Part shown: positions 1 through 64,000 of the stretch, piece after piece
How the letters are laid out: each line of letters begins with the position of its first letter
How positions within the stretch are numbered: position 1 is the stretch's first letter
Sequence record: NC_019538.1
Length of the DNA: 64,000 nucleotides
Reading direction: 5' to 3' (one strand)
Program-made: the position numbers and the translations under genes
The notes under the pieces: generated by a model
What the model was told of the DNA's origin: nothing
What the model saw: only the letters and a program-made list of their open reading frames with translations
The model's database searches: none

Positions 1-124
1 CAAGATTCTCAGTCATAATAAGGCTTGAGAATCTTGAAACAACATATGTTTGGCCCACAACCAAAACACCTTCCATCTCAAGGTTGTTAACACATACAAT
101 CTCTTGATTATCTTGAAATTTCAT
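1..124 (-). CDS. Hypothetical protein, partial (runs off window start)
   Basis: ATG at 124 just after the stop of the 127..363 ORF; reads MKFQDNQEIVCVNNLEMEG... open to the edge. Confidence 0.6.
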   Translation of the reverse strand, partial: MKFQDNQEIVCVNNLEMEGVLVVGQTYVVSRFSSLIMTENL

Positions 125-126
125 GA

Positions 127-3100
127 TTACACCTTTACTTTAGACATTGCAAACATAATGGCCGCACGACCAACCGGGGTTTTATCGTTGATCTGCTTAC
201 CACACCACAAAACTTTAGCATCAAAGGATTCGAAGGTCAATTTCTGATCTTCAATGTGAGTGTTGAAAAACTCAGCAACTGCTTTTTTGAATTCTGCGTT
301 AATCATCTTTTCTCTCCTTTGTTGGTACAGGGGTATAATCTCATACCCCCCGAGTTCCGTCAACTACTTTTTATCGGTCATATCACGATTAAAACGAAAA
401 TCTTGATACAACCGGTCTTTCAGTTCCTCTTGAAGCTGGTTGATCTGGTCTACAAGAGAGAACCGATGTGGAAGGTCACAAGGACTGTTGATAAACTTAT
501 CTACAACCTGTTGCGGTTCTTCCGGATCCTCATAATCGATTTCACAATCTACGAATTCATTTGTATCTTTTTTGAATAAATAACCAAAACCATCATAAGT
601 AAACCAACTCAGTTCACCACTACTAATCTCTTTGATGTAAAACTCAAAGAAGTTGATGTTCCGTACAGTCAACAGACTTGTTACAGTTGAAAACATTTTC
701 ATTTTATACTCTCTACAAAATTGGCTGGAATCTCTTTGATTTCAAATTCGTCATGAATGAACCAAACATCAATACTTTCTACAACACGAATATGATCCCC
801 GTCGTAATCGGTTGCTTCATGAGTGATATTTTTCTTGATAGTTTCTAGGATAGTTACCCACAGAGGAACACCTTCATCTTCATCAATCACATTGTAATCG
901 ATATCAAGAAAGCGTTTGAACTGGTTAGCCATATGCGGATTTTGTTCGAGTTTATCAAACAACTCAAAAACTAATGCATCTGTGTAAGGATCATTACCAT
1001 AACCCGGCTCATTCCAATCGTGTGCGCTGTTAAAAAACGGGGCAATAACACGGAAGAAATCAACATCATCGCGTGTCAGACCAGTGTGGTAAATGGTATG
1101 GTAATAATCACCATCATTTTCCCAACTTGTGATACCTACAATGTAACCACGGGGGATAACAGTACCGATTGGTAGTTCTACTTTTTTCATTTTAAAATTT
1201 CCGATTGTCAATTTTTGCTATTACCATACCACACATATCTAGGTCTGCTAGGTCATCACCAAGAGTCGAACAGTCGCTATCAATCCAAGTGTCAATCTGT
1301 TCTTCTTCCACATCAACAACCACACAAACGGCATGATGAGACTCTACCATCATATCCATAACATCAATACGAGTAGGGGTACATTCTGTAATTTCCACCA
1401 CATTCATATCATCATCAAAACCAATAAATACAATCATAAAGTTCCTCAATCATTAATTTTTAGATACAAACCATCTTGAAGTAAATCAAGAACCGCGTCA
1501 ACTACTTCTCGTTGTACATCCTCAACAGACCCCCTTATAAAGCCTTTCCAACCATCCTGTCCAACTGTACCCATGCTGATATCAATTGACCATGTGTCGT
1601 TGTTAAATCGAGTCATAGACACGTTATGATTGTCCATATGGAAAGGGCGATATACGTAGTTCACGTAATACGTTTCTTTTGATGCATTATTGTCTTTTAA
1701 CCATTCAGGATCCTTGGAGAAGTGGATAGCAGAACGAATAGATTCCTTGTGACATCCCTTCTCAAACTCTTCCTGATCACCCCAAGAATCCATAGCCGCT
1801 TCGATTTCTGATTCAATCATATCATCAACTCGACGCGCAAGGTCCGGGGAAATTTCATCGATTATCCTAACCAGTTCATCCACTTTTAGATTATGTTGAA
1901 TATACATATCAAACCCTTATTTCAATGGAGTTCCGAAATCGAATTGCTCATCTTGTTGTTTATTTTGCTCGTATTTTTTCCTAATACCAACACCAATAAT
2001 AGTGATTACGACAATGATTAGGAACCATTCAATACCATAAGCAGGAACCCAATAATAAATAGAGTTCAGATAAGCGAACAGAAACGATGTGAACATATGA
2101 CAGTAACGAATAATGAAATCCATAATTATTCCTCGATTACGAAATATTTTACATCAACCCACGTCTGGAAATAAAGAGAATCGGTAATATCATGTTCCCA
2201 TGTATCATATTCGTTTTCATATTCAAAAATACGACCTTCTCCATCTGCATAATAAGATTCACCAAACGGGAATGGAGTTTCTTGAAAATTACTGATACCA
2301 GTAACAACAAAGTAACCTTTTTCCGGAATACTATCAACTTGAACAAGTTTCATTTTTTAACCTCAAAATAAGTGTGTAAGGGTTTGAGACTGTTTCGGTG
2401 TCTCTACATAATCAATATACTTTTTGTTTAGGTCTTTGTCAAACACTAAAATCTGTCCGTTGATACTATCATGTTGGGAGATCATCGACCTCCCATACTT
2501 CAACAGAGCCTCGTTGTGATTATCTGTGATAATATCCTGATAGTCAATCCAAAATCCAGTATTTCTATCTTTGAACCTTGAATGTCGATAGTTTGACATT
2601 AAGAAAAACCTAAGTTCTTCCTTCGAACACATCAGATGTAATCCTTTACCAATCGACGCATCATACCCTTTGCCTCTTCTAGCTGAGAGTTAAGGAAAAT
2701 TACTTTATTTTCTGCAATCGCTTTCTCTTTGATGATGTTGTCGATTGTATCTTTGATGTATTCAAACTCTGATTTACTTTGATAAGGTACGGTTATGGTT
2801 TCGGTTGAAACAGAAACCGGCTTTTTAACATGGAATTTGTTAACCTTATCTCCGATATTTTGATTCAGAATAATACTAATTCGAGGTTCACCAATGGTTT
2901 CAAAATCATACTTGATATCAATCAGATCGAGAAACTTTAAGAATTCTTTACTATGCCCATAAACGAATAGGAATGGTCCATTTACCATACACTTTGAAAA
3001 ATTAAAAAGCTTTGTATCTATCCCTTTCTTTGTGCAAAGTTTATCAATTTTTCTACCAATACCTGTATGTTTCTCGTATTGGTGTAGATTACATACATAG

Positions 3101-4982
3101 TTTATCTTTCTAATAAGATCAACAAATCGGTCCTTCGCAAAATTATAACCAAACTCCCCATCATAGCCACGGAGAAGATATTTCTTGATGAGCCGACTTG
3201 TATTCCGTTCCCATCGTGCTTGTTTAGCTGCGTTGCGTAATACCGCTTTACCACTACTCATTCTTTATCCCCAATAGATTCATAACTAAACAAATGACCA
3301 CACAGAACATCTGGCTTTGTTGAGCTAAATTTCAAAAGATATCGTTTGTCATTGTACCAAACTTTAACGTCTGTGTAATACAAATCGCAGTCTGGTCGTG
3401 GATATCCATCGTTGCTAATAGAACCTTTCTTGATAACCGTCTGTTCCCTACCTAATTCCTCTACGAGGTCATACTTGATCGCAATCTCCAACGCTTCTCC
3501 CTCTTGGAAAGGGAAAACATCAGTCACACCAATTGCATCATTATATTCATGGAAGTAAGCCCATTTGTCACCTTCCTTAAGTTGGTTCTCAATATCATCA
3601 ATATAGAGATGTGGGGTGTGGGGATATCCTTCTTCGTTAAAGAACTGGTCATCGCAGTCAGCCCAATCAATCTCACCGTAAAAGTAATCATCGCGGTCTT
3701 CATCACCGGGCTTACAGGCCACACCAACAACACCCATTTTAAGATGGTCGGTTACAAAGTCGAATGAGTAACTACGATCCCAGTAACAGATTTCTAAGCC
3801 GGGGATGGGTGGAACATCCACCCCAATTTCATAAATGTTAAGAGTTCGCATTATCATCGTCCCAATCTTTAATTGCTACATCGAAAGCCAGTTTGTTATA
3901 ACCTGTTTCGTTCCAATTCTCTTTAACAAATTCTTTTGTCAGTTCTTCCCGAAGGCGATTGACCGAGGCGATAACAAACTCTTTTCGAGAATATGTCTCT
4001 GGACTTTCATAAAGAACACCATCGATTAGTGCAACGATGTCATAAGGTTCATCTGTCTTGAGATTAGTTGCCCAGATACGAGGTTGAATATTAACTTGTG
4101 GCACCGAAACAAACCAGTGTTTTCCGTCGTCATCAATAAACAGAGTTCCTGATACGTCTTCAAAGAAATCCGCTGCACCACCAACCCCACGATAAAAATT
4201 GTATTCGGTTTGATTGCGGATTTGTTCCAGAAGATCAATATGGATACTTGCATTATCTTTAGATTTAAATTCTTCGTAAACTTCTTTGATAGTCTTCATA
4301 ATATTTCCTTATGTATCTTTATTTGGTTACTTCTTACAAATGTAACTATATCACGGTACTTTTGTGTATGTCCACTTGTTTACAACACGCTTGTGATCTA
4401 CCTTAGTGTAGTGCATATATTCATATTTTTTGAGGTAACGAAGAGGGAGATTCATTACCTTGACGTTGCATTGAATCCCCATCGGGGTCCATGACATCAA
4501 TTCTTTTACTCGCCAGTAGCTGGTCTTTGGTACATACAGATCAATAACTCCAATTTTATTGGTTTCTGTGATTGCTCGCCACACACCATTCAAAACAAGA
4601 GCTGTTTCCAAATCATGAACTGAACTAATCATTTCACATCTCCAAATACATTATTAAAGTCTGGGTGTTCCCATCCTTGTACATCTTCTTTTTTAACACC
4701 AAGGAACTCGATAAGCTCCACACAACGTTCTTTGATGAACTTCATATCGTCGGTCCAGAACTCGATCATCGCCCAAGTAGTGGAACTGTTTGCGTCGAAT
4801 CCTTGGATAAACATTTTCCCATACGAATTGGTAAAAACAAACCTTTTTATGTCTTCCATCTTTTCGTCACTCAGTCCAAGGAACTGGATATTAACATTCT
4901 TGTCGCTATCTTCGAACTTCCCATAGAGGGCAGAGATGACATTGTTATTATGAGCGTCGCGGAAATTATGAAACTTTCTCAT
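127..4982 (-). CDS. Block of 13 small phage hypothetical genes: 127-363, 364-702, 699-1190, 1192-1449, 1446-1907, 1917-2123 (membrane), 2126-2353, 2363-2632, 2632-3261, 3258-3857, 3838-4299, 4351-4632, 4629-4982
   Basis: Abutting or overlapping ORFs (ATGA-type junctions) with GAGG/AGGA-type RBS; no recognisable family. Confidence 0.75.
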
Positions 4983-5003
4983 GGCATTCTCCTTTGTTAA
5001 GTT

Positions 5004-5040
5004 ACGGGAGTATTATCACACACTCCCGTTATATCGTCAA
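5004..5040 (-). promoter_or_regulatory. Sigma70-like early promoter TTGACG-N17-GATAAT with the -10 box in the loop of an 8-bp inverted repeat
   Basis: -35 at 5035-5040, -10 at 5012-5017; arms ACGGGAGT 5004-5011 and ACTCCCGT 5022-5029. Confidence 0.75.
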
Positions 5041-5043
5041 CTA

Positions 5044-5898
5044 TCAATCGTGCATTTTAGGACGCTGGATTACAGTCTGGTTGACCCCTTTATATTCTTC
5101 GTGAGCCTTGATAGAGAATGACATCACTGCGGTGTTACCCTTGGTTGGGATAGACTTCAAAGATGAACCCATGTATTTGTAAGTCCGGCCTTCTGAGTCA
5201 ATCAATACAGCGAGGTAAACATCATAATCGCCGTAATATTGGGCTGGTTTAACACACATCTCAAAGGTAGTGGTGAGTTCTACTTTCTTCACCCGGTCAC
5301 CAACAGCACCGAAGAATTCATTCAATTGGTTTTTCTTGAACTCGAAATCAGCAATACCGTTTTCAATTGCAGTCTTTTGAGCATCAGACATTGAGCAGTA
5401 ATGGATACAGGATTCGATGATCTCTTCAATCCATTCGTAACCAGTAGCCAGACCAGCAGTAAACAATTCGATATGAGCCTCACGATACACTTTACGCTTT
5501 GCGTCCCATTCGTCCTGTACGGCTTTCTGAGCCATTTCTTTATCAGTCAGACCACCATTACGCGCTCGTTCCTCTTCGTTGCGCTTGCGCGTTTCTGCGG
5601 CTTTCTGTGCGTTGTTGAAAGCTTTACGCTCGGCCTTGACGGCATCAATCAATGTAGTGTCGTTGGTGTAGTTCACACACTCACAACCAACCACAAATTT
5701 CTGGCCGTCTGCATCGTGGATCATGTAGTTGTAAATGATACCGGTGCCACATACATGACAGGAACCAGCACCATAACCTTGAGGGAGTGCCGCATAATCC
5801 TGCATAGTCGCAGTATCCTTGTTAGGCATCTTGAACATACCAACACAACGGAACGGAGCCTTACCAACACCTTGAGATTCCCATTTGTTCATAGTCAT
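5044..5898 (-). CDS. Zn-finger plus C-terminal OB-fold-like protein (putative nucleic-acid binding)
   Basis: N-terminal CHVC...GCEC; C-terminal FFGAVGDRV...YG...DSEGRTYKY...IKAHEEYKGVNQTVIQRP pattern typical of phage OB-like domains. Confidence 0.55.
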   Translation of the reverse strand: MTMNKWESQGVGKAPFRCVGMFKMPNKDTATMQDYAALPQGYGAGSCHVCGTGIIYNYMIHDADGQKFVVGCECVNYTNDTTLIDAVKAERKAFNNAQKAAETRKRNEEERARNGGLTDKEMAQKAVQDEWDAKRKVYREAHIELFTAGLATGYEWIEEIIESCIHYCSMSDAQKTAIENGIADFEFKKNQLNEFFGAVGDRVKKVELTTTFEMCVKPAQYYGDYDVYLAVLIDSEGRTYKYMGSSLKSIPTKGNTAVMSFSIKAHEEYKGVNQTVIQRPKMHD

Positions 5899-5926
5899 GA
5901 TTTCTTCCTCAATAGTTATGTCCCAA

Positions 5927-5966
5927 TCGACAAAAAGAGTATCCCATAAATGAGATACCCCGTCAA
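5927..5966 (-). promoter_or_regulatory. Early promoter TTGACG-N17-GATACT with an imperfect hairpin; near-copy at 42506-42545
   Basis: -35 at 5961-5966, -10 at 5938-5943; 35/40 identity with the second copy. Confidence 0.75.
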
Positions 5967-6362
5967 CTAAATTTCGTCATCCATTTCCAAGTTTTTGAAT
6001 GGATTGTGGCTATATACGTTTTTGTCCATATACAGTTCCATCAGGTCATACATGAACTTGGAAATATTACGATTCTGTTTACTTTCAAGTGTGGCGCGGT
6101 TACACAGATTACAACCGGATTGATTGCAATAGGAATTCCACTTGGCGAGATACAAATCCTTATAGAACAGATAGATAACTCCATCCACCTTATGAAGAAC
6201 AATGTTTTTCTCTACCCAAATTTCGGCGGCAATGAAGTCCTCAAACACACAATCGTCAATACCAAGCTTGGTTAAGACATTATGAAAGCCCGATTGGTCA
6301 ACCAAAACCTCAGACTGTCCACTACTAACAATCTCAATCAGTTCAATTAGTTTCATCATCAT
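5967..6362 (-). CDS. Hypothetical protein
   Basis: 131-aa ORF with RBS; contains CNLC. Confidence 0.75.
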   Translation of the reverse strand: MMMKLIELIEIVSSGQSEVLVDQSGFHNVLTKLGIDDCVFEDFIAAEIWVEKNIVLHKVDGVIYLFYKDLYLAKWNSYCNQSGCNLCNRATLESKQNRNISKFMYDLMELYMDKNVYSHNPFKNLEMDDEI

Positions 6363-6365
6363 TCC

Positions 6366-6713
6366 TTAGTTGGCATAGTTATTACGACGGTTCAGTTTCA
6401 GAGCGGTTTTCATTTCAGATTTCTTGAAAGAGTAATGAACAGAACCATCTTCATAGGTAGTTTTCTTAACAGTGATTTCCAGCTTGTCACCAGCTTTAGC
6501 ATAGCAACCAAGGCAGTTTGTACCATTCTGAGAAACAACACGGTTGTTCATCTCGATACCTTCGGAAGTGGTAACGCTCACACGCTGGCTATCGGAATGC
6601 TTCTTAACGAACTTGGTAACAGTCACAGTATCAACGAAAGAAACTTCGCTAACTTCTTTCTTGCAACCAACCAGAACGAACAAAGCAACCAGAGCAATCA
6701 GTACGTGTTTCAT
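6366..6713 (-). CDS. Putative lipoprotein (paralog of 8446-8754)
   Basis: Signal peptide with lipobox LVGC; DTVTVTKFVKKH and CLGCYAKAGDK motifs. Confidence 0.7.
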   Translation of the reverse strand: MKHVLIALVALFVLVGCKKEVSEVSFVDTVTVTKFVKKHSDSQRVSVTTSEGIEMNNRVVSQNGTNCLGCYAKAGDKLEITVKKTTYEDGSVHYSFKKSEMKTALKLNRRNNYAN

Positions 6714-6738
6714 AATCTCTTCCTCAGTTAGGTATCTC

Positions 6739-6780
6739 GTTTCGATGTAGATATAATACCATAACCAAAGACCGATGCAA
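6739..6780 (-). repeat. 42-bp promoter repeat, copy 1 (TTGCAT-N16-TGnTATTAT, ATCGAAAC leader)
   Basis: 41/42 identical to 7233-7274. Confidence 0.85.
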
Positions 6781-6783
6781 CTA

Positions 6784-8449
6784 CTAAATCACACAATTTC
6801 GATAATATGCATCAGAATTCCATGGCAAAGGATTAATCTCTTTTGGATCAATACCACATTGAGTCATCATCAACTCGTGGGTTTTTCTCTTAAAGCATCG
6901 ACTCTCGTTAAGATAACAAGCGTAACCACCATCATAAATTTGAACAACGTGGCGAGTGAATCCATCATCATGAGAATAGATCAGATCCTTACCATGATTT
7001 GTTTCGCGTACAATTACATTCATATCAATCCTTAAAATACCAACAAGGATGAGTGTTATCAAAATCGACTGGGGTTTTCCACTCACCATAGACATCATAA
7101 CAAATATTAGAATCTCCCTTGAAGAAACTAATAGAATCACTTGCTGGTGCACCAACATAACGAAGAACGTAAAACTTGGTATTGTTCGGGACGGCTTTGA
7201 ATTGACATTCGATTTTCATAACACTCTCCTTTGTTTCGATGTAGGTATAATACCATAACCAAAGACCGATGCAAGTACTTTATTCCATCCTCAACGAATC
7301 AAGCATCTCATTAATACGGTCTTTGAATACATATGAACAACCTCTCCACGCAAAAAACATTTTACCAGTACAAGGCTCACGAAACAATGGAAAAGAAATC
7401 TTACCCAAATCAGAGATCATCTTATCAGTTGCTTCAATCTGCTCACCGGCCTTGATACCCTTCGCAAGTTTAAGTAGCGCGTTTATCTCTTTCTGACTAT
7501 ATTTTTTCTTCATTTAAACTTTCTCATCTGTTGGGTAATAGTAATATCCCTCATATGTGTGACCGATGCAACTACTATTTTAAGAAACAATCACATTCAC
7601 ACTATGGATCCACATACGATAGCGACCGATACTTTGCTCAATCTGTTTTAGACCGGAATACACGGAGGCTTCATAGTTATGTGACATAATAGTAAGCTGA
7701 ACGTATTCACCTTTTCCACGGTTCCACGAATGTAAAACTACCTCATAACCATCCAACATGAAATTTTCAATGATATTACAAGGGATCTTTTCACTCAGAG
7801 CAGTTTTTACAATATCCAGAATACTACAATTAGTATTACCAAAAATTATGGAATGTTTAATCATACAATTTCCCCTGATTGATATGCATCATAAGCCATC
7901 CAACGATCCTCGTTCTCATCATCCATATAATCGGCTGCGACCAACACAACACCCTCAAGAGGCTTATAGTAATCAGCACTACTAATCAGTTCCTCAACCT
8001 TATCCCAACTACCTGCATTGATAAAGGTAGCCAGCGCACGATGGTTAAGATGGTTAACATAATTAGGAGTAGTGTGAGAACGTTCTACACAAGCACATGC
8101 ATAAGCGTTAGGATACTTTTTCATATAGTCAATAACTTTCATATTATTCTCCAAGTGCATTAATTTCTACATAGTTTTTACCATCTTCCCAGACAGCAGA
8201 GAAACCATTCTTAACAAACAACGGGATAATGTCATCACGGATAAGATCATAGAACATAACCCCATCAAGTTCAACATTACAAATGCGCTCGATATCATAG
8301 ATACTGATAGATATTTCTAATGCATCTAGATCGAGCATGGATTCGACAGTCTCATCATAAATCCCCTGAACAACGGCCTTACGAAGTTCTACACGAGCTT
8401 GTTCTTTATCACGAATGGCCTTTACCAGTTCAGCAGCAGTCATAATCAT
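6784..8449 (-). CDS. Small hypothetical genes: 6784-7023, 7025-7219, 7280-7513, 7580-7864, 7861-8160, 8144-8449
   Basis: ORFs with RBS; the first start is moved to 7023 because the track extension overlaps the next gene. Confidence 0.7.
7233..7274 (-). repeat. 42-bp promoter repeat, copy 2
   Basis: 41/42 identical to 6739-6780. Confidence 0.85.
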
Positions 8450-8754
8450 TTCCTCAAAAATTCTTTAGTCTCATAACGGTTGATACTATAAGTAACATCA
8501 CCATCATTCCAAGTTTTCTTGGTAACAGTCACAGAGAACTTATCACCCTTGTAAGCATAACACCCACTACAGCGTTTAGCAACATATTGATTAATCGAAA
8601 TACCATCAGATGTTCGTACCTTGATCCGTTGTCGCTTATGTCTCTTCACAAACTCAGTAACAACAACAGTATCTCTATAAGTTTCTTGGTGAACTACTTT
8701 AGGGACACAACCAACTAAACCAATAACAGCCAATAAAGCAATAAGTTTCTTCAT
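8446..8754 (-). CDS. Putative lipoprotein (paralog of 6366-6713)
   Basis: Lipobox LVGC; DTVVVTEFVKRH and CSGCYAYKGDK. Confidence 0.7.
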   Translation of the reverse strand: MKKLIALLAVIGLVGCVPKVVHQETYRDTVVVTEFVKRHKRQRIKVRTSDGISINQYVAKRCSGCYAYKGDKFSVTVTKKTWNDGDVTYSINRYETKEFLRK

Positions 8755-9667
8755 CTATTCTACCCTGAACCCAATGTATCTCAAAATCATATCTTCATCA
8801 TCTTCGCAATTCAATTTCATCAAAAGAAATGCGGAAATCGGGTGAACATCTTCAAGTATCATGATATCCATTCTCATAAAGTGAATATCAAAGTTATCCC
8901 CATTTCGCCTTATAAGATACCTTGGACTATAATGATTATTCTTAACCCAATACCAACAATACTTAGTGGCGATATAATAGATAACTATCCCGATAATAGC
9001 ATGGAGACAGATAATAAGATGGGTCATATCAATCCTTCCAAAAATCCTTCTTACTCTCCACACGTCGAACAACAATCATACTATTAACCAACGCATTCAG
9101 TTTCTTAATAGTATCTTCACGATTCAATTTCTTTCGACGGATATTATAAAGTTTCCAGTACACAATCCAAGAAAGACATTTGTCACATTGAGTTATACCA
9201 CCAAGACGAATCATCTGACAACTATCCACAACAACACCAGAATAATAATGAACACCAAATCCGTGATACTTTAACCATTCACGGATAGAATCACGCTCGT
9301 CCTTAAACTTATATTCAGTTATATAAATGAACGTTAAAAACCAAATAATCAGAACACTAACACCACCAATAACATATTCCATATCTTACTCCTGATAGTT
9401 AATGCAGCACTTCAACACACGAACCAACTCAGCTTCACTAGTAGGGTCTTCAAAATCAACATTATCATAGCAAAGTTCTTCTACGATAAAAATAGAATGA
9501 ATACCACGAACTAACGCAAAGTCACGCGCTACCTTTTCCAACTCACGGCCTTTGATAACCATCATAGCATTGTTATCAAGATACATACCAAACACAGAAG
9601 TAATACCATAACCACGGGAGTTCAGCAGGGTTTTCATTTCATCAGCAATTTCACGAATGTTTTTCAT
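8755..9667 (-). CDS. Hypothetical genes 8755-9075 and 9029-9382 (both with a TM segment) and 9386-9667
   Basis: ORFs with RBS; hydrophobic N-terminal stretches in the first two. Confidence 0.65.
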
Positions 9668-9695
9668 AACTCTCTCCTTCCCAATCAGTAAGAAC

Positions 9696-10001
9696 ATAGT
9701 ACTACATCAAACCAACCAAGTCTACTATTTTATGAAGAATAGTTTATTCTTGTAGAAGGAATAATTGGAATAAAAAGAAGAATAAACGTCCAAACTTTTT
9801 ATTCCAATAATCAAACATTCGATATAACAGATCCAAACAAAATAAATTATTCTACTTTTCTATAGTGTATGAAAACTATTGATAGATTGTTAAAAGAAAC
9901 CCTGTAATGGCGCGGGATAGAGATAAAATATGTTGATAAGTGTATAAAGAGAAAATGCACCAAAAAAGTGCATTTTACCCCTCTCACTATCGTTTGATGA
10001 T
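9696..10001. other. ~300-bp AT-rich intergenic region with two inverted repeats and an early promoter
   Basis: 14-bp perfect IR 9764-9777/9795-9808; 9-bp IR 9952-9960/9968-9976; minus-strand TAGACT(9719-9724)-N17-TACTAT(9696-9701). Confidence 0.65.
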
Positions 10002-10337
10002 TCAGCGGAACATTCGATTGTATTCAGCGTGGTAAAGTTCCAAGCTACGATCAAAAGCAGCTTTCTTTTCTTCTACATCCTTCCATAGAGCTTCAATGTT
10101 ATCCATGGACATGGCGGTGTCTTCAATAACATCAAAATACTTCATTTCACTTTCACGAATAAAAGCATAACAGTAATCAATCCGCAATAGTTCACCACCA
10201 TTGGATAGGAAGTAATCACCACCATCTGGAATTACTTCATGTGGTTCATTACCAATATGGTTTTCGATAACTTTATTAAACCGCTCAAGCTGGCGGAACT
10301 CGTGTCGGGATTGTTCATCTTTAAACTTAATCTTCAT
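10002..10337 (-). CDS. MKIRFK-family paralog with coiled-coil tail
   Basis: MKIKFKDEQSRHEF...IRESEMKYFDVIED, then KKAAFDRS tail. Confidence 0.8.
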   Translation of the reverse strand: MKIKFKDEQSRHEFRQLERFNKVIENHIGNEPHEVIPDGGDYFLSNGGELLRIDYCYAFIRESEMKYFDVIEDTAMSMDNIEALWKDVEEKKAAFDRSLELYHAEYNRMFR

Positions 10338-10587
10338 AACTCATCTCCAAATATTGAGTTTCATCTTTAAAGAAGCAAGCATTCCACCCATTCTCTGGAA
10401 CAGCTTTACCATAAGCATCCAAAACAATTCCATTGCCTTTGTTATCCACAAGTTTGATGCTTCCGTCAAAGTCCGTTTGTGCTTTATGGAACTCGTTACC
10501 CATGTATTCAGCGATAGACATATTAGCTCGTCCACCAGTGGTAAACGCGAACTTGGATTCGATATTTTTAAATCGTACTTTCATCAA
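10327..10587 (-). CDS. MKIRFK-family paralog
   Basis: MKVRFKN...ANMSIAEYMG. Confidence 0.8.
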   Translation of the reverse strand: MMKVRFKNIESKFAFTTGGRANMSIAEYMGNEFHKAQTDFDGSIKLVDNKGNGIVLDAYGKAVPENGWNACFFKDETQYLEMSYED

Positions 10588-10939
10588 GCTTCTCCATTAC
10601 TGCTTTGTTGTATTCAGTCATGGCTTTATCATACTCTGCTTTCTTCTGTTGTGCAATATCCCAGAGTTCTTTGATAGGTTTTTTCTTTTCAAGCGGGAGA
10701 ATATCCCATTCGAAAAATTTATACTCTGATGGAATAATAGAAGGACTAATACCACCGTTATCAATAACAATATCTTCGTTGTTCTTGTCTACCAGATACC
10801 ATCGATTCCCATCAAACGATACACGATTCCAATCCATACCCATATGGTTGGCGATGTGGGTGTTTGCGTTTACGCTATGAGCTATAAATCGACTCCGGTA
10901 CTCTTCACTGGGGAAACGGATAAGCATAATATCTGACAT
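10568..10939 (-). CDS. MKIRFK-family paralog with coiled-coil tail
   Basis: MLIRFPSEE...NTHIANHMGMD...KKAEYDKA. Confidence 0.8.
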   Translation of the reverse strand: MSDIMLIRFPSEEYRSRFIAHSVNANTHIANHMGMDWNRVSFDGNRWYLVDKNNEDIVIDNGGISPSIIPSEYKFFEWDILPLEKKKPIKELWDIAQQKKAEYDKAMTEYNKAVMEKLDESTI

Positions 10940-10942
10940 AAT

Positions 10943-11200
10943 TTATTCTCCTTTACTTGTTTGGACTTTACCATTGACGATGTAAACCTTGGGAATGAAA
11001 TCTACTTCCCCATCAATGTATACACAGAGGATACCTGAATCGTCTTCGTAAGTAAAGGCCAGATTTGAGCTGGTATTAGCAACTGACATCTTTACTTTGT
11101 GTCCGGTAGAGGAAAGATTCTCAATAGGGACAAAGAGGTTATGTTGTGGATTAGCATAACCTTTATCAACGAATGCATAATAGATAGTACGAATATCCAT
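10943..11200 (-). CDS. Hypothetical protein
   Basis: ORF with RBS. Confidence 0.7.
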   Translation of the reverse strand: MDIRTIYYAFVDKGYANPQHNLFVPIENLSSTGHKVKMSVANTSSNLAFTYEDDSGILCVYIDGEVDFIPKVYIVNGKVQTSKGE

Positions 11201-11279
11201 TTAAATTCCCCTTACCTAAGATTTTTGATAAGTCCCACCATCAGGACAAGTACCAATATACAGATACCCTCATCAACGG

Positions 11280-11576
11280 TCAACATTTTTCGCTAACCGA
11301 TTGGATATAGTCGTCAAAAGCCTTATCGTATTCGGCCTTCTTTTCTAACATGATATCGAAGAGAGTTTTGGGATCATCTTCAATCCAATCGAAGAAATCA
11401 CGTTCTGATTCAAGGATAAGAGTACAGTCGAGAATATCGGTTTCGATATAGTAATGTCCGTGAATTTTAACTACTTCAACCGGTCGCATTCTCATAAACT
11501 GTGCGATTTCCAAATTTTCTACTGAGGCTGATTTGAAATCGTTTAGGTGTTGTTCTGACTTGAAACGAATCTTCAT
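11280..11576 (-). CDS. MKIRFK-family paralog with coiled-coil tail
   Basis: Start set at 11576 (MKIRFKSEQ); KKAEYDKA tail. Confidence 0.8.
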   Translation of the reverse strand: MKIRFKSEQHLNDFKSASVENLEIAQFMRMRPVEVVKIHGHYYIETDILDCTLILESERDFFDWIEDDPKTLFDIMLEKKAEYDKAFDDYIQSVSEKC

Positions 11577-11577
11577 G

Positions 11578-11826
11578 TTATTCCCCTTCAATAATAAAGT
11601 AACGACGCTCGTTCATATGGATAAACGCATTCCACCCATCAAATCCAGAGATGTATGGATCTGGAATAATGACACCACAATTATTATCGTCTACCAGCCC
11701 AATATCCCCGTTGGAGTGGTTATACGCTTCGTGGGTATCCATTCCCATATAGTTTGCAATAGCAACGTTAGCACGACAATTAGAGAATTCCTGACGGGCT
11801 TGTTCTGACTTGAAACGGATTTTCAT
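11578..11826 (-). CDS. MKIRFK-family paralog
   Basis: MKIRFKSEQARQEF...ANVAIANYMGMDTH. Confidence 0.8.
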   Translation of the reverse strand: MKIRFKSEQARQEFSNCRANVAIANYMGMDTHEAYNHSNGDIGLVDDNNCGVIIPDPYISGFDGWNAFIHMNERRYFIIEGE

Positions 11827-11829
11827 AAT

Positions 11830-12042
11830 TTATTCCTCAATGATAGTGAAGTAATGGCTTTCGTCTTCGATATGGATAGTGAACTCACCACCAGCAGTAT
11901 CCCAGAATTCTCCTGTGTCGTCAATCTCTACTTTGAATGGATTCATACCAAACCGTTGAGCCATATTTTTATTGTGAGATGGAGAAACACCACTACAGCT
12001 AAATTCTTCCATTGCTTGCTCATCAACAAAACGGATTTTCAT
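11830..12042 (-). CDS. MKIRFK-family paralog
   Basis: MKIRFVDEQAMEEF...SHNKNMAQRFGMNPF; closest to 17363-17581. Confidence 0.8.
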   Translation of the reverse strand: MKIRFVDEQAMEEFSCSGVSPSHNKNMAQRFGMNPFKVEIDDTGEFWDTAGGEFTIHIEDESHYFTIIEE

Positions 12043-12282
12043 TTACTTAATCTCCACCAGACGCCACGGGATCATATTAATGGTATAGAAGCACCAAGAC
12101 ATTGAACTATCGAGGATATTGTAGATAGTACCATCACCCATCTCAATCACAGTGATACCCTCTGTATATCCTGTCTTGAGGGTTTCTTTTACTGTGAAAT
12201 AGTTACCCACTTCCATCAGAGGAAATTCGGATTTCATGATAGGGCTTACTTCTTCGATGATTTTGAATTTCTTATTCATCAT
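12043..12282 (-). CDS. WCFYT-family paralog
   Basis: F.VKET...GIT.IEMGDGTIYNI...WCFYT shared with 19286-19633 and 19630-20022. Confidence 0.75.
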   Translation of the reverse strand: MMNKKFKIIEEVSPIMKSEFPLMEVGNYFTVKETLKTGYTEGITVIEMGDGTIYNILDSSMSWCFYTINMIPWRLVEIK

Positions 12283-12316
12283 ATCTTTATTCCTCTAATA
12301 GTTTGGTGAGCAGTAT

Positions 12317-12493
12317 TCATCCCTTGAATTCAATTCCGAAATCCCTCTTTAGTGCCACAATAGCCTTGCGCCTTACCGCACTCGTCGAACCACTTCGTGC
12401 TAATGATTCAAGGCCAATGATTCGTGAGTTTGCTGGGTGACGGCCTTGATCCCAGACGCTTTTTATGCTCGGAATGTGATTGGTCTTTGACAC
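12317..12493 (-). CDS. Small basic hypothetical protein (GTG start)
   Basis: GAGGA RBS before GTG at 12493; 58 aa SKTNHIPSIK...DFGIEFKG; the longer track version overlaps the next gene. Confidence 0.55.
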   Translation of the reverse strand: MSKTNHIPSIKSVWDQGRHPANSRIIGLESLARSGSTSAVRRKAIVALKRDFGIEFKG

Positions 12494-12497
12494 TAAA

Positions 12498-12740
12498 TTA
12501 TTCCTCGATGATGAAATATTGTTGTTCGAATTGATGAATCTGCGCTTCCCATTGATTAAACTCACCAACTTCAATAACGTCATCATTATCATCTACTAGC
12601 GCAATGATGGTTTGTCCACACTCTTCATACGAAATAACATCATGGGTATCCATTCCCATATAGTCTGCAATCGCCACATTGGCATCAGAAAAACAACGGA
12701 ATTTATATTGAGCGTCGGTATCTTTAAAACGGATTTTCAT
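12498..12740 (-). CDS. MKIRFK-family paralog
   Basis: MKIRFKD...ANVAIADYMGMDTH; 28/29 nt identity 12643-12671 vs 11732-11760. Confidence 0.8.
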   Translation of the reverse strand: MKIRFKDTDAQYKFRCFSDANVAIADYMGMDTHDVISYEECGQTIIALVDDNDDVIEVGEFNQWEAQIHQFEQQYFIIEE

Positions 12741-12897
12741 AATAGCTCCTTAACAATCAACACAAACATTATAAAACAGATCGCCAGAGTAAACAACCCT
12801 CCAATGCCACCATTTGCATCTTTTTTACCAGCCCATTCAGCTACATGAATAAGAAAGAGACCAAGCAATACCAGAACCAAGGTAATGAGGATATCCA

Positions 12898-13818
12898 TCA
12901 TTGGGTAATCCCCAACACTTCAATACTATCCAGAGCTTCCTGACGCTTGGCTTTGACCTTTTCCTGTATGTGATTATGGTAGCGAGTGAGGGCTTTACGA
13001 CGCGCTTTGTCTAGTGCTTTGACTTCTTTCTTGTTGTTATAGATATCGAAAATCACGTCACAAGTTTCTGGGTTGGATCGGTTAAGGAAAATACTACGTG
13101 TTTCCCCTTCACTACCACAGCTAAAACCCAGATGAAAACCTTCAAAGAAAACAGTTCGTGACGTATCACCAAAGATATCCCCAGTTGGATGGGTTTCCAT
13201 ATACTGGACCATGGCTGCGGCTTTGGGGTCGATTTTGCGGAAGAACGAGAACATAGTTAGCTCCTTAGTGAACCAGAGTTTTTGCTTTCTTGGTGATGAT
13301 GGTAACGGCCTTACAACCATTCTTACGAACACCACGACCAACAGACAGGGTTTTGTTCCCGGTAGAGTTCACATCGACAGTACGAGCCCAGCGATTAGTG
13401 GCCTGAGTACCATTGTCAGTCATTTTACCAAAACCAGCAACACGAGCAGCGGAACGAGTGGCGAAGAAGATTTGTGCAGTCATGATAATTTCCTTTTTAA
13501 GAGAGGGACAACCCGTCCCAACAACAATAGTATCTCAAACTCGGTGTTTTGTGTCAATCAGTTTTTCAAAAGATTTTGGATTTCTTCCATCTCATCTTTC
13601 AGATCGCTAATCCAGTATTGAGCAGGGAAGCAATTCAGGAACTCCATATAAGCCCGGATAACTTCGATGCATTCTTCTACATCACCGAGATAAATCATTT
13701 CACAAGCCCAGTCATAATCGACACCGTAAACGGTTTGGGCTTCATCATACACTTCATCAGTGATATTGTTCTCTGCAACGTTGATAACTTTTTTGGCAAG
13801 GGAAACGACGTAGTTCAT
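12898..13818 (-). CDS. Hypothetical genes 12898-13254, 13265-13483 (small basic) and 13558-13818 (very acidic)
   Basis: ORFs with RBS; promoter-like spacers at ~13500-13557 and ~13840-13882. Confidence 0.7.
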
Positions 13819-13882
13819 GATAATTTCCTTTTCTTCCTCAATGGGTATATGTGTATATTACTAGACTACCAAATGGAGTCAA

Positions 13883-14359
13883 TCAATTTCGAAAAAGATT
13901 TTCCAGATCTTTTACCTTCATACCAGCTTTATTGGCAACTTCCAGTTTCTTGAGACGCTTATCAATCTGTGTTTGCAATGATTCATCCATCTTAACCTCT
14001 TCAATAGACACGTATAGAACACCATCAACACGGATAAATGGAACTTCCGTCACCGGGGCTTTGTTGACGATAGAGAAGTGTTCCGCAATATTTTTGTCAG
14101 TTGTTGTAATAGCTCCATGATCATTAGCAACAAACCACGCTTTTTCATCAGGGTCACCAACCTCAAAATAGAAAGCACTCTCGATGAGGGTCAGATAGTC
14201 ATTATTAAATGAATAATCCCGTGTGTAATATCCTTGTTTGGTGGTCTGCCAATTAGCACCATTCTCAATGGCATCGAGTACCTTCTTACCCCATTCACTA
14301 TCTCCACTTTCTTTGATGAACGTAGATTTATGAACATAAGATTTGAATTTCAGTTTCAT
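13883..14359 (-). CDS. MKIRFK-family-like N-terminus with an extended C-terminal region
   Basis: MKLKFKSYVHKSTF. Confidence 0.7.
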   Translation of the reverse strand: MKLKFKSYVHKSTFIKESGDSEWGKKVLDAIENGANWQTTKQGYYTRDYSFNNDYLTLIESAFYFEVGDPDEKAWFVANDHGAITTTDKNIAEHFSIVNKAPVTEVPFIRVDGVLYVSIEEVKMDESLQTQIDKRLKKLEVANKAGMKVKDLENLFRN

Positions 14360-14368
14360 ATTAATTCC

Positions 14369-17309
14369 TTACTTGGAAGCGTAATAAATTGCAGCACGGA
14401 GATTTACCAGAGCCATATCAAGGTGGATACCAATCAGATCATCTTCATAAGAATCGCCACGGTCTGAAACAGTTTTTGCATCATCGATATTACGAAGGGC
14501 CGAATCGATATAACCCCGAACCTCATCATCTCCAAAAGGAACCGCGATATAAACGTGGGAAATGGTATTCATGATATCAGAATAATCGCAGTCGGAAACC
14601 TCAAATTTCTTAGACAGACATTGAACAGATTTAAAAGACTCACGCAGGGCAATTACGATTTCCATAATATTCTCCTTAGACTTCAACACGAACAGCAGTA
14701 TAACCGTAACCAAGATACGCATTAGCATCGGTCATGATTTGAACTTGACGGATAGCTTCATCACGCGCTTTCCCATCATATTCAACGGTAGCCTCGATAT
14801 GGACCGAAACAACATAGTCAAAGCTATCCGGGCCGTTTTCCAGTACCGCATATGCATTGCGATAAACCAGACCTTGACGTTTTTTGGATTTTGCTTCTTC
14901 CAACTTGACAGCGATTGCATTCATCATTTCGTTTACCATAAGAACCTCCGTCGTTTCGATATACACATAGTAAAACAAATGACTCACCGAAGCAAGCCAT
15001 TTTTCATTTTATTTTCAGCCAAGAATCTTACTGAAATCCATAATTTTCAGAAGTTCCACATACCCGTTGATGGACATTGCACACAGGGCAAAGTGCAACA
15101 AGTAAGTAAAGAATTTTTCCATCTTACTGGATTGGCGAGATTCGTAATAGGTTGCAACACCGTTGAACACGATACCACACAGAAACATGGTGGTGATAAG
15201 AACAAAACCAACTTGACTATTAATAAAATCCATCATAATAAACCCCTTATAGGTAGTAGTCTTTCATTTCAAACGGGATATGGTTTTCTTCCGCCAGATG
15301 TTTCATGGTAGCAACATCACTCACATCACAGGTGGTAACGTAATCATTGAAGCTTGGTTCGGTCAGAATAACCCGCTGGCCGTCAATATCGAAAATGTAA
15401 TCAATTTGGGTAAAACCGATATCTGCATCATAATTTGTTTTGGTAACGTGTTCCACACCAATCATTTCCAGAAGTTCCAACAGGTCTTGAATATCGAAGC
15501 GAATATACATAATCAAATTTCCTCTACCAGAATTTCACACTGTTCACCATAAAAAGCTTCTTTAGCAATTTTCTTACCGAAGTTCAAAGCCCCTTTATGA
15601 GTCTTGTAAACATCATAAGAAATAGAACCGGTTTCGCCTTTAACAGTCACTTTGAAATCTTTCATGATACTTTCCTCGTGTTTTCCCAACAAGGAAAGTA
15701 TCCCATAAATCGATTACCGTTACAAGTAGTTTTTTAGAAAATTATACTCATCAGAGTTCAATTGCACATATGGAACTAGGTTACTATCCAGAGATAAAAT
15801 GAACTCGATGATAGCCACACGGTCGTGGTGTAATTGACCAATCTTTTCTGGTGTCATCCATTTCAACGACAGTTGGACGTTCTTTGTATCAATCAAAACC
15901 ATCATACTATCCCCTTAGAAAGTGTTGTCTACATCATCATAATCGGTTGGGCTCCACAGATCATCGTCATCATCTTCCCGTTTCTTGGAAAGCGATTTGA
16001 CGTGCTCAGACCAACGTTTAGCAGCGTTGTAGGTGTAGAAGGTGCGATTAGTACCACCCGGATGACTACCATCAATACCAGCATCGGTGAGGCTGAAATC
16101 GTCATTAAAGAAGTCACTCACTTCTCGAACCACACCGAATTTGTAACTACTGGTTTTGAACCACTTACGATAGTTCACCCAGATAGTACCATTCAGAATA
16201 GAATCTTTTTTCTTGTACACAAATGGACGAGAAGTGATCAGAATCTTGGTGATGAAAGCAGTAGGGCCACATACACGATATACAGTCTGACCAGCGCGGA
16301 GAGATTTTGCAGTTACTTTACCTTTAGCCATGATTATTGCTCCTGATATACTTTAACCAAATTCATGAGGAAATTAAGTTCTTCATCGGTGATATATGGT
16401 GTGGCTTCAATCCATTTACCCAAAGCCACTAGTGCCATTCGATGACCGTTAGATTTTATCAGGTCACTGGTTTGTTTTGCAACTAGTTCTACAAGAATTT
16501 TATTTTTCATGATATCCCCTTAGATGGTAAGTTTTGCTTTAGCGTGATAAACACCAATATATTTTTCTTGAACCTTTTTGATTGCGGTTTCTGGTGAAGT
16601 AGCCCATGTGTATTCGGTAAGGACTTTACCACCGAATGCATTTTGGATTTTGAAGGAAACGATAAAACTTTTCATAATATCCCCTTAATAATTCTTAACA
16701 ACGATATGAGAGATGGAATCACCGTAAGTTTCCAGCGCCTGTTTGGTGTACATACGGCCTTTATTCTCAACACCATTTTCGGTGGTGATACTCACATCAA
16801 CAACAAAGTCCATACCACCATTATCAAGCGCGGCCTTCATGGTGATGGTCCCGATAGTAGAAGTACAAACCAGAGTTTGATTACCCAGCATGTTGTTCAG
16901 GCGATTGCGGAGTTTGGTGTTCATGGTATTTCCTTCTCAGTTGGTGTACAGACATATTATCAAAAACAAAAACAAGCGTAAAGCGTTATTTGATAAATTC
17001 TTTGTTCAGACGGTAAATATTTTCTTCGTAGTAGTTGTCACCATAAACACGGTTACGACCATAGTTATATTTCTTCAAAGTAGGCTCTTTCACACTGAAC
17101 TTGTGGTCAACAATCAGAACACCGACCTTAATGAGAGCGCGAACAGTAGCACGGTTAACAGCACCCAGACGGAAAGTCATATCTTCTTTGGCCTTACCCT
17201 TGGGAGTGTTTTCCCAGCGAACCAAATCAACTTGATATTGGTTCCAAAGACGCTCAACTTCCGCAACACAAATAGCAACAACTTCGTTTTGGGCTTTGCT
17301 GAGTTTCAT
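14369..17309 (-). CDS. Block of small hypothetical genes: 14369-14665, 14676-14987, 15015-15236 (membrane), 15247-15516, 15720-15905, 15915-16331, 16685-16924, 16986-17309, plus three ORFs under 60 aa
   Basis: ORFs with RBS, interspersed with early promoters. Confidence 0.7.
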
Positions 17310-17351
17310 GATTTCTTCCTTTCCGTCTCTCGTTTCGATATGGATATAATA
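17304..17351 (-). repeat. 48-bp promoter/leader/RBS/start repeat, copy 1
   Basis: 47/48 identical to 17980-18027. Confidence 0.85.
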
Positions 17352-17362
17352 CCAGATCTGGA

Positions 17363-17581
17363 CTACGATGCAACAACTATTTCAAAATAAATTCCTTCAC
17401 CTGCTTTGTGAATAGTGAAATCACCGTCAACCGTATCCCACCACCAACCGGTTACATCAACCTCAACCTCGAAAGGGTTCATACCATAACGTAGAGTCAG
17501 ATCTTTATTATGGGAAGACCAACCAAGGTTGATACCCGCAAACTCGTTCATATGGTATTCGGATTTGAATTTGATTTTCAT
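17363..17581 (-). CDS. MKIRFK-family paralog
   Basis: MKIKFKSEYHMNEF...SHNKDLTLRYGMNPFEV. Confidence 0.8.
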   Translation of the reverse strand: MKIKFKSEYHMNEFAGINLGWSSHNKDLTLRYGMNPFEVEVDVTGWWWDTVDGDFTIHKAGEGIYFEIVVAS

Positions 17582-17583
17582 GA

Positions 17584-17985
17584 TTAACCTCTTTGAACTT
17601 TAGCAACGTTTTTCTTGAACTCTTCGACTTTCTTTTCCATCAACTCAACAAAAGTAACTGGGGCCTTGCGAGCTTTAGCAGCATCAAGTTGATCTTCCAG
17701 ATCGAACATCTCACGAGTGACGTAGAGTTGAGCAATTGTCAGGGTGTATTTGTCGGCCTGCTCATCAGTCATATCAGCAACAACACCATAGTTCTGACCG
17801 TTGGCGATATCAACACCGTGCTCAGGACGGAAGTGGTTACCGAGCATCGCACCAGTCTCTGGATGGCACAGGGTCATTTGCTTCTTACCACAGGATTTCA
17901 CAACGGCACGGGACCAAGAGAAGGTGCCTTTACCGTCTACGCTTGCAACCTGAATAACAACCTGACCTTTGGTGAATGCTTTCAT
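17584..17985 (-). CDS. Hypothetical early protein
   Basis: Start set at 17985 (MKAFTKGQ) directly after the repeated leader and RBS. Confidence 0.75.
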   Translation of the reverse strand: MKAFTKGQVVIQVASVDGKGTFSWSRAVVKSCGKKQMTLCHPETGAMLGNHFRPEHGVDIANGQNYGVVADMTDEQADKYTLTIAQLYVTREMFDLEDQLDAAKARKAPVTFVELMEKKVEEFKKNVAKVQRG

Positions 17986-18057
17986 GATTTCTTCCTTTTC
18001 GTCTCTCGTTTCGATATGGATATAATAGTCGAAAGGGCCTACCGAAGCAAGCCCTTT
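17980..18057 (-). promoter_or_regulatory. 48-bp repeat copy 2 plus promoter TTGCTT-N17-TATTAT, with a hairpin around the -35 box
   Basis: -35 at 18045-18050, -10 at 18022-18027; arms AAAGGGC 18032-18038 and GCCCTTT 18051-18057. Confidence 0.75.
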
Positions 18058-18063
18058 TATCAT

Positions 18064-19284
18064 TTATTTCAAAATAAATTCTACGATGTCGTATTGTTCT
18101 GGGTCGATTTGGATAAACAGATTGTCGTTGACACCATCCAAAGTATCTTGAAGCTTCTGAGTGGTTGATTCGGTATAGACGAAAGAAACTGCATGATCTC
18201 CAATTGCTTCATCGTCTACCAAATAAACAGCTTCACCACATACCTCTACCATAGCAACTTTACCAGTATATTTGTTTTTCAGTGCATAGAACATATTTTT
18301 ATCCTTGGTTGAAAGTAACAACAATTTCCATCTCATGCATAGCCGGACCATACAACTCGATAGCGTTATAACCGGTTGGGTCAAAATGAACCAATCCTTC
18401 TACTTCAAAATGATTACCGAAGAAAACAAATTCTACTTTTGCATTGGGATCTCGTTCTTGGAGAATCTTAATCAAATCACAATTTTTCAAACTTAATTTC
18501 TCCTACCAGAGATTCAGAAACTCGGTCGTAAATCATAATGGTTTTTGCATTGTATGGACTATCAATAGAATCCACCATTTTCAACCAACAAGGGAAATCG
18601 GTTTCTTCGTAACAAGTGTAACTTTCTTCCCATTGACCGATAGTGGCAACGAAATCGCTACGAGTTTCGAACCAAGTATATCCCAGAGCTTCCATAATCT
18701 TTTTCATATCTTATTCCTCAAACAGCCAGTTGCGAACGTGGTCACGCATAACCCCGTACATGTATTTGGTCATTTCATCAGCAGCGATATCATTGTCACA
18801 AGCATCATAATCGATAACCCGACCGAAGAAGTTGCGGAGCGCAATACATTGAGAATTGCGCAACTCTTGTCCTTCCATCATATCACGAAATGCGTGAGAC
18901 TCGGGGGAAATTGTCAGAGCGATACGGTTATCGTGATAAGCCTTGATACGGTTAATCAGTTCGGCTTGCTGGTCGGTAAAAAGAATTCTCATTTCAATTT
19001 CCTCATCAGTGGACATAGGTATATTACCAGAACTAGCTATAGGGTCAAAGACTTTTTGAAATTATTTTAGCCACCAGACAAGTAAGGATGTTTGTTTGAC
19101 AAACCCAAAACAATACCAGCGGGTTTGTTCCATATTTTAGGGTAATCGTGGTGGTACAGACTACTAGCACGATAGTAAAGACCATGAGAATACAAGATAG
19201 AATCACATCACGATTGATCTTTTCCCCTAACTGAACAATGAAGTATATCGGAGCATAACAAGATAATGCCACCAAAGAAATCAT
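18064..19284 (-). CDS. Hypothetical genes ~18064-18295, 18299-18490, 18477-18707, 18711-19016 and 19045-19284 (membrane)
   Basis: ORF track plus RBS spacing. Confidence 0.65.
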
Positions 19285-19285
19285 A

Positions 19286-19633
19286 TCAAACCCCCGGCTT
19301 ATTTTTACGATGGTGTTCTAACATATAGAGGATCTCTTTCTCTCGTCTCTCCCAGCGAATCAATTTGTTTCTATCCTTGTCCGGAACAAGAAACTCATTA
19401 ACCATACCATTGGTATAGAAACACCATAACATTGGTGATGCAACTTCGATATTATAAACAGTACCACTGTCCATGGTAACAGTAGTGGCACCGACCATCA
19501 TACCATTATATTTGGTCTCATTTACAACAAAAGAAGCACCAATTACCATTTCTGGGAAAAAATTGTGAAAGCAGTCCCAGACACTATCTTTCTTGATAGT
19601 ATAACATTTATCTTTCATCATCACCTCAATCAA
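19286..19633 (-). CDS. WCFYT-family paralog with HRKNKP tail
   Basis: GASFVVNET...MDSGTVYNI...WCFYT...LEHHRKNKP. Confidence 0.8.
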   Translation of the reverse strand: MIEVMMKDKCYTIKKDSVWDCFHNFFPEMVIGASFVVNETKYNGMMVGATTVTMDSGTVYNIEVASPMLWCFYTNGMVNEFLVPDKDRNKLIRWERREKEILYMLEHHRKNKPGV

Positions 19634-20022
19634 ATTGGTTTATTTTTACGATGATTTTCCAGAGCTTCAATCAACTCCTTCTCTTCCTTCTCCCAATTTG
19701 CCAACAACAAAGCTTTCTTTTCTTCCATCTCCATCTCTTTCTTCTTCAAATTGATATCCATCAAGGCTTTCTTTTCTTCGTCGGAGAGGTTTTCAACTGG
19801 GGTCAGATATTCTTCTGTCATATCTTCTGTGTAGAAGCACCAACACCAAGGATATTGGTTGATGTGATATTCGGTTCCACTATCCATGATAATAGATTCG
19901 ATACCATCAAAAGTATCCCCAACGGTCTCTGTTACCGTGAAAGATGCACCAACAATGAGTTCGGGGAATTCTTTATGAAATTCTTCAAAATCTTTTTTAA
20001 CAGTATAACGTTGGTTCAGCAT
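19630..20022 (-). CDS. WCFYT-family paralog with HRKNKP tail
   Basis: GASFTVTET...MDSGTEYHI...WCFYT...LENHRKNKP. Confidence 0.8.
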   Translation of the reverse strand: MLNQRYTVKKDFEEFHKEFPELIVGASFTVTETVGDTFDGIESIIMDSGTEYHINQYPWCWCFYTEDMTEEYLTPVENLSDEEKKALMDINLKKKEMEMEEKKALLLANWEKEEKELIEALENHRKNKPI

Positions 20023-20179
20023 AATAACTCCTTAACCGTTCAACATAGGGATGATTACGAACAGAACAACACCAACAATACCAGCACAGATCAAAGTCTC
20101 TTTGTGCTTGGTGATTTGGAATTTAGCGCGTTTCATAGCAAATTCAAAGTTAGTCATGTCATTTCCCTCATCTGTTTTC

Positions 20180-20227
20180 GTTTCAACAAGGATAGAATAA
20201 CAAAACGCTTACCCGAGAGCAAGCGTT
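20180..20227 (-). promoter_or_regulatory. Promoter with a 25-bp element identical to 21402-21426 and a hairpin over the -35 box
   Basis: GTTTCAACAAGGATAGAATAACAAA at 20180-20204 and 21402-21426; hairpin AACGCTT/AAGCGTT. Confidence 0.75.
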
Positions 20228-20233
20228 TTTGAA

Positions 20234-21722
20234 TTATTTTTCCAAAATACCAAGATATTGTCCAAGTTTTTTCTGGATTTCGTATTGACGACACACTTCT
20301 TTTAGCTCTAACATCTCATTAACAGAGTGTGTAATTTCTCCTATATCCGACGACGTAAAAACATCATCATAAGTTACACCTTTCATAGTGACTTTGTTAA
20401 AAATGTGGTCGATTGTAATATCTTTTGTTAGATTGATTACCCATCGAAGATCACCACAAGAATCAACAAAACCGCTGACTTCATATTCCCCAGTTGAGAT
20501 CTTTTCTTTAATATGCTCTACAACTACTTTCATAATGTTTCCTTAAATATCAATCGAGTCGAAAAGTTTATTCTTGTTTTCTACCTCTACAGCCTTTTGA
20601 CGAAATACAAAGGCTAGTTGGATGGAATTAACTTCGTCTTGACTGAAAACCCCACTAACGTAACCATGATTTCCGTCATGGACAAGATAATCAGGATAAT
20701 GGTCTCGGCCACCGGTTATATACCTAAGCTTTAATGTTTGTGCAATAGTGGTTTTATCTCTAGGATCTCCGGTAAAATTACCATTTTTGATGTGTTCGCA
20801 AATTCGATCTACTTTCTTACTACGTTCTGTCATAATTTTTCCTTAGCGTGGGTCCAACATCTTTTTGATTTCCATCATCAACATAATCTCAAGATACGAG
20901 ATCTGTTGGGCGGTAAGCTCTTTGTCTAGAGTAGTCAGAGTATATTCACCATCTTTCTGGACGCCTGCGGTGAAACCGAGATGAACACCAGAATCATACT
21001 TTGATTGAACTACCAGCTTTTCATTTTCACCAATAGAAGAAACAATCATAATTTTCCTTATTTCACTTTGAAAGTAACAATAATCGAACTGCCCATAGAA
21101 CCACTCCATTCCACCTTGATACCTTCGATAGTACCAATATTTTCTACAAGATCAACCACATTCTCTTTAGGTTGGTCGTATTTGAAGTCGATGTACATTT
21201 TGTGTTTTCCGGTTTTCTCAACGTCACGATACATTGCGAAGTTAAACTCACGGTATGCATCAGTCAGATCGGTTTTACGGAAGATCGCAATCTTTTTTGT
21301 ATCTACCTTACGAATGGCCTTGCGTACTTTAACCACTTCATGGTGAGTCTTGTTCGAGGTTTCTGTGATAAATTCTGCCATGTTATTCTCCTAACTGTTT
21401 TGTTTCAACAAGGATAGAATAACAAAGGGCTTGAACAATTACAAGCCCGGTTTGAAAATTATCCTTTAATTTTTACCAGATATCGGTCATTGTCAAATGG
21501 AGATACAATAGCCCGCCAACCAAAACAATCCGGATAACGATTATAGAGGATTTCTTCCACTGCATTATATGCTTTATCCAGAGAATAATGGTTTTCCTTG
21601 GTTGGGTTTTCTTTAAATGCATCATTTGCTACATCTGCTGCAATCAACAACCCAAACAGATCACCATCTTTTGTCACTTCAAAATATTGATTCATATCAA
21701 GCCTTCTCTTTCCACTTTGCAA
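20234..21722 (-). CDS. Hypothetical genes 20234-20533, 20543-20833, 20843-21109, 21058-21381 and 21459-21695
   Basis: ORFs with RBS. Confidence 0.7.
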
Positions 21723-22251
21723 TTTTCTTTTCCATCGTAGACAGGAAAAGATTTTCGATAGCTTGTTTGTTCATATCACCACAAGCAAGAGCGAACATAT
21801 CCATTGCAGCAATAGCCAGATCTACAGCCTCACCACGAATACCATCTTTACCCGGTTCCTTGTAAGACAAACCGTTTTCAATCTGTACCTCCAAAGACAG
21901 TTCTCCGAGTTCTTCCATACATTTGGAGAGTACGTAATCGTAAGTTCGCTTTTTGGAAGTATCGACCCGACCAAGTTCAATTGAGGTAGTGAAGATGGTT
22001 GACAAGCTTGGTTCTGGTTCATATTCTTCCAAAATAATTTCTGGATCTGATGGAGCAGCGAAACACCATGCACCATGATCATAATAAGGATTTACCTGTT
22101 TACCATAACAAGCAACGTCGCGAGTCCACAAGTAACCATTTTGGTCAATGTAATGACATTCAACTACATCACCGGTAGATACACCGAATTCATCTGATTC
22201 ATCTGCATGAATGTACACGATTTTATATTTCTTACCAAGTTCATATTTCAT
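21697..22251 (-). CDS. MazG-like NTP pyrophosphohydrolase with an extra N-terminal beta domain
   Basis: C-terminal KCMEELGEL...EAVDLAI matches the MazG EExxE...ExxD acidic motif. Confidence 0.7.
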   Translation of the reverse strand: MKYELGKKYKIVYIHADESDEFGVSTGDVVECHYIDQNGYLWTRDVACYGKQVNPYYDHGAWCFAAPSDPEIILEEYEPEPSLSTIFTTSIELGRVDTSKKRTYDYVLSKCMEELGELSLEVQIENGLSYKEPGKDGIRGEAVDLAIAAMDMFALACGDMNKQAIENLFLSTMEKKIAKWKEKA

Positions 22252-22261
22252 TTTCTGATTC

Positions 22262-23350
22262 TCATTTATAAAGATGTTCTAAGATTACCTTAGCCATTTG
22301 GTCTTTGTCAAGCTTAATCAACTTGTTGTAAAGTCGTTTACCAACTTCTATTTCAGGAGTGTATCCTTTCTCCCTGATTGTGTCAATCAGTTCTGGGAGA
22401 ATTTTAATAATATCAATCCAGTTTTGAAGGATTTCTGTCGTACCATCAGCAAACTCGTCGGGTGTGATGATAGGATGCTCCATATCCTGCCTGTATGGCT
22501 TTGTGAGACGTTCTAACTCAGGTGGGATAGAACCATCCTCAAACTTGAATACAATTAGCTGCCGGGGCTTGTACGACGTTTTGTGAGCTTGTTGTTTTAT
22601 ACGTTGCTCTAGAAAGTTTGTGATACCAATCTTGAAAAACTCGTTGGTGTCTTTATCGTAGTTTATCCAGTTTGTTATGTAAAGGTGTCCGGGTTTAGCT
22701 GGTTGGTATCCGCGATCTGAACAAGAAGGACAACGACGACCACCATAAACGAAATTATCGTAAGAAACTATTTGTTTACCATGAACAGGACAATTGTATT
22801 CAAACTTAGATTCCGCGCTTCTATACTCATCAGGAAAACCTAGATATTCATATCCTTCAGTTTCACAAAGTTCTTTTGTAATTGTTTCAGCTTCTGGATT
22901 TCTACGCATATTGCTTAAATGTCCAAACTTACAAGAAGGACAACGGCTACCAGTATTAACGAAACTGTTGTATGAAACTAGTTGTTTACCATGAACAGGA
23001 CAGATGTATTCAAACTTAGAGTTCTTGTTTTTATATCCATCTGGAAACCAGATAAACCCATATCCCATTTCTTCACACAACCGACCAACAATAACTTCTA
23101 TCTGAAACGGTTTCAATTGTGGTTTCTTAGAACACCCACAAGGAACTTGACCTTTCACCAAGTCACTTTTTTGACTCTCAAACAAATCAGGAAATAATTC
23201 CTTATCTTCACTACAGATAGAACAAGTCAACTTATAAACTTTATTGTTCCCAGATCTTCTATCGGAAACACCAACAACAGTCAACATCCCACCTTTCGGA
23301 GTAGGAAAAGTTTGTCCAATGAAATCATCTACTGGGCACTGACCACACAT
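22262..23350 (-). mobile_element. Putative free-standing homing endonuclease: tandem Zn-binding repeats plus GIY-YIG-like domain
   Basis: Two ~70-aa repeats (FEY.CPVHGKQ.VSY..FV..G.RCPSC; 210-bp DNA period, e.g. ATGAACAGGA at 22781 and 22991); C-terminal LYI...FFKIGIT...RIKQ. Confidence 0.7.
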
Positions 23351-23372
23351 AATCTATTCCTCAGAAACAACA

Positions 23373-23402
23373 AAAGCCTATATCATCTAAGATACAGGCT
23401 TT
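23373..23402 (-). terminator. Intrinsic terminator
   Basis: 12-bp stem with one G-U pair on the minus strand, followed by a U-rich tract. Confidence 0.7.
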
Positions 23403-23413
23403 GGATTATGAAG

Positions 23414-24171
23414 TCAACTAGATTTTATGTTGTCATAGAAGAAATCAATGGTCTCGCTTTTTTTGATACCAAGTTCACATAGAGCATCAAATGAAAATTT
23501 TATTTTATCGTCGTTCTGTATATGTGGTTTGACTTTTTCGATATCATCTACCATAAACCCAAGATAAAAATAATCCCCGTCACTCATCATCGTATATTCT
23601 TCATAGCATTTATACTTATGAAACGAAGAATCGGATTCTAAAAATTTGTAATATGAGTTTATGTTATCAAATCGAACCACAACAAGAAAGCTATCATCCA
23701 AACGAGGTCGGTTTGGATCCAGTTTCATTCCATCTGGGTAATATTTATCACTCCATTTCAGATACTCTTTTTCCAAATCAATACCTTTCAATGGGTCTTT
23801 AATATCCATTCTTATTTCTCACAATCAAAAATCATGGTCACATCACCAACCACAACTTTAAAATAGTATCCATCTGATTTAGTAACGAGGGAAACAATGA
23901 CATCTTCGTCACCTACACCATCGACCAATCGAATTTCTGATGTGATTGATTTAATGACATCGGGAGTTATGAAATCGAAAATGTGGTCTTCCAAAATATC
24001 ACGAATTTCATAATCTATACCAACCAACTTTTTAATTTCATAATTTCCATTATGTTCATATTCTTTAATATTGATGTTTAGCTTTTTACCAATACCAAGC
24101 TTTCCACTTACTTCACAAGGAACATCCACTACGAAATCCCCTTCTACAACTACATGTTCATTCATTTTCAT
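23414..24171 (-). CDS. Hypothetical genes 23414-23809 and 23812-24171
   Basis: ORFs with RBS. Confidence 0.7.
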
Positions 24172-24210
24172 TTCCCTTAAGGTTATTGGGTATTGCCATT
24201 AAAAATACCT

Positions 24211-24942
24211 TTATTTCAAATTGTTAAAGTATCGAAGATGTTTGGGATTATCCACATCCACAGGACGAACTCGTTTACTCTTCTTCTGATCTACGTCGGT
24301 TACGTAAGTAAAGCCATCAACGACCATAATATTTTTCAGACGGTCGTCATGAGTACTACTTTCGAAATTAATGACGTTTGGAGATACATAGATGAACTTA
24401 TCCAGTTCACAGAAGATTGGATATCCCCCAGCATCTACAATCGCATCTACTGTATTATCAAACATACGTTCGACAATATTGTTAAACTCTTCTTTGTCGA
24501 TGATATCAGTTCTGTTATTGATAGCAGCATAGATAGAATTAACCATCATTCTTGAAATAATTTCATGGGATTTGCTAACACCACGAAACATTTCACGTAC
24601 TTGGTTTAGAGTATCGATCAGAACCTTTAGTTCTGTATTACACACGATAACCTCACCATAATGATTTTGAAGAATCTGGTTGAACATGTGACGGTAACTA
24701 GATTCCCAGATCTTGTTTTCTTTTCCTCCTACAATCAATCGACCTTTGCAACAAGTTGAGCGGATCGGAGTGTTTAGATGGTGAGATGGAACGTTGTGGG
24801 TCTTCACATCCTCAATATACAAAGGGGAATCAGAATTTCCGTAAAAGTGTTTCATCACCAAACTATATTCGTCTTTTCCAATATTGTTTACGAAACCACT
24901 ATCAACCAGTTCATTTACAAATTTAACAATTTTATCAAACAT
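24211..24942 (-). CDS. Degenerate family-B DNA polymerase palm/fingers-like protein, probably inactive
   Basis: Collinear remnants: WESSYRHM (motif A), RMMVNSIYA (motif B, KxxxNSxYG), IFCELDKF (motif C, YGDTDS). Confidence 0.5.
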   Translation of the reverse strand: MFDKIVKFVNELVDSGFVNNIGKDEYSLVMKHFYGNSDSPLYIEDVKTHNVPSHHLNTPIRSTCCKGRLIVGGKENKIWESSYRHMFNQILQNHYGEVIVCNTELKVLIDTLNQVREMFRGVSKSHEIISRMMVNSIYAAINNRTDIIDKEEFNNIVERMFDNTVDAIVDAGGYPIFCELDKFIYVSPNVINFESSTHDDRLKNIMVVDGFTYVTDVDQKKSKRVRPVDVDNPKHLRYFNNLK

Positions 24943-25007
24943 CTTTCATTTCCTCACTTAGTTTAGGTAAAGCCCAGTTGGAACACCCTATGGGCTATTT
25001 TCTTTTA

Positions 25008-25313
25008 TCAATCCAGAATATCGAAATCTACAATAATATCAAAGTAACCCATTTCTGATTTGTGAATACTACATGGAGACTGGTCGTCGTTGATAAGACC
25101 AACAACTTCCACCCAATCCCGTCGAATATATGGTGTTGGATTATCCGTGAAATCCATACCAATACTAAAATCCACATCGAATGGTTGAAGACCAAGACTA
25201 GCAATACGCTGTTTATATTTTTCGATGATGTCTTTAGAATCACCAGTCAAAATCGGGTTTACGGAATTAACATATTGATTGATACTTTCTTGACTTTTAA
25301 ATTTCATCTTCAT
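25008..25313 (-). CDS. MKIRFK-family paralog (divergent)
   Basis: MKFKSQESINQY...LGLQPFDV...SIHKSEMGYFDII. Confidence 0.7.
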   Translation of the reverse strand: MKMKFKSQESINQYVNSVNPILTGDSKDIIEKYKQRIASLGLQPFDVDFSIGMDFTDNPTPYIRRDWVEVVGLINDDQSPCSIHKSEMGYFDIIVDFDILD

Positions 25314-25333
25314 CTTTATTTTTCCTTCTGATG

Positions 25334-26164
25334 TTACTTTACAATATATTTTACATTACATTCTTCAAACACACAACGATAATCACTAGGGTTCATCTCA
25401 ATCCATTCTGGGAGTGATGTATCCATATCTGGAATATCCCATACATGAAGAACGTTGTCAATATATTTGAAGCTATCACTGTGTAGTTCGTTATCCCATT
25501 CCCAGACCATAACGAATGCACCATTTTGGGGCATAGTATCAACTATTTTCATTTGGTAATTCCCACACAACACACACTTTACCCATCTCTATGAAATCAT
25601 AAGAATCGGTATAAAACCCATTTATACCAGAATCATGATAAATCCCAAGATGGAAACAATCACGAGAATCCTTGAATAAATACTCTCGACCTTCCTTTAA
25701 TTCATAATGGTTAGCTACTTTAAACGACATGGGGTTCATCCTTCTCAGAAACTAAGGATGGAACAAACCCATCTTCTGCCATTTTTTGGAAGACGCCCGG
25801 ATTTGCCATAGCTTCTTTTAGCTTTTCTTCGAAATAGATATCATCCATCTTCATCAATTCATCGAATGCCTTTTCCATAGCTTTCTCTTTTGACATCATA
25901 TTAGTTGTCCTTGTTTTCACTTGGTAAAGTTGACGGATCCACAACAACCCCAAACTTGAGATACTTACGGGCGGCAAGATCCTTTGAATCTCCAACCGCT
26001 GGTTTTCCATCATCCAGCTCACTCATCATACGCTCGTATAACTCTCGTGTAAACGCTTTATGGAAGCGCCAAGCATAAAGAACTCCATCAGGTTGTTCAA
26101 TCCATTGGTAAGGGCCTACGGTCATCCCATCTTCTATATGGGCTTCTTTGACAATCAGTTTCAT
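25334..26164 (-). CDS. Hypothetical genes 25334-25573, 25539-25739, ~25720-25898 and 25901-26164
   Basis: ORF track and RBS. Confidence 0.65.
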
Positions 26165-26714
26165 TTCATTACCCTAACGATAGTATCACACCAAGGGATA
26201 TCGGTTTCTACGGTAGCAATAGTTTCAGTATCGAATCCCGGCTTATCATCCAACCAGTAACCAAGAGAACTATGTGGGCGATTAATAAACGCAAATACAG
26301 TCCCGCCATCATTCATCGCAACCCACCCGTCTTTGAACTTGTATGGGACGATAAGACAAATCCCATGAAAGTCAACAGGAATATAGTTGTAGTTGACATA
26401 TTTAATTTTCATTTTCTCTATTCCATATATTTTTTAACGCGATTATCACTAATACATACCAGTGTTTTACTTGGATGGATATCCGTATCTACTTTTGCGA
26501 CACAAATATCGTCTCTATGTTGATATGTATCAGACCAATACTCACCATTGAAAAGTGGTGGATGTATATATGCCACAACGGTTCCATCATAATTCATTGC
26601 CAGAAAACCATAAAGGTATTTCATGGGTAAAGTCAACTTAACCCCGTGGAAATCTACCCCGAAAGTAGGACATACGTTGTTATGAGAAACTAGTTTCATA
26701 ATCACACCTCCCAT
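26161..26714 (-). CDS. Tandem paralog pair 26161-26412 and 26418-26714
   Basis: Shared VDFHG..L..P.K...G..AMN..GTV.A.I..P and A.V.TDI. Confidence 0.75.
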
Positions 26715-29700
26715 AGATCATATCACCAACAAATCGAACAAAAACTATTAGAATACCAAGACACCAGAAAATAACCAAGACACCAAGATTTTCCAAAAAC
26801 TTTTTGGTCTCCAAAGTTTCTACGTTGATCAAGAACTGATGACCCTTCATATCAACTTTTTTACGAACCTCTTGTCGTGGATATTCCTTGGTAATGTACT
26901 TACCATACTCAGCAATAAGCTTATCAGACTCGTAATTACTGAATCCACTGATATCAAAGTCGCATACAAGCATACCCTTTTGTGTGTGTTCTGGTTCGTA
27001 ATAACACTCTTCTAAGGTAGCTGGGATATCGACATACTTTATTTCTGGACTTTCAACAATATACCCGAAAACTAAGAACGTGTAAATCCAGAACAAGATG
27101 GTGAATTTTTTCATTCGTTTCGTGCCTTATACATCTCGTGGTAGTTTGCAATTATCTTTTCAACAACCAATGGTGTTTTCTCTAACATCAAATCTATAAA
27201 GTTGCACATTTCCTCATCAGCTTGGATGAAAGGATCTGGTCCATCGATAGAGACCATACTATGGTACAAAGATACTTTCTCGATATGGAGAATACCAATC
27301 TTCCGCAACAGATTTTTTGTTACCTCAGAACGGATATATTTTTCGGTATAAAACCCACCAGCAAAGCTGTTATCTTGAAAATATTGGCATGTATTGACAC
27401 GACGTTTAAAAATCCATCCAACTACCATAGTTTCGTTCAGTCGGAGATTGACGCGGATATTAACCGCGTCGTTTACCATTGACATGATTTTGGTATAGTT
27501 TTCGATAGCCCTTTCTAACTGGGATTGGTTTATAGTTTTTAGACTCATGATATCCCTTAGATGGTTACATCATATTTATTTTTTGCTTCGGTTCGGATCT
27601 TGTATGCTTCTTGTTGAAAACTGTGATACGTAGTCCGATTGCGGCGAGACAGATCACTAACTTCTCTCAACCGGATATCTAGATTTTTTTGTTCTTCGTC
27701 AAGTTCACGAAGCTTACAACTGATTTCAAACAGTTTATCTTTTGCTTCTTGAATAGCCGGTTCATTTTTGGTGAATGATGCATTACCGGATGGCTTACCA
27801 ACCTTCACAACAAAGGTAATTAAATCACCAACGTTGATAGTTGATACCTTGAATACTTGACCAAGCAGATCGGCAACTTCTTTAGCAATATGTTTGTTCT
27901 TGGTTGTAACCCGAACACCATATTTTTCTCGGATCAGGGTGCAGTTGGCAAAACGAGAATATACATATTGGTTTCGTTCTGCTTTGTTCGCGAGAGGGTA
28001 GTACAACGGACCCAGAATAGACTGGACAGATTTACCACCAACCAGAATATTTTTATTGATAACACCACTCAGGAAGTCAAACAGTTCCATTGTGTTGGTA
28101 ACGTGGGTCTTGATGAGGCTAATACGTTTGGAGATAGCAACAGATTTATCGGTTTTGGTAGTTTTCTTAAACATGGGATTATCCTTGATTAAATACGGTT
28201 TTAACTGTCTTCATTTTACCACATTCTTTACAACATACAATAACAACTTGTTCTTTTTGTGTCATTGCTAGAAGGGCTTCTACGTTTTTAGGTCGTTCTA
28301 ATTGTCCGGTCAATCTAGCAATTTGTTCTGCTGGACTTTCTGACGTATATTCAAAGATCACTTTCATATCGTGTTTACAAAATAGGGATTTGAACATTAA
28401 TTAATTTCCTTACCAGTAATAGCATCAACAAAATAGAAGTGATTGATATTATCATCTTCGATGATATGTTTCATAATGTTAGAAAACAAATCAGATTCCA
28501 TATCAAATACATCGGAAGAATAACCACCTTTGTAACTGGGTGCTCCCCACGAAAAAGACTCTTTAACAGGACGAACAATCATCCCAGTTGTAGTTACACA
28601 ATAGATATAAACATGGTTATGTGATTCTGCTTCTTCTATCAACTTATCGATGTTATCAAAAACAAACTCCGCATCAACGACTACACCACGGGGAACAAAA
28701 TGGCACAGTTGGCGATCCGACTTTAAGACAAAAATCCGATGGTCATCCGGGGAAAATGCGGTACAAGTATAAAACAAAGGTGTTCCATCGACCTCAATCA
28801 AACGATGGTTTTGACCGAACATACCAACAGTGGAGAAACCAAAATTGGTGATTCTAATATTCATAATAAATTCCTCATTGGTGATTGATTTCGTTGTATG
28901 GATACTATCTCATACCACTATTTTGATGTCAACTTGTTTATTACATACTTGCCTGAATTTTTTCGATCTTTAATTCGAGATCGATAATCTCAGACCTCAA
29001 CTCTTCACATTGAATACGTTTCATCAGAGTCACTGGTGATGGTAGCGTAGGCCAGTCTTCTACGTCGTCAACGTGTTCTGAAAACTTAGAGTTACAAGCA
29101 GAATATTTGTCATGGTCGATAAAGATTCCTATGTGATATTGGTGGAGTGCTGTTTCCAATTCATAGTTAGCAATACGAGCCGGGTCGTAACAGTCCAGTA
29201 GTTCTAGCGCCTGTTCACGGGTAATCTTTTGGAGTGGTACTTTTACTTTGTGATATACGTCGTCATAACCACACACGTCCCAAATAACATAATTCTTACC
29301 AAATGTGTAGGTTTCAACACAAGCTACTTCACCACCACACATTTCATTTAGATCTTTATAACGCATATCAATACCTCGGATTAATTGTTAGATGGAAATA
29401 GTCGCCACTACACATGTTACCATACGCTTTGACTCCATCGATGTAAACCGATAAACGACCCCCATCATAACTAATCTCAACACGTTGGAGGTTTTTTACT
29501 TTTACCTCTTCTGTGGAAACATCACCAGATTGATAATCTTCAAAAATGATATCACTCATTTCTTTACCCCTTTAATACGGTTGTATTCTGCTACGATGAT
29601 AGGTGTTTGTGCTTTGGCAATATCCTTGGCTTCCATATCATCAACGATTTCGTTTACCATATTGAAGATAGTACTATTGATTTCTTCCTTGGTCAACCCC

Positions 29701-31184
29701 CAATCGAAATAGTCTTTCAGAATAGGGTCTTTCTTCATCATACCATTCAGACGTTCCATCGCATATTTGACATGTGCTTGGAGTTCTGCGGTTTTTTCAA
29801 CGAACACGATTGACTTAATATTTTTGTGAAATTGTTCCAAAACAAGAACTTCATTCATAACCGTTCGAAGATCACGAAGCACACCAACCTCTAGTGCATA
29901 AAGTTCTTCACATATGGTTGCAATACGAGCCTCGGCCTTTTTCTGTTGGCTGGTTGGATTTACCAACCCTGCGAAAATTTCCGATGGTGGATACATAGCA
30001 GTTTTCTTACAGAACACATCAAAAACAGAACTACGGAAATGTGGGTAATTCTTCATTCTTATTCTCCAAACTTAATATTGCGAGGGAAAGAAAAACCTGT
30101 TACTTCCTCATAACGATTACGGAAATCCTCTGCCCAATCTTCGGTCTTCTTACCACTGATATGTGCGTAGAATGATTCCTCGTCACCAAAAGAAATTTCG
30201 ATGGTTTCCATACACCGACGTTCGTGAGCAACCAACATATATGGCACAACTTCGCTACTGGGAGTTCCTACTGGATAATCAAGAATATCTTTCATATTTG
30301 TCTCCTTTATTTTGACGGGGCTAGTGTCTCATAACCCCGTCCCGTTGTCAACCGTAAACATCAAAGAATTTTTCTAGTTCCCAATCATATACACAAATTG
30401 GTAAAGGAATAAAATCGTCTTCGTGGGGTACAAAGAACATGTATCCCTGTGGTGTACGTTGGGAAATATCCTCAGTAACGTACACAATGTTATTCATGAA
30501 AAAATGTTTAAATAGTTCTTCGTTCATTTCTTTGATATCTGGCGTTTCTGCACTATCAATAAAACCAGCATAATCCCTCAAAATAACACGTTTCATTTTA
30601 TACCCTTACATATTCAATGATAACTTTTTCTACCGGTTTTACTTCGAATACTTCAACCATATCAGGTTCATTTTCGAATGGACGTTCATCCTGCATTTCT
30701 GTGAGACCTACGCTATAATTAACAGCCCAACAACGGTCGTCACCAATCATACGAAATACCATAGTATGGTATTCAGACCAGCGACCAGATCCAGTCACTT
30801 CATTATCCAGAACTTCCCATCCTTCCGGACAATCGTCCCAACACATCTCTCGCAAAATACTTTTTTCTACTTTCATTTCATAGCACCTTCAATAGTTTCG
30901 GAAAGACAGGCACCGCCGTTGTACCACAAAGAAACAAAGCTAACAGTACCATCTTCGTTCTGTTCGATATCTGTGTAACCACATGAGTCAAGTTCTTTAT
31001 ACTCCAAAACCCGATACACTTTTTTATGCAAAATCATAAACTCTGTTTCTGTTACAAGTTCATAAAATGCATCATGTGGATCACAACTCTCATTTCGCCA
31101 ATCTGGATAATTCGCTTCCATAAAAGGCTCTACTTCCAAACCAGTTGTAATAACCTTACCTTTCACAAATTCCATACTACTCAT
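26680..31184 (-). CDS. Block of hypothetical genes: 26680-27114 (membrane), 27111-27548, 27557-28174, 28179-28397, 28397-28864, 28941-29366, 29368-29559, 29556-30056, 30059-30295, 30348-30596, 30598-30876, 30873-31184
   Basis: Abutting ORFs with RBS; promoter TTGACA-N17-GATAGT near 28900-28930; hairpin near 30315-30342. Confidence 0.72.
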
Positions 31185-31653
31185 CGTTATACCTCATAAA
31201 ATATGCATACATGGAATGGTTAGTATCATTAGTAACCTCTTCCTTAAACCAGTATGGAATTTTATCAAAAGCCAATGCTTCTTCCACACTATTAAACTCG
31301 ATTTCCGCATACACACACGGAAAATCTTCCATCAGATCAACTTCGATAGTTACATCTTCACATGGAATTTTATATCTGGTCTTTCTAACAGGCTTACTAT
31401 TTTGGTTGTTGACGATTTTCCAAAATTCGTCATGTTCCATATCAGTTTCTATTTCTTCGCGATCCAACCCGAAACCAGTTTTGATAGTTTTGATATACCA
31501 ATGACTACCATAATAATCCTCACAATGGCGATAACGAATACCGTCAACATACCACTGTTCTTGGTGTTCAAGTTCTTCCTCGAACATGTCAATCGCATAC
31601 CATGGGATCATAGGTCTATCAACCACCCATTTCCTTTCAATCTCACGAGCCAT
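31177..31653 (-). CDS. CYTH (triphosphate tunnel metalloenzyme) domain protein
   Basis: N-terminal EIERKW (ExExK signature), REEIE, RKTRY, EVD and YAEIEF motifs. Confidence 0.85.
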   Translation of the reverse strand: MAREIERKWVVDRPMIPWYAIDMFEEELEHQEQWYVDGIRYRHCEDYYGSHWYIKTIKTGFGLDREEIETDMEHDEFWKIVNNQNSKPVRKTRYKIPCEDVTIEVDLMEDFPCVYAEIEFNSVEEALAFDKIPYWFKEEVTNDTNHSMYAYFMRYNDE

Positions 31654-32035
31654 TTATTACACCTTTGATCTGGTTTTGAATCTTTTTACCCCATGGTGTC
31701 TCTGCACCAGATATATCAATTACTGTGTGATTCCAAAATTTACGATTTGATTTCACATCTTGGAACTTCCCATCATGAGAAACCCTGTAGTCAAATAACC
31801 AACCACTACGTACAAATGAAGGAACTCTAATATCCTTAAAAGCACTCTGGATCTTGTCATCATTCTTAGCAAACGTAATAACAGCCTTGTTTATAGTTTC
31901 TTTTAAGTCACAACCTTTTGTAAATGTGACTGGGATCTCTGGGGTATCAATTAACACCAGACAATTCATAGAATCGTAATAAGAGATCTCTACAACAAGA
32001 TCTAGTGTATCAGTTTTCTTGAACCAATTTAACAT
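31643..32035 (-). CDS. Hypothetical protein
   Basis: ORF with AAGGAG RBS. Confidence 0.7.
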   Translation of the reverse strand: MLNWFKKTDTLDLVVEISYYDSMNCLVLIDTPEIPVTFTKGCDLKETINKAVITFAKNDDKIQSAFKDIRVPSFVRSGWLFDYRVSHDGKFQDVKSNRKFWNHTVIDISGAETPWGKKIQNQIKGVINGS

Positions 32036-32049
32036 TTTTACTCCTTAAA

Positions 32050-32245
32050 ATACGAACGTAGTGAGTACGCCTTCGGCGGTTCGCTTCGCTCTCTAATTAT
32101 AGATCTTCTATATAAATACTTATAGAGATTTTATATTTTGATTTCAAGTGATACTACATCATAGGAAGCTCTACAATCAATTCTATTCACAACCCATACA
32201 AAATTATAGGAATACTTTTAAAATCGATTGTAGAGCTTCCTAGGG
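32050..32245. other. Structured intergenic element (GAA-triloop hairpins, TATAAATA, 17-bp inverted repeat)
   Basis: Minus-strand GCGAAGC (32083-32089) and CGCC-GAA-GGCG (32068-32078); plus-strand TATAAATA 32111-32118; perfect IR 32162-32178/32226-32242. Confidence 0.6.
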
Positions 32246-32251
32246 GCTTAA

Positions 32252-33291
32252 TTAAACGAAATCTAGGTAATTATCTACTTCATCTTTGAACATGACTGAG
32301 AAATCGGAATCTTCGTCGAATGGTTGAAATCCATTGACTGATTTGATTTCATTTTTATCAGTCAATTCTACCTCAAATACCTCGTCTGGTGCAATATCAG
32401 CAAAAATATCATGTACTTCCTTGCTTGCCCACGAGGTTTCTGATGTCACAATTTCATCGCTAATTGTGGACATAAATTCATCATAACATTGGTCACTTTT
32501 AAAACGTGCTTTCATTTTTTATTCCTCGATAACAAAAATTTTATAATTGGATGGGAACATAAGTTCAATCAATGGGAATTTAATTTCTGGCATACGGGCA
32601 ATCGCAACCATGTCACCTTCCGCAATGAAATCCTCAGAGCGAATGACTCCTTGTTCTACCCAAATCGCAGTAAACATTCCGCTGTCTGGGTAGAACAAGG
32701 ATTCTACTAGTTTGGGTTCTTTCAATTTCACCTCTTGGCGTGGTGGATCAACCTCAACAATCACCCCTTCCATGATATCATTCATACTAAACATCAACCA
32801 ACCAGTAATCCCGATACCATTAACTGTATCAACGGTCTGTTCCCATCGTTCACTCATAACACATTCCATCGGTGTTTTGGTATCGTAAATTTCGTCAACG
32901 ATTGACTTGTATTGGTCTAGATCAAATCCAAGTTGCTTATAAAAATCCTTTTTCCAGTTTTCTTTAGATTTGTCATCTTTCCACACAAAATATCGTACTT
33001 TCATTTGAAAAGTTTCTCCACTTCGTCTTTCGATAATTCTACCAAAAATTTTTCGATGTCGTCGGTTGTGAAGATCGATATACCGTAATCGTAATCGATA
33101 CCATCGATTTTCATTACATGGTTTCGACCTTGGTAGATATCACACCCACACACAAGAACATCGAGATTCATCACATCGTTGGAGATTTCAACTAGCTTTT
33201 GATAACCACTGGCGGAAATAGACCATTTGTCTTTCGACGATTCATCCTTCCAACGATACACACGCAATACATGATTACTCATATCAATCAA
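32252..33291 (-). CDS. MKIRFK-like genes 32252-32515 (clear), 32519-33004 and 33001-33291 (distant)
   Basis: MKARFKSDQCYDEF; YFVWKDDKSKENW; YRWKDESSKDKW. Confidence 0.7.
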
Positions 33292-33293
33292 CC

Positions 33294-33548
33294 TTATTCA
33301 AACCGGATGGTGGAATTTTTAAAGAGCAAACCAGAGCAAACAGCACCGTTTACAACCTGACCGGATGCCTTGTTGACTGCGGTAAACTTGGTTGCGAAGG
33401 TATCTTTTTCACTGCAACTAAACCAAGCATAACCGCCAACATGGACGTTGGTATATCCGTTTTGAGTCAATACACGGCGGGCACCGTCCGCATCAGTACA
33501 GGCAGACAGGGACAGTACAGCAAGAATTGCGATAATCATCTTTTTCAT
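33294..33548 (-). CDS. Small phage lipoprotein
   Basis: Lipobox LSAC; conserved-looking CTD...ARRVL...GY...C...D.F.T.F.A...G.VCSG pattern. Confidence 0.75.
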   Translation of the reverse strand: MKKMIIAILAVLSLSACTDADGARRVLTQNGYTNVHVGGYAWFSCSEKDTFATKFTAVNKASGQVVNGAVCSGLLFKNSTIRFE

Positions 33549-33687
33549 TTCGATCTCTCCATTTGTTCAATTAAAATACTAAGTCCAGACACAGAATCTT
33601 CAAGAAGGTCTACGTTTTCACTCTGGAATACATCTGAGTTTACTATAGCCAAGATACCAAGTAAAGTACCTATTACCAAATATTTCA

Positions 33688-34976
33688 TTATTCTACACCG
33701 GTTACCGATTCAAACTTACCTTCTGTAATAAGGAAGGTGATCTTGTCTGAACAATGATACACCATTTTTACGGGAACTTTACTACCGATCTTGAATTCAT
33801 ATTCTACACGAACCACACCAGAATTAAAAGTGGTTTCAACAATTTCGATTTTCCCCAAGTGTTCTTTACGAAGGTCTTTCAAGGTACGGACAATATCAAA
33901 CTTCAATTCGTCCGGAATGGCCGCAACCGCATCATAAAAGTCCTGTTCCTGAACTTTTCGGATCTGGCTTTTGATTACGTTGACGAATTTTTCGATTGAT
34001 TTATTGTTTACGTTGTCAATACGAGATTGTTTCATTTTTAGCTCCTAGATTTGAATGTAAACATTACAGAAACGTGTGGGCTTCTATCGTGGGTTGGGAC
34101 AACAGACCAACATAATACATCATAACCTTTGGTAGATGCAATAGGATCTAGATCATTCAGTAAAGATTCTACGGAGTTCTCAAATGCCCGATATTCATAT
34201 TTTTTCAGAGACTCAAATTCTCTTGACAGTTGAACAAATGATTTTACAACAAATTTACCAGTCCACATAATTAAACCCTCTCCAACATTGGAAGAATAAG
34301 AGTGTGCAACATATCCATGTAAGTCTGATGGTAGATGTCTTGATGGATCTCTTTGAGATATTCCATGGTGTCCCGCCCGTTGAAAGACCAGCTAACAACC
34401 GCAGCATTATCAATCTCTCGCAACGGGTTTCCGTTGAAATTAACAATGATGAAATTCTCACTTCGTGGGATCTCGATGAGCCATTCGTTTTTCCCAGCCA
34501 ATGATTTACCTTTTGAAACCACGACTTTTCGTACATCTTCATTGATAAATTGGATTTTCATAAAACACCTCTCGTTTGTTTGAGAACCCATAGTACCAGA
34601 AACAAAAATGGAGTCAAGCGATTTCTCGCAAGACCCCATAAAATTATTTCTTGAGCATACCAGTAAGTTTGTGGTGTGCTAGGTTAAAGCTTTGTTGTGT
34701 ATCTGACTGAGACCGTTTCCAAGTAATCTTACCAAAATCCTCAATAGGACTGATGTTTACCTTGGTAATATCTACGTTTTCTTTCACCCAACGTTTCCAT
34801 TCCCCCATCTGGATTTCGTGGAATCGTTTAGCTTCGCGCATACCAGCAGTATTCATTTTTGCTTGAACACTGTTCAACATAGAAATGTATTGGTTTACAA
34901 TCCGGTTGTAATCCTTGGATGTTTTCATTTGAAACGATTCATCGATACGTTCGAAAAATTCTTTGTTCTTAATCAT
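33688..34976 (-). CDS. Hypothetical genes 33688-34035, 34038-34268, 34271-34561 and 34644-34976
   Basis: ORFs with RBS. Confidence 0.68.
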
Positions 34977-34987
34977 TTTAGTAATCC

Positions 34988-35902
34988 TCAGAACTTATTA
35001 GCAGCAACGCGATCATACACAATGACTTTCTTAAATTTGGTTGGCTTTTCGAAATCTTTATCGTCATCACTGTCATTGTCTGGAAAAGCTACCGTACCTT
35101 TTTTAAGGTCTAGTTTGACCACAAAGGTTTTTTGATCACCAAAACGTCCCCCTCCGCTCATATCTACACGAACAACCCCTTTACCAAAATATTTGGTATC
35201 ATGGCTATCTGGAATCATAAGTGCAAAAGTTTTATTGTTTGGCATAAGAAGATGACCAAATTGTGCAATAGAACCAGTTTCACGTTCTTTAGCTGGGGTA
35301 TCACTATATTCAATGATACCAAGGCTTTCGTTAATCGTCATAGCTTCCATCAATTCTTCTTCGATGTCAAAGATTATAACAGAATCTATATCATGTTCAA
35401 GTAATTCTTTTGCTTCGTTTAACATACCAACGAATTCATCTTGGATCATTAGGTATTCAACCATAGATTCCATCATTGCGCTTTTTTGACCAGCAGCAGT
35501 TTGTTTATGAGAGATCTTACCACCGGTTCCTTTTGGGAACACAGTAACAATATTGATTTCGCGACCTTTTACAGAACCAACTACAGAACGGTTTTCAGAT
35601 TGGGAATGGAACATATAAGTACCACTCTTAATCTTGTTTGCTTCTACGTGTTTTACCATCTTACGAGCAAAATCTTTCCACTCTTCCGCCGTTTTAGCAG
35701 CAGCTCGTTGGTGTGCACGGGCTTGAGCATGGACAGAACTTTGAACTTTAAACGCACCAACTCGCATAGAGACAGGTAGCTTTGATTGTTTACTAAGTTC
35801 AAATTCCTGATCTTTAGTAAGTTCGACCTTTTGATTTCGGCTTTGTGCCATTTGTTCGTCAAACCGGGTCAGGGTTGCGAACAAGTCTTTAGTTTTCAAC
35901 AT
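34988..35902 (-). CDS. Putative late-expressed internal head (capsid-packaged) polyprotein with a BECR-like domain
   Basis: Start at 35902 after AAAGGA RBS and late promoter; S.HA..R..QR...IVTVFPK domain; cluster of (L/I/M)xE sites at residues 143-192. Confidence 0.55.
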   Translation of the reverse strand: MLKTKDLFATLTRFDEQMAQSRNQKVELTKDQEFELSKQSKLPVSMRVGAFKVQSSVHAQARAHQRAAAKTAEEWKDFARKMVKHVEANKIKSGTYMFHSQSENRSVVGSVKGREINIVTVFPKGTGGKISHKQTAAGQKSAMMESMVEYLMIQDEFVGMLNEAKELLEHDIDSVIIFDIEEELMEAMTINESLGIIEYSDTPAKERETGSIAQFGHLLMPNNKTFALMIPDSHDTKYFGKGVVRVDMSGGGRFGDQKTFVVKLDLKKGTVAFPDNDSDDDKDFEKPTKFKKVIVYDRVAANKF

Positions 35903-35930
35903 GTTGTTTTCCTTTCGTAGATCTACATAT

Positions 35931-36218
35931 CTATTTAGGAAGTAGGAAAACCTCAACAAGTACAGCAATAATACTCACGCCAACCACAATAACCTTGTGT
36001 TTCTTTTTCTTCGATACCATAAAAGCAGTACCTAAGCCAAATCCGGTTGCAAACAGAGCAAAAGTCATAACATCCCCTTAAGACATGGCAAGGAGAGACA
36101 GGGAAGAAAGACCAGCTACGATATAGCCAGTAGTGAAAGCGCGTTGATATGCTGCGCGGGTAGCCTGTACCGATTTTACGAAACAAACACCCGCAACAAA
36201 ACCAAGTGCGATTACCAT
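35931..36218 (-). CDS. Two small membrane peptides, 36078-36218 (46 aa) and 35931-36068 (45 aa, absent from the track)
   Basis: Both have an RBS and hydrophobic helices; MTFALFATGFGLG...VFLLPK. Confidence 0.6.
35932..35939 (-). promoter_or_regulatory. T4-type late promoter (CCTAAATA, variant of TATAAATA)
   Basis: TAAATA 30 nt upstream of the ATG at 35902, overlapping the stop of the upstream ORF. Confidence 0.6.
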
Positions 36219-36283
36219 CTCTTTCTTCCTTCTCGTTAGTTGATATGAGTAGTATACACGAATACTGACGATGGTCAACTACT

Positions 36284-36670
36284 TTAAAAAAGAATTTTCA
36301 CGATAGTAAAAATTATTGCGTAATGAACAAGATGATGTGCCATTTGGTCTAGACCGAGATGATACCAAAATACTGGTTCTTGTGGTGTGTGACCTCGACT
36401 TAATTCAACTTTCATTTTATCAATAAAGAAGTGAGATATAAAATCAAAAAGAGTAAGACCAAGTACAACCCATATGTTCAAACCCATAATGATCGCAACG
36501 AACATTGTCATTAATGCATGTACCGTACAATGTGCTGCAAGGGGTGTAACCCAACCAACCTCTTTAAATTTCCCAAGCATATACTTACCTTGTAACAGGT
36601 AATCCGCTGAAAAATGTTTTATTTGGTAAAACACCAACAACCAAAAAATAGTACTAACAGGTTCAATCAT
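36284..36670 (-). CDS. DUF3307-family membrane protein
   Basis: HF.AD..LQ...K, HCTVH, HFFID..K and GLDQMAH motifs with TM segments. Confidence 0.8.
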   Translation of the reverse strand: MIEPVSTIFWLLVFYQIKHFSADYLLQGKYMLGKFKEVGWVTPLAAHCTVHALMTMFVAIIMGLNIWVVLGLTLFDFISHFFIDKMKVELSRGHTPQEPVFWYHLGLDQMAHHLVHYAIIFTIVKILF

Positions 36671-37818
36671 TTCAAAAAGTCCTTACAAACAATGTTCTCA
36701 TCAAATACTTCTGGGTATCCAAGAAGGTTCACCAGACGTTGACGACATGCTACCACGTTAGATTCCACTATGTCAAAACCAAAAAGCTGATGAGAAATGG
36801 TTTCCTTATCATGACCCATATCTAGCCTACGCTCGGCAATCCGGTACAAAATGTTACCGTCACCACAGGCAGGGTCACAAAAGGAACCATCCCAGTTAAC
36901 AACACGGTCAAGTAACATATCAGTAACCACGTCTGGGGTAAAAACCTCGTGGGTGGATTTCTGTCGCTCTAAGTTAAACTCGGAAGCAACCCGATTCTTA
37001 TCCTCTGTGTGCGTCCCTGAATGGTATCTTCCTCGTGTTTCTACTTCATAGTAGGGTAACACACCCATATAGTCACAAATCCACTCACGAATCGTTGGAA
37101 GAGGTTTGGTGAGGTCTGGATATGGTACTGATGCCAGAGTACCAGAATCTAAATGCTGGTTGTTTTTATAAAGCGCCAAGAAAACTCTAGCATAATCCGA
37201 CTTGATATACTCCAAGAATTTATTCGCTTCTTCTAAAGTATCAAACCCATAGTGATGCCATTTAAGATTTGGTTTCGTTTCTACTATGTATTCTTTAGGG
37301 ACCATAGTAAAGAAATCTGCGTTAAACCTTTCCCCAGCGATTGGGACATGACCACGGATCAAACCAATATTGACGAAATAGTTTCCTTCTGGATTTTGGC
37401 TATTTAAAAGATTCTTTTGAACTGGTAACGCTTCATACAGCTTTGATATCTGGGTTCCGAAATAGTTTAGTTCATCAACTTTCATCCTATTTCTACCGTT
37501 CGTCATAGGCCCGTATACATCGATATACCCACTAAATGGAACACCAATTATTGTATGGGTTATGGATAATGGTACAAATAATCCAGCAGAAAAATAGAGG
37601 TTCCCATCAATTAGTTCCATTGATGTTATGTTTTCGCCGACTATCTTTTTAAATTCAACCACCCGTTTTTGTTCTTTGACTGGACGACGATTAAAAAATG
37701 GGGCAGATGGATGAACACAAATTATCTCTCTCCCAATAGAACTCGCTTTGTTAAAGAAGTCTAAGTGGAGATTCCTGTTATATGGTGGATTCATTATCAC
37801 GTAATCATATGAAATCAT
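36667..37818 (-). CDS. Amino (N6A/N4C) DNA methyltransferase, circularly permuted gamma-like
   Basis: NPPY at residues 10-13; EVFTP 291-295, DPACGDG 315-321, GFDI 347-350, NIVCKDFL at the C-terminus. Confidence 0.8.
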   Translation of the reverse strand: MISYDYVIMNPPYNRNLHLDFFNKASSIGREIICVHPSAPFFNRRPVKEQKRVVEFKKIVGENITSMELIDGNLYFSAGLFVPLSITHTIIGVPFSGYIDVYGPMTNGRNRMKVDELNYFGTQISKLYEALPVQKNLLNSQNPEGNYFVNIGLIRGHVPIAGERFNADFFTMVPKEYIVETKPNLKWHHYGFDTLEEANKFLEYIKSDYARVFLALYKNNQHLDSGTLASVPYPDLTKPLPTIREWICDYMGVLPYYEVETRGRYHSGTHTEDKNRVASEFNLERQKSTHEVFTPDVVTDMLLDRVVNWDGSFCDPACGDGNILYRIAERRLDMGHDKETISHQLFGFDIVESNVVACRQRLVNLLGYPEVFDENIVCKDFLK

Positions 37819-38394
37819 ATCTGTTCACCTACATACATCATCACCGTAATATCTTCTTTATTACTCCTAGTCTGTTGACCGACATATACGTGTCGAGACG
37901 GATACCCCATTTCTATAATCTTTATAGCTTTTTCGTAATTTGTAGTTGGAATAATTCCCTCATAACAAACCAATTCTTTGGCCCCGTCTTCATGAGCCCA
38001 ACATGGATACCCATCTTCATTAATATAAAATACGGGGCCACCAATTCTATGTAGCATAAACACCTCTAAAAGTTAAGGGGGCTAATGCCCCCAATTATCA
38101 TAGACAAATAATATCTTGATGGAAAATGTCGTTTTCAACATCACGATAAGAACGGACGTCACCAACATAATCTCGATAAAATTTAATTAGGTCTTCCAAC
38201 TTCCGGAACGAACTATGAACCTCTTTTGTAAAGAACAAGTTTCGTAGTGCGTCATAATACACAACGTGGCTTTCCATCACATGATATCGGTCTTCCATAC
38301 CGAAATAGTCTGGTTCATATACAACGGAAATAAAAGAGATCTTACCGATTTGAATGTTTTCCAACAGTTTAAATTCGTCAAATTTAATATTCAT
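37815..38394 (-). CDS. Hypothetical genes 37815-38063 and 38098-38394
   Basis: ORFs with RBS. Confidence 0.65.
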
Positions 38395-38854
38395 ATTGAT
38401 TCTCCGTAAGGATTGTAATTACTCGATCTTGGTTTCTTACTACTCGTAAAGAATCTGGTGGATTCTTTACAAATTCTCGGATTCGGATTTGTGCATTTAC
38501 ATCTAGGATACCAACCCGACCCATATACCAGACAGTATACATATCTCTATCTGCTGGTGTAAATTCTGGATATTCTTTAATGATATCGGAGTCTTTAACT
38601 TTGATATTTTCCACCCGCTGGAAATACCTTACAATAAAATGGTCTGTTAGGTTTAATACCCCGACAGTTCTCCATGTACTGTAATTATAATGATCTTCTA
38701 TCCTACCACCTAGATAATCACCGGGCTGTAATGTGTATTCTACCTCTTCTAAAATACGATGGCAATTTGCTATCTCATCGTTCATTAGTTGAATTTGGCG
38801 ATTAATCTTGGTCACTCTAGAGGGTTTAATTCCACGAATACGACGACCGTTCAT
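38384..38854 (-). CDS. Hypothetical protein with a BECR/DUF4258-like C-terminal motif
   Basis: LTDHFIVRYFQRV...VVRNQDRVITIL. Confidence 0.45.
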   Translation of the reverse strand: MNGRRIRGIKPSRVTKINRQIQLMNDEIANCHRILEEVEYTLQPGDYLGGRIEDHYNYSTWRTVGVLNLTDHFIVRYFQRVENIKVKDSDIIKEYPEFTPADRDMYTVWYMGRVGILDVNAQIRIREFVKNPPDSLRVVRNQDRVITILTENQYEY

Positions 38855-38856
38855 AA

Positions 38857-39318
38857 TTAAACCCCCGGATATTCAATACGATTCTCGTTTATCTCGTTCC
38901 AATAATCGTCACTCTCATTATTACCTTCGTCGTCATCCCAGTCTCGACGGGTCCAATCCTGATTTTCTGAATCCCAGAATGCAATACACCAATCACCAAC
39001 TCCCTCGTATCCATCATCAGCACCATATCCATATCGGATTTTTTGAACCCAATAATAACCAGATTTTCGGTTCTGTACTCGGAGTTCGTCCAACTCCTTA
39101 TTCTTTGTTTCTGCTAGTTCCTGAGCAAACTTAATTACTACTGGGATTAGGTCAGGATGAATAATAGACCGACCCCAACCAGACCAAATAATAATCTTAC
39201 CGTCTTTATTGGGCCATGAGAACTCTTTGAGGAACTTGTAATCACTCATAACAACAGACAATTCCCAGTTGTTGCTCTTTCGTTCACCCAGTTCGTTTAC
39301 AATCCATTTTGCATTCAT
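38857..39318 (-). CDS. Hypothetical protein
   Basis: ORF with RBS; Trp/Asp-rich C-terminus. Confidence 0.7.
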   Translation of the reverse strand: MNAKWIVNELGERKSNNWELSVVMSDYKFLKEFSWPNKDGKIIIWSGWGRSIIHPDLIPVVIKFAQELAETKNKELDELRVQNRKSGYYWVQKIRYGYGADDGYEGVGDWCIAFWDSENQDWTRRDWDDDEGNNESDDYWNEINENRIEYPGV

Positions 39319-39356
39319 AATTTTATCCTCTTTGAATTTTTAAATATTATTACATA

Positions 39357-40630
39357 TTATTTTTCTTGTGTCAACTTACACATAGCAACACAATAATCGA
39401 CAAAAGATTTTATATCTGGGTTTTTCTCTATTGGGTCTAAGTTCACTTCCGGTTGTTCTTTCACTTCCACTGTTTTAAGTAAATCCCAAACAAGGTCAAC
39501 GTGTCTGGTCCGGATACAAACCCGGATACTGTTGAATTCAATGATAATGAAAAATCTATTAGAAGAACTATCACCCCGAGGGAAGCTGTAATAAGATACA
39601 TCAAATGAATTATCGTTCATCCCAATTGCTTCATAAGAAAGTCTACCATATTTATCGCCTGTAAGTGACACATCTCCATATTTTTTAAGATTTTTGATAA
39701 AAGAACGTACTTGTCCTTTACTAGACAAATAAACAGAATTTCTAAGCATTGGCATTGCAATATAAGATCTATGTGTATTAAGCCAAAGTTCCGAACTGTA
39801 ATTAGAAAACCACATTGTATCTGATAAAGCTTTTGCAACATGACGAAGGTCATCACATGTTGCATTCTTTGCAATCATACGAGCATTCTTGTTTAAATAT
39901 AGAGGTGGTTTACTGGTCTTCTCCTTTGATGTGTTGTTCAAGTCTTCGGTATCATGTTTAGAATACATTTTAACCATTACACAGAACCCCTAACATTAAC
40001 AATACAATAGTTGACAAATGATGAAATTTCAGTGGACATCATAGACGTTGTTTCGTTTTTTGGTGCTTTATGGTATTGATTGTAAAAATCTCTGATACTA
40101 TTAATATAATTTGTTCTGATCCAGAAGATTTCACCATTATATTTTGCTTCCAACATAGTCTTATCTTTATCATGATAATCCCGTTCATACAATTTATAAG
40201 AGGTAAAATCGTTGTTGGAATCATTCATCCCCAATGCAGACCAAGATAACTGGACAACCTTTTCAAGTTTCAATTCCCCTGAATTGCACAATTCCTTAAT
40301 AAAATTATCTAATTCGGATTCGAGGTCAACACAAGCAACAAACGGGGTCTTTGTGTTTTTATAACTACGATACTTGTTTTCGTAGTTATGTGACATAGTT
40401 GGAAACTTTACAGTTTTATCTAGAATCGTTGCAATTTCCACTAAACCGTGATTACGAAGATATTCAGCATTTTTGTTGCGGAGAGCCTTAATCTTGGTTT
40501 TGTCTACGTCATCTCCGTTCATACCGATATATGAATTGTTTTTGGGTTTTGATCCTGTATGTACGACACCATTATACATGGATGAAAGCTCCTGTTCGAT
40601 TTCGTTTAGACTAATATCATACATTTTCAT
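39357..40630 (-). CDS. Tandem paralog pair 39357-39977 and 39977-40630
   Basis: Shared LS..A.GMND and terminal I.SFV.YC motifs. Confidence 0.75.
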
Positions 40631-40648
40631 GATGTTTCCTTAAAATTA

Positions 40649-40676
40649 AAGGGGATTGTCTTTCGACAACCCCCTT
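40649..40676 (-). terminator. Intrinsic terminator after the PspA-like gene
   Basis: 12-bp stem (11/12) with a T-rich flank. Confidence 0.65.
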
Positions 40677-40685
40677 ATCTTACTA

Positions 40686-41285
40686 TTACTTGCTCAGGGA
40701 GTCAATGTAATCTTGTACTTCGATATCACTTACTTGAGTGACCTTATCACCGGTAAAGGTGTTAACTCGGGTAAGAACTTCGCTCACATCGATATCAACC
40801 AGTGCTGCGGCTTCTACCACATCTTCTGCGGAAGCAACACCAAGCTCATTTGCAGCCTTAGTTTCACGGATGAATTCCAGTTTTACTTGGAGGTCGTTGA
40901 GTTGATCATTGAGGCGGACGGTAGCAACCTCGATCTCGGAGCGCATACCAACAAACTCATCTGCTTTCTTGGTGAGGGCCTCAGAAGTCCGACGATACAG
41001 GATACCCAGCTTACCGTGACTTTCCACATTAACCCCTTTCTTGAGAAGACCACGAATCTCGTTTTCTTTCTTAACTGCGAGATTGGTTTTCTCTTCTGCC
41101 AGACTACGGAGCCGTTTTTCTTCTTTGATAGACTTGACGTGTGCAGTACGGAGACGGGTGATTTCGTTGATAATCCGTTCCGCTGCCCCAGTATACTGAT
41201 CTTCGACTGTAACGTTTTTGGTGGTGAAGGTCAGGATTTTAGCGGTGATAAATGCCCAGATTTGTTTCAGAGTTTTCATTTTCAT
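40686..41285 (-). CDS. PspA/IM30-like coiled-coil protein
   Basis: N-terminal amphipathic helix, long heptad helices, ALxxG-like LLKKG turn, ~200 aa. Confidence 0.5.
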   Translation of the reverse strand: MKMKTLKQIWAFITAKILTFTTKNVTVEDQYTGAAERIINEITRLRTAHVKSIKEEKRLRSLAEEKTNLAVKKENEIRGLLKKGVNVESHGKLGILYRRTSEALTKKADEFVGMRSEIEVATVRLNDQLNDLQVKLEFIRETKAANELGVASAEDVVEAAALVDIDVSEVLTRVNTFTGDKVTQVSDIEVQDYIDSLSK

Positions 41286-41315
41286 TTCCTTTTTATTGAG
41301 AATTGTTTAACTATT

Positions 41316-41642
41316 TTAGTTCAAAGCGACAATCGATACTACAGTGTGAGTTTCAGGTCCAAACTCAAACCCACAAGAATGTTCCGATGAGTATGAGAAT
41401 TCAAGAGTTCCTGTATCAAGAACTTTTTCTGCGGATTGTATAGTATCAAATACTATAATCCGAGAGTCGTTATGGAAATCATTATGAGGAACTATTTCTA
41501 CCTCTGTATCGCCATCATAACTCCAAACTTCTTTAGTAAAACGAATCGGTTTACGAGAAAGTTTTTCAATAATAACCCACATAATCTTACCATCCTTCCA
41601 TTGGGAACTCAAGATAAACTTGTGCGTTCCGACGAATTTCAT
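41316..41642 (-). CDS. Hypothetical protein (true start probably ~41582)
   Basis: ORF; the upstream extension overlaps the next gene. Confidence 0.6.
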   Translation of the reverse strand: MKFVGTHKFILSSQWKDGKIMWVIIEKLSRKPIRFTKEVWSYDGDTEVEIVPHNDFHNDSRIIVFDTIQSAEKVLDTGTLEFSYSSEHSCGFEFGPETHTVVSIVALN

Positions 41643-42273
41643 TACTGATCTTCTTTACTCTGTCTGTATTACGGGATACACGACCAAACCAGCGCCAACC
41701 GTTACCAATTGTCTTTGACCCAGTGTGCCATGTTTGCCAATCAAACTGCAACAACGTCCGGTCAGGAGCAGTATGCAACACCAGTTCGCCATTGTCAATC
41801 TTTTCCAAAACTTCTTTGTGCCATTGACGGTAAATGAGTTCTCCATCTGGAACTTGACTAAACTCGGCTTCACCTACTGCAAAATGAGTAGGGCAGATAT
41901 CACCATTAACCAAACCAAGGATATGATCAGACAGATAACGAGGGTTGTCATAGTCGGGTTGCCCTGCTGTGATGAAATGCTGACCTACCGGGATGTCTGG
42001 ACGCGGAACGTCATCATGATGATAGCCGGGGATTGCGGGATACCAACCGGGCATAAGCATGTGTACACGAGAGTCAAACACAACATCCCCATATTGCCAT
42101 TCTTCCGGTAGATTGGCGATGAAACTCCTAGTTATAGGACCACCATGATTTATAGCAAAAGCCAAATCGCAGTTGAAGAACATAGGTTCGTTCTTGATTT
42201 CGTCATTTGATACATGTTGAGCGAACTGTCCGAGATTCTGGAACTTGGAATTAAAAATCTTTTTGCTATTCAT
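41587..42273 (-). CDS. 2OG-Fe(II) dioxygenase-like (double-stranded beta-helix) protein
   Basis: PGYHHDD (HxD), distal WHTG His, RWFGRV basic residue. Confidence 0.6.
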   Translation of the reverse strand: MNSKKIFNSKFQNLGQFAQHVSNDEIKNEPMFFNCDLAFAINHGGPITRSFIANLPEEWQYGDVVFDSRVHMLMPGWYPAIPGYHHDDVPRPDIPVGQHFITAGQPDYDNPRYLSDHILGLVNGDICPTHFAVGEAEFSQVPDGELIYRQWHKEVLEKIDNGELVLHTAPDRTLLQFDWQTWHTGSKTIGNGWRWFGRVSRNTDRVKKISNEIRRNAQVYLEFPMEGW

Positions 42274-42275
42274 AA

Positions 42276-42488
42276 TTAATCCTTATTGAAATAATCATCG
42301 GCGCTATCGGAAGTCAGTGGGTCATGTTCGCTAGTATCATATAACTCAACATTTACTTTGGTAGAGATACTACTACAATTGTCTCGGTGTTCTAAACTAA
42401 CCCACAAAGATATGTTCTCTTTGATGTAACGAATCAAATACTCTTGATTTTGCTCAACCCACTGTTCATAAGTCATTTTAGTATCCAT
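42276..42488 (-). CDS. Hypothetical protein
   Basis: Start at 42488 after AAGGAG and the promoter at 42506-42545. Confidence 0.7.
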   Translation of the reverse strand: MDTKMTYEQWVEQNQEYLIRYIKENISLWVSLEHRDNCSSISTKVNVELYDTSEHDPLTSDSADDYFNKD

Positions 42489-42505
42489 GGTTATCTCCTT
42501 TTGTT

Positions 42506-42545
42506 TCGACAAGAAGAGTATCCCATTTCTGAGATACCCAGTCAA
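42506..42545 (-). promoter_or_regulatory. Early promoter TTGACT-N17-GATACT, near-copy of 5927-5966
   Basis: -35 at 42540-42545, -10 at 42517-42522. Confidence 0.75.
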
Positions 42546-42548
42546 CAA

Positions 42549-42845
42549 TTATTTTGAAAAAGATTTGTGAATAGCTACAGCTTCCCATACCTTATTAAAT
42601 GCATCTTCAAATGCATCATTTTCAGCGTATTTCCTGTCGTATTTTTCTGGATCTAATCCACCAGAATTGACACCATGAAAAACTAAACCGTTTTTTAATG
42701 TAATTATACAGAATAGATATCTGTTATGCTTTTCAACAATACCATCCACTCCATATACACCATTTGTGTTATCAATACCCTGTTTTGCGGTAAACCAAAA
42801 AACAGTACTGATATAACTTCCTACTTCTTCTTTGCTTATTTTCAT
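42549..42845 (-). CDS. Phage gp49/gp66-family protein (Acb4-like nucleotide-sponge candidate)
   Basis: I...FTA..G...FCIITLKNGLVFHG...DPEKYD...A...AFNKVW matches the family pattern FCVLVLRNGFTVTG..SPENFD...A.NKIW. Confidence 0.7.
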   Translation of the reverse strand: MKISKEEVGSYISTVFWFTAKQGIDNTNGVYGVDGIVEKHNRYLFCIITLKNGLVFHGVNSGGLDPEKYDRKYAENDAFEDAFNKVWEAVAIHKSFSK

Positions 42846-43590
42846 TTATCCGATCCAATCTATGAGTATAAAAAGACTCTTGGTTGTGTACACATATTCA
42901 CTAACGAAACAACCTTCTGCATACCAGATCTTTTCTCCGTTGGAGATGACCATACCTCGTTTTATCGGTTCCTCGTTGAAAGAGAACATATTAAACATAT
43001 TCTCCCAATCTTGACAATGAACGACCCAAGGTTTGATGTACCTGTATTGCCCTAGAATAAACCCGTCTCTGGTTTTTACTCCACCTCGCATTTCAAATAG
43101 ATCGTCTGGGGATTCATCTGATTGTACCATGAAAACACTAGGGCCAATTTTTACATCGAATTTCATTCTTTCTTACCTGCAACCATAAGCAAAATTCCAG
43201 AAATAACCGGACTGAACACGATAGAACCAACCATCCAAAGAGCCCAATTCCTATTCCACATATGAGCCCCAATTGAAACAAGAGCACATAAAGCAACATA
43301 CAACCCGTCGTTGATGATAAATTCCATTATACTTTTACCCCAGTTAGAACCACAATTTCATATTCATCCAGAGAGAAATCAACGTCCGGATCTGAATAAA
43401 ATGTATTGATCCCTCTTTTAATTTCTCCCCTTTCGAGAATACGCTTGACATCCATATAAGCCAATAGACACCAAACGTTGTTAGAGAATTCCGGTTCTGT
43501 TAGACAATAGTCTGTTTCTCCATCTATATGGCTGGTGAAAACTTCCCAGCCTACAAACTTCCCAGTTTCTTTATGTGCAAGTGCAAACAT
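42846..43590 (-). CDS. Hypothetical genes 42846-43166, a ~54-aa membrane peptide (~43165-43328) and 43327-43590
   Basis: ORFs with RBS. Confidence 0.65.
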
Positions 43591-43593
43591 ATC

Positions 43594-44253
43594 TTAACCC
43601 TCGTTTTTGTAACGACCATAGTATAATATCTCAGCTTCTTTCCGTTTTAGGATGGCTTCTGATTCATCAGAACCATAATAAAGTTGGATACATTTTTTGT
43701 CAACATATATGTAAGATATCCATACACCTCGGTCTTTCCTATACTTAACTCCTGATATCCCAGACTTACAATCCTCCCTAACTTTTTGATCAAAAGATTG
43801 CATTTCGTCACTAGTCCATTCGCATGTATCTTTACTGTAAATGTTACTTGAGTTTATCCGGTTTATAGAAGTACCATCCGGCCTGATTCCCATGTCTTCG
43901 ACGAAGTGTCTAAAACCTTCACCTCCCCGAGAGAGCCACCGTTCGCATACTGTTATTCCTACAGCACCATATTTGTAATACGAGTCATTATTCTCGTTAG
44001 TACACCTACTTACCATAGCATTGTACGATGAATATGTGTATTTGTCTATTATGAATTTATTATATCGTTTACAACCACAAGATTTCGTCTTTCCGTCTTT
44101 AACCCGTGAGTGTGTCGTTTCAAACTCGTTTCCACAATGACACCTACATAACCATAATGTAGGTTTTCCTGTTTCTTTTCTTATTACACGAATGAAGGTT
44201 ATCCCATTGATAACCTTCCCAGACATATCTATTAATTTCCTTCCCAATCTCAA
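43594..44253 (-). mobile_element. HNH-type homing endonuclease with a C-terminal AP2-like domain
   Basis: WLCRCHCG...SCGC N-terminus; Y..M..RC...YG..GI.VCERW...F.EDMG.RP..TSI.RI...Y...CEW; SG..GV...K....W...I...EA...R..AE tail. Confidence 0.85.
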
Positions 44254-45158
44254 CTCCCAAAAGGTTTGATCAAATGTTGATTTTTCAGGAAAAGTTGGAC
44301 GTAATTTTTACCATTATGTGTCTGATCGTTGTATATATCTACCACCAGATTATGATTTTCGTATGCAAATTCCCTAAACCACCCAGATGTAATAGAAGTA
44401 CAAACCTTTTCCAATGCCATCATAAAAGCTTTGGCTGGATGAACCTTACCCGGAAATGGTACTATACACCGTTCTAGTGCCAGAACACAAGCTTCTTCAT
44501 ACACACCAAGAAGTTTAAGACGCATATCACACTGTTCAAACTTCGTTTTTGATGTCATCACTTCTTCACCATCAACCATGTATGACAAGTAAGCGGGTCG
44601 TTCTCCAACAGCAATAGCTTGGTGAACTGTGTCATGGTCCATAGTGTAAAAATCATCGGTAAAGAAATCTTTCTTCCCTACATTAAGCTTCGGGTGTCCG
44701 TAAGTCAAGGATTCTTTTTCACGTTTCTTGAAGATCTCGAATTCTTTTTCATTCATCACCACACCAAAGTCACGAAGTTCGTGAATGGATTTCATGGTTT
44801 TGATGAAATTTCGAGTATTCTTTTTGAATCGATGGGACATCTTGATTGCCAGTAGAATACCGGGATTTGCTATCTTGATCTTACCATGCTCGTTATTCAT
44901 GTAGTTCGCAATCATCTCATCAGACGAACCCGGTTGAATGATATAAGCTTCATGGTAGCAACTACGACAATCCCCACGTTCAACAACAAAAGCCCGTACA
45001 TTTGGATTCTGTACGGCTACAGAGCGGCCTTGCATACGAGCTTGGTATTCACTCCACTCTTTTTCTGTTGCGATGAAATCATAATCCATATCTTTAGTTG
45101 GGGCCATACAATCAGCGTAAAAGCATTCCAACATAGCACGAGAACCAATCAAAATCAT
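44250..45158 (-). CDS. Nucleotidyltransferase-like phage protein
   Basis: Start at 45158 (GAGGG RBS); ILIGSRA...KDMDYD (hGS..DxD), K.SH, DHD..H and LERC motifs. Confidence 0.55.
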   Translation of the reverse strand: MILIGSRAMLECFYADCMAPTKDMDYDFIATEKEWSEYQARMQGRSVAVQNPNVRAFVVERGDCRSCYHEAYIIQPGSSDEMIANYMNNEHGKIKIANPGILLAIKMSHRFKKNTRNFIKTMKSIHELRDFGVVMNEKEFEIFKKREKESLTYGHPKLNVGKKDFFTDDFYTMDHDTVHQAIAVGERPAYLSYMVDGEEVMTSKTKFEQCDMRLKLLGVYEEACVLALERCIVPFPGKVHPAKAFMMALEKVCTSITSGWFREFAYENHNLVVDIYNDQTHNGKNYVQLFLKNQHLIKPFGS

Positions 45159-45204
45159 AATATTACCCTCAAAATTTATGGGGTCAATACGACCCCATTT
45201 AAAA

Positions 45205-45432
45205 TTAGCAACTACTTTCTTCCCAGTAGCTAGGCTCTGCATCAACGGATACGGTAAAGCCTTCCCCACCTTCACCATAACAAGAACTACTCAGCCAGTC
45301 ATTAAACACGATCTCATCAGAGTCGGTGTCTAGTTCTACACCATAATCATGTTGACCAGCAAGATCACGTACTTCTTTCAGGAGTACAGCCAGTTGTTTT
45401 GCTTTTTCTACCAGTTCATTACTACGAGACAT
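45205..45432 (-). CDS. Small acidic protein with two W-x-S/E-S-S-C motifs
   Basis: WLSSSC internally and YWEESSC at the C-terminus. Confidence 0.75.
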   Translation of the reverse strand: MSRSNELVEKAKQLAVLLKEVRDLAGQHDYGVELDTDSDEIVFNDWLSSSCYGEGGEGFTVSVDAEPSYWEESSC

Positions 45433-45456
45433 TTTAGTTTTCCTTTTGTTTAAAAA

Positions 45457-45744
45457 TTAACACTGATCCGAAGAACTCATCCAATAACCATGACCGTCGC
45501 CATGACCGTAATCCTCGGCTTGTTCCAGTTCCCAATATTCATGACCGAACGGATAGTAAGTCCGACCACTTCCGTAATCCCCTACTGAGAATGATACAAC
45601 ACCAGCATCAGCGAATTTAGTTGCAACATCTTCCATCATTTCCGCCAGTTTAATAACTGTACTCACGGCTTGTTTTGCAGTCATATCGCCACTTGCGTGA
45701 GCCGCTTCAATTTTATCCATTTCTTCTTTGATTTTATCAAACAT
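45457..45744 (-). CDS. Small acidic protein ending YWMSSSDQC (paralog of 45205-45432)
   Basis: N-terminal helix followed by an acidic Gly/Tyr-rich tail and the terminal motif. Confidence 0.75.
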   Translation of the reverse strand: MFDKIKEEMDKIEAAHASGDMTAKQAVSTVIKLAEMMEDVATKFADAGVVSFSVGDYGSGRTYYPFGHEYWELEQAEDYGHGDGHGYWMSSSDQC

Positions 45745-45769
45745 TTTTTAGTTTCCTTGATTTTAAAAT

Positions 45770-48700
45770 TTATTCGTTGATGACAACAACAAGACGAGAG
45801 TAACTGCTATACATATCATTGGATTTAGACCAAGATACCCCATACCCATCTTTGACCAGACGTTCAACCAGTTCAGAACGGATCTCTGACGGGATGATCT
45901 CGTTGGGGATACTAACCGTTACGTTATAGTCATTTGTCTTTTTGAGAAGATATTCGTAAACGAAATTTAGTGCGTTTTGAATCAAAGCTTCTCGCTTCTC
46001 GGTGATCTTTTTGTGAATTTCAGAGCTTTTCATTACCATCGTTCCCTTTTGTTCAATCCAAATGCAATTGTGTTTTCTATAATGTTATATTGGCGATTTT
46101 CTGATTTGTGCTTGATTTCTTTCAATCGAGACACCAATTCTTTTTTCTCATCACGATTAAACTGGTCTTTATGTAAAATACCACGTTCATTCATCTCATG
46201 AATCAAGACATTCCCTTGGTGATACACCAACTTTATCTCATGTGGTTTAAATCGTCTTGGTAGATTTGGTTCCTCGATGTCAAAAGTAAAAATCAAACCA
46301 TCTACATTATCTTTTCTTGACAAGTTCCATGTAAAAGGGTCGTTATCAATCACCTCGATAATCTTTTTTGCCAACGGTCTGATGTTTGGGATGTGTTTCT
46401 TTAACAACCAAAACATATCACATCACCTCTGGTTGTGTAAATACCGCTCGATATTTCTGTTGAAGACTACGAACTGATACAATCATTGGGGTTTCTGTGT
46501 TACTTTTGAAATCTTTTACCATCAAAGAACCCATACCACCACGAGACATAACAACCCCTTTTTGGAAATGTTCCCCGACTACCCATCCTTTACCTTCAAG
46601 AACGTATACAAGTGCTTCGGAAAAAGTCATATCAAATTTCATCATAATATCCTTACTTTAGATCCGTTTCAAGAAAGTTTTTAAACGCTTCGTTTCTTTT
46701 ATTTTCCTCTACACGAGAAGACAAATTCCTCAAGGCAGTTATAATTCGTTCTCTTTCTCTTTCGTTGAAAACATCATGAACTTTACCATCATCATCATCA
46801 TCATCATACATAATTGAGATTGGAATGTAAATACCCCACACCAATTTTACACCGTCTCCAATAACAAAAGTTGATGCGGATCTGTCTATGTGTTCACGTC
46901 TCAGATCGTCACAACTATCAATGATCTCAATAATCTTATCTACTTTTCCTTGAAGTGGGGTAGGTGTAGAAGGATTAACAACATCCCAATATTGAGGCTG
47001 TTTTTCTGAATTCAAAAGATTAAAAATCCAACCCCAAAATTTACCTTTACCTTGCATATCACTATACCTCTTCAAAAATTTTCAGGTCCGATACAAACTT
47101 GATGTGTTTGTTATCAAGAAGATACTGACCAATCCCCTTTTCGGCTGCATACTTGTCTACCGCACGATACTCTCGGGTTTCGTCGTACACTTGATCGTCT
47201 TGACCAACATAAACAACTTTAAACATATATTCTTTCATATCTATTCTCCCTTGTTTTGATACAGGTATATTCTCATGATTTGAATTTAAAGTCAACTGAT
47301 GTATCCAAACTTTTTCAGTAATTTAAAAACAGGTTCATCTCCCACCTTCGGGTTGCGCCAACATTCATCACCACGGACCCACACACGGGGCAAATGAAGA
47401 ACGGGATCGATGATTTCACCATGATATAGAGTTACCAATACCAATGATTTATCTACCTTAATCGAGTTGTCCAAAGATAAGGCGGCGATGCCGAATTTTT
47501 CTTCGAAATCAAACACATCGCCCATATTTTCAGAAACAACATAATATTTCCAACCAATGTTTTTCATATCATTCTCCACAAAACAAATCCTATATCACAT
47601 AGGATACAGGATTTTCATTTAGAGTCAATCAATTTTTGGGTATTTTGGTACTGTTTTTTCCACCCATTCACATTGATAAACCTTTTCGGTTTTCACATCA
47701 TATTCTTCTGGGATTAGTTCTTTTCCGAACGAGACCCATAACATGACCCACAGAACATACCCAACAACTTGATACCCAGACGCCCCTTTATTAAAGAAAA
47801 CCTGTCGGATTGCCAAAACAAACAATGGAAGAAAAAACCCAACACAAATAATACCGATTGCCCACCACATACGAACTTCTAAGATTGGATCCATCATGAA
47901 AGTGCTTCCTCTTTTGTAATAATAGTAAGTTCTCTGTCTCGGAAATCCCAGTTGTTTCCATTAACGCTACGGATCTCTGTATTTCTAGCTGCGTAAGCAG
48001 ATCCTTCCCCATGCCCACCACCAAATGTGGTAACTTCGGTTGTTACTTTAAATTTCTGACCATCATCGTTTTTTACATAAAATTCGTCTGGTAGTTCGAA
48101 CTGTTTTTCGCCAACCATTTTGACATAACTTGACGCCCAACCACCACCAGAAACATATACAACTTTAACACCAGAAAGATTTTTCTTCAAGATGTTACAA
48201 GTGTTTTCTAAAATTGTGATTAATTGTACTGTGTTTTCACAGAGCCCAACCATATCAGAAATCCGTGACTTCTGTTCTTCGAAAGTGATCATTTCATATC
48301 CTCAATACGAGATTTCAAAACCATCAACGCATCTTCTTGGTTCTTGAGGTCAATAGGACGATTGTGGTTGTTATACATATCCCATAAGATTTTACAGGAT
48401 TCCTCACTGAACACATTATCGAAGATCCTAGGACTTTCACTAATGTCGAAAAGAGATATAATTTTTTCTTCTTTATCGAAATGGATCTGAGTTAGACCGT
48501 CGATTTTCAAAACATTGTTCATAATCCAACTAATCTTACCATTGTTTTCTGCAAAGAACAACCACTTTACGATCTCGTTTTCAATATTTTTCATTCCGGA
48601 ACCACCCACTGAATTTCCAATTGAGAATAAAACTCGTTATTAAGGTCTACAATACACCATCCGTCAAGGGTATCCCAATATTCGATGTCATCTAGGTTGA

Positions 48701-49029
48701 TGCGCCATTTTTCCGACTCGATGCGTCCCTCACCATCAGTCCAAACCGCAATACAGTATCCCTCTCCGGGCATGATATTAGTTAGTTTCATATTAACCCC
48801 ACATTTCGTTGTATTTGATATATGCACATTCGATTATTTCGTCTTTGTGGAATGTTTCGTTTGGGTCAAATGATACCATGTCCACATTAACAGAAGTATC
48901 TGTGTTGTCTTTAAATGTAACAATAAATTTTGTTACATACTGGATTATACCGTTGTTGAAGATTATATTCTTTCCTTTGTCATTACAACCAGTGTCAATC
49001 CGAATTTCAACAATATCAGGTTTCTTCAT
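45770..49029 (-). CDS. Block of hypothetical genes: 45770-46039, 46033-46416, 46418-46645, 46653-47075, 47062-47295, 47292-47579, 47625-47897 (membrane), 47894-48292, 48289-48609, 48591-48827, 48793-49029
   Basis: Abutting ORFs with RBS. Confidence 0.72.
47585..47614 (-). terminator. Intrinsic terminator
   Basis: 12-bp stem with one G-U pair; core CCTATATC/GATACAGG. Confidence 0.65.
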
Positions 49030-49049
49030 TGCTATATCCTCAGAAAGTA

Positions 49050-49081
49050 AAAACCCTATACCAGCGATGATATAGGGTTTT
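49050..49081 (-). terminator. Intrinsic terminator after rnlA
   Basis: Perfect 11-bp stem AAAACCCTATA/TATAGGGTTTT. Confidence 0.75.
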
Positions 49082-49099
49082 GGTTATACTGTCAATGGA

Positions 49100-50278
49100 T
49101 TATTTCCATTTAGTTGGGACAAATTCGTCCGGATACTTGATAATGACCGACATAATCTCTGGCATCACTTCCAGATCAGGCGCTTGAAACATCTTCATCA
49201 CGATGTTAAAGAACATTCGGTCTTGTTTGAATGTGTTCTGCATAGAGATTGCATATTCGCGCCGTTCCATTCCAGCACAAGCCTTATGGGCCTCTCGGAT
49301 CTTGGTATACGTTGAACCAGCAACACTAACCACATGGTCTTCAAATTCTTGGATTTTTGTTAGAGATAACGAATCATCCAAAAACAGTTGACGTAGGTCA
49401 TCAGACACACCTTGAGCAACTGCAATAACCAAATCCTTGTTGTTGGTAATAGAGTCTTTCAGTTTATGACGCGCTACATATGAGGTGGTCTTGATCTTAA
49501 CGCGGCTACCATCTCGCATAACCAGAATATAACCTTCGATTCCGGTTTCGTTGTACATGTTCGAAATTGCGGTATTAACATCTGTACCTTCTTCAAACAT
49601 GAACTGATCTACCGCGTACTTACGGAACACAGGAGAACGAATCAAACTATTATTTGAATAATATTCCCCAGTATCACGATGACGGACGTTCAGGATCTTG
49701 AGGCTTTCTTCTGGATACATAATAACAATCTGGTTCTTCGGAGAACACCATTCCAAATTCACGGTATAACCAGCTTCTTCGCAATCGATAATGAAGTCCA
49801 AAAGGTCTGTGTGGTTCACCAACCAACGATTCGCGTCATTTGCCTGATCACTATTAATTGAGGTCTTACTTTTCAGCATGTAGTTAATGCGATTGTCGTC
49901 TTCTGGGTCGATGAAGTGATAAGAACTCATCAAACTACCATCTGCTTTATCTTCATATCTATCGATATTAGAATAATCCAATTCCAGTTTATCGAGACCG
50001 ACGACACCGGAATTTGTTAGGTTCCATGCTTGGCGTTCTGCTAGGTTGAAAAACTTTTCCATGGGTCGAGACGCGATCCGGTATGGTTCACCGTTAATCA
50101 GCTCGAACATGATACCGCGACACTCTAGAGCATCTGGGAGCATCCATTGGGTTAGCCCTGCAATGTGATAGGAGAATACCCGAAAATGGTTTCCAATAGA
50201 AGACCAATGGTCACGAAAGAAGAAACAATCTCCATGTTCTTCGGTCAACTTCAAAAGGTTGTTATAAAGTTCTTTCAT
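49100..50278 (-). CDS. rnlA: RNA ligase 1 (T4 gp63 homolog)
   Basis: LPDALECRGIMFE...RIASRPMEKFFNL matches T4 RnlA; motif I KADGSL; EGY and KIKT motifs. Confidence 0.95.
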   Translation of the reverse strand: MKELYNNLLKLTEEHGDCFFFRDHWSSIGNHFRVFSYHIAGLTQWMLPDALECRGIMFELINGEPYRIASRPMEKFFNLAERQAWNLTNSGVVGLDKLELDYSNIDRYEDKADGSLMSSYHFIDPEDDNRINYMLKSKTSINSDQANDANRWLVNHTDLLDFIIDCEEAGYTVNLEWCSPKNQIVIMYPEESLKILNVRHRDTGEYYSNNSLIRSPVFRKYAVDQFMFEEGTDVNTAISNMYNETGIEGYILVMRDGSRVKIKTTSYVARHKLKDSITNNKDLVIAVAQGVSDDLRQLFLDDSLSLTKIQEFEDHVVSVAGSTYTKIREAHKACAGMERREYAISMQNTFKQDRMFFNIVMKMFQAPDLEVMPEIMSVIIKYPDEFVPTKWK

Positions 50279-51886
50279 TCAGTAATCCCCAAGTTGATAG
50301 TATTGAGATCTTTTAGTTCAGTTTCGGACAATTCGAATGTGACACATCCAACTTTTTTAGCTTGAGTTAAACGGGTCATGATATCGGCAGAACGAGCGAT
50401 AATAAGAGTGATAGTTTCTAAATGTTCTACATCTAGATTTGTCAAGTCAATTTTCATAGAGCATCCATAATAGTTTGGGTATCCATAGCCGCCAACAATT
50501 CAGATTCTCCGAAATGGGCTAGGATATCTTGAATGGTGAAGTAACTTAATACGTCAGAATCACCAAAATGGCTGATAAATTCAGATATGGAAATTGAATT
50601 CATTACTGGTTCTGGGTCTACCTGATCTAAAGTCAAGTAAATGTATGGGTCGTGTCCATATCCACCAGAAATTTCAACACCGCGAGCTTCTAATTCTACA
50701 TCAATTCTATTCATATTAAATCCAATCGTGGATCAGGTTATATTCTTCTTTTGTTAGAATAACCTGAGTTGCTTTCTTATTGAACCATGGGTAATAAATC
50801 CAAGTATACAAAGCAAATTGTTCATCTGTCATGATGTTTTCAAGATTGTCTGGATTTGTCAATTTTACATTTTTAAGGTCAATTACAATTTGCATTTAGA
50901 TATACCTTTCAATAATTTGTAGTTCTTCGATGTCTACCAATATAGTATCCACTAATGGAGACTTCAACGCAGTAACCAACTTCAACAGGACATATTTTTC
51001 GTCTGCGGTTGGTAGATCCCCTCGAATAGTACGCTGGACCCACTCAATTTTTGTGTTTTCCAAAACATATTCTAATTTAATTTCATACTTCATATTTACA
51101 AATCCAACGCATGAACCCAAGAACCAATCAGATACACGGTTCCGGTTTCTGTTTTTACATAACGAACTTCCCCATCAATTTCAATCTTTTCTGTGATTGG
51201 TGAAGTTACAATACTATCCCCATTTTCAAACCGGGTCAGACAATCGTCATAGATAAGACCAGACAGACGGTTTCCGGGAACTGGGCGGACTTTAGAAAGT
51301 GTGGCGTGATGTTTCATCTCTTATTCCTCAAACGATTCCAGAAACTTGATAATATCAACACGGATCTCTTTTTGTAATGATAAAGTGGGGCTATACGGAT
51401 CAAAATCACAGAGGTCGTAATTTGTCTCTTTCCATGGGTATTCACAAGCCCATGAAAGCATACCTTTATTAATACCATCATTTACGTAAAAATGATATTT
51501 CCCTTCATAACAACGCACTTCCATTAGGTATTTGATGAATTCTTCTGGTGTGACTTTAAACCACTCCTTTACAATCCGTTCACGAGGGAAAGTAATCATA
51601 CCAATTTCTCCATATGTTCACGCATAAGTTCAAACCGACGTTTCATGTCTTCTTCTGTATTTTCGGGAAACCCGATAATGAATTTAATATCACCTCGTTC
51701 CCGAGCTTTCTTGATAATCATCCCCATGATATCAGACTTACCCATGTGATTTCCAAGAGAAGGGATATAGTCGATGACTTTTCCTAACGGTATACCACCT
51801 TTCGGGAAATGGTCAACTGGATACATAAACTGGACATCCATATCAGCGAAAAATTCTTTGTTCATAACAAATACCTCATATATCAA
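50275..51886 (-). CDS. Hypothetical genes 50275-50457, 50454-50714 (acidic), 50896-51093, 51096-51317, 51321-51599 and 51596-51886
   Basis: ORFs with RBS. Confidence 0.68.
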
Positions 51887-52196
51887 ATAGTTTGTCTAGA
51901 GACGGTTCAAACAACTTGTTGGCCACATAAGATAGAATGTCGGCATGACACAGTTTAGGTTTACAACAACACCCTAAACGCTTACCTTCGAGTTCTTTGA
52001 AATCTTCACGAGTAAGGTTACCCGTTCTGATCTGTTCTGTCAACCAATTTTTATATTTATCTAAAACAACCTCTCGGTCTTCTTCTCGACGTAAGGGGAA
52101 AGGATTCCCCCACTTAGAAGGACGCATAACAACGACGTCGCAAGGTTCTTTATTCAGGTTTACTGCGCGACATCTATTCATCACGGTCGTGTTCAT
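51876..52196 (-). CDS. DUF4326-domain protein
   Basis: RPSKWGNPF...L.GKRLGCCCKPKLCHADIL. Confidence 0.85.
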   Translation of the reverse strand: MNTTVMNRCRAVNLNKEPCDVVVMRPSKWGNPFPLRREEDREVVLDKYKNWLTEQIRTGNLTREDFKELEGKRLGCCCKPKLCHADILSYVANKLFEPSLDKLFDI

Positions 52197-52416
52197 ATAT
52201 AGACATTGGCGCTTGTCCCCAACACCCAACAAATAGATAAACCAAAAGAAAGGTTACAATTAATATACATTTCATACGTCACTATTATCCTTCACTTCAC
52301 CAAACTCCAACGCACGTTTACAACGTTCTATCTGGTCTGGACGCATCAGCATAACAAGCCCAGTATCAGCCATTATAGATTTAATCGCTTCCCGAAGAAC
52401 TTTGATATGATATTCA

Positions 52417-52657
52417 TCAGACAACATCACTATTATCCTGCATATCGCCATATACCAGTTTATAAACTGTTCCTGACTTGGTTACAATATGAGTTGTTAC
52501 ATCGTTGCAATCCCGAATATATTCAATGATAAAAGAGGTAACTATTTGCTCACCGTCATCAAAACGATTCTTGGTATCACAAAAAAACATAACCAAGTGC
52601 TTTGTTTTCGTTGAACGGATATGGAGACGAGTTTTTTAAAATCGCATCGTGTTTCAT
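52417..52657 (-). pseudogene. Frameshifted paralog of 51096-51317 (one extra base in an A7 tract)
   Basis: ATG at 52657 overlaps the upstream TGA; stop follows the A7 at 52581-52587; removing one base restores 79 aa with RF..G..IVTS...GTVY. Confidence 0.75.
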
Positions 52658-53231
52658 TCTTCTACCTCGAACAAACAATCTTCTTCATCCGGATAGCAAT
52701 TATCGATGTTATTGGGCCATTTAACCCAAGTCCAACCCGGTACTACATCCCGATATTCATGGTTTGGGATCACAACACCAATTACATCAATTGGATTCGA
52801 CTCTCCGCCGTTACCATCGTATGCCCAACGGCTTTTTGGATCCAATTTTACCAGAGTACCAATTTTAATATCTTTGTTCATTTTTAACTCTCCGAATATA
52901 CTTCAACAGAAAAAGGCTCGTCGTCAAGGTGGATAACATGGTTTAGTTGACCAAAATAATCGCAAATGGCACAAATCTTTTCTTCGTTGACTCCATATAG
53001 AACAAGTTCCCAACGACTATAACCATACTCACTTTCAGGATAATAAGAATTGTACTTAACTTCTGTTTGTACTGTAGCCAACATGGATGCAACACTGTGA
53101 AGTACGTATTCTTGTTTATCCTCGTCTTTTAATCCAGATTCGATGTATGCAAAGGTCTTACCACCGGATTTGTCTTCGTAACCTTCGAAGTCATCCCAAA
53201 TATTAATATCAATAATTTTCACATCAATCAC
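52654..53231 (-). CDS. Hypothetical genes 52654-52881 and 52884-53231
   Basis: ORFs with RBS. Confidence 0.7.
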
Positions 53232-53598
53232 CGTTAAAATGTATGTTCCAAACAGGACGATATTCCCGAATCAGCCGCTGCTCGTCCATATCTAACATCA
53301 TACTAGAAGACCGGAAAACATACAACCACAAATTCCCCTTGTTGATAGTCTCCACCATCTTTTTGTTCTTGTCAACATTAGATTGTCGGGCGTTTCTCCA
53401 ATTTACACAATTCCTATACGTATCGAATCTCTTCCAAAGATCGTTTGCTTTACCAATATAAAGGACTTTGGTCCCTCGTACAAACGCATATACCACATTT
53501 TGGTAATATGTCGGGACCAACATATCCCTCGATAACAAACCTCGTTCATCTAGATATAGCTTTGATATCTTCTTAAACCCCGGAAGCATATCATTCAC
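53224..53598 (-). CDS. denA: GIY-YIG endonuclease II homolog
   Basis: VVYAF...VLYIGKANDLWKRFDTYR...S...K...D.DEQRLI....P.WNI parallels T4 endonuclease II; lies between td and rnlA as in T4. Confidence 0.8.
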   Translation of the reverse strand: MNDMLPGFKKISKLYLDERGLLSRDMLVPTYYQNVVYAFVRGTKVLYIGKANDLWKRFDTYRNCVNWRNARQSNVDKNKKMVETINKGNLWLYVFRSSSMMLDMDEQRLIREYRPVWNIHFNGD

Positions 53599-54260
53599 CC
53601 TTAAAACTTCTACGCATCTTGTATGTCACGATCTGATAATTGAGACATGAGGTAAAAATGGAATGGATCTCATGACGAATTGATTGAGTTAGAGGAATTT
53701 CGACATTTTGTAATTTACAAAACTCAGAATGATAAATTTCCTGAATGTAACCACTATGAGTTAAATCATAAAAAGCCGCCTGTATAGGTTCCTCTATTTC
53801 GTTTTTTTGTAGGTTGTCGAAAATAGACAAGGCAGCAACTATACGTTCCTCCATGATCTTAGCAATGATCATTCCATTTTCATTCATACAACATTTTTCA
53901 GTATCATGATAAATCATTTTTCTTTTTATTCCTAATATAGGTTCGACGATTTAACCGAGTAACAATATTAAAATTTACCAATTCAAGCGTATACTGTTCA
54001 TAAATCCAATAATACAAATCATCAACATTGACATCGGGGTATAATTTTAATACTTCATCACTAATTTCGTTGATATCTTGGTCTGTTGGTCTATAGATAT
54101 AAAAAAGTTTTGATACCGCAATGACAAATTTTTCATTGTCGTCGATATCATTCAATTCCTGTTTGTGCTTTTCCATTCTGGACCGAACGTGCTTATCAAT
54201 AATAGGGAATATATCCCTTGATTCTACACTATATGCACCCGTCTCTCTTGAAAATTTCAT
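53591..54260 (-). CDS. Hypothetical genes 53591-53917 and 53904-54260
   Basis: ORFs; weak mutual C-terminal similarity. Confidence 0.65.
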
Positions 54261-54730
54261 TTCAACATCCTTATAGCCTCTTTGGCTTTTTCAACAGATA
54301 ACCCTTCTCTATGGATCTTCACCAGATGACTATGGTCATATCGAAGGTCATCAATAATAACGTATTTTTCAACACCACTAACTTTAGCATACTCTTCTGC
54401 ACAAGTAAACCGGTATTCCCCACCACCAGTATAGTCAATTACCCCATCGAGTTTGAGACCAGTGATTTCAGTGAAAACTGTCGAACCAACACAGTCAACA
54501 TCACCACCCCGAAACCAAGAAGAGATTCCTATTAGTTTAACGTCGTCGTAGGCTCTCAGAACGTCGTATAGGTTGTTTAACATCCATGGACATATAAGGT
54601 ATATGATCCCATCAACAACTTCCCATATCGCTTCTGATGAGACGTATGACGATACTTGATTTGTGTGGGCAACTTCTGACGTTTCATAGTTGTTTAGTGG
54701 TCCATCCACATCTAAGAAAACATACCTCAT
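54257..54730 (-). CDS. HAD-superfamily phosphatase (RNA-repair HAD_SAK-like)
   Basis: FLDVDGPLN (motif I), SSW, YVIIDD (motif IV), GL...A. Confidence 0.8.
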   Translation of the reverse strand: MRYVFLDVDGPLNNYETSEVAHTNQVSSYVSSEAIWEVVDGIIYLICPWMLNNLYDVLRAYDDVKLIGISSWFRGGDVDCVGSTVFTEITGLKLDGVIDYTGGGEYRFTCAEEYAKVSGVEKYVIIDDLRYDHSHLVKIHREGLSVEKAKEAIRMLK

Positions 54731-55750
54731 ACAAGAACCCGTGATGCAAGGATCGCCGAATGGCGCTTCAACTTGGTTTCCAAAGATTCTAATTTATACC
54801 AATCAGTCCATCGTGTCATTTCTTTACTTCCAATAGTACCAGTGAACCAATCGGATATTGAAGGTGGATTATAAAATCCAGTGGAAATACTCATCCTAAT
54901 TTTATGACAAAAGTAAAAAGTCACATAATAGGTGCTTTCTGAACCTAATTTCAAAGACCAGACTTTGGTTGTTGAAAATACCTTCGTCATCTCGAATTGT
55001 GCATCTGGTAGGAAAGAATGAATAAAATATTTCTTGTGATCGAATCCTTCATCAACCAATGTCTTGTAGAGGTCAGATGCTACTTCAATCAACTCGCGTA
55101 GGTTAACTTTCCAACCATATCCGAGGTTAATTACCCCGATATATGCTGGTGTAATATTTTTGTTTAAAATATTGAGGACACGTCTCCCCGAATCGGTTTG
55201 TGTGATGATGAAATCATAATCCCACAGACTGAAAACATGTGCGCGGTTTACTGATTTTAGTTTTGATTCTATAGCTTGTACGTAAGAAAATTCATGATCC
55301 ATCATACTTTTGATACCAGCCATAGCAAGAGATAGACAGATTGGATAACCGAAATAGTCCGCAGTATCTTTATGGAGTTGTGTGTACATTTTATTCCTCG
55401 TCGTAAACTGGTTCAAAAATAACAGATTTACCGTACTTAGTAAATCCTTCTTTGGTGCTATACACCATATTTTTAAGATTACCTTTTATCCAACCGGTTT
55501 TTTGTTCTGGTGTACATTCCTCCCACGAACTCATCAACCCATTAGGATAGCAATTTTGGAAGTGATAAACCTCAACAGGTTTATCGTATTTGTTTTCCAT
55601 ATATGAAATGGAAGAATAGATCGAAGACTTATCATAGTGGGTTGGGAAGATCCAGTTCTCAACATCACCAGTCTTCTTATTGAGTGAAACTATTAGGGTA
55701 ACCGTGTTTACATTAATTTTCATGATATGTCTCCTTGTCTTTCGATACAC
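54727..55750 (-). CDS. Hypothetical genes 54727-55416 and 55391-55723
   Basis: ORFs with RBS. Confidence 0.65.
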
Positions 55751-55752
55751 AT

Positions 55753-55792
55753 AAGATACAGAAAAGCCGAAAGCATGTCAACACTTTCGGCT
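55753..55792 (-). promoter_or_regulatory. Fused terminator/promoter: TTGACA-N17-TATCTT with the -35 box in a hairpin loop
   Basis: Stem AGCCGAAAG 55765-55773 and CTTTCGGCT 55784-55792; -35 at 55776-55781, -10 at 55753-55758. Confidence 0.75.
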
Positions 55793-55798
55793 AGATTT

Positions 55799-56671
55799 TT
55801 AAGCAGCAAACGGAATATCTAGTTTTCCGTTATGAAGATAACCATCAATTGTTACAATATCGTAAACTTTGTTCTTTTCATCAAGCACATAGTTTAGATC
55901 GACACATTTCTCGTCAAAAACCAACACGGGGTTGTTTAGTGGGTGTGGTTCTCGTTTCAGAAACTCTTCACATGCGTCGAATTGATTTTCGTAAATGTGA
56001 ACGTTGTTCATAACATGGGTAACCTTCCCGACCTTATGACCCGTGATCTTAGCCATCAGTTCTAGGAAAAACCATGCTTGGAGCATATTGGCGGGGCCAC
56101 CTAGAAGGATGTCAGTGCTACGTTGATACGACGTAAGGTGAAGGGTATCACCGATAAGCTGGAACTGGTGCATCATCATACAAGGACGTAAACAACCTTC
56201 TTCGAACCGAGAAGGATCCCAGAAGGTGATGATCTCACCGCGATTATCAATACCAGCTTTCAGATCTTCATACACATCCCAAAGTAGGTCATATTCCCCA
56301 CCCATGTTACCAAAGTCACGGGCGATTGCACCATAGACGTTACCCATATCATCCTCACCTAGTCGGTTCGGATTGGCTAACCATGCTTTTGTCTCATTTG
56401 CGTTGGCATCCCATGTACGAGTCCCGAGATCCCGAAATTGCTTTGCGCTGGTATATCCTCGCAGATAACCCACAAACTCAGCGATGAACATCTTGAAGAA
56501 AACGTGTTTATGAGAAATCATCGGACATCGGTCATAAACCATAACATGAGTTGGAATAGTTCGACAAACATATCCAGTACGAGAGTTGAAGATGTCATGA
56601 CCAGATTCAAAAACATTCTTTACTAGATTGTAATATTCTGATTCGTACTTACCTTGTGGGAGTAATGTCAT
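55799..56671 (-). CDS. td: Thymidylate synthase (uninterrupted)
   Basis: RTG, WDANA, LRPC (catalytic Cys), YQRSTDILLGGPANM, HIYENQ. Confidence 0.95.
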   Translation of the reverse strand: MTLLPQGKYESEYYNLVKNVFESGHDIFNSRTGYVCRTIPTHVMVYDRCPMISHKHVFFKMFIAEFVGYLRGYTSAKQFRDLGTRTWDANANETKAWLANPNRLGEDDMGNVYGAIARDFGNMGGEYDLLWDVYEDLKAGIDNRGEIITFWDPSRFEEGCLRPCMMMHQFQLIGDTLHLTSYQRSTDILLGGPANMLQAWFFLELMAKITGHKVGKVTHVMNNVHIYENQFDACEEFLKREPHPLNNPVLVFDEKCVDLNYVLDEKNKVYDIVTIDGYLHNGKLDIPFAA

Positions 56672-56961
56672 TGCATCAAGATCCCACCGGTAGATTTGCT
56701 ATAACCCCCAAGAGCCTCAGTAGAACTCTTAACGTTTTCCATCTGCTCATAGAAAGTCGTCATAGCAAGCTGCATTTCGGTAAATCCGGCGCGGAGTTCC
56801 GTATTTGATTCAACTAGACTTTGAATTGTCGCTTCGTGCGTCTTGATTGTTTCTCGCTGGTGTTCCAACTGTTTAACCATTGCGTCGATCATAAAATTTT
56901 GCACAAAAATGGATTCTTCTACGGTTGGATTTTCTTTTTCGATTAGTTCATTGATATTCAT
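56668..56961 (-). CDS. Coiled-coil hypothetical protein
   Basis: Heptad pattern; translationally coupled between frd and td. Confidence 0.7.
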   Translation of the reverse strand: MNINELIEKENPTVEESIFVQNFMIDAMVKQLEHQRETIKTHEATIQSLVESNTELRAGFTEMQLAMTTFYEQMENVKSSTEALGGYSKSTGGILMQ

Positions 56962-57494
56962 TTACTTTCCTTTTTGAAATGAGTATAGACAACACTCAGC
57001 CCCTCTTTGGTGGTAAGAACCTGACTATCTACGATGCTCATAGTGCATGAGATTTCCTTGACCAACCCCATATCTAGGTTTACGTCACAGAATTGTTTAG
57101 ATGGCATTGTAGCGCAGGATATAACGGTTACATGGGCTTCATTAACCATTCCAGAAGACATGAAATGATAAAGCATACTCGGTCCACCAATTACACAAAA
57201 ATCGGTTTCTGGATTATTTTCAATCATCTGATTGATCAACCCCATATCATCGGAGATAACATCCGGACCCTCACCACTCTTAGTGACTGAATCAGGATTA
57301 GATGATAACACAATATGCATACGATCTTTAAGTTTACTTGGAAGAGATTCAAACGTCCCCCGGCCCATAATCAGAACTTTTTTGGAAGTTACATCTTTGA
57401 ATTTCTTCATATCTTCTCGGATATGGGGCCAAGGCATAGTACCACAGTGCCCGAATTGTCCTTGTTCACCAACTGCAAAAACTAAACTAATCAT
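56958..57494 (-). CDS. frd: Dihydrofolate reductase
   Basis: FG..G.MPWP..EDMKKFK..T...IMGRGTFESLP..L..R, VIGG. Confidence 0.93.
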   Translation of the reverse strand: MISLVFAVGEQGQFGHCGTMPWPHIREDMKKFKDVTSKKVLIMGRGTFESLPSKLKDRMHIVLSSNPDSVTKSGEGPDVISDDMGLINQMIENNPETDFCVIGGPSMLYHFMSSGMVNEAHVTVISCATMPSKQFCDVNLDMGLVKEISCTMSIVDSQVLTTKEGLSVVYTHFKKESK

Positions 57495-57504
57495 CTTCTA
57501 CCTC

Positions 57505-58361
57505 TTAATAAGTACATTCATAACAAGAAAATTCGTACTTACTTTCTTGTTTTTCATTAGGATTTTTGATCTTAACCCGGACACCACAAAGACAATTATC
57601 CTCCCATGGTAAACATCGGTGTTTCTTATTATCGACACCGATACAACGAATCAAATTCTCTCGGATCTCTTGCTTTGTCATATTTCTCATGGTTGGAGAC
57701 CCATATCCATTTTAGTTACGTCAAACAGATAAATACTTGGATGGATAGAGCAATAGTTATCACACTTAAACCCAAAATACATACTATCCCGATAAACGTC
57801 TTTATCAACAATTTCCATAGAGTAAACAATATCACCTTTCTTATACACCAACAAAGAATAACCATCAGATTGGAAGGCTCTCCATGGATATGATGTATAA
57901 TCATGGTCATATCGAACGTTAGTCAAGATAAGTTTATCTGCATAAATATAATCCAGTTCCATTTTAAACCCCCAGAAGGTTAAGAAGAGTGTATTCAGAT
58001 TTCCCTTTTGCAAAATGACAGAAAGAATGAAAATCCTCCTTGGTATATCGACCTTTCCGAACATACATTTTAAAGGTACGATTCAAAATCTTTTCTCGAT
58101 CTGATTGATGACCTAGCTTTTTCATTCTACTTCCTCCAAACACTCTTCTACCAATTTGAAATATTCTCCCTTGTTGTATCCACCCGGAACATCAAACATC
58201 AGGATACCATCATACTGTTCACCATATGAATTTTCGCTAATCCCAATAGCTTTTACACCAATCCAACCAACATAACACAACTCGATGATATCGCCGATAC
58301 CAACTATATGGTTTTCACTAACGGGAGTAGTGATCCGATACTTTTTACCTGCTTCAATCAT
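57505..58361 (-). CDS. Hypothetical genes 57505-57690, 57687-57962, ~57964-58125 (53 aa, absent from the track) and 58122-58361
   Basis: ORFs with RBS or ATGA overlap. Confidence 0.62.
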
Positions 58362-58363
58362 AA

Positions 58364-58585
58364 TTATACCCTCACCAAGAACTGTTTTTCATATTCGGTA
58401 ATGAAGAAATCTTGTCCACCCTTAGAGACCCAAAATCCACCCAAATCTTTATATGCTGGTTCGTCATGAACACGGAAAGGGTCTAGACCAACAATACCAA
58501 CGAACAGCAGGTTGTGTTGATCTGTACACGGCATTTCGGAAACAAATTGGTTCATAGCTTCTTCTGATTTGAACTTATACATCAT
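58364..58585 (-). CDS. MKIRFK-family paralog
   Basis: MMYKFKSEEAMNQF...HN...VGLDPFRV...ITEYEKQFL. Confidence 0.75.
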   Translation of the reverse strand: MMYKFKSEEAMNQFVSEMPCTDQHNLLFVGIVGLDPFRVHDEPAYKDLGGFWVSKGGQDFFITEYEKQFLVRV

Positions 58586-58731
58586 GATCTTAATCCTCAT
58601 AAGATTTGCGAATACCAACAGAAACTTTTGCTTTTACGCCATAAGAACCGTCGTTCATTTGAGTTTTGATTAACATGACAACCTCCTTCCTGTTTCTTCA
58701 TGGGCTATATTACAAAAGTTGGGACGTGAAA

Positions 58732-59712
58732 TCAACTAATTTTTGAAAATAAATCCAGTACAGCAGATGTTTTTGCTTTCGCTTCAACTTCTAGGCAACC
58801 CAAACCAGACAGGATTTTAGCTTGTTGGATGACCATAGGATCATCAATATAATCGCTATGTGCGCGGGATACTTTGTCTACTTCACGGCTTTGTGAAACG
58901 TGGAAAAACGGTTTTTGGTTTCCCCAAGTGGAAAGGATTCGTTCAAACGTAGATGAACCAACATCCAAAAATTCGCCGGTCATAACAAGATGGTGATGGC
59001 AGTCATACAACATTTTTATACCATATTTTTCACAAATAAGCAACGTATTTTGAGTGTCCCCCGTGAAGATCTTACCGTTTTTATCGCTATTCTCAAATGA
59101 GAGCCAAGGAATAAGATCCGAATATTGACCATTATCAAGTTCTGGGAGATGATCTAAGTTGCCTTCAAGATGAATATTAATACAAGATTTGTCTGATGTA
59201 GTCAACCGTTCCATAAAATATTTGTGATACATGAGGGTAACAAAAGATTGATTTCTGGTATCTTCACCGACAGAATTGATGATAACAAACTGGTCCGGGT
59301 GAGTAGATATCACGATACCGTTTGAATCAATTACTTTTTTGCAACGATTTAGCAACATGTCCACAACGGATAACACGTCCACATCGTAAAGAGACCCTAA
59401 CACTGGGTGGTCAAACAACGGAAGTAGATCTGAACTAATCCGCAGAGCATGACATTCAGTTGGCATACCAGACACAAAAACCAGTTGGTTGTACAAAGCA
59501 TTTAGATTTTGTTTAACTTTAGGCATCAGCTTTGCCTTTAGTTTAATAGAATTTTTAGATACCACATCCAATGTAAGGAGTGACGGGTCGTCAATCCCGC
59601 ATATCTGCATCATACTTTTTCTGGTAACCGTACCCATTTTTGTATCTTTATGAGCTGTAAAAGTTGATTTAGACTTATCGAAAATACCAGTCATACATAC
59701 AGTACCAAGCAT
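58732..59712 (-). CDS. uvsE: UV-damage endonuclease
   Basis: LRISSDLLP, STHPDQF...NS, NIH, ENSDK, YDCHHH, HVSQ, AHSDYI, EAKAK. Confidence 0.9.
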   Translation of the reverse strand: MLGTVCMTGIFDKSKSTFTAHKDTKMGTVTRKSMMQICGIDDPSLLTLDVVSKNSIKLKAKLMPKVKQNLNALYNQLVFVSGMPTECHALRISSDLLPLFDHPVLGSLYDVDVLSVVDMLLNRCKKVIDSNGIVISTHPDQFVIINSVGEDTRNQSFVTLMYHKYFMERLTTSDKSCINIHLEGNLDHLPELDNGQYSDLIPWLSFENSDKNGKIFTGDTQNTLLICEKYGIKMLYDCHHHLVMTGEFLDVGSSTFERILSTWGNQKPFFHVSQSREVDKVSRAHSDYIDDPMVIQQAKILSGLGCLEVEAKAKTSAVLDLFSKIS

Positions 59713-59751
59713 TTAAAAATCCCCTACAACATTATGTGGGTGTATACTAAC

Positions 59752-59781
59752 AAAAAGGGTTGACCTAAGTCAACCCTTTTT
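59752..59781. terminator. Perfect 13-bp hairpin (bidirectional terminator-like; contains TTGAC)
   Basis: AAAAAGGGTTGAC 59752-59764 and GTCAACCCTTTTT 59769-59781. Confidence 0.75.
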
Positions 59782-59785
59782 TCAT

Positions 59786-60070
59786 TTAAAATTCCAGAGT
59801 ATCGAAATCTTTATCCATCAGATGGAGAACAATCTTTTTGAACTTCGCTTTTGTCTTTGAGTTAATGGGCATAGAACCCAAAAATTCCCAGTAAGAACCA
59901 GTAAATTCAAAAATCTGCAAATCGTCCCCGTCTACCTCAGTCGCCAGATAACCGAGGTTTGGACCACCAAGACATTCAAACAACCCAGTGCAAGTACCAT
60001 CACCCCAACTCAGGGTATCTTCAAACAGTGAATTAAATTTTGCAGTTTGTTCTTTATTCATCTTAGCCAT
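59786..60070 (-). CDS. Hypothetical acidic protein
   Basis: ORF with AAAAGG RBS. Confidence 0.7.
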   Translation of the reverse strand: MAKMNKEQTAKFNSLFEDTLSWGDGTCTGLFECLGGPNLGYLATEVDGDDLQIFEFTGSYWEFLGSMPINSKTKAKFKKIVLHLMDKDFDTLEF

Positions 60071-60132
60071 TATATTAACCTTTTATTTTTAGTTGTGTTG
60101 AGGTTGCAATACGCAACCCCTTTCTATTTTTA

Positions 60133-61659
60133 TTACAGACCAGCCAGCGCACGAGCTTGGATGTCTTTCCAGATTTGGAAGTTAACAATCTTACCATCAC
60201 GGAAAGCAATTTTCAGTTCGCCTTGGTTGAACTCATCGGCGGTTTGGTTCTCGAAAAGAACATAATCACCATCAACCTTCTCAACCCGCAGACGACCACG
60301 AGCTGACTTCTTACTGTTCAACGCGGTTTTCGGGTTCTTCTGCATGGAGATATCAATACCATCAACGATGGAGTGAGTACCCTTGATTGCGATAGAGAAG
60401 CTATCACGAGAGGAATTCTTGAGGAAACCCCAGCTGCCAGTACCCATCAGTACGTTGGAAACACACCAACCAGCAGCAGCCATACCAGCATAGATCTTCT
60501 CTTGCAGTTCACCGTCAATCGCTTCGCCGTAGATGATACCAACTTTCGGATTCAGAACACGGAAACCCTTCTCATTCACAGTACCGCCGAAGATATCCCA
60601 CAGGATTTGCAGAGACCCTTTACGCTCATTCTCATCTTCTGCCTCTGGGTCACCCATAATAACCTCATAAGGGGTCTTAGGAGAGCTATCGGGACGAACT
60701 ACGAACTTACACAGACCATTAGAATCCGGTTGACGACCTTCGATTTCGTCTTTCAGAGCCAGAAGGTCTACAGCCAACAGACGGTAATAATCTTCGCTAT
60801 CAGCAACGTAACTCAGAATCCCAGTCGGATAAGTTTCAGTAAACAGGCGACGCAGGCTTTCACGTTCTGCATGTTCGAAACCCAGACCACGGAAGTAAGC
60901 GATACGCTGGGTTGCAGTTGCATGTTCGAATGCGTTAACAGAACAACCGATCAGTTCCTCGTCGCTATTAGCACCATAATAGTCTTCAATGTAATCGATA
61001 GCCCAACCAGTGTCAGTACCAGCACTGAACAGAAGCTGACCCATACCGGAGATAGTAGAATCTTCGATACCACGATGACCCCGAGCAGCGAAACAGTGGT
61101 TTGCAATCAGAGCCCAGAAATCATTTGCACCGGTTACCGGAGCCCACTTGTTAGAGGTCTTGCGATATTGAGCGGATACTACGGCAGCATTACACATGGG
61201 CCATACCATTGCACTCAGGAAGGTTTCCATGTAGTTAACCAACCAGAAAAACTCTTTCAGGGTGTTGCTAACTACGAAAGCCGGGATACCCATATTGATC
61301 CAGTTGCCTTCTTCAATTGCACGAACTTCCAGAGGCAGATAACCCAGATCATGAAGGTCACCAAGAGCTTTAATCATGGAATCGCCGTGGTCTTTACCGA
61401 TGGAGTTTTTTACACGACGTTCAAACCGGCGAATAACTTTCTCTTTGGACTTTTTGAAGAAGTTTTGATCCCACATCTCAACCATATATTGTAGGGAGAA
61501 TTGCAGGCCAAAGAATACCATTTTACCGTTTTTATGGATGGTATTAGCCAGACGGTCAGAACGGGGTGTCAGGTTGGCGATTACCAGTTCGGTTCCATTA
61601 ACATACTGATCAATGTGACCCCATTTGTAGAAGTCGGAAGTCATATGCGGATATTTCAT
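60133..61659 (-). CDS. nadV: Nicotinamide phosphoribosyltransferase-family enzyme (NadV/Namat-like)
   Basis: SDFYK.GH..QY, FFGLQ, EHAT, S.VADSEDY, VVRPDSS, IIYGEAI, GSWGFL, K.P.T...KKSARGR. Confidence 0.9.
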   Translation of the reverse strand: MKYPHMTSDFYKWGHIDQYVNGTELVIANLTPRSDRLANTIHKNGKMVFFGLQFSLQYMVEMWDQNFFKKSKEKVIRRFERRVKNSIGKDHGDSMIKALGDLHDLGYLPLEVRAIEEGNWINMGIPAFVVSNTLKEFFWLVNYMETFLSAMVWPMCNAAVVSAQYRKTSNKWAPVTGANDFWALIANHCFAARGHRGIEDSTISGMGQLLFSAGTDTGWAIDYIEDYYGANSDEELIGCSVNAFEHATATQRIAYFRGLGFEHAERESLRRLFTETYPTGILSYVADSEDYYRLLAVDLLALKDEIEGRQPDSNGLCKFVVRPDSSPKTPYEVIMGDPEAEDENERKGSLQILWDIFGGTVNEKGFRVLNPKVGIIYGEAIDGELQEKIYAGMAAAGWCVSNVLMGTGSWGFLKNSSRDSFSIAIKGTHSIVDGIDISMQKNPKTALNSKKSARGRLRVEKVDGDYVLFENQTADEFNQGELKIAFRDGKIVNFQIWKDIQARALAGL

Positions 61660-61675
61660 TTTCTCATTTTCCTTA

Positions 61676-63427
61676 TTACATAATTTGAGTAAAGTATTTT
61701 TCTAACGTATCTTTTCTCATAGAATACGTTGTTTCTGTTTTAACGTCAACAAAATTTACAGAACCATCATCACAAATTTTACAAACCTGCCCATCCATCA
61801 CAAAATTATCAATCGCAGTAAGCCAACCGATGTTTCGATGGTCTCTCATAAATTCGACCCGATGTCTATCTGATTTGTAGTATATCGAGGTCACGTTAGG
61901 TTTAAAAGCAAATTTTTTGCGGTATTCATTGATGATTTTCGGGGTATCTTCAAATCCTACCATTCTGGTGAATTTACTAACAGGTTCCTCTTCAAACTGT
62001 TGAATATACTCTACCACGTCACCAAAGGAAAACAAAACGATTTTTTCTGATGAGTAACGATTTTTGATGAACACAAAAACACCATCTTTATAGTCAATCA
62101 CATAGCTACTTGACATGGTAAACCGGTCCAACCGACGACGTAGGTCCGCATAATCAGAAACATCCCCATCTGCGTTTTCCACCACATAAGGAACATTACC
62201 AATAAAATAAATTCTCATAAAACCAACCTTGTTCTTTGAATAACCAGATCGCCACCTTCCTTAAACTCTAGGTTTACAAGAATGCAATCACCTTCATCTT
62301 TGTAAGAATGTACCACCAAATCGGATAGATTATATCCAATGTTTTCGAGTGTGAGGTCGATTATTTTTGTCATAACCCGTCCGGGGGTTTGCCATTTTCC
62401 AATCATACAGTTTTAACCCACAAATGTTGATTATCTCGAACAAAACCATAAATTTTTTGTTCTACAGGAGACAAAGATAGACATCTTTCCATTTCTTCAT
62501 CTGACCACATAAGTTCCATGTCAACATTAATACCACGGATTACAATTTTGTGGATATCAATATAAGTTTTCTTTGTCCGTTTGTGTTCGTTCATAATATG
62601 TGCAAAAGCATCACATAGATATTTCATATCAATAGATGTCATATTATTTCTCCTTATTAGGTATGTGGATCATAACACGGGATCTACAATTTGGGCAAGA
62701 GTAAGTTTTCTTTTTTAATGAGTCATTATAGACCCACTTTGCAGTTACCATACTATATTCATGACGGCAACCATAGCAAATAAACTTGGTATCTCCCCAA
62801 TGTTCCTTATACCATTTGTCATCCATCAAAATTTGTTCCCATCACAGTCAATACGAAGAGATTCACTTTTTCCGAACTTTCGTTCCCCACAAATAAACCC
62901 TGCCCGTTTCGCTCGACAACTACCAAGACTCTGTTTATGAATGATACGTCCAATGAATTCATCCATATGGTCATGGTTTACCAGCTTAGAGAAAACTACG
63001 GTCAAAACTTTACCATCTTTAAGATCATACTCGATGAATTTATGGTCACCGATAGTATCCCGACCAATATCAATGATTTCGATATCATTTTCTTCCGAAC
63101 GGAACCAATCATGATATCGATCGAACATCCGGATCCGGTGTACCTTTTCCACTTCATCCATTGGAATTTCACCAATAATCTTGATGGTGATAGGTTGATA
63201 TGATTCGTGACAGTCTTCTTTCTTCAATACATATGTAATTGAATTGATCATTTCTTTTCTCCAAAACAGAGAGTACCGATAGCCAGATTATGAACGAGAT
63301 TCTTGATCTCTTCTTCGTTCATCCCATTCGCCTTTTCCCGCATCAACATTTCCTGAACAGATTGGTTAGCCAGAAGTTCATCGATACGGGAGTTAATGAA
63401 TTGGGTCATAGTTTCGATACTCATCAT
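61676..63427 (-). CDS. Six small genes between nadV and prs: 61676-62218, 62215-62406, 62403-62642, 62644-62829 (CxxC...CPNC Zn ribbon), 62826-63251, 63248-63427
   Basis: Abutting ORFs with ATGA overlaps. Confidence 0.7.
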
Positions 63428-63437
63428 GTTTAGTTCC

Positions 63438-64000
63438 TTATTTTGTCCAGTCGAAACGAGTATATACGTTGTCGATGTACTGTGCAAGGTTTTCTTTGGC
63501 GTTGTAAGAAAAAATTCCATGGGTAACAAACAGGTCCACTCGAACCGCACCAGACTCTTTCAATACTTTACCAAGATTGAGGAAAGAACGACCACCATCA
63601 CAAATATCGTCTACGATCAACAACCGCTTACCTTTGACGTCAGAATTGAAACGAGGTTCGCTAACTTCACCAGTGTTGATATCGCGAGTCTTCATGGCTT
63701 CAATTACTGGAAGACCCGCATTTTGAGCTTGGGGATAGATCTTTTTCAGAGCACCCGCATCCGGGGATACAATCGCGTCATAATTACGACGGGAAATCCC
63801 TTGAGAACCCCAACACCACTGTTTGTTAACAGATACGTTATTGATCAATGCGGTTGATACATCGGAATGTGGATCTGTGAGACAAACCAAATCATATTTC
63901 ATAGAGTTGATGAAATCACAAAAGACACGCAAAGACAGGCTTTCACCTTCTGTCATAACTCGGTCTTGTCGAGCATAAGGGAGATAGGACAGGTCCAAAA
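63438..64000 (-). CDS. prs: Ribose-phosphate pyrophosphokinase-family enzyme (Prs/Adps-like), 5' part outside the window
   Basis: LPYARQDRV, DPHS, VSPDAGA, LIVDDICDGGRSF, LFVTHGIFS; frame open to the edge. Confidence 0.9.
   Translation of the reverse strand, partial: LDLSYLPYARQDRVMTEGESLSLRVFCDFINSMKYDLVCLTDPHSDVSTALINNVSVNKQWCWGSQGISRRNYDAIVSPDAGALKKIYPQAQNAGLPVIEAMKTRDINTGEVSEPRFNSDVKGKRLLIVDDICDGGRSFLNLGKVLKESGAVRVDLFVTHGIFSYNAKENLAQYIDNVYTRFDWTK

Follow-up and report, generated by a model that had tools for sequence, protein, structure and literature searches.

Introduction

Several derivatives of family-B DNA polymerases (PolBs) have been described that lack the catalytic carboxylates and have been retained for another role. 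The herpesvirus helicase-primase subunit UL8 is an inactivated PolB according to Kazlauskas and Venclovas (2014), as cited in PMC4889955, the chordopoxvirus protein F12 is an exapted, inactivated viral PolB (PMC4304020), and the C-terminal half of Pol epsilon is an inactivated PolB derivative (PMC7308368). All three show the full multi-domain architecture of a PolB (600–1200 aa). As a rule, the nucleotide-binding motifs are also gone in known inactivated PolBs. A published inactivated PolB from a tailed phage, or one of about 250 aa with palm-plus-fingers size, was not found in the literature.

The protein gp224 of Aeromonas phage CC2 resembles these proteins in combining a predicted PolB-derived fold with the loss of an essential carboxylate and with selection (dN/dS 0.25). 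It differs from them in its size, since it has only 243 aa and would consist of palm and fingers, and it is set apart by its origin in a tailed phage and by the retention of nucleotide-binding residues. With active PolBs (RB69/T4 gp43, Pol II, archaeal PolB and Pol alpha), gp224 shares a palm and fingers region in which motifs A, B and C follow in the same order. The distance between motifs A and B is about 50–77 aa in the gp224 family and 74 aa in Pol II, and that between motifs B and C is about 50 aa against 54 aa. The family also keeps the R..K pair of helix N, the K..N..Y of motif B, the sugar-gate aromatic residue and, in motif C, the second Asp. In contrast to these enzymes, gp224 has about one third of the size, lacks the N-terminal, exonuclease and thumb domains and stays below every curated sequence-family threshold; the Asp of motif A is replaced by S/C/G/T in the family, and neither the first Asp of motif C nor the Gly of motif B is conserved.

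The split gp43A/gp43B replicase of Aeromonas T4-like phages comes from the same lineage and is divided between the two fingers helices, in the region that gp224 resembles. However, gp43A and gp43B are bona fide replicase halves with all catalytic residues, and gp224 has no close sequence relation to them (hhalign probability about 1–3%). Models and alignments together show that the gp224 gene is conserved and under selection, and that its product carries the predicted palm-plus-fingers fold of a PolB without the motif A carboxylate. The protein is most probably a PolB relic that has been put to another use and no longer polymerises. No published description of the gp224 family was found in the literature.

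The gp224 Gene and Its Domain Layout

The window, a stretch of 64,000 nucleotides, comprises positions 1–64000 of NC_019538.1, the record of Aeromonas phage CC2, a 232-kb T4-like phage that is annotated as a member of Straboviridae, Emmerichvirinae, Ceceduovirus. An ORF had been predicted at 24211..24942 and is real: on the minus strand, with an ATG start and 243 aa, it coincides in the ORF listing and in the record with the annotated CDS F485_gp224 (YP_007010097.1). The product is labelled "hypothetical protein" in the record because first-pass sequence searches are silent on it. The features of the gene and of its product are collected in Table 1.

Table 1. Features of the gp224 gene and of the encoded protein in the window (aa, residues of gp224).
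Feature	Coordinates	Strand	Evidence
Complete ORF F485_gp224 (243 codons + stop), mini PolB-like protein, PHROG 7204 member	24211..24942	-	dN/dS 0.25
Shine-Dalgarno-like GAGGA, 8 nt 5' of the ATG	24951..24955	-	direct sequence reading
aa 1-35, confident three-helix N-terminal region (pLDDT 85-95), no PolB counterpart assigned	24838..24942	-	model
aa 36-76, poorly conserved linker, largely low confidence (pLDDT <50 at 53-69)	24715..24837	-	alignment, model
aa 77-95, counterpart of motif A (strand 77-83, helix 86-95); S82 at the catalytic Asp site, F87 at the sugar-gate Tyr site	24658..24714	-	
aa 105-142, helical hairpin of the fingers, with R116/R120 on the helix N equivalent and R131, N135, S136, Y138 on the helix P/motif B equivalent	24517..24630	-	
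aa 150-170, long palm helix running into motif C	24433..24495	-	model, hhalign
aa 172-187, beta-hairpin of motif C, GGYPIFCELDKFIYVS; turn occupied by the invariant D181, E179 at the first Asp site	24382..24429	-	
aa 193-224, beta region at the C-terminal end, holding the invariant H198 and, in Aeromonas members, D200	24271..24366	-	
aa 225-243 + stop, basic low-confidence tail, far below thumb size	24211..24270	-	

The gene belongs to a long series of small genes pointing leftward, which we take, by analogy with the gene organisation of T4-like phages, to be putative early accessory (host-takeover) genes. In both CC2 and phage 65, the gene of this family sits within the large early region. 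It is also, as had been expected, separate from gp43. The actual replicase of CC2 comes in two parts, gp43A and gp43B, encoded at 101–104 kb, 77 kb from gp224, and these two proteins carry all the canonical motifs (SFDLTSLYPHEI, KKVLINSLYG, YCDTDS and AKKRYAL), with motifs B and C on gp43B.

Only 76 residues precede motif A in gp224, compared with 418 in Pol II, and 62 follow motif C, compared with 236. Flanks of this length leave no place for an N-terminal, exonuclease or thumb domain, which bears out the original prediction of a protein with no exonuclease and no full thumb; a match of gp224 to an exonuclease family was likewise missing in Pfam and PHROGs. The tip of the fingers hairpin is about 22 aa shorter in CC2 gp224 than in most relatives. 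The members have a near-neutral pI (6.2–9.1), which together with the missing thumb makes DNA binding by gp224 doubtful.

Predicted Fold and Structural Matches

The AlphaFold2 alignments were shallow, and the model of CC2 gp224, built from eight sequences, reached a moderate confidence (pLDDT 75.3, pTM 0.68). Its elements follow in the order of a strand (77–83), a helix (86–95), a helical hairpin (105–118/124–142), a long helix (150–170) and a beta-hairpin (174–179/182–187) with D181 at the turn, after which come four short strands. The motif strings had been read as a polymerase core in PolB order, and in the model they do sit on the secondary-structure elements expected for a palm and fingers. 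In a Foldseek search of the PDB, family-B DNA polymerases made up all of the top 50 hits (best E 1.6e-3, probabilities 0.8–1.0), including yeast and human Pol alpha, the PolBs of Thermococcus, Pyrococcus and Sulfolobus, E. coli Pol II, Pol epsilon and the HSV-1 polymerase. The query-normalised TM-scores against PolBs were only 0.32–0.46, and the Foldseek E-values were marginal (about 1e-3).

The relative P0005, which is 27% identical to CC2 gp224 and has a longer fingers hairpin, was folded as a replicate. Its model (pLDDT 81.6, pTM 0.78) again had PolBs as 50 of its top 50 hits in the PDB, the best being Sulfolobus PolB1 (E = 5.3e-4), and across both models the matches also include Pol zeta and the ASFV polymerase. 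The structural match to a PolB palm that had been foreseen for this protein is thus found with two models.

In the viral library BFVD, the CC2 model matched first the independently built models of its relatives in phage 65.2 (TMq 0.78), phiAS4 (0.66) and Klebsiella phage PMBT1 (0.59). These were followed by small proteins of T4-like phages, and then by PolBs of crAss-like phages and siphoviruses and by several herpesvirus UL8 helicase-primase subunits. T4-type gp43 was missing from the best structural matches of the CC2 model, which argues against gp224 being a recent duplicate of the polymerase of its phage.

Sequence Searches for a Link to PolBs

Standard profile searches for a link to PolBs were silent. 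In Pfam, no credible family of any kind was matched, with DNA_pol_B missing at E <= 10 for CC2 gp224 and at E <= 1 for eight members; PADLOC matched nothing; and neither phmmer with gp224 nor hmmsearch with the family profiles found a polymerase chain among all PDB sequences, even at E <= 10. This silence is the chief evidence against strong claims about gp224. The PDB matches that did appear, namely the de novo designed repeat 8eoz (E = 1.4e-5), C3larvin (0.47) and PBP1b (about 0.15), were rejected as short helical or compositional similarities.

Profile comparisons gave a signal. With hhalign, the 18-sequence family profile and the single E. coli Pol II sequence formed one collinear alignment of 110 columns through motifs A, B and C, spanning positions 72–194 of the family and 410–548 of Pol II. 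The raw statistics were weak (score about 25.6–25.7, P = 0.017), and Pol II scored above all of 120 shuffles of its core (13.1 +/- 2.5, maximum 23.2). In a ranking of 110 natural ORF products (150 aa or longer) taken from the analysed loci as control proteins, Pol II came first and CC2 gp43B second, with the 108 unrelated controls below them. Against the single-sequence templates CC2 gp43A, gp43B and Pol II, the hhalign probability was only 1–3%. When gp43B alone was compared with the family profile, the best segment was motif B.

The same motif was found from the side of the PHROGs. P0005 matched phrog_262 (E = 4.9e-4) with motif B in the correct register; mapping gp43A and gp43B onto this profile identified it as the gp43/PolB family, and the match of P0005 stops exactly at the Gly of motif B. 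Four of 15 members touch phrog_262, which is the sole functionally annotated family matched by more than one member. The PolB signal in the sequence can thus be called weak but specific, and the motif pattern in gp224 is, to judge from the alignments and models, more than chance.

Active-Site Residues

The motif strings lie exactly where they had been reported, WESSYRHM at residues 79–86, LKVLIDTLNQVREMFR at 104–119, RMMVNSIYA at 131–139 and GGYPIFCELDKFIY at 172–185, and these remnants are conserved among homologs, as had been proposed, being kept across the superfamily down to 12–16% identity. Some distant relatives are equally or even more PolB-like, with KAILNCIYG, MFPTIL and, in the sister family (Miller), FRFLYPNCII. 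The residue comparison below covers 18 members from T4-like phages of Aeromonas, Klebsiella and Citrobacter, and the roles of the RB69 PolB residues D411, Y416, R482, K486, K560, N564, Y567, D621 and D623 are taken from PMC3564110.

For motif A, the loss of the Asp stands in either register, while the register in which W79 takes the place of the Asp is three residues off. Profile comparisons align S82-Y83-R84-H85-M86-F87-N88-Q89-I90-L91 with D-F-x-S-L-Y-P-S-I-I, so that S82 of CC2 falls at the position of RB69 D411. This position is S/C/G/T in all 18 members and acidic in none. E80, on the same strand two residues before S82, is acidic in 10 of 18 members and is V/I in the Miller/KP15 branch. 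F87 takes the position of the sugar-gate Tyr (RB69 Y416), where every member has an aromatic residue.

The basic residues of the fingers are kept without exception: R116 of helix N (= R482) is present in 18/18 members, as is K/R at position 120 (= K486) and K/R at position 131 of motif B (= K560). Also in motif B, N135 (= N564) occurs in 15/18 members and an aromatic residue at position 138 (= Y567) in 18/18, while the Gly of the motif is not kept in the family. In motif C, the second Asp had been described as kept, and D181 (= RB69 D623) is indeed invariant (18/18). At the position of the first Asp (D621), an acidic residue, E179 in CC2, is confined to the CC2/65 clade, and 13/18 members are non-acidic there.

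In total, 22 of the 243 positions are class-invariant, and among these are 6 of 10 PolB active-site equivalents (hypergeometric P = 4.6e-5; within the core 1.1e-3), a test that is partly circular because the conserved residues themselves help to drive the alignment with Pol II. H198 is likewise invariant (18/18), a family-specific residue with no assigned PolB counterpart, and D200 occurs in 14/18 members, those of Aeromonas phages, with K/R in the Miller/KP15 branch. The C-terminal beta region that holds H198 gave no significant alignment with the acidic strand of PolBs or with the KKRY region of Pol II and gp43B.

Family Membership, Spread and Selection

Over its full length (residues 12–243 against positions 1–247 of 252), gp224 matches phrog_7204 (E = 2.6e-90), a family with no assigned function. 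By tblastn, the gene of this family is present in 62 phage records, all from T4-like Aeromonas phages and "Stenotrophomonas" phage IME13, with identities down to about 24%. When 1.84 billion cluster representatives were searched exhaustively with the profile, only six genuine clusters emerged, and a further word-indexed search with a diverse alignment found no additional members. P0009 and P0010 were rejected as members, being Ig-like/NHL-type repeat proteins with spurious additive scores.

The divergent metagenomic member P0008 forms a bridge to a protein of Citrobacter phage Miller (298 aa, phrog_7439), which the family profile matches with an hhalign probability of 97.6% (E = 2.7e-12). As far as profile comparison goes, phrog_7439 is a demonstrable sister family of phrog_7204. 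Its phages include Citrobacter phage Miller, Klebsiella phages KP15, Miro and PMBT1, RB43 and phages of Cronobacter and Enterobacter. In tblastn searches it was found in about 215 more T4-like records, from Klebsiella (Slopekvirus), Enterobacter, Cronobacter, Citrobacter, Escherichia (RB43 type) and Vibrio. The proteins of the whole family are about 245–300 aa long, gp224 itself having 243 aa, and divergence across the superfamily reaches 12–16% identity.

Comparison of CC2 gp224 with its AS-zj-type ortholog gave a dN/dS of 0.25, which indicates that the gene is under purifying selection. In avDM6, the gene is present as two overlapping ORFs with the break at a T5 run, and fragments of 109–156 aa are on database record. 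An apparent pseudogene in Assk was rejected, since the gene is interrupted there by a run of Ns left from assembly, in a record marked UNVERIFIED.

Some GenBank entries from Slopekvirus are named "DNA polymerase" or "DNA polymerase delta catalytic subunit". As these labels come from several submitters, annotation pipelines have noticed the PolB likeness already; judged by the residues, the labels overstate what the Slopekvirus members could do.

Possible Function of gp224

To judge from the fold and profile comparisons, the gp224 protein descends from a family-B DNA polymerase that was trimmed to its palm and fingers subdomains. The Asp of motif A is one of the two PolB carboxylates that hold the catalytic metals. 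Since it is replaced in every member, we infer that canonical two-metal templated DNA synthesis would be beyond gp224, and the earlier description of the protein as catalytically dead can be read from the residues in this limited sense. Selection has nevertheless kept the equivalents of the residues that in PolBs clamp the triphosphate and the sugar of the nucleotide coming in (R116, R120, R131, N135, Y138, F87 and D181), and a new invariant His, H198, has been added in the family. With the nucleotide triphosphate and sugar pocket maintained by selection, the simplest account is that gp224 binds a nucleotide and does not polymerise, and we give it about an even chance. Under this reading, gp224 would be a binding module for a dNTP/NTP-like ligand, possibly with one metal, and not a polymerase; it would be expressed together with the neighbouring leftward accessory genes and would assist, as an accessory protein, in the metabolism of nucleotides, the control of replication or the conflict with the host. 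Of the roles suggested for the protein in the original prediction, the conservation pattern favours putative nucleotide binding over a pure decoy.

Two other explanations deny that gp224 is a functional PolB derivative. The PolB likeness could be non-homologous, arising from a convergent strand-helix-hairpin-hairpin layout or from a bias of AlphaFold towards motif-like strings, and the empty Pfam and PDB HMMER profile searches, TM-scores below 0.5 and shallow folding alignments would agree with this. It is nevertheless a very unlikely account, given that two targets with 27% identity each had PolBs as 50 of 50 top hits, that the independent BFVD models of the relatives superpose (TMq 0.59–0.78), that the sequence-level signals are in the correct register, and that the three motifs and the basic pair of helix N are collinear with correct spacing. 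That gp224 is a decaying gene fragment without function is more improbable still, to the point of being hardly credible. The broken gene of avDM6 and the short database fragments are what such decay would leave, whereas most of the 62 Aeromonas-phage and about 215 other T4-like records found by tblastn carry the gene at full length, the dN/dS is 0.25, specific residues stay invariant over deep divergence, and the "break" in Assk is only an assembly gap of Ns.

The remaining explanations accept the homology and differ in what the fold would do. A purely structural, ligand-free pseudo-polymerase, acting as a scaffold or mimic, for instance as an accessory subunit of the replisome like UL8, or as a decoy or competitor directed at a defence sensor or host factor that responds to PolB-like surfaces, has precedents among exapted inactivated viral PolBs in poxvirus F12 and, as far as the cited description of UL8 goes, in that protein too. 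The position of the gene among small leftward genes, taken by T4 analogy as accessory host-takeover genes, would fit this role, as would its absence from many T4-like genera, which also argues against a core replisome component, and the splitting of gp43 in CC2 and several carriers with the junction inside the region that gp224 mimics. Yet for a scaffold or decoy the exact R..K / K..N..Y / D set of nucleotide contacts would be superfluous, and these are the most conserved polar residues; in addition, phages of Pseudotevenvirus and Slopekvirus carry the sister family, whereas the gp43 split was seen in CC2 and several carriers. We therefore regard a ligand-free role as distinctly unlikely. The opposite possibility is that gp224 has remained an enzyme and works as a minimal, non-canonical nucleotidyltransferase in which D181 and H198 (with D200 or E80 in Aeromonas members) would replace the motif A Asp; possible reactions are the untemplated addition of nucleotides and the synthesis or hydrolysis of a nucleotide-derived molecule. 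Because the nucleotide-binding residues are usually gone in known inactivated PolBs, their retention in gp224 could instead mean residual catalysis, and the preservation of all triphosphate-contacting residues and one metal ligand across 12–16% identity would be unusual for a dead polymerase. H198 (18/18) and D200 (14/18) are well conserved, the start of the H198 strand could adjoin the end of the motif A strand if the predicted strand order forms the usual antiparallel palm sheet, and enzymes that act on nucleotides or RNA ends abound in the neighbourhoods of the relatives. Against an enzyme speak the single carboxylate that is invariant superfamily-wide, with D200 changed to K/R and E80 to V/I in the Miller/KP15 branch, the want of a thumb to hold a primer, and C-terminal strands that cannot be aligned to PolB; on balance catalysis appears unlikely.

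The boldest form of this proposal, that gp224 is the smallest working PolB derivative, a thumb-less palm-fingers enzyme in which H198 on a neighbouring strand would replace the motif A Asp for a non-replicative nucleotide reaction, is in our view improbable. If it were true, gp224 might carry out untemplated tailing, or might make, cap or sequester a nucleotide-derived molecule, for control of the nucleotide pool or against host defence.

The consequences are of several kinds. Two PHROGs with no assigned function (7204 and 7439) gain a structural identity that reaches the Klebsiella slopekviruses, which are therapeutic candidates, and the misleading "DNA polymerase" label on some members in GenBank is corrected. 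The family offers a natural minimal nucleotide-binding module of PolB origin, in which palm and fingers can be studied without thumb and exonuclease. If gp224 does bind or transform nucleotides, it would represent a new type of player in phage nucleotide-pool control or host conflict.

Genomic Neighbourhood in Relatives

In phages 25, 31 and those of the 44RR and avDM14 types, the family gene is located between hoc and gene 24, and genes of the sister family have the same hoc-rnlB-24 surroundings. The neighbours in the genomes of relatives include TK, dNMP nucleotidases, an HD phosphohydrolase, RnlB and an Arr-like ART. The Arr-like gene was considered as a dedicated partner, and an obligate link was rejected, since 610 phage records, including RB69, carry it without the PolB-like gene; it is missing from the first 114 kb of CC2. 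In phages 25, 31 and avDM14, in Miller and VAC66 and on the contig of P0008, the Arr-like gene is strongly conserved and lies just downstream.

Polymerase Genes and Polymerase Names

The replicative polymerase of Aeromonas phage CC2 is itself encoded by a split gene 43, of which gp43A (506 aa) comprises the exonuclease together with motif A and the first of the two fingers helices; motif B, motif C and the thumb belong to gp43B (391 aa). The junction of the two cistrons lies between the two fingers helices, within the region mimicked by the PolB-like protein gp224. A separate gene annotated as a DNA polymerase exonuclease subunit adjoins rIIB and is distant from gene 43. In some GenBank records, the 291-aa protein of the sister family (phrog_7439) bears the product name "DNA polymerase" or "DNA polymerase delta catalytic subunit", which is misleading because the motif A Asp, the exonuclease and the thumb are missing.

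Features discussed in this section (L006, L013, L014, L015, L019, L020 and L021 denote loci; L013 is CC2 outside the window)
Feature	Position	Strand	Remark
Short stem-loop AGCCCA ... TGGGCT	window 24971-24996	-	
goF mRNA metabolism modulator genes	window 10002-12042, 17363-17581, 25008-25313, 58364-58585		annotation
gp224 ortholog, Aeromonas phage avDM6	L020:201-930		two overlapping annotated ORFs
gp224 ortholog, phage Assk	L019:201-933		two overlapping annotated ORFs
105-112 aa protein gene	L006:3123-3461, L014:4700-5017, L015:2409-2726, L021:3848-4186		outside CC2 window
Split gene 43 (gp43A + gp43B)	NC_019538.1 101368-104060 (L013:37368-40060)		outside window
DNA polymerase exonuclease subunit, 317 aa	NC_019538.1 85671-86624 (L013:21671-22624)		annotation
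Sister-family protein, 291 aa	MZ612130.1 42510-43385		also in other Slopekvirus records
Endonuclease, 362 aa	window 22262-23350	-	two genes downstream of gp224
Nicotinamide phosphoribosyltransferase and ribose-phosphate pyrophosphokinase genes	window 60133-64000	-	record annotation

Apparently Interrupted Orthologs

Two orthologs of gp224 are interrupted as annotated. The interruption in Assk is an artefact, since it consists of a run of N in a record marked UNVERIFIED. In the avDM6 ortholog the reading frame shifts at a T5 homopolymer located between motif B and motif C, reflecting either a true disruption or a sequencing error; the database fragment P0004 is the N-terminal piece of this ortholog.

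Neighboring Genes

The gene directly upstream of gp224 is gp223, annotated as goF-like. The 65-nt gap between them contains a stem-loop, about 30 nt 5' of the gp224 start codon, which has no T-run and is therefore not a typical terminator. At least seven small genes of the window carry the goF annotation, which suggests that either the paralog family is large or the annotation is applied promiscuously.

In Aeromonas phages 25, 31 and avDM14, Citrobacter Miller, Klebsiella VAC66 and one metagenomic contig, a gene for a 105-112 aa protein is located directly 3' of the PolB-like gene. Its product, labeled as (rifampin) ADP-ribosyltransferase in some records, shows 67-86% identity among these lineages, a conservation far above that of the PolB-like gene. 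T4-like phages carry this protein in 610 records, one of which is RB69, where its gene adjoins dmd. It had no match in Pfam, and no copy turned up within the first 114 kb of CC2.

Downstream of gp224, the annotated endonuclease carries a Cys-rich module in two internal copies (FEY.CPVHGKQ.VSY..FV..G.RCPSC); a GIY-YIG-like segment comes next, and the protein looks like a free-standing homing endonuclease. Elsewhere in the window, the adjoining nicotinamide phosphoribosyltransferase and ribose-phosphate pyrophosphokinase genes constitute, according to the record annotation, a phage NAD+ salvage module.

Follow-up and report, generated by a model that had tools for sequence, protein, structure and literature searches.

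The stretch of DNA analysed here (the window) comprises bases 1-64000 of Aeromonas phage CC2 (NC_019538.1). It contains F485_gp193, a minus-strand gene in the early-gene region of the phage, flanked by genes for two smaller proteins. The features of the locus to which the text refers are the following; in cleavage motifs a slash marks the putative cut.

34644..34976, minus strand: F485_gp194, 110 aa, the gene immediately downstream of gp193 and a second leader-bearing protein
34988..35902, minus strand: F485_gp193 coding sequence, 304 aa plus stop, annotated as hypothetical protein
34991..35287, minus strand: module A, residues about 206-304, basic (pI 8.9), homologous to modules of other phage proteins
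35288..35398, minus strand: acidic linker, residues about 169-205 (pI 4.05), with all but one of the six strict (L/I)-x-E sites
35399..35821, minus strand: BECR-like (phage-BECR-like) domain, residues about 28-168, basic (pI 9.7), from an AlphaFold2 model
35855..35902, minus strand: residues 1-16, putative capsid-targeting leader ending F-D-E/Q, from comparison with orthologs and relatives
35903..35931, minus strand: 5' leader of the late transcript, from direct reading of the sequence
35931..36068, minus strand: F485_gp192, a 45-aa predicted membrane protein
35932..35939, minus strand: late promoter CCTAAATA, core CTAAATA at 35932-35938, from a motif match to CC2 late genes

Late promoter and transcription of gp193

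The final codons and the stop of gp192 (CCT AAA TAG) form the late promoter. The distance between CCTAAATA and the gp193 ATG at 35902 is 29 nt, where an earlier note on this DNA, which proposed a late promoter at this position, had counted 30. CTAAATA is the late-promoter motif published for Aeromonas phage Aeh1 (PMC1524935, PMC2988020). It occurs 53 times in the CC2 genome, mostly just 5' of head, tail and baseplate genes. In front of gp24, gp20, gp19, gp15, gp13, gp9, gp48, gp4, gp26, gp67 and inh it lies 13-40 nt from the start codon, a range that includes the spacing found for gp193; for gp23 and gp22 the distance is about 70 nt. A 62-kb late region of the genome holds 33 copies and the 64-kb window a single one, both strands counted. 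Dinucleotide shuffles predict 11.8 copies in the window (sd 3.1) and an order-3 Markov model predicts 8.1 (P(<=1) = 0.003), while sibling 7-mers occur there 4-11 times each. An order-5 Markov model expects just 2.7 copies, so depletion of the motif is not decisive by itself.

The motif also precedes the gp193 homolog in 13 Aeromonas phages, belonging to five genera or unassigned, each time as the sole copy in a locus of 2.8-6.5 kb and on the same strand. Its position varies. At some of these loci it is found without an overlapping ORF stop, and at some it is placed ahead of the small gene that precedes the homolog, at a distance of 270 nt. The late promoter of Aeh1-type phages precedes a gene for a small hydrophobic protein, which overlaps the gp193 homolog. 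The homolog in a Vibrio phage has the T4-type late-promoter octamer (as given in PMC1524935) at -30 in place of CTAAATA. The motif type, its uniqueness in the window and its retention in 13 phages strongly support the assignment of CCTAAATA as a CC2/Aeh1-type late promoter of gp193.

Within the 5' leader of the transcript, a ribosome-binding site (AAGGA, 35910-35914) is spaced 7 nt from the ATG, and a 10-bp palindrome, GTAGATCTAC, occupies 35917-35926. The palindrome was discarded as a folded element, as its predicted fold was no better than that of shuffled sequence. A search for a terminator-like site between gp193 and gp194 found none, and gp194 is probably carried on the same late transcript. 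A sigma-70-like promoter at 36278-36251 lies upstream of gp191. With no terminator between this site and gp193, early read-through is possible and gp193 may be read early as well, which would sit badly with a toxic RNase.

N-terminal leader and first domain

The sequence bears out what the earlier note had quoted, namely the five (L/I/M)-x-E sites, the N-terminus and the stretch SSVHAQARAHQR...IVTVFPKG. For T4 internal protein IPIII it is known that targeting depends on positions 4 and 7 of the leader and processing on positions 8 and 10, and T4 gp21 cleaves after L/I-x-E (PMC9026906). The gp193 leader was compared with T4 through these published position rules and not letter by letter with the Ip leaders. 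It is a variant of 16 residues, against 10 in the T4 Ips, and is off the canonical register, with hydrophobic residues at 7, 8 and 11 and F14-D-E16 at its end; three residues before the cut it has Phe and not Leu or Ile. Leaders of orthologs end in I-E-E/S, L-Y-E/S, L-D-E/S or I-N-E/S at residues 11-16. In more distant relatives the leader has 10 residues, with L or I at 8 and E at 10, and this canonical register is found in the homologs of Aeh1, Ah1, phiAS5, PX29 and VmeM-32. The pattern M-x6-[LI]-x-E occurs in 27 of 89 family members compared to 11 of 443 CC2 ORFs (p about 5e-22), and in the matching members position 4 is hydrophobic in 90% and position 7 in 93%. If a Ser is added (M-x6-[LI]-x-E-S), the only CC2 proteins that match are gp22 (scaffold), gp048 and gp122, all three with a late promoter.

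The leader pattern of gp193 is shared by gp194, the N-terminus of which ends in I-D-E/S at residues 11-13. This I-D-E is the sole [LI]-x-E in gp194, and the leader ending is kept in P19, avDM6, 65.2 and ZPAH1. The machinery that would act on such leaders is annotated in CC2, with the prohead protease gp21 at 152839-153564 and the scaffold gp22, which holds 14 [LI]-x-E sites, at 151984-152817. A literature search for virion proteomics of CC2, Aeh1, RB43 or near relatives returned none. By comparison, the proposal of capsid targeting is supported for the family, which carries the position pattern required in T4, and less directly for gp193 itself, whose leader is the longer variant. We infer that gp193 would be cut after Glu16.

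The first domain was modelled with AlphaFold2 from 84 sequences at a pLDDT of 90.9. The predicted order of elements is strand-strand-helix-helix-strand-strand-strand-strand followed by C-terminal helices at residues 147-168. The two inner helices span residues 57-66 and 72-88 and the strands after them 93-100, 105-112, 115-121 and 139-143. Two extra strands (45-48 and 51-55) are located ahead of the first helix. The topology of this model is BECR-like. A Foldseek search of the PDB gave no match at E <= 0.001, and the top matches, the toxins ParE (6xrw, 6x0a) and HigB2 (5ja9, 5mje), scored E 0.08-0.3 (best 0.079) with a probability of 0.5-0.7 and a TM score of 0.43-0.53 normalised to the target. 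The family alignment is very divergent, with a mean column identity of 9%. Five positions stand out in its 84 sequences: His58 (83/84), Arg66 (81/84), Ser100 (76/84), Thr/Ser120 (81/84) and Glu145 (78/84). The near-invariant His58 is on the first, N-terminal helix and Thr/Ser120 is on a late strand. PBECR and colicin-like RNases of the BECR fold are described as having their active site arranged in this way (PMC5512222; preprint 10.64898/2026.08.28.747851).

Profile searches gave only hints of an assignment. For the curated BECR families (Pfam PBECR models, DUF4258, RelE/ParE, Gp49 and RegB) there was no match of gp193 at E <= 1 and none of the 84 relatives at E <= 0.01. Single family members had sub-threshold matches to Gp49 (E 0.035), RegB (E 0.056) and DUF4258 (E 1.8). 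Searches of Pfam, NCBIfam, PADLOC and PDB sequences with gp193, its halves and family profiles gave no significant named match. PHROGs searches returned only families of unknown function, which are phrog_18967 and phrog_17629 for the N part of gp193 and phrog_7322 for the C part. The earlier idea of a BECR-like fold is supported by the topology of the model, the conserved His and Thr and the weak top matches to ParE and HigB2, and it finds no significant counterpart in DUF4258 or a Pfam BECR family. The conserved His58, Arg66, Ser100 and Thr120 would suggest a metal-independent endoribonuclease.

Like the first domain of gp193, PBECRs are predicted metal-independent phage RNase domains that occur solo or fused, for instance to RelA/SpoT, and packaging and injection are presumed for them (PMC5512222), as is proposed here for gp193. 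Both have a His on the N-terminal helix, a Thr/Ser on a late strand and extra strands before the helix (preprint 10.64898/2026.08.28.747851). In other phages the gp193-type domain is fused to SAM lyase, RelA/SpoT and Zeta-like (kinase) domains, and the contig with the SAM lyase fusion also carries a T4-type capsid gene. The delivery would be different. PBECRs are described as joined to MuF or portal proteins or as part of giant proteins with their own peptidase, whereas a T4-type leader and the prohead protease are proposed for gp193, in which Pfam and PHROGs detect no built-in peptidase, MuF or portal domain. Toxins of the RelE/ParE superfamily and DUF4258 (PMC11980606) have a similar small alpha/beta fold. 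Of these, ParE and HigB2 provide the best solved-structure matches, and Gp49 and DUF4258 are weak profile hints only. In contrast to these toxins gp193 is encoded by a phage, has a late promoter, a putative capsid leader, extra N-terminal strands and C-terminal helices. No antitoxin-type gene was identified adjacent to gp193.

Linker and C-terminal module

The earlier note described an acidic linker with five (L/I/M)-x-E sites. The sites exist, but two of the five are inside the folded first domain. Since residues 132-168 are confidently folded in the AlphaFold model, the true linker comprises about residues 169-205. Beyond the five sites there are MVE-Y, IEE-E and IIE-Y. Strict [LI]-x-E sites number six in gp193, all within residues 161-198, and the one outside the linker (LNE, 161-163) is in the last helix of the first domain. 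Glu145 is retained throughout the family along with a hydrophobic residue two places before it, and it may serve structure or catalysis instead of marking a cut. None of 5000 whole-protein shuffles reached the observed count of sites in this segment. A composition-matched local shuffle gave P = 0.01, with 4 sites expected and 8 observed. Acidic helical segments rich in Leu and Glu give L-x-E through their composition. The site layout is the same in the orthologs. The linker is a low-confidence region of the full-length AlphaFold model, which was built from 10 sequences and set aside as too poor to use (pLDDT 55).

Module A gave no match to Pfam, NCBIfam or the PDB, and a region-restricted protein search with residues 190-304 returned close relatives only. 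Its distant homologs were found by tblastn against phage genomes. The first modules of RB43ORF200w and of Yersinia phage JC221_139 are its homologs (40% identity, E 4e-16). These two genes have late promoters, lie between genes 3 and 2, start with a 10-residue L/I8-x-E10 leader and encode chains of modules linked by acidic L-x-E linkers. When module A is aligned with them, INE/S of gp193 falls in the same column as their leader sites ISE/S and LNE/V. A second case is the C-terminal part of P0008, which aligns with an entire stand-alone protein of 90 aa from avDM6, leader included (58% identity, E 4e-34), such that the avDM6 leader end ...LSE/SKD matches ...INE/SKD in the P0008 linker. Both kinds of C-terminal module also occur in relatives as stand-alone leader-bearing proteins. 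The apparently different C-terminus of the Assk ortholog was considered as a case of module swapping and dropped, as it is due to an assembly gap (a run of N).

The proposal that gp193 is a two-part polyprotein is independently supported by these comparisons, through the stand-alone C-terminal modules with leaders and the alignment of a leader site with a linker site.

Possible roles of gp193

In view of the above, gp193 can be considered as an internal head protein akin to the T4 Ips, transcribed late and built as a small polyprotein, a reading that we consider about as probable as all others together. In this mechanism a gp55-type late RNA polymerase would initiate at CCTAAATA and the leader (residues 1-16) would direct the precursor to the scaffold core inside the prohead. 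There, the CC2-encoded prohead protease gp21 would remove the leader after Glu16 and would also cleave the acidic linker at at least one (L/I)-x-E site. Two basic proteins would result inside the head, and both would enter the next host with the DNA. The first would be the phage-type BECR-fold domain, a putative RNase that would target RNA of the host or of a defence system as infection begins. The second, module A, would be an exchangeable cargo module. Packaging, cleavage, injection and RNase activity are all inferred for gp193.

Several aspects of this mechanism are known from T4. [quoted passage not shown] Their genes lie in variable hotspots and have only the leader in common, and it is this leader whose position pattern recurs in the gp193 family. 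The T4 Ips, however, are single small binding inhibitors without a conserved fold, whereas gp193 combines a conserved enzyme-like domain with an exchangeable module through a linker rich in cleavage sites, and its domain occurs across many T4-like phages. T4 proteins were not among the matches of the gp193 searches by sequence, tblastn or structure. T4 Alt is a packaged ADP-ribosyltransferase that is processed by gp21 (at both ends according to PMC9026906), injected and immediately active on the host machinery; it differs from gp193 in fold and chemistry and in giving a single product, and no homology was detected. Polyvalent proteins unite several unrelated conflict domains in one polypeptide that is delivered with the DNA (Iyer et al. 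2017, PMC5512222), and gp193 has two modules.

The T4 precedent also suggests another function for a packaged gp193. Its first domain could be non-enzymatic and act by binding and inhibiting a host defence protein, as Ip1, Ip2 and Ip3 do, all with known targets and each blocking one GmrSD-type restriction enzyme (PMC12373910). Inactive PBECR domains have been noted by Iyer et al., e.g. Mu gp30 (PMC5512222), and ParE-like members, with ParE as the top fold match here, bind protein and do not cleave RNA (PMC11980606). Still, the T4 Ips are not conserved beyond the leader (PMC12373910) whereas the first domain of gp193 is, and the retention of His58, Arg66, Ser100, Thr120 and Glu145 in 76-83 of 84 sequences at 9% column identity fits a catalytic site better than a host-variable interface. 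We regard a binding inhibitor as unlikely, though as the most probable of the alternatives.

It is also conceivable that gp193 is packaged and loses only its leader, so that the modules stay joined and the L-x-E motifs are a by-product of an acidic helical spacer. The linker composition yields about four sites by itself, and helix is predicted for part of the linker in the full-length model. Furthermore, gp21 leaves some L/I-x-E sites of T4 proteins uncut, the known determinants being few and accessibility being important (PMC9026906). Against this, in two independent module families the sites of the linker fall opposite the leader cleavage sites of stand-alone homologs, and solo proteins of the first domain end just where the gp193 linker starts. 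An uncut linker appears improbable.

We consider it slightly less probable still that gp193 is late but not packaged, and acts in the cytoplasm, for example as a late RNase or regulator, with an N-terminus that is an amphipathic helix with another role. Some late gene products are not virion components, and T4 RegB is a BECR-fold RNase that acts on phage mRNAs within the infected cell (PMC5512222); the weak RegB match of one family member could be read in this way. This would leave unaccounted for that a leader with hydrophobic residues at 4, 7 and 8 and Glu at 10 is present in 30% of a very divergent family and in CC2 late proteins unrelated to it, among them the scaffold, that the cleavage motifs are crowded between the modules and absent from the folded parts, and that the modules recur as separate leader-bearing genes within late and structural regions.

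That CTAAATA is a chance product of the gp192 stop region and gp193 an ordinary early gene is very improbable: the overlap with the stop codon, the 2.7 copies expected by the order-5 model and the upstream sigma-70-like site would allow it, but the motif is kept as sole copy in 13 loci at varying positions, some without an overlapping stop, and the Vibrio relative carries the T4-type motif instead.

If gp193 is a packaged polyprotein, a further step can be envisaged, namely that capsid maturation arms the RNase effector and that T4-like phages build cargo polyproteins by fusing leader-bearing genes. This extension is doubtful as a whole; we place it between the binding inhibitor and the uncut linker in probability. 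The precursor would be harmless in the producing cell, its RNase site being masked much as an antitoxin masks a toxin. The mask could be the leader, the linker, the C-terminal helices that follow the near-invariant Glu145, or a combination of these. The prohead protease would strip it only within the sealed head, and active RNase would be found only in virions and in the next host. The fusion would have joined neighbouring leader-bearing genes, with the leader of the second gene retained as a protease-cleavable linker.

Injected phage proteins act before phage genes are read and in this way decide survival against the first defences of the host. Only a handful of them are understood, which in T4 comprise three inhibitors of restriction enzymes and an ADP-ribosyltransferase. 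The gp193 family points to a conserved enzyme-like cargo family with a T4 capsid-targeting leader, with about 90 representative clusters, all unannotated. It also points to a simple rule for finding such cargo in Aeromonas T4-like phages, in which a late promoter is combined with a leader and with cleavage sites found only at the junctions, and proteins with a J-domain and a Zeta-like kinase are further candidates in CC2. The family further suggests a plausible route of cargo evolution, in which neighbouring genes fuse and the leader is kept as a cleavable linker.

Late promoter and genome setting of gp193

The window matches Aeromonas phage CC2 (NC_019538.1; Straboviridae, Emmerichvirinae, Ceceduovirus) with 100% identity in megablast and shares its genome coordinates. 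All annotated genes of bases 1-64000 lie on the minus strand, short hypotheticals almost throughout, with the early functions td, frd, denA and rnlA among them.

Features at the gp193 locus (CC2 coordinates)
35939-35932, minus strand: late-promoter motif CCTAAATA, with 29 nt between motif and ATG at 35902
34988-35902, minus strand: F485_gp193, the gene under study, 304 aa, annotated hypothetical
34644-34976, minus strand: F485_gp194, 110 aa, beginning 11 nt downstream of gp193
35917-35926, minus-strand transcript: 10-bp perfect palindrome GTAGATCTAC, between late promoter and ribosome-binding site
36251-36278, minus strand: sigma-70-like match TTGACC-16 nt-TATACT, upstream of gp191
36667-37818, minus strand: F485_gp189, 383-aa 'hypothetical' starting with an NPPY-type motif

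All letters quoted in the earlier note were found in the sequence, and its remark that a late element precedes only one minus-strand gene holds: CTAAATA occurs once in the window, both strands included. An AAGGA ribosome-binding site lies between CCTAAATA and the gp193 ATG. Dinucleotide-preserving shuffles of the window predict 11.8 copies of CTAAATA (sd 3.1) and contained at least one in 100 of 100 cases, an order-3 Markov model predicts 8.1 (P(<=1) = 0.003), and sibling 7-mers differing at one position are present in 4-11 copies each. Taken alone this depletion is suggestive rather than decisive, because an order-5 Markov model expects just 2.7 copies.

All 53 copies of CTAAATA were mapped over the complete CC2 genome, and a 62-kb late region holds 33. 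The motif is found 13-40 nt upstream of the start codons of gp24, gp20, gp19, gp15, gp13, gp9, gp5.1, gp48, gp4, gp26, gp67 and inh and about 70 nt upstream of those of gp23 and gp22, in most copies with one or two C directly 5' of it; the spacing at gp193 is typical for CC2 late genes. Late promoters of Aeromonas phage Aeh1 have been described to carry CTAAATA instead of the T4 octamer TATAAATA (Nolan et al., PMC1524935), as restated by Geiduschek and Kassavetis (PMC2988020). We consider it highly probable that gp193 is driven by a late promoter.

By tblastn, homologs of the N-terminal domain turned up in T4-like phages of Aeromonas and Vibrio and in one Variovorax phage, and nowhere else. 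The comparison took in one Vibrio locus and 13 more loci of Aeromonas phages (2.8-6.5 kb each; Ceceduovirus, Ishigurovirus, Cinqassovirus, Angelvirus, Chrysonvirus and genus-unassigned phages). Each of the 13 Aeromonas-phage loci has one CTAAATA on the two strands together, always upstream of the homolog and on its strand. The distance to the ATG is 25-40 nt in P19, Assk, AP1, avDM6, 65.2, ZPAH1 and Ahp1 and about 270 nt in Aeh1, Ah1, phiAS5, PX29 and AsFcp_4; in the latter five the motif fronts a gene for a small hydrophobic protein that overlaps the gp193 homolog. In Vibrio phage vB_VmeM-32 the place of CTAAATA is taken by T4-type octamers at -30 and -26. In view of this single conserved upstream motif in related loci, a chance origin of the motif at gp193 is very unlikely.

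Early transcription could contribute as well: no terminator-like site was seen between the sigma-70-like match and gp193, so that read-through into gp193 from this site is possible. The palindrome GTAGATCTAC has the same letters in P19, Assk and AP1, and the predicted RNA fold of its region is not better than that of shuffles (z -1.5). The Assk ortholog (locus L013, 1201-2133) is in an UNVERIFIED record and contains a long run of N marking an assembly gap; its seemingly different C-terminus is an artefact of this gap. The AsFcp_4 ortholog (locus L016, 1147-1689) is annotated only as a misc_feature, with no CDS.

Besides the late promoter, the neighborhood includes a second gene with a putative leader. 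The N-terminus of gp194 follows the gp193-type leader pattern, with I-D-E↓S (arrow, presumed cut after Glu) at residues 11-13; this is the sole [LI]-x-E in the protein and is kept in four relatives (P19, avDM6, 65.2, ZPAH1). Pfam gave no match for gp194, which probably shares the late transcript of gp193 and, like it, would be targeted to the capsid. Gene content around gp193 differs between close relatives, and since gp194 also bears a conserved gp193-type leader the locus looks like a small hotspot of putative leader-bearing late genes. The NPPY-type motif of gp189 is characteristic of N6-adenine DNA methyltransferases, and the counterpart of gp189 at the syntenic position of metagenomic locus L027 gives a weak Pfam match to N6_Mtase.

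Putative leader, linker and cargo modules

The protease gp21 cleaves behind L/I-x-E; the ten N-terminal residues of IPIII are enough for packaging, and in this leader residues 4 and 7 count for targeting and 8 and 10 for processing (review of Black's work, PMC9026906). Leaders were compared with T4 by these position rules. An M-x6-[LI]-x-E start is present in 27 of 89 other family proteins versus 11 of 443 gene-like CC2 ORFs (binomial p ~5e-22). When any hydrophobic residue is allowed at position 8 the number is 29; of these, 90% are hydrophobic at position 4 and 93% at position 7. A hydrophobic-x-Glu ending within residues 8-19 is found in 71/89 family proteins. The Aeh1, Ah1, phiAS5, PX29 and VmeM-32 proteins have the exact register followed by Ser; gp193 and its nearest relatives have a longer leader of 13 or 16 residues with (F/I/L)-x-E, then Ser or Gln. 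The leader form with Ser11 is limited in CC2 to gp22 (scaffold), gp048 and gp122, all three with a late promoter. Judged from these patterns, gp193 is likely targeted to the capsid.

The five (L/I/M)-x-E sites that the earlier note assigned to an acidic linker are present and clustered, but MME-S and LNE-A lie inside a confidently folded domain, so that the linker boundary had been drawn too generously. All six strict [LI]-x-E sites fall within residues 161-198, with none in residues 17-160 and 199-304. The observed site count in a 52-residue window was reached in 0 of 5000 whole-protein shuffles; shuffling only the segment gives 4.0 expected versus 8 observed sites for the [LIM] pattern (P = 0.01). 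The pI of the segment is acidic (4.05) and that of the modules on either side basic (9.7 and 8.9). Orthologs share the site layout, solo N-domain proteins stop at the linker start, and sites are denser in the linker (6 per 38 residues) than in the scaffold of CC2 (14 per 277).

Most weight is given to two comparisons. In avDM6 and 65.2 the gene following the gp193 homolog codes for a leader-bearing protein of 90 aa, and in the metagenomic phage protein P0008 this module is joined to the N-domain. The alignment (58% identity, E 4e-34) spans the complete stand-alone protein with its leader, which places the leader ...L-S-E↓S-K-D against the P0008 linker ...I-N-E↓S-K-D. The second comparison concerns module A, the C-terminal module of gp193, which is homologous to the first module of RB43ORF200w and of Yersinia phage JC221_139 (39-40% identity; E 4e-16 for JC221_139). 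Both are located between genes 3 and 2, with T4-type late promoters (AATAAATA and TATAAATA) about 38 nt upstream, and their 10-residue leaders carry I/L at position 8 and E at position 10. The gp193 linker site I-N-E↓S shares an alignment column with these leader sites, and each of the two proteins is in turn built from two or three modules, connected by acidic linkers rich in L-x-E. Most simply, the linkers would be leaders that have been kept, and one and the same protease would release each module as its own piece of cargo. We give internal cleavage of gp193 itself roughly even chances.

The N-terminal domain

Close homologs of gp193 are few, and in their alignment the N-part (about residues 28-165) is strongly conserved and the C-part variable or missing. 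A profile search of 1.84 billion representatives yielded 83 proteins, nearly all matching just positions ~27-127. Over the N-domain Pfam gave no family match for gp193 or any of these relatives; in the alignment of 84 sequences (gp193 N-part plus the 83; mean column identity 9%) 84 match phrog_17629 and 83 match phrog_18967, both of unknown function. A literature search found no paper on the family.

The AlphaFold2 model of residues 1-180 made with this alignment (pLDDT 90.9, pTM 0.75) starts with two short strands (45-48, 51-55) and helices 57-66 and 72-88, and continues with strands 93-100, 105-112, 115-121 and 139-143 and helices 147-153 and 155-168. Conserved residues are His58 (83/84), Arg66 (81/84), Trp75 (79/84), Ser100 (76/84), Thr or Ser120 (81/84), Pro123 (75/84) and Glu145 (78/84). 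According to a 2026 preprint, additional strands often precede the N-terminal helix in PBECRs and DUF4258 is assigned to the same colicin-like branch (10.64898/2026.08.28.747851); the predicted model fits its PBECR description. Foldseek against the PDB gave no significant match, with ParE (6xrw, 6x0a) and HigB2 (5ja9, 5mje) at or near the top (E 0.08-0.3, TM 0.43-0.53 normalised to target). Against viral models the domain was found again within larger uncharacterised phage proteins. Ten members scanned leniently against Pfam yielded isolated weak matches to Gp49 (0.035), RegB (0.056) and, over the full model length, DUF4258 (1.8).

The proposed BECR/DUF4258 fold agrees with the model topology and conserved residues, and no Pfam or Foldseek match to it was significant; we regard a BECR-like fold as likely. 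RNase activity, with catalysis predicted from residue conservation, is a more tentative proposal. Two positions before Glu145 (window about 35468-35470) a hydrophobic residue is found in 74/78 sequences; Ser or Gly follows in 49/78, with a median of 14 residues remaining. Glu145 may mark a conserved C-terminal processing site, act in catalysis or belong to the fold. Overall, what the earlier note observed stands, and its interpretation as a capsid-packaged polyprotein cut into two injected effectors is supported in part only.

Other candidate cargo and known systems

A few larger proteins fuse the gp193-type domain to other domains, and further CC2 genes have late promoters and leaders or leader-like N-termini.

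Fusion proteins and candidate cargo genes
P0031 (metagenomic T4-like contig L022, 6001-7179): 392 aa, S-adenosylmethionine lyase domain ahead of the gp193-type domain; leader-like N-terminus, I8-x-E10↓A
P0070, P0073, P0078: fusion to RelA/SpoT domains
P0040 (metagenomic): fusion to a Zeta-toxin/AAA_33-like region, below Pfam cut-off
F485_gp019 (L006:39560-40411, genome 203560-204411, plus strand): late promoter 30 nt upstream, leader-like N-terminus
F485_gp048 (L006:30684-31697, plus strand): late promoter, 10-residue leader L8-x-E10↓S
VmeM32_00154 (Vibrio phage, L020:2106-2895): gp048 homolog, leader with L8-x-E10
F485_gp122 (L004:3078-3452, genome 67078-67452, minus strand): 124 aa, late promoter 63 nt upstream, leader I8-x-E10↓S

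On the P0031 contig there are also genes for a T4-type major capsid protein and a UvsW-like helicase, and P0031 is a candidate injected anti-restriction enzyme joined to a BECR-like module. Gp019 matches Pfam Zeta_toxin (31 bits, cut-off 22.3) and is a candidate packaged kinase. In gp048 a DnaJ J-domain (Pfam E 5e-9) comes after the leader, and the Vibrio homolog is encoded two genes downstream from that of gp193; gp048 is a candidate injected J-domain protein. Gp122, for which Pfam gave no match, is a candidate internal protein; it lies in the early region just beyond the window.

The delivery proposed for gp193 matches the logic of T4 internal proteins, which are diverse outside the leader and of which Ip1-3 inhibit GmrSD restriction enzymes (PMC12373910). 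Its cargo is similar to predicted PBECR effectors (PMC5512222) and, by analogy, would resemble T4 Alt as an enzyme cargo. Set against these systems, gp193 has a conserved enzyme-like domain with putative T4-type leader delivery, and junctions that resemble recycled leaders.

What the first reader, a model, noticed from the sequence alone, without database searches (positions are those of the whole stretch)
36667..37818. Circularly permuted gamma-type (Eco57I-like) DNA amino-methyltransferase
Seen: the protein starts at YDYVIMNPPY (motif IV, residues 10-13), runs through a TRD-like region, and ends with motifs X, I, II and III (EVFTP 291-295, DPACGDG 315-321, GFDI 347-350, NIVCKDFL 375-382). 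Known: gamma-class enzymes carry these same motif sequences in the order X-I-II-III-IV-TRD, with DFL immediately before FD.IIGNPPY. Here the chain is opened at exactly that junction, giving beta-class order with gamma-class sequences. Inference: a natural permutant, or a reverse-order fusion of the two half-genes. It may protect the genome from host restriction, and it is translationally coupled to a DUF3307 membrane gene.
Basis: partly seen in the sequence, partly recalled or inferred. Interest (0 to 1): 0.65.

Follow-up and report, generated by a model that had tools for sequence, protein, structure and literature searches.

The report
Circularly permuted phage amino-methyltransferase
A conserved gene of Aeromonas phage CC2 encodes a methyltransferase whose two halves sit in the reverse order to its closest relatives, apparently because two neighbouring half-genes fused end to end, which makes it a natural example of how the order classes of DNA methyltransferases can arise.

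Summary
ORF 36667-37818(-) is gp189 of Aeromonas phage CC2 (383 aa). It starts at motif IV (NPPY, residues 10-13) and ends with motifs X, I, II and III.

With the C-terminal 109 residues moved to the front, the protein aligns in one collinear stretch with ~380-aa gamma-order relatives (28-31% identity, E 1e-32 to 1e-40). In native order it gives two swapped matches. No beta-class Pfam model (PF01555) matches it. Only N6_Mtase matches, on the C-terminal part. The AlphaFold model nevertheless has beta-class connectivity: the 11 best PDB matches are all beta-class enzymes (Z 8.4-10).

At least 15 independent phage genomes carry the gene uninterrupted, and dN/dS is about 0.04, so it is neither a misassembly nor a pseudogene.

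Other phages encode the two halves as separate genes in the same order. Aeh1-type fused proteins equal one whole half-protein plus about 9 residues plus the other. End-to-end gene fusion therefore seems the likely origin, and it happened at least twice.

Activity on DNA N6-adenine is inferred, not shown. The overlap with DUF3307 is real but not conserved.

Verdict: a new variant of a known kind, of moderate interest.

The parts
36667..37818 (-). Whole CDS: gp189 of Aeromonas phage CC2, 383 aa, a permuted amino-methyltransferase
   Evidence: ORF list and translation. Annotated F485_gp189. Full-length match to phrog_11371, E 1e-219. Intact, in one piece, in at least 15 phage records. dN/dS 0.041 against phage Assk.
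37087..37818 (-). N-module (residues 1-244): strand beta4 plus NPPY (motif IV), the rest of the catalytic half, and a TRD-like region
   Evidence: The N-module HMM finds more than 100 cluster representatives at E<1e-28. In gamma-order relatives it follows the SAM half directly (for example P0034 108-355). The AF2 model aligns to M.TaqI 96-412 (Z 7.3), CamA and BseCI, and to type I M subunits over residues 1-119. dN/dS 0.043.
37780..37791 (-). Motif IV, NPPY (residues 10-13)
   Evidence: Invariant in the family alignments A1 and A2.
36982..37086 (-). Linker (residues 245-279) joining the old C-terminus of the catalytic/TRD half to the old N-terminus of the SAM half. It holds LPYY (254-257; nt 37048-37059), a likely remnant of the 'IPDYY' tail of stand-alone half-proteins.
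   Evidence: pLDDT <50 for residues 244-255 and 257-281. It is the most variable block of alignment A1. dN/dS is 0.146, against 0.03-0.04 in the two modules. The tail consensus is seen in A2.
36670..36981 (-). C-module (residues 280-383): the SAM-binding half, with motifs X, I, II and III (helix plus beta1-beta3)
   Evidence: Pfam N6_Mtase on residues 280-359. phrog_21201, a 156-aa 'DNA methyltransferase', on residues 272-371. M.BseCI 8-92 aligns to 282-364. 31-39% identical to the separate small proteins PVA23_330 and the L005 C-half. dN/dS 0.025.
36934..36948 (-). Motif X, EVFTP (residues 291-295)
   Evidence: E, F, T and P are invariant in A1.
36856..36876 (-). Motif I, DPACGDG (residues 315-321), the SAM-binding glycine loop
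   Evidence: PACGDGNIL is invariant in A1.
36769..36780 (-). Motif II, GFDI (residues 347-350)
   Evidence: G347 is invariant in A1.
36673..36696 (-). Motif III, NIVCKDFL (residues 375-382). The chain ends one residue later, in the beta3-beta4 loop where gamma-order relatives continue into F-D-x-I-I-x-NPPY.
   Evidence: In gamma-order relatives, C-module profile position 108 lies about 5 residues before N-module profile position 3-4.

Best explanation
gp189 is a functional S-adenosylmethionine-dependent amino-methyltransferase. It is a natural circular permutant of gamma-type (N6_Mtase/Eco57I-like) enzymes.

The chain begins at strand beta4 and the NPPY catalytic loop. It runs through the rest of the catalytic half and a TRD-like region, crosses a roughly 35-residue flexible linker, and ends with the SAM-binding half (motifs X, I, II, III). 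The two ends fold together into one Rossmann-type methyltransferase domain. Its connectivity is therefore that of beta-class enzymes, although its ancestry is gamma-type.

The permuted gene most likely arose by end-to-end fusion of two adjacent half-genes: a catalytic/TRD half upstream and a small SAM half downstream. That split arrangement is common in phages.

The most likely substrate is the N6 of adenine in double-stranded DNA, marking the phage genome, which appears to lack hydroxymethylcytosine.

Shown here: the motif positions, the permutation, the purifying selection, the split relatives, and the end-to-end match of the fused forms. Inferred: intramolecular assembly (model only), fusion rather than fission as the direction of change, enzymatic activity, and DNA adenine as the target.
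For: Permutation:
- The re-permuted sequence aligns collinearly with gamma-order relatives P0034, P0038, P0045, P0097, P0029 and P0049 over 356-383 columns, at 27-31% identity and E 2e-32 to 3e-40. The native order gives two swapped HSPs.
- Of the 165 proteins held, 36 carry the C-module before the N-module and 15 carry it after.
- The gamma-order relatives match Pfam N6_Mtase, Eco57I and UPF0020.

Fold:
- The AF2 model has pLDDT 69.9 and pTM 0.66.
- The 11 best of 48,161 PDB representatives are all beta-class amino-MTases: M.BceJIV, MboIIA, TTHA0409, CcrM, M1.HpyAVI, RsrI, EcoP15I and Mbo45V Mod, PvuII and rotifer N4CMT. They score Z 8.4-10.0, span model residues 1 to 365-380, and align 140-185 residues.
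- Gamma-class chains align only to residues 1-119 or 1-247.

A real gene:
- One-piece tblastn matches occur in at least 15 Aeromonas phage genomes.
- dN/dS is 0.04 overall, 0.043 in the N-module and 0.025 in the C-module.
- Catalytic and SAM motifs are invariant across the family down to 40% identity.

Origin by fusion:
- Split pairs in N-then-C order occur in Vibrio phage PVA23 (genes overlap by 4 nt), in L005, in S-CAM7 and in 13 of 25 IMG/VR loci.
- Aeh1-like P0017 residues 2-263 match all of P0018 (1-262 of 262, 45%), and residues 273-400 match the L005 C-half residues 6-148 (43%).
- In both module trees the fused clade groups with these same split partners: the N-module clade at 99*, and the Aeh1-type C-module with the L005 and PVA23 small subunits at 94.
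- P0055 lies elsewhere in both trees, and P0028's C-module lies among the small subunits in the C-module tree (P0028 was not in the N-module tree). This indicates at least two independent fusions.

DNA context:
- Homologues lie beside queD/queC in PVA23.
- They lie beside a glycosyltransferase in L005.
- In Aeh1 the homologue is three genes from ORF087c, a glucosyltransferase predicted to modify DNA (PMC8056088).
- In S-CAM7 the two halves flank a ResIII/DEAD helicase.
- CC2 has a thymidylate synthase but no second PF00303 member, no Dam and no PF01555 gene.
Against: - No enzymatic or methylome data exist for CC2 or any homologue.
- The model is of moderate confidence, and its TRD part is weak (pLDDT <50 in 154-171 and 219-224). 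Its fit to the TaqI and CamA TRDs is loose (rmsd 5.3-6.3 A), so DNA binding is not shown.
- NPPY enzymes also include rRNA m6A/m2G and protein-glutamine methyltransferases. Weak sequence matches to METTL5 and Trm14 appear. Some source names for the gamma-order relatives are 'RNA methylase' or 'RsmD'.
- Fusion against fission is argued from the end-to-end match, not from a rooted, well-supported tree. The CC2 and Aeh1 clades are not resolved as sisters, and the C-module tree has few starred branches.
- In many split systems the large subunit keeps a pseudo SAM half that AF2 packs into the fold. The small subunit's role there is unclear.
Confidence: 0.72

Rival explanations
1. It is simply an ordinary member of the classical beta class (the PF01555 N6_N4_Mtase lineage: M.PvuII, M.RsrI, CcrM, type III Mod), so nothing was permuted recently.
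For: The motif order IV - TRD - X - I - II - III is by definition the beta order. The best structural matches of the model are all beta-class enzymes, Z 8.4-10.
Against: PF01555 matches neither the protein nor anything else in the genome. The only Pfam family above its cut-off is N6_Mtase, on the C-terminal part. Motif IV is NPPY, whereas the consensus reported for beta topology is DPPY/SPPF (preprint 10.1101/2023.12.13.571470). Gamma-order relatives align end to end once the sequence is re-permuted, E down to 3e-40.
Confidence: 0.04
2. The enzyme is real and permuted, but its substrate is not DNA adenine. It could be RNA (rRNA or tRNA m6A/m2G), a protein glutamine, or an already modified base in a DNA hypermodification pathway.
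For: NPPY is shared with such enzymes. There are weak PDB sequence matches to METTL5 (residues 1-53, E 0.011) and Trm14. Sources name some gamma-order relatives 'predicted RNA methylase' or 'RsmD'. Homologues neighbour queD/queC and glycosyltransferase genes.
Against: The region after the catalytic half aligns with the DNA-recognition parts of M.TaqI, CamA and M.BseCI. The closest Pfam and PDB families are DNA MTases. The known preQ1 methylase DpdM belongs to an unrelated fold, DUF3109 (PMC10516641). CC2-like phages lack the que and glucosyltransferase genes (PMC8056088).
Confidence: 0.2
3. The two halves do not pair within one chain. The protein works as a domain-swapped homodimer, in which the N-module of one chain is completed by the C-module of the other.
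For: The ancestors were apparently two separate polypeptides that had to assemble in trans. Beta-class MTases are generally dimers (PMC7544214). The linker is only about 35 residues and is poorly modelled.
Against: The AF2 monomer model already aligns as one domain with beta-class enzymes across residues 1 to 365-380, with up to 185 aligned residues. No multimer prediction could be run.
Confidence: 0.15
4. The open reading frame is an assembly artefact or a decaying pseudogene made by juxtaposing two fragments.
For: None beyond the unusual order. Raw reads could not be examined.
Against: The same uninterrupted architecture occurs in at least 15 independently sequenced phages of three genera and in metagenome contigs. 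dN/dS is 0.04, with dS 0.68. All catalytic and SAM-binding motifs are invariant.
Confidence: 0.01

Closest known systems
Gamma-class N6-adenine DNA methyltransferases (M.TaqI, M.BseCI, CamA; Pfam N6_Mtase PF02384 / Eco57I PF07669)
   Same: The motif sequences agree: EVFTP (X), DPACGDG (I), DFL (III) and NPPY (IV). Pfam N6_Mtase matches. M.BseCI 8-92 aligns to residues 282-364, and 128-139 to residues 6-17. TaqI, CamA and BseCI align structurally from motif IV through their C-terminal TRD. Uncharacterised gamma-order relatives of about 380 aa align end to end after re-permutation.
   Different: The chain is opened between motifs III and IV, and the old termini are joined by a linker. The linear order is therefore IV-TRD-X-I-II-III instead of X-I-II-III-IV-TRD.
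Beta-class amino-methyltransferases (M.PvuII, M.RsrI, M.MboIIA, CcrM, EcoP15I Mod; Pfam PF01555)
   Same: The motif order is the same, and the predicted connectivity of the Rossmann fold is the same. They are the top 11 structural matches, Z 8.4-10.
   Different: There is no detectable sequence membership: PF01555 is silent. Motif IV is NPPY rather than (D/S)PP(Y/F). The TRD is related to gamma-type C-terminal TRDs. The origin is independent and much more recent. Whether it dimerises as beta enzymes do (PMC7544214) is unknown.
Other natural or engineered permuted and split DNA methyltransferases (M.BssHII permuted C5 MTase; engineered circular permutants of CG-specific MTases; split M.SssI fragments)
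   Same: These show that the MTase fold tolerates circular permutation and fragment complementation (cited in PMC7544214; PMC3404938).
   Different: Those are C5-cytosine enzymes or laboratory constructs, with break points at other places. Here the break lies between beta3 and beta4 of an amino-MTase, and the fused gamma-order, split and fused permuted states all exist in nature within one family.
Split relatives in other phages: Vibrio phage PVA23 genes 329/330, metagenomic pair P0018 plus L005:2338-2952, Synechococcus phage S-CAM7 genes 055/057
   Same: Both modules are homologous and in the same gene order. Identity to the Aeh1-type fused proteins is 39-45%, and to CC2 31-39%.
   Different: They are two polypeptides. 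Some large subunits carry extra N-terminal parts: a GIY-YIG domain or a pseudo SAM half.

Membership tests
Gamma-class (N6_Mtase/Eco57I-like) amino-methyltransferases | Motif IV is NPP(Y/F) | tested here: met
   NPPY at residues 10-13. Invariant in alignments A1 and A2.
Gamma-class (N6_Mtase/Eco57I-like) amino-methyltransferases | A SAM-binding region with motif X and motif I of the N6_Mtase type, scoring above the Pfam gathering threshold | tested here: met
   PF02384 scores 29.3 bits against a cut-off of 20.4, residues 280-359 to profile positions 16-94. M.BseCI aligns.
Gamma-class (N6_Mtase/Eco57I-like) amino-methyltransferases | Linear order X-I-II-III-IV-...-VIII-TRD | tested here: not met
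   The order is IV...TRD-like...X-I-II-III. Native-order BLASTP against gamma-order relatives gives two swapped HSPs.
Gamma-class (N6_Mtase/Eco57I-like) amino-methyltransferases | Common descent of both halves with gamma-order enzymes | tested here: met
   The re-permuted sequence aligns collinearly over 356-383 columns, E 2e-32 to 3e-40. Both module HMMs hit the same gamma-order proteins.
Beta-class amino-methyltransferases (PF01555 N6_N4_Mtase lineage) | Linear order IV-...-TRD-X-I-II-III | tested here: met
Beta-class amino-methyltransferases (PF01555 N6_N4_Mtase lineage) | Sequence membership in PF01555, with (D/S)PP(Y/F) as motif IV | tested here: not met
   PF01555 does not hit the protein at E<=1 or the genome at E<=0.01. 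Motif IV is NPPY.
Beta-class amino-methyltransferases (PF01555 N6_N4_Mtase lineage) | Fold connectivity: beta4-beta7 first and beta1-beta3 last, in one domain | tested here: met
   The AF2 model's top 11 VIA-align matches are all beta-class, Z 8.4-10, spanning residues 1 to 365-380. This rests on a model, not on an experimental structure.
Beta-class amino-methyltransferases (PF01555 N6_N4_Mtase lineage) | Obligate homodimer | not tested
DNA N6-adenine methyltransferase (the activity) | SAM-dependent methyl transfer to adenine N6 in a defined DNA motif | not testable with these tools
   Only inferred, from motifs, relatives and the TRD-like fold.
PHROG 11371 | Full-length match to the profile | tested here: met
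   E 9.9e-220, residues 2-383 to profile 2-383 of 383, annotated 'unknown function'. The profile is built from these same Aeromonas phages.
DpdM (dPreQ1 methyltransferase), considered because PVA23's homologues lie next to queD/queC | DUF3109 fold with a CxxxCxxCC metal site | tested here: not met
   DpdM is described as DUF3109 and metal-binding (PMC10516641). gp189 is a Rossmann-type NPPY enzyme.

The most novel reading that the evidence does not exclude
The wider phage family is at heart a two-subunit methyltransferase. The Rossmann fold is split between beta3 and beta4: a small SAM-binding subunit of about 150 aa, and a catalytic/TRD subunit. The two assemble in trans. Repeated independent fusions in either order have then produced both gamma-order and beta-order single-chain enzymes. 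If so, this one family holds every intermediate of the process that created the classical permutation classes of DNA methyltransferases. CC2 gp189 would be the fully fused, streamlined end state. The pseudo SAM halves kept by many large subunits would be relics of replacement by the separate subunit.
Probability: 0.35. Interest if true: 0.7.

Novelty: new variant of a known kind. Interest (0 to 1): 0.52.

Why it matters
The alpha, beta and gamma order classes of DNA amino-methyltransferases have been explained for 25 years by circular permutation. The proposed routes are tandem duplication with truncation, or fission and re-fusion of gene segments (reviewed in PMC7544214). These class-level events are ancient, and no intermediates are left.

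Here a beta-type order has arisen recently from gamma-type sequence. Within one family, the fused gamma-order genes, the split gene pairs and the fused permuted genes all still exist, and fusion has happened at least twice. That makes the mechanism directly testable: by phylogenetics, by co-expressing natural half-proteins, and by re-permuting the natural fusion.

Two practical points follow.
- The gene is labelled 'hypothetical protein' in most Aeromonas T4-like phage genomes, and order-based classifiers or Pfam see only about 80 residues of it. Such enzymes are therefore probably under-counted in phage methylome annotation.
- If it methylates DNA, it is the leading candidate among the MTase families searched here for an anti-restriction DNA mark in a phage group that lacks hydroxymethylcytosine, Dam and PF01555 genes. 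A second small, TRD-less MTase-like ORF lies elsewhere in the genome.

Tried and rejected
Conservation in independent genomes was used instead.
Trans-assembly and monomer versus dimer therefore remain untested.
- Foldseek against PDB gave only weak matches, all gamma-class (CamA, M.TaqI; best E 2.7e-3). A sequential aligner sees only one half of a permutant. The exhaustive VIA-align search was needed.
- The word-index homologue search found only 11 proteins. The exhaustive profile search was needed to find the gamma-order and split relatives.
- A link to 7-deazaguanine chemistry, suggested by the queD/queC neighbours in PVA23, was rejected as the function. DpdM is an unrelated DUF3109 protein, and CC2-like phages lack these genes.
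- Functional coupling to DUF3307 was rejected, because the neighbour is not conserved outside Ceceduovirus.
- NCBIfam gave only a 13-residue match around NPPY (TIGR02987, E 0.032, far below its cut-off).
- Bujnicki 2002 (BMC Evol Biol 2:3) and Iyer et al. 2013 could not be read. What I say of them rests on citations in other papers and on my own memory.
- AF2 of P0016 was run to see which SAM half completes the fold in three-part relatives. It packed the pseudo half and left the true half unmodelled. This does not explain the small subunit's role.
- The careful or mixture-model tree did not finish. The trees used are quick LG+G4 searches with SH-aLRT support only.
- Earlier notes of this scan near this place concern other genes and were not used.
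Full report
**What and where.** The window is the first 64 kb of Aeromonas phage CC2, a T4-like phage (Straboviridae, Ceceduovirus; NC_019538). Window coordinates equal genome coordinates. The ORF 36667-37818 on the minus strand is the annotated F485_gp189, a 383-aa 'hypothetical protein'. It sits in a long minus-strand run of small early-region genes. It overlaps both neighbours by the 4-nt ATGA arrangement that is usual in T4-like phages.

**The observation.**
- YDYVIMNPPY, residues 4-13
- EVFTP, 291-295
- DPACGDG, 315-321
- GFDI, 347-350
- NIVCKDFL, 375-382, with the stop one codon later

Family scans agree with this layout.
- Pfam sees only the C-terminal part. N6_Mtase PF02384 matches residues 280-359 to profile positions 16-94 of 311, at 29.3 bits against a cut-off of 20.4.
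- PHROGs gives a full-length match to phrog_11371 ('unknown function'). It also matches residues 272-371 to a 156-aa 'DNA methyltransferase' family, phrog_21201.
- A profile of the family against PDB sequences aligns M.BseCI 8-92 to residues 282-364, and its NPPY segment 128-139 to residues 6-17. The two pieces are therefore swapped relative to a gamma-class enzyme.

**A real, selected gene.** tblastn finds the protein in one uninterrupted piece in at least 15 independently sequenced Aeromonas phages. These include Ceceduovirus, Ishigurovirus (phage 65, avDM6, ZPAH1) and, at 36-38% identity, the Aeh1/PX29/phiAS5 group. Metagenome contigs carry it too. Against phage Assk, dS is 0.68 and dN/dS is 0.041. 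By region, dN/dS is 0.043 in the N-module, 0.025 in the C-module and 0.146 in the linker. The catalytic and SAM-binding motifs are invariant down to 40% identity. Misassembly and pseudogene are excluded as far as sequence data can show.

**It is a circular permutant of gamma-type enzymes.** A profile of the family was searched against 1.84 billion cluster representatives and found 3,775 proteins at E<=1e-3. I then built separate HMMs for the N-module (residues 1-245) and the C-module (residues 275-383). Of the 165 proteins held:
- 36 carry the C-module before the N-module, with only about 5 residues between the end of one and the start of the other. An example is P0034 (376 aa): C-module 4-101 at E 2e-19, N-module 108-355 at E 4e-32.
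- 15 carry the N-module first. These are the CC2 and Aeh1 clades plus P0028 and P0055.
- The rest show only the N-module.

The gamma-order relatives match Pfam N6_Mtase, Eco57I and UPF0020.

The direct test was to move CC2 residues 275-383 in front of residues 1-274. This gives one collinear BLASTP alignment of 356-383 columns with six gamma-order proteins, at 27-31% identity and E 2e-32 to 3e-40. The native sequence gives two HSPs in swapped order. The break lies in the beta3-beta4 loop, exactly between DFL (motif III) and the strand that leads into NPPY.

**Predicted fold.** AlphaFold2 on the family alignment gives pLDDT 69.9 and pTM 0.66. The weak parts are the linker (residues 244-281) and some TRD loops. 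Foldseek, which aligns sequentially, found only weak gamma-class matches. The exhaustive VIA-align search ranked eleven beta-class amino-methyltransferases first: M.BceJIV, M.MboIIA, TTHA0409, CcrM, M1.HpyAVI, M.RsrI, a type III Mod homologue, EcoP15I Mod, Mbo45V Mod, M.PvuII and rotifer N4CMT. They score Z 8.4-10.0, align 140-185 residues, and span model residues 1 to 365-380. Gamma-class chains follow, and they align only to the N-terminal part:
- M.TaqI 96-412 to residues 1-239, Z 7.3
- CamA, Z 6.2
- M.BseCI, Z 5.5
- type I M subunits to residues 1-119

The model therefore builds one methyltransferase domain from both ends of the chain, with beta-class connectivity. Its catalytic half plus TRD-like region resembles gamma-class enzymes. 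The beta-class Pfam model PF01555 matches neither the protein nor anything else in the genome. The beta order here is therefore convergent, not inherited.

**How it probably arose.** In other phages the two modules are separate genes, in the same order.
- Vibrio phage PVA23 has gene 329 (552 aa). It holds a GIY-YIG domain (PF22945, E 6e-16), a degenerate SAM-like region, NPPY and the TRD-like part. It overlaps by 4 nt gene 330 (162 aa), which is 39% identical to the C-terminal part of Aeh1 ORF084c, E 6e-31.
- The closest stand-alone N-half, P0018 (262 aa, starting MFDICLQNPPY), lies on a contig where a 204-aa C-half gene follows one gene further downstream.
- In Synechococcus phage S-CAM7 the N-protein and the C-half flank a ResIII/DEAD helicase gene.
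- Of 25 IMG/VR loci found with the N-module, 13 have a separate small C-module ORF directly downstream.

Stand-alone N-halves end in a conserved tail (W-T-D-x-K-L-Y ... I-P-x-Y-Y). The Aeh1-type, P0028 and P0055 fused proteins keep this whole tail, followed by the whole leader of the small protein. In numbers, P0017 residues 2-263 match P0018 residues 1-262 of 262 (45%), and residues 273-400 match the L005 C-half residues 6-148 (43%). In CC2 the tail has shrunk to LPYY, inside the variable linker.

The module trees agree with this.
- In the N-module tree, the CC2 clade, the Aeh1 clade, the halves P0018 and P0020, and three PVA23-329-like proteins form one clade (SH-aLRT 99).
- In the C-module tree, the Aeh1-type C-modules are sister to the small subunits of L005 and PVA23 (support 94).
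- P0055 lies elsewhere in both trees. P0028's C-module lies among the small subunits in the C-module tree; P0028 was not in the N-module tree. Fusion therefore happened at least twice.
- The gamma-order proteins whose C-modules are nearest to CC2's (the P0034 group) have distant N-modules. The modules have evidently been recombined in both orders.

The direction of change, fusion rather than fission, is an inference from the end-to-end match. The trees are quick searches with limited support and no root.

**Function.** The protein keeps everything a SAM-dependent amino-methyltransferase needs, and it is under strong constraint. I infer that it is active. DNA N6-adenine is the most likely target, at about 60-65%, for four reasons:
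- The nearest characterised families are DNA MTases.
- The region after the catalytic half aligns with the DNA-recognition parts of TaqI, CamA and BseCI.
- Homologues lie in DNA-modification neighbourhoods. These are queD/queC in PVA23, a family-8 glycosyltransferase in L005, and in Aeh1 a position three genes from ORF087c, a glucosyltransferase predicted to modify DNA (PMC8056088).
- CC2 itself has a thymidylate synthase but no second PF00303 member (that is, no dCMP hydroxymethylase), no Dam and no PF01555 gene.

RNA or protein targets, or action on a modified base, are not excluded. The known dPreQ1 methylase DpdM is an unrelated fold (PMC10516641). The DUF3307 overlap carries no functional weight. 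Ishigurovirus and Aeh1 have other genes downstream, including an HAD_SAK_2 protein in Aeh1.

**Comparison with what is known.** Circular permutation between the alpha, beta and gamma classes is textbook knowledge, as is a permuted C5 enzyme (M.BssHII). Laboratory permutants and split fragments work (PMC7544214; PMC3404938). A recent topology-based classification ties NPPF/NPPY to its class A and the cat-before-SAM order to DPPY/SPPF in its class B (preprint 10.1101/2023.12.13.571470). gp189 combines class A sequence with class B order. I found no paper describing this phage family or a recent gamma-to-beta permutation. The library is incomplete, and two key papers could not be read. I therefore rate it a new variant of a known kind.

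**What remains unexplained.** Many large subunits that are followed by a small true SAM-half gene still carry, before NPPY, a SAM-like half. It keeps motif X, but the glycine loop is replaced (for example ILVLFNLEF). P0016 has a true X-I region, this pseudo half and the N-module in one chain. AF2 packs its pseudo half confidently against beta4 and leaves the true half unmodelled. What the small subunit does in those systems is open. Only the 'half'-type partners and the fused CC2/Aeh1 type have no pseudo half at all.

**Verdict.** The gene is a functional-looking, convergently beta-ordered permutant of gamma-type methyltransferases. It was most likely made by fusion of two phage half-genes. 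Its biochemical activity and target are untested.

Noticed in passing
CC2 genome 226191-226907 (-), outside the window; L031:1030-1746: A second, small (about 236 aa) methyltransferase-like ORF in the ordinary gamma order with no TRD (FFTP ... DLCAGIGG ... SNPPF). Pfam matches are MTS (E 1e-5), N6_Mtase and Eco57I, all weak. NCBIfam gives a weak PrmC match. Its substrate is unknown.
   Followed up: partly
IMG/VR and phage loci L009, L017, L020, L021, L025, L026, L028; L002 (PVA23_329); L004 (S-CAM7 055): Large subunits of split systems keep a pseudo SAM-binding half: motif X is present but the glycine loop is replaced. A separate small gene with an intact SAM half nevertheless follows them. 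AF2 of the three-part protein P0016 packs the pseudo half into the fold. The role of the small subunit there is unexplained.
   Followed up: partly
L002:1349-3007 (Vibrio phage PVA23 gene 329): The catalytic/TRD half is fused at its N-terminus to a LEM-3-like GIY-YIG nuclease domain (PF22945, E 6e-16). The pair of half-genes lies directly upstream of queD and queC.
   Followed up: partly
L005:3-686 and L003:1-1089 (Aeh1 ORF087c): Glycosyltransferase genes lie next to, or three genes from, the methyltransferase homologues. They are Glyco_transf_8 in L005 and, in Aeh1, the glucosyltransferase predicted to modify DNA (PMC8056088). CC2-like phages are reported to lack it.
   Followed up: no
L004:3415-4860 (Synechococcus phage S-CAM7 gene 056): A ResIII/DEAD-box helicase gene sits between the two methyltransferase half-genes. 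Several relatives of 1,100-1,400 aa carry the N-module at the C-terminus of a long uncharacterised protein (weak phrog_9133 match).
   Followed up: no
L006:5953-7143 (Aeromonas phage 65 homologue, P0012): About 45 residues in the linker region (around residues 253-300) differ completely from phage 65.2, avDM6 and CC2, while both flanks are about 85% identical. This looks like a local double frameshift or a sequencing error in the old phage 65 record.
   Followed up: no
window 36284-36670 (-): The gene downstream of the methyltransferase is a DUF3307 membrane protein (Pfam E 1.4e-10; phrog_2470 E 6e-35). It overlaps the methyltransferase stop by ATGA. This neighbour is found only in Ceceduovirus.
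   Followed up: partly
window 55805-56638 (-): This is the only PF00303 family gene of the phage. It scores as thymidylate synthase (NF002498, E 8.5e-81, below the equivalog cut-off), and no second copy exists that could be a dCMP hydroxymethylase.
   Followed up: partly
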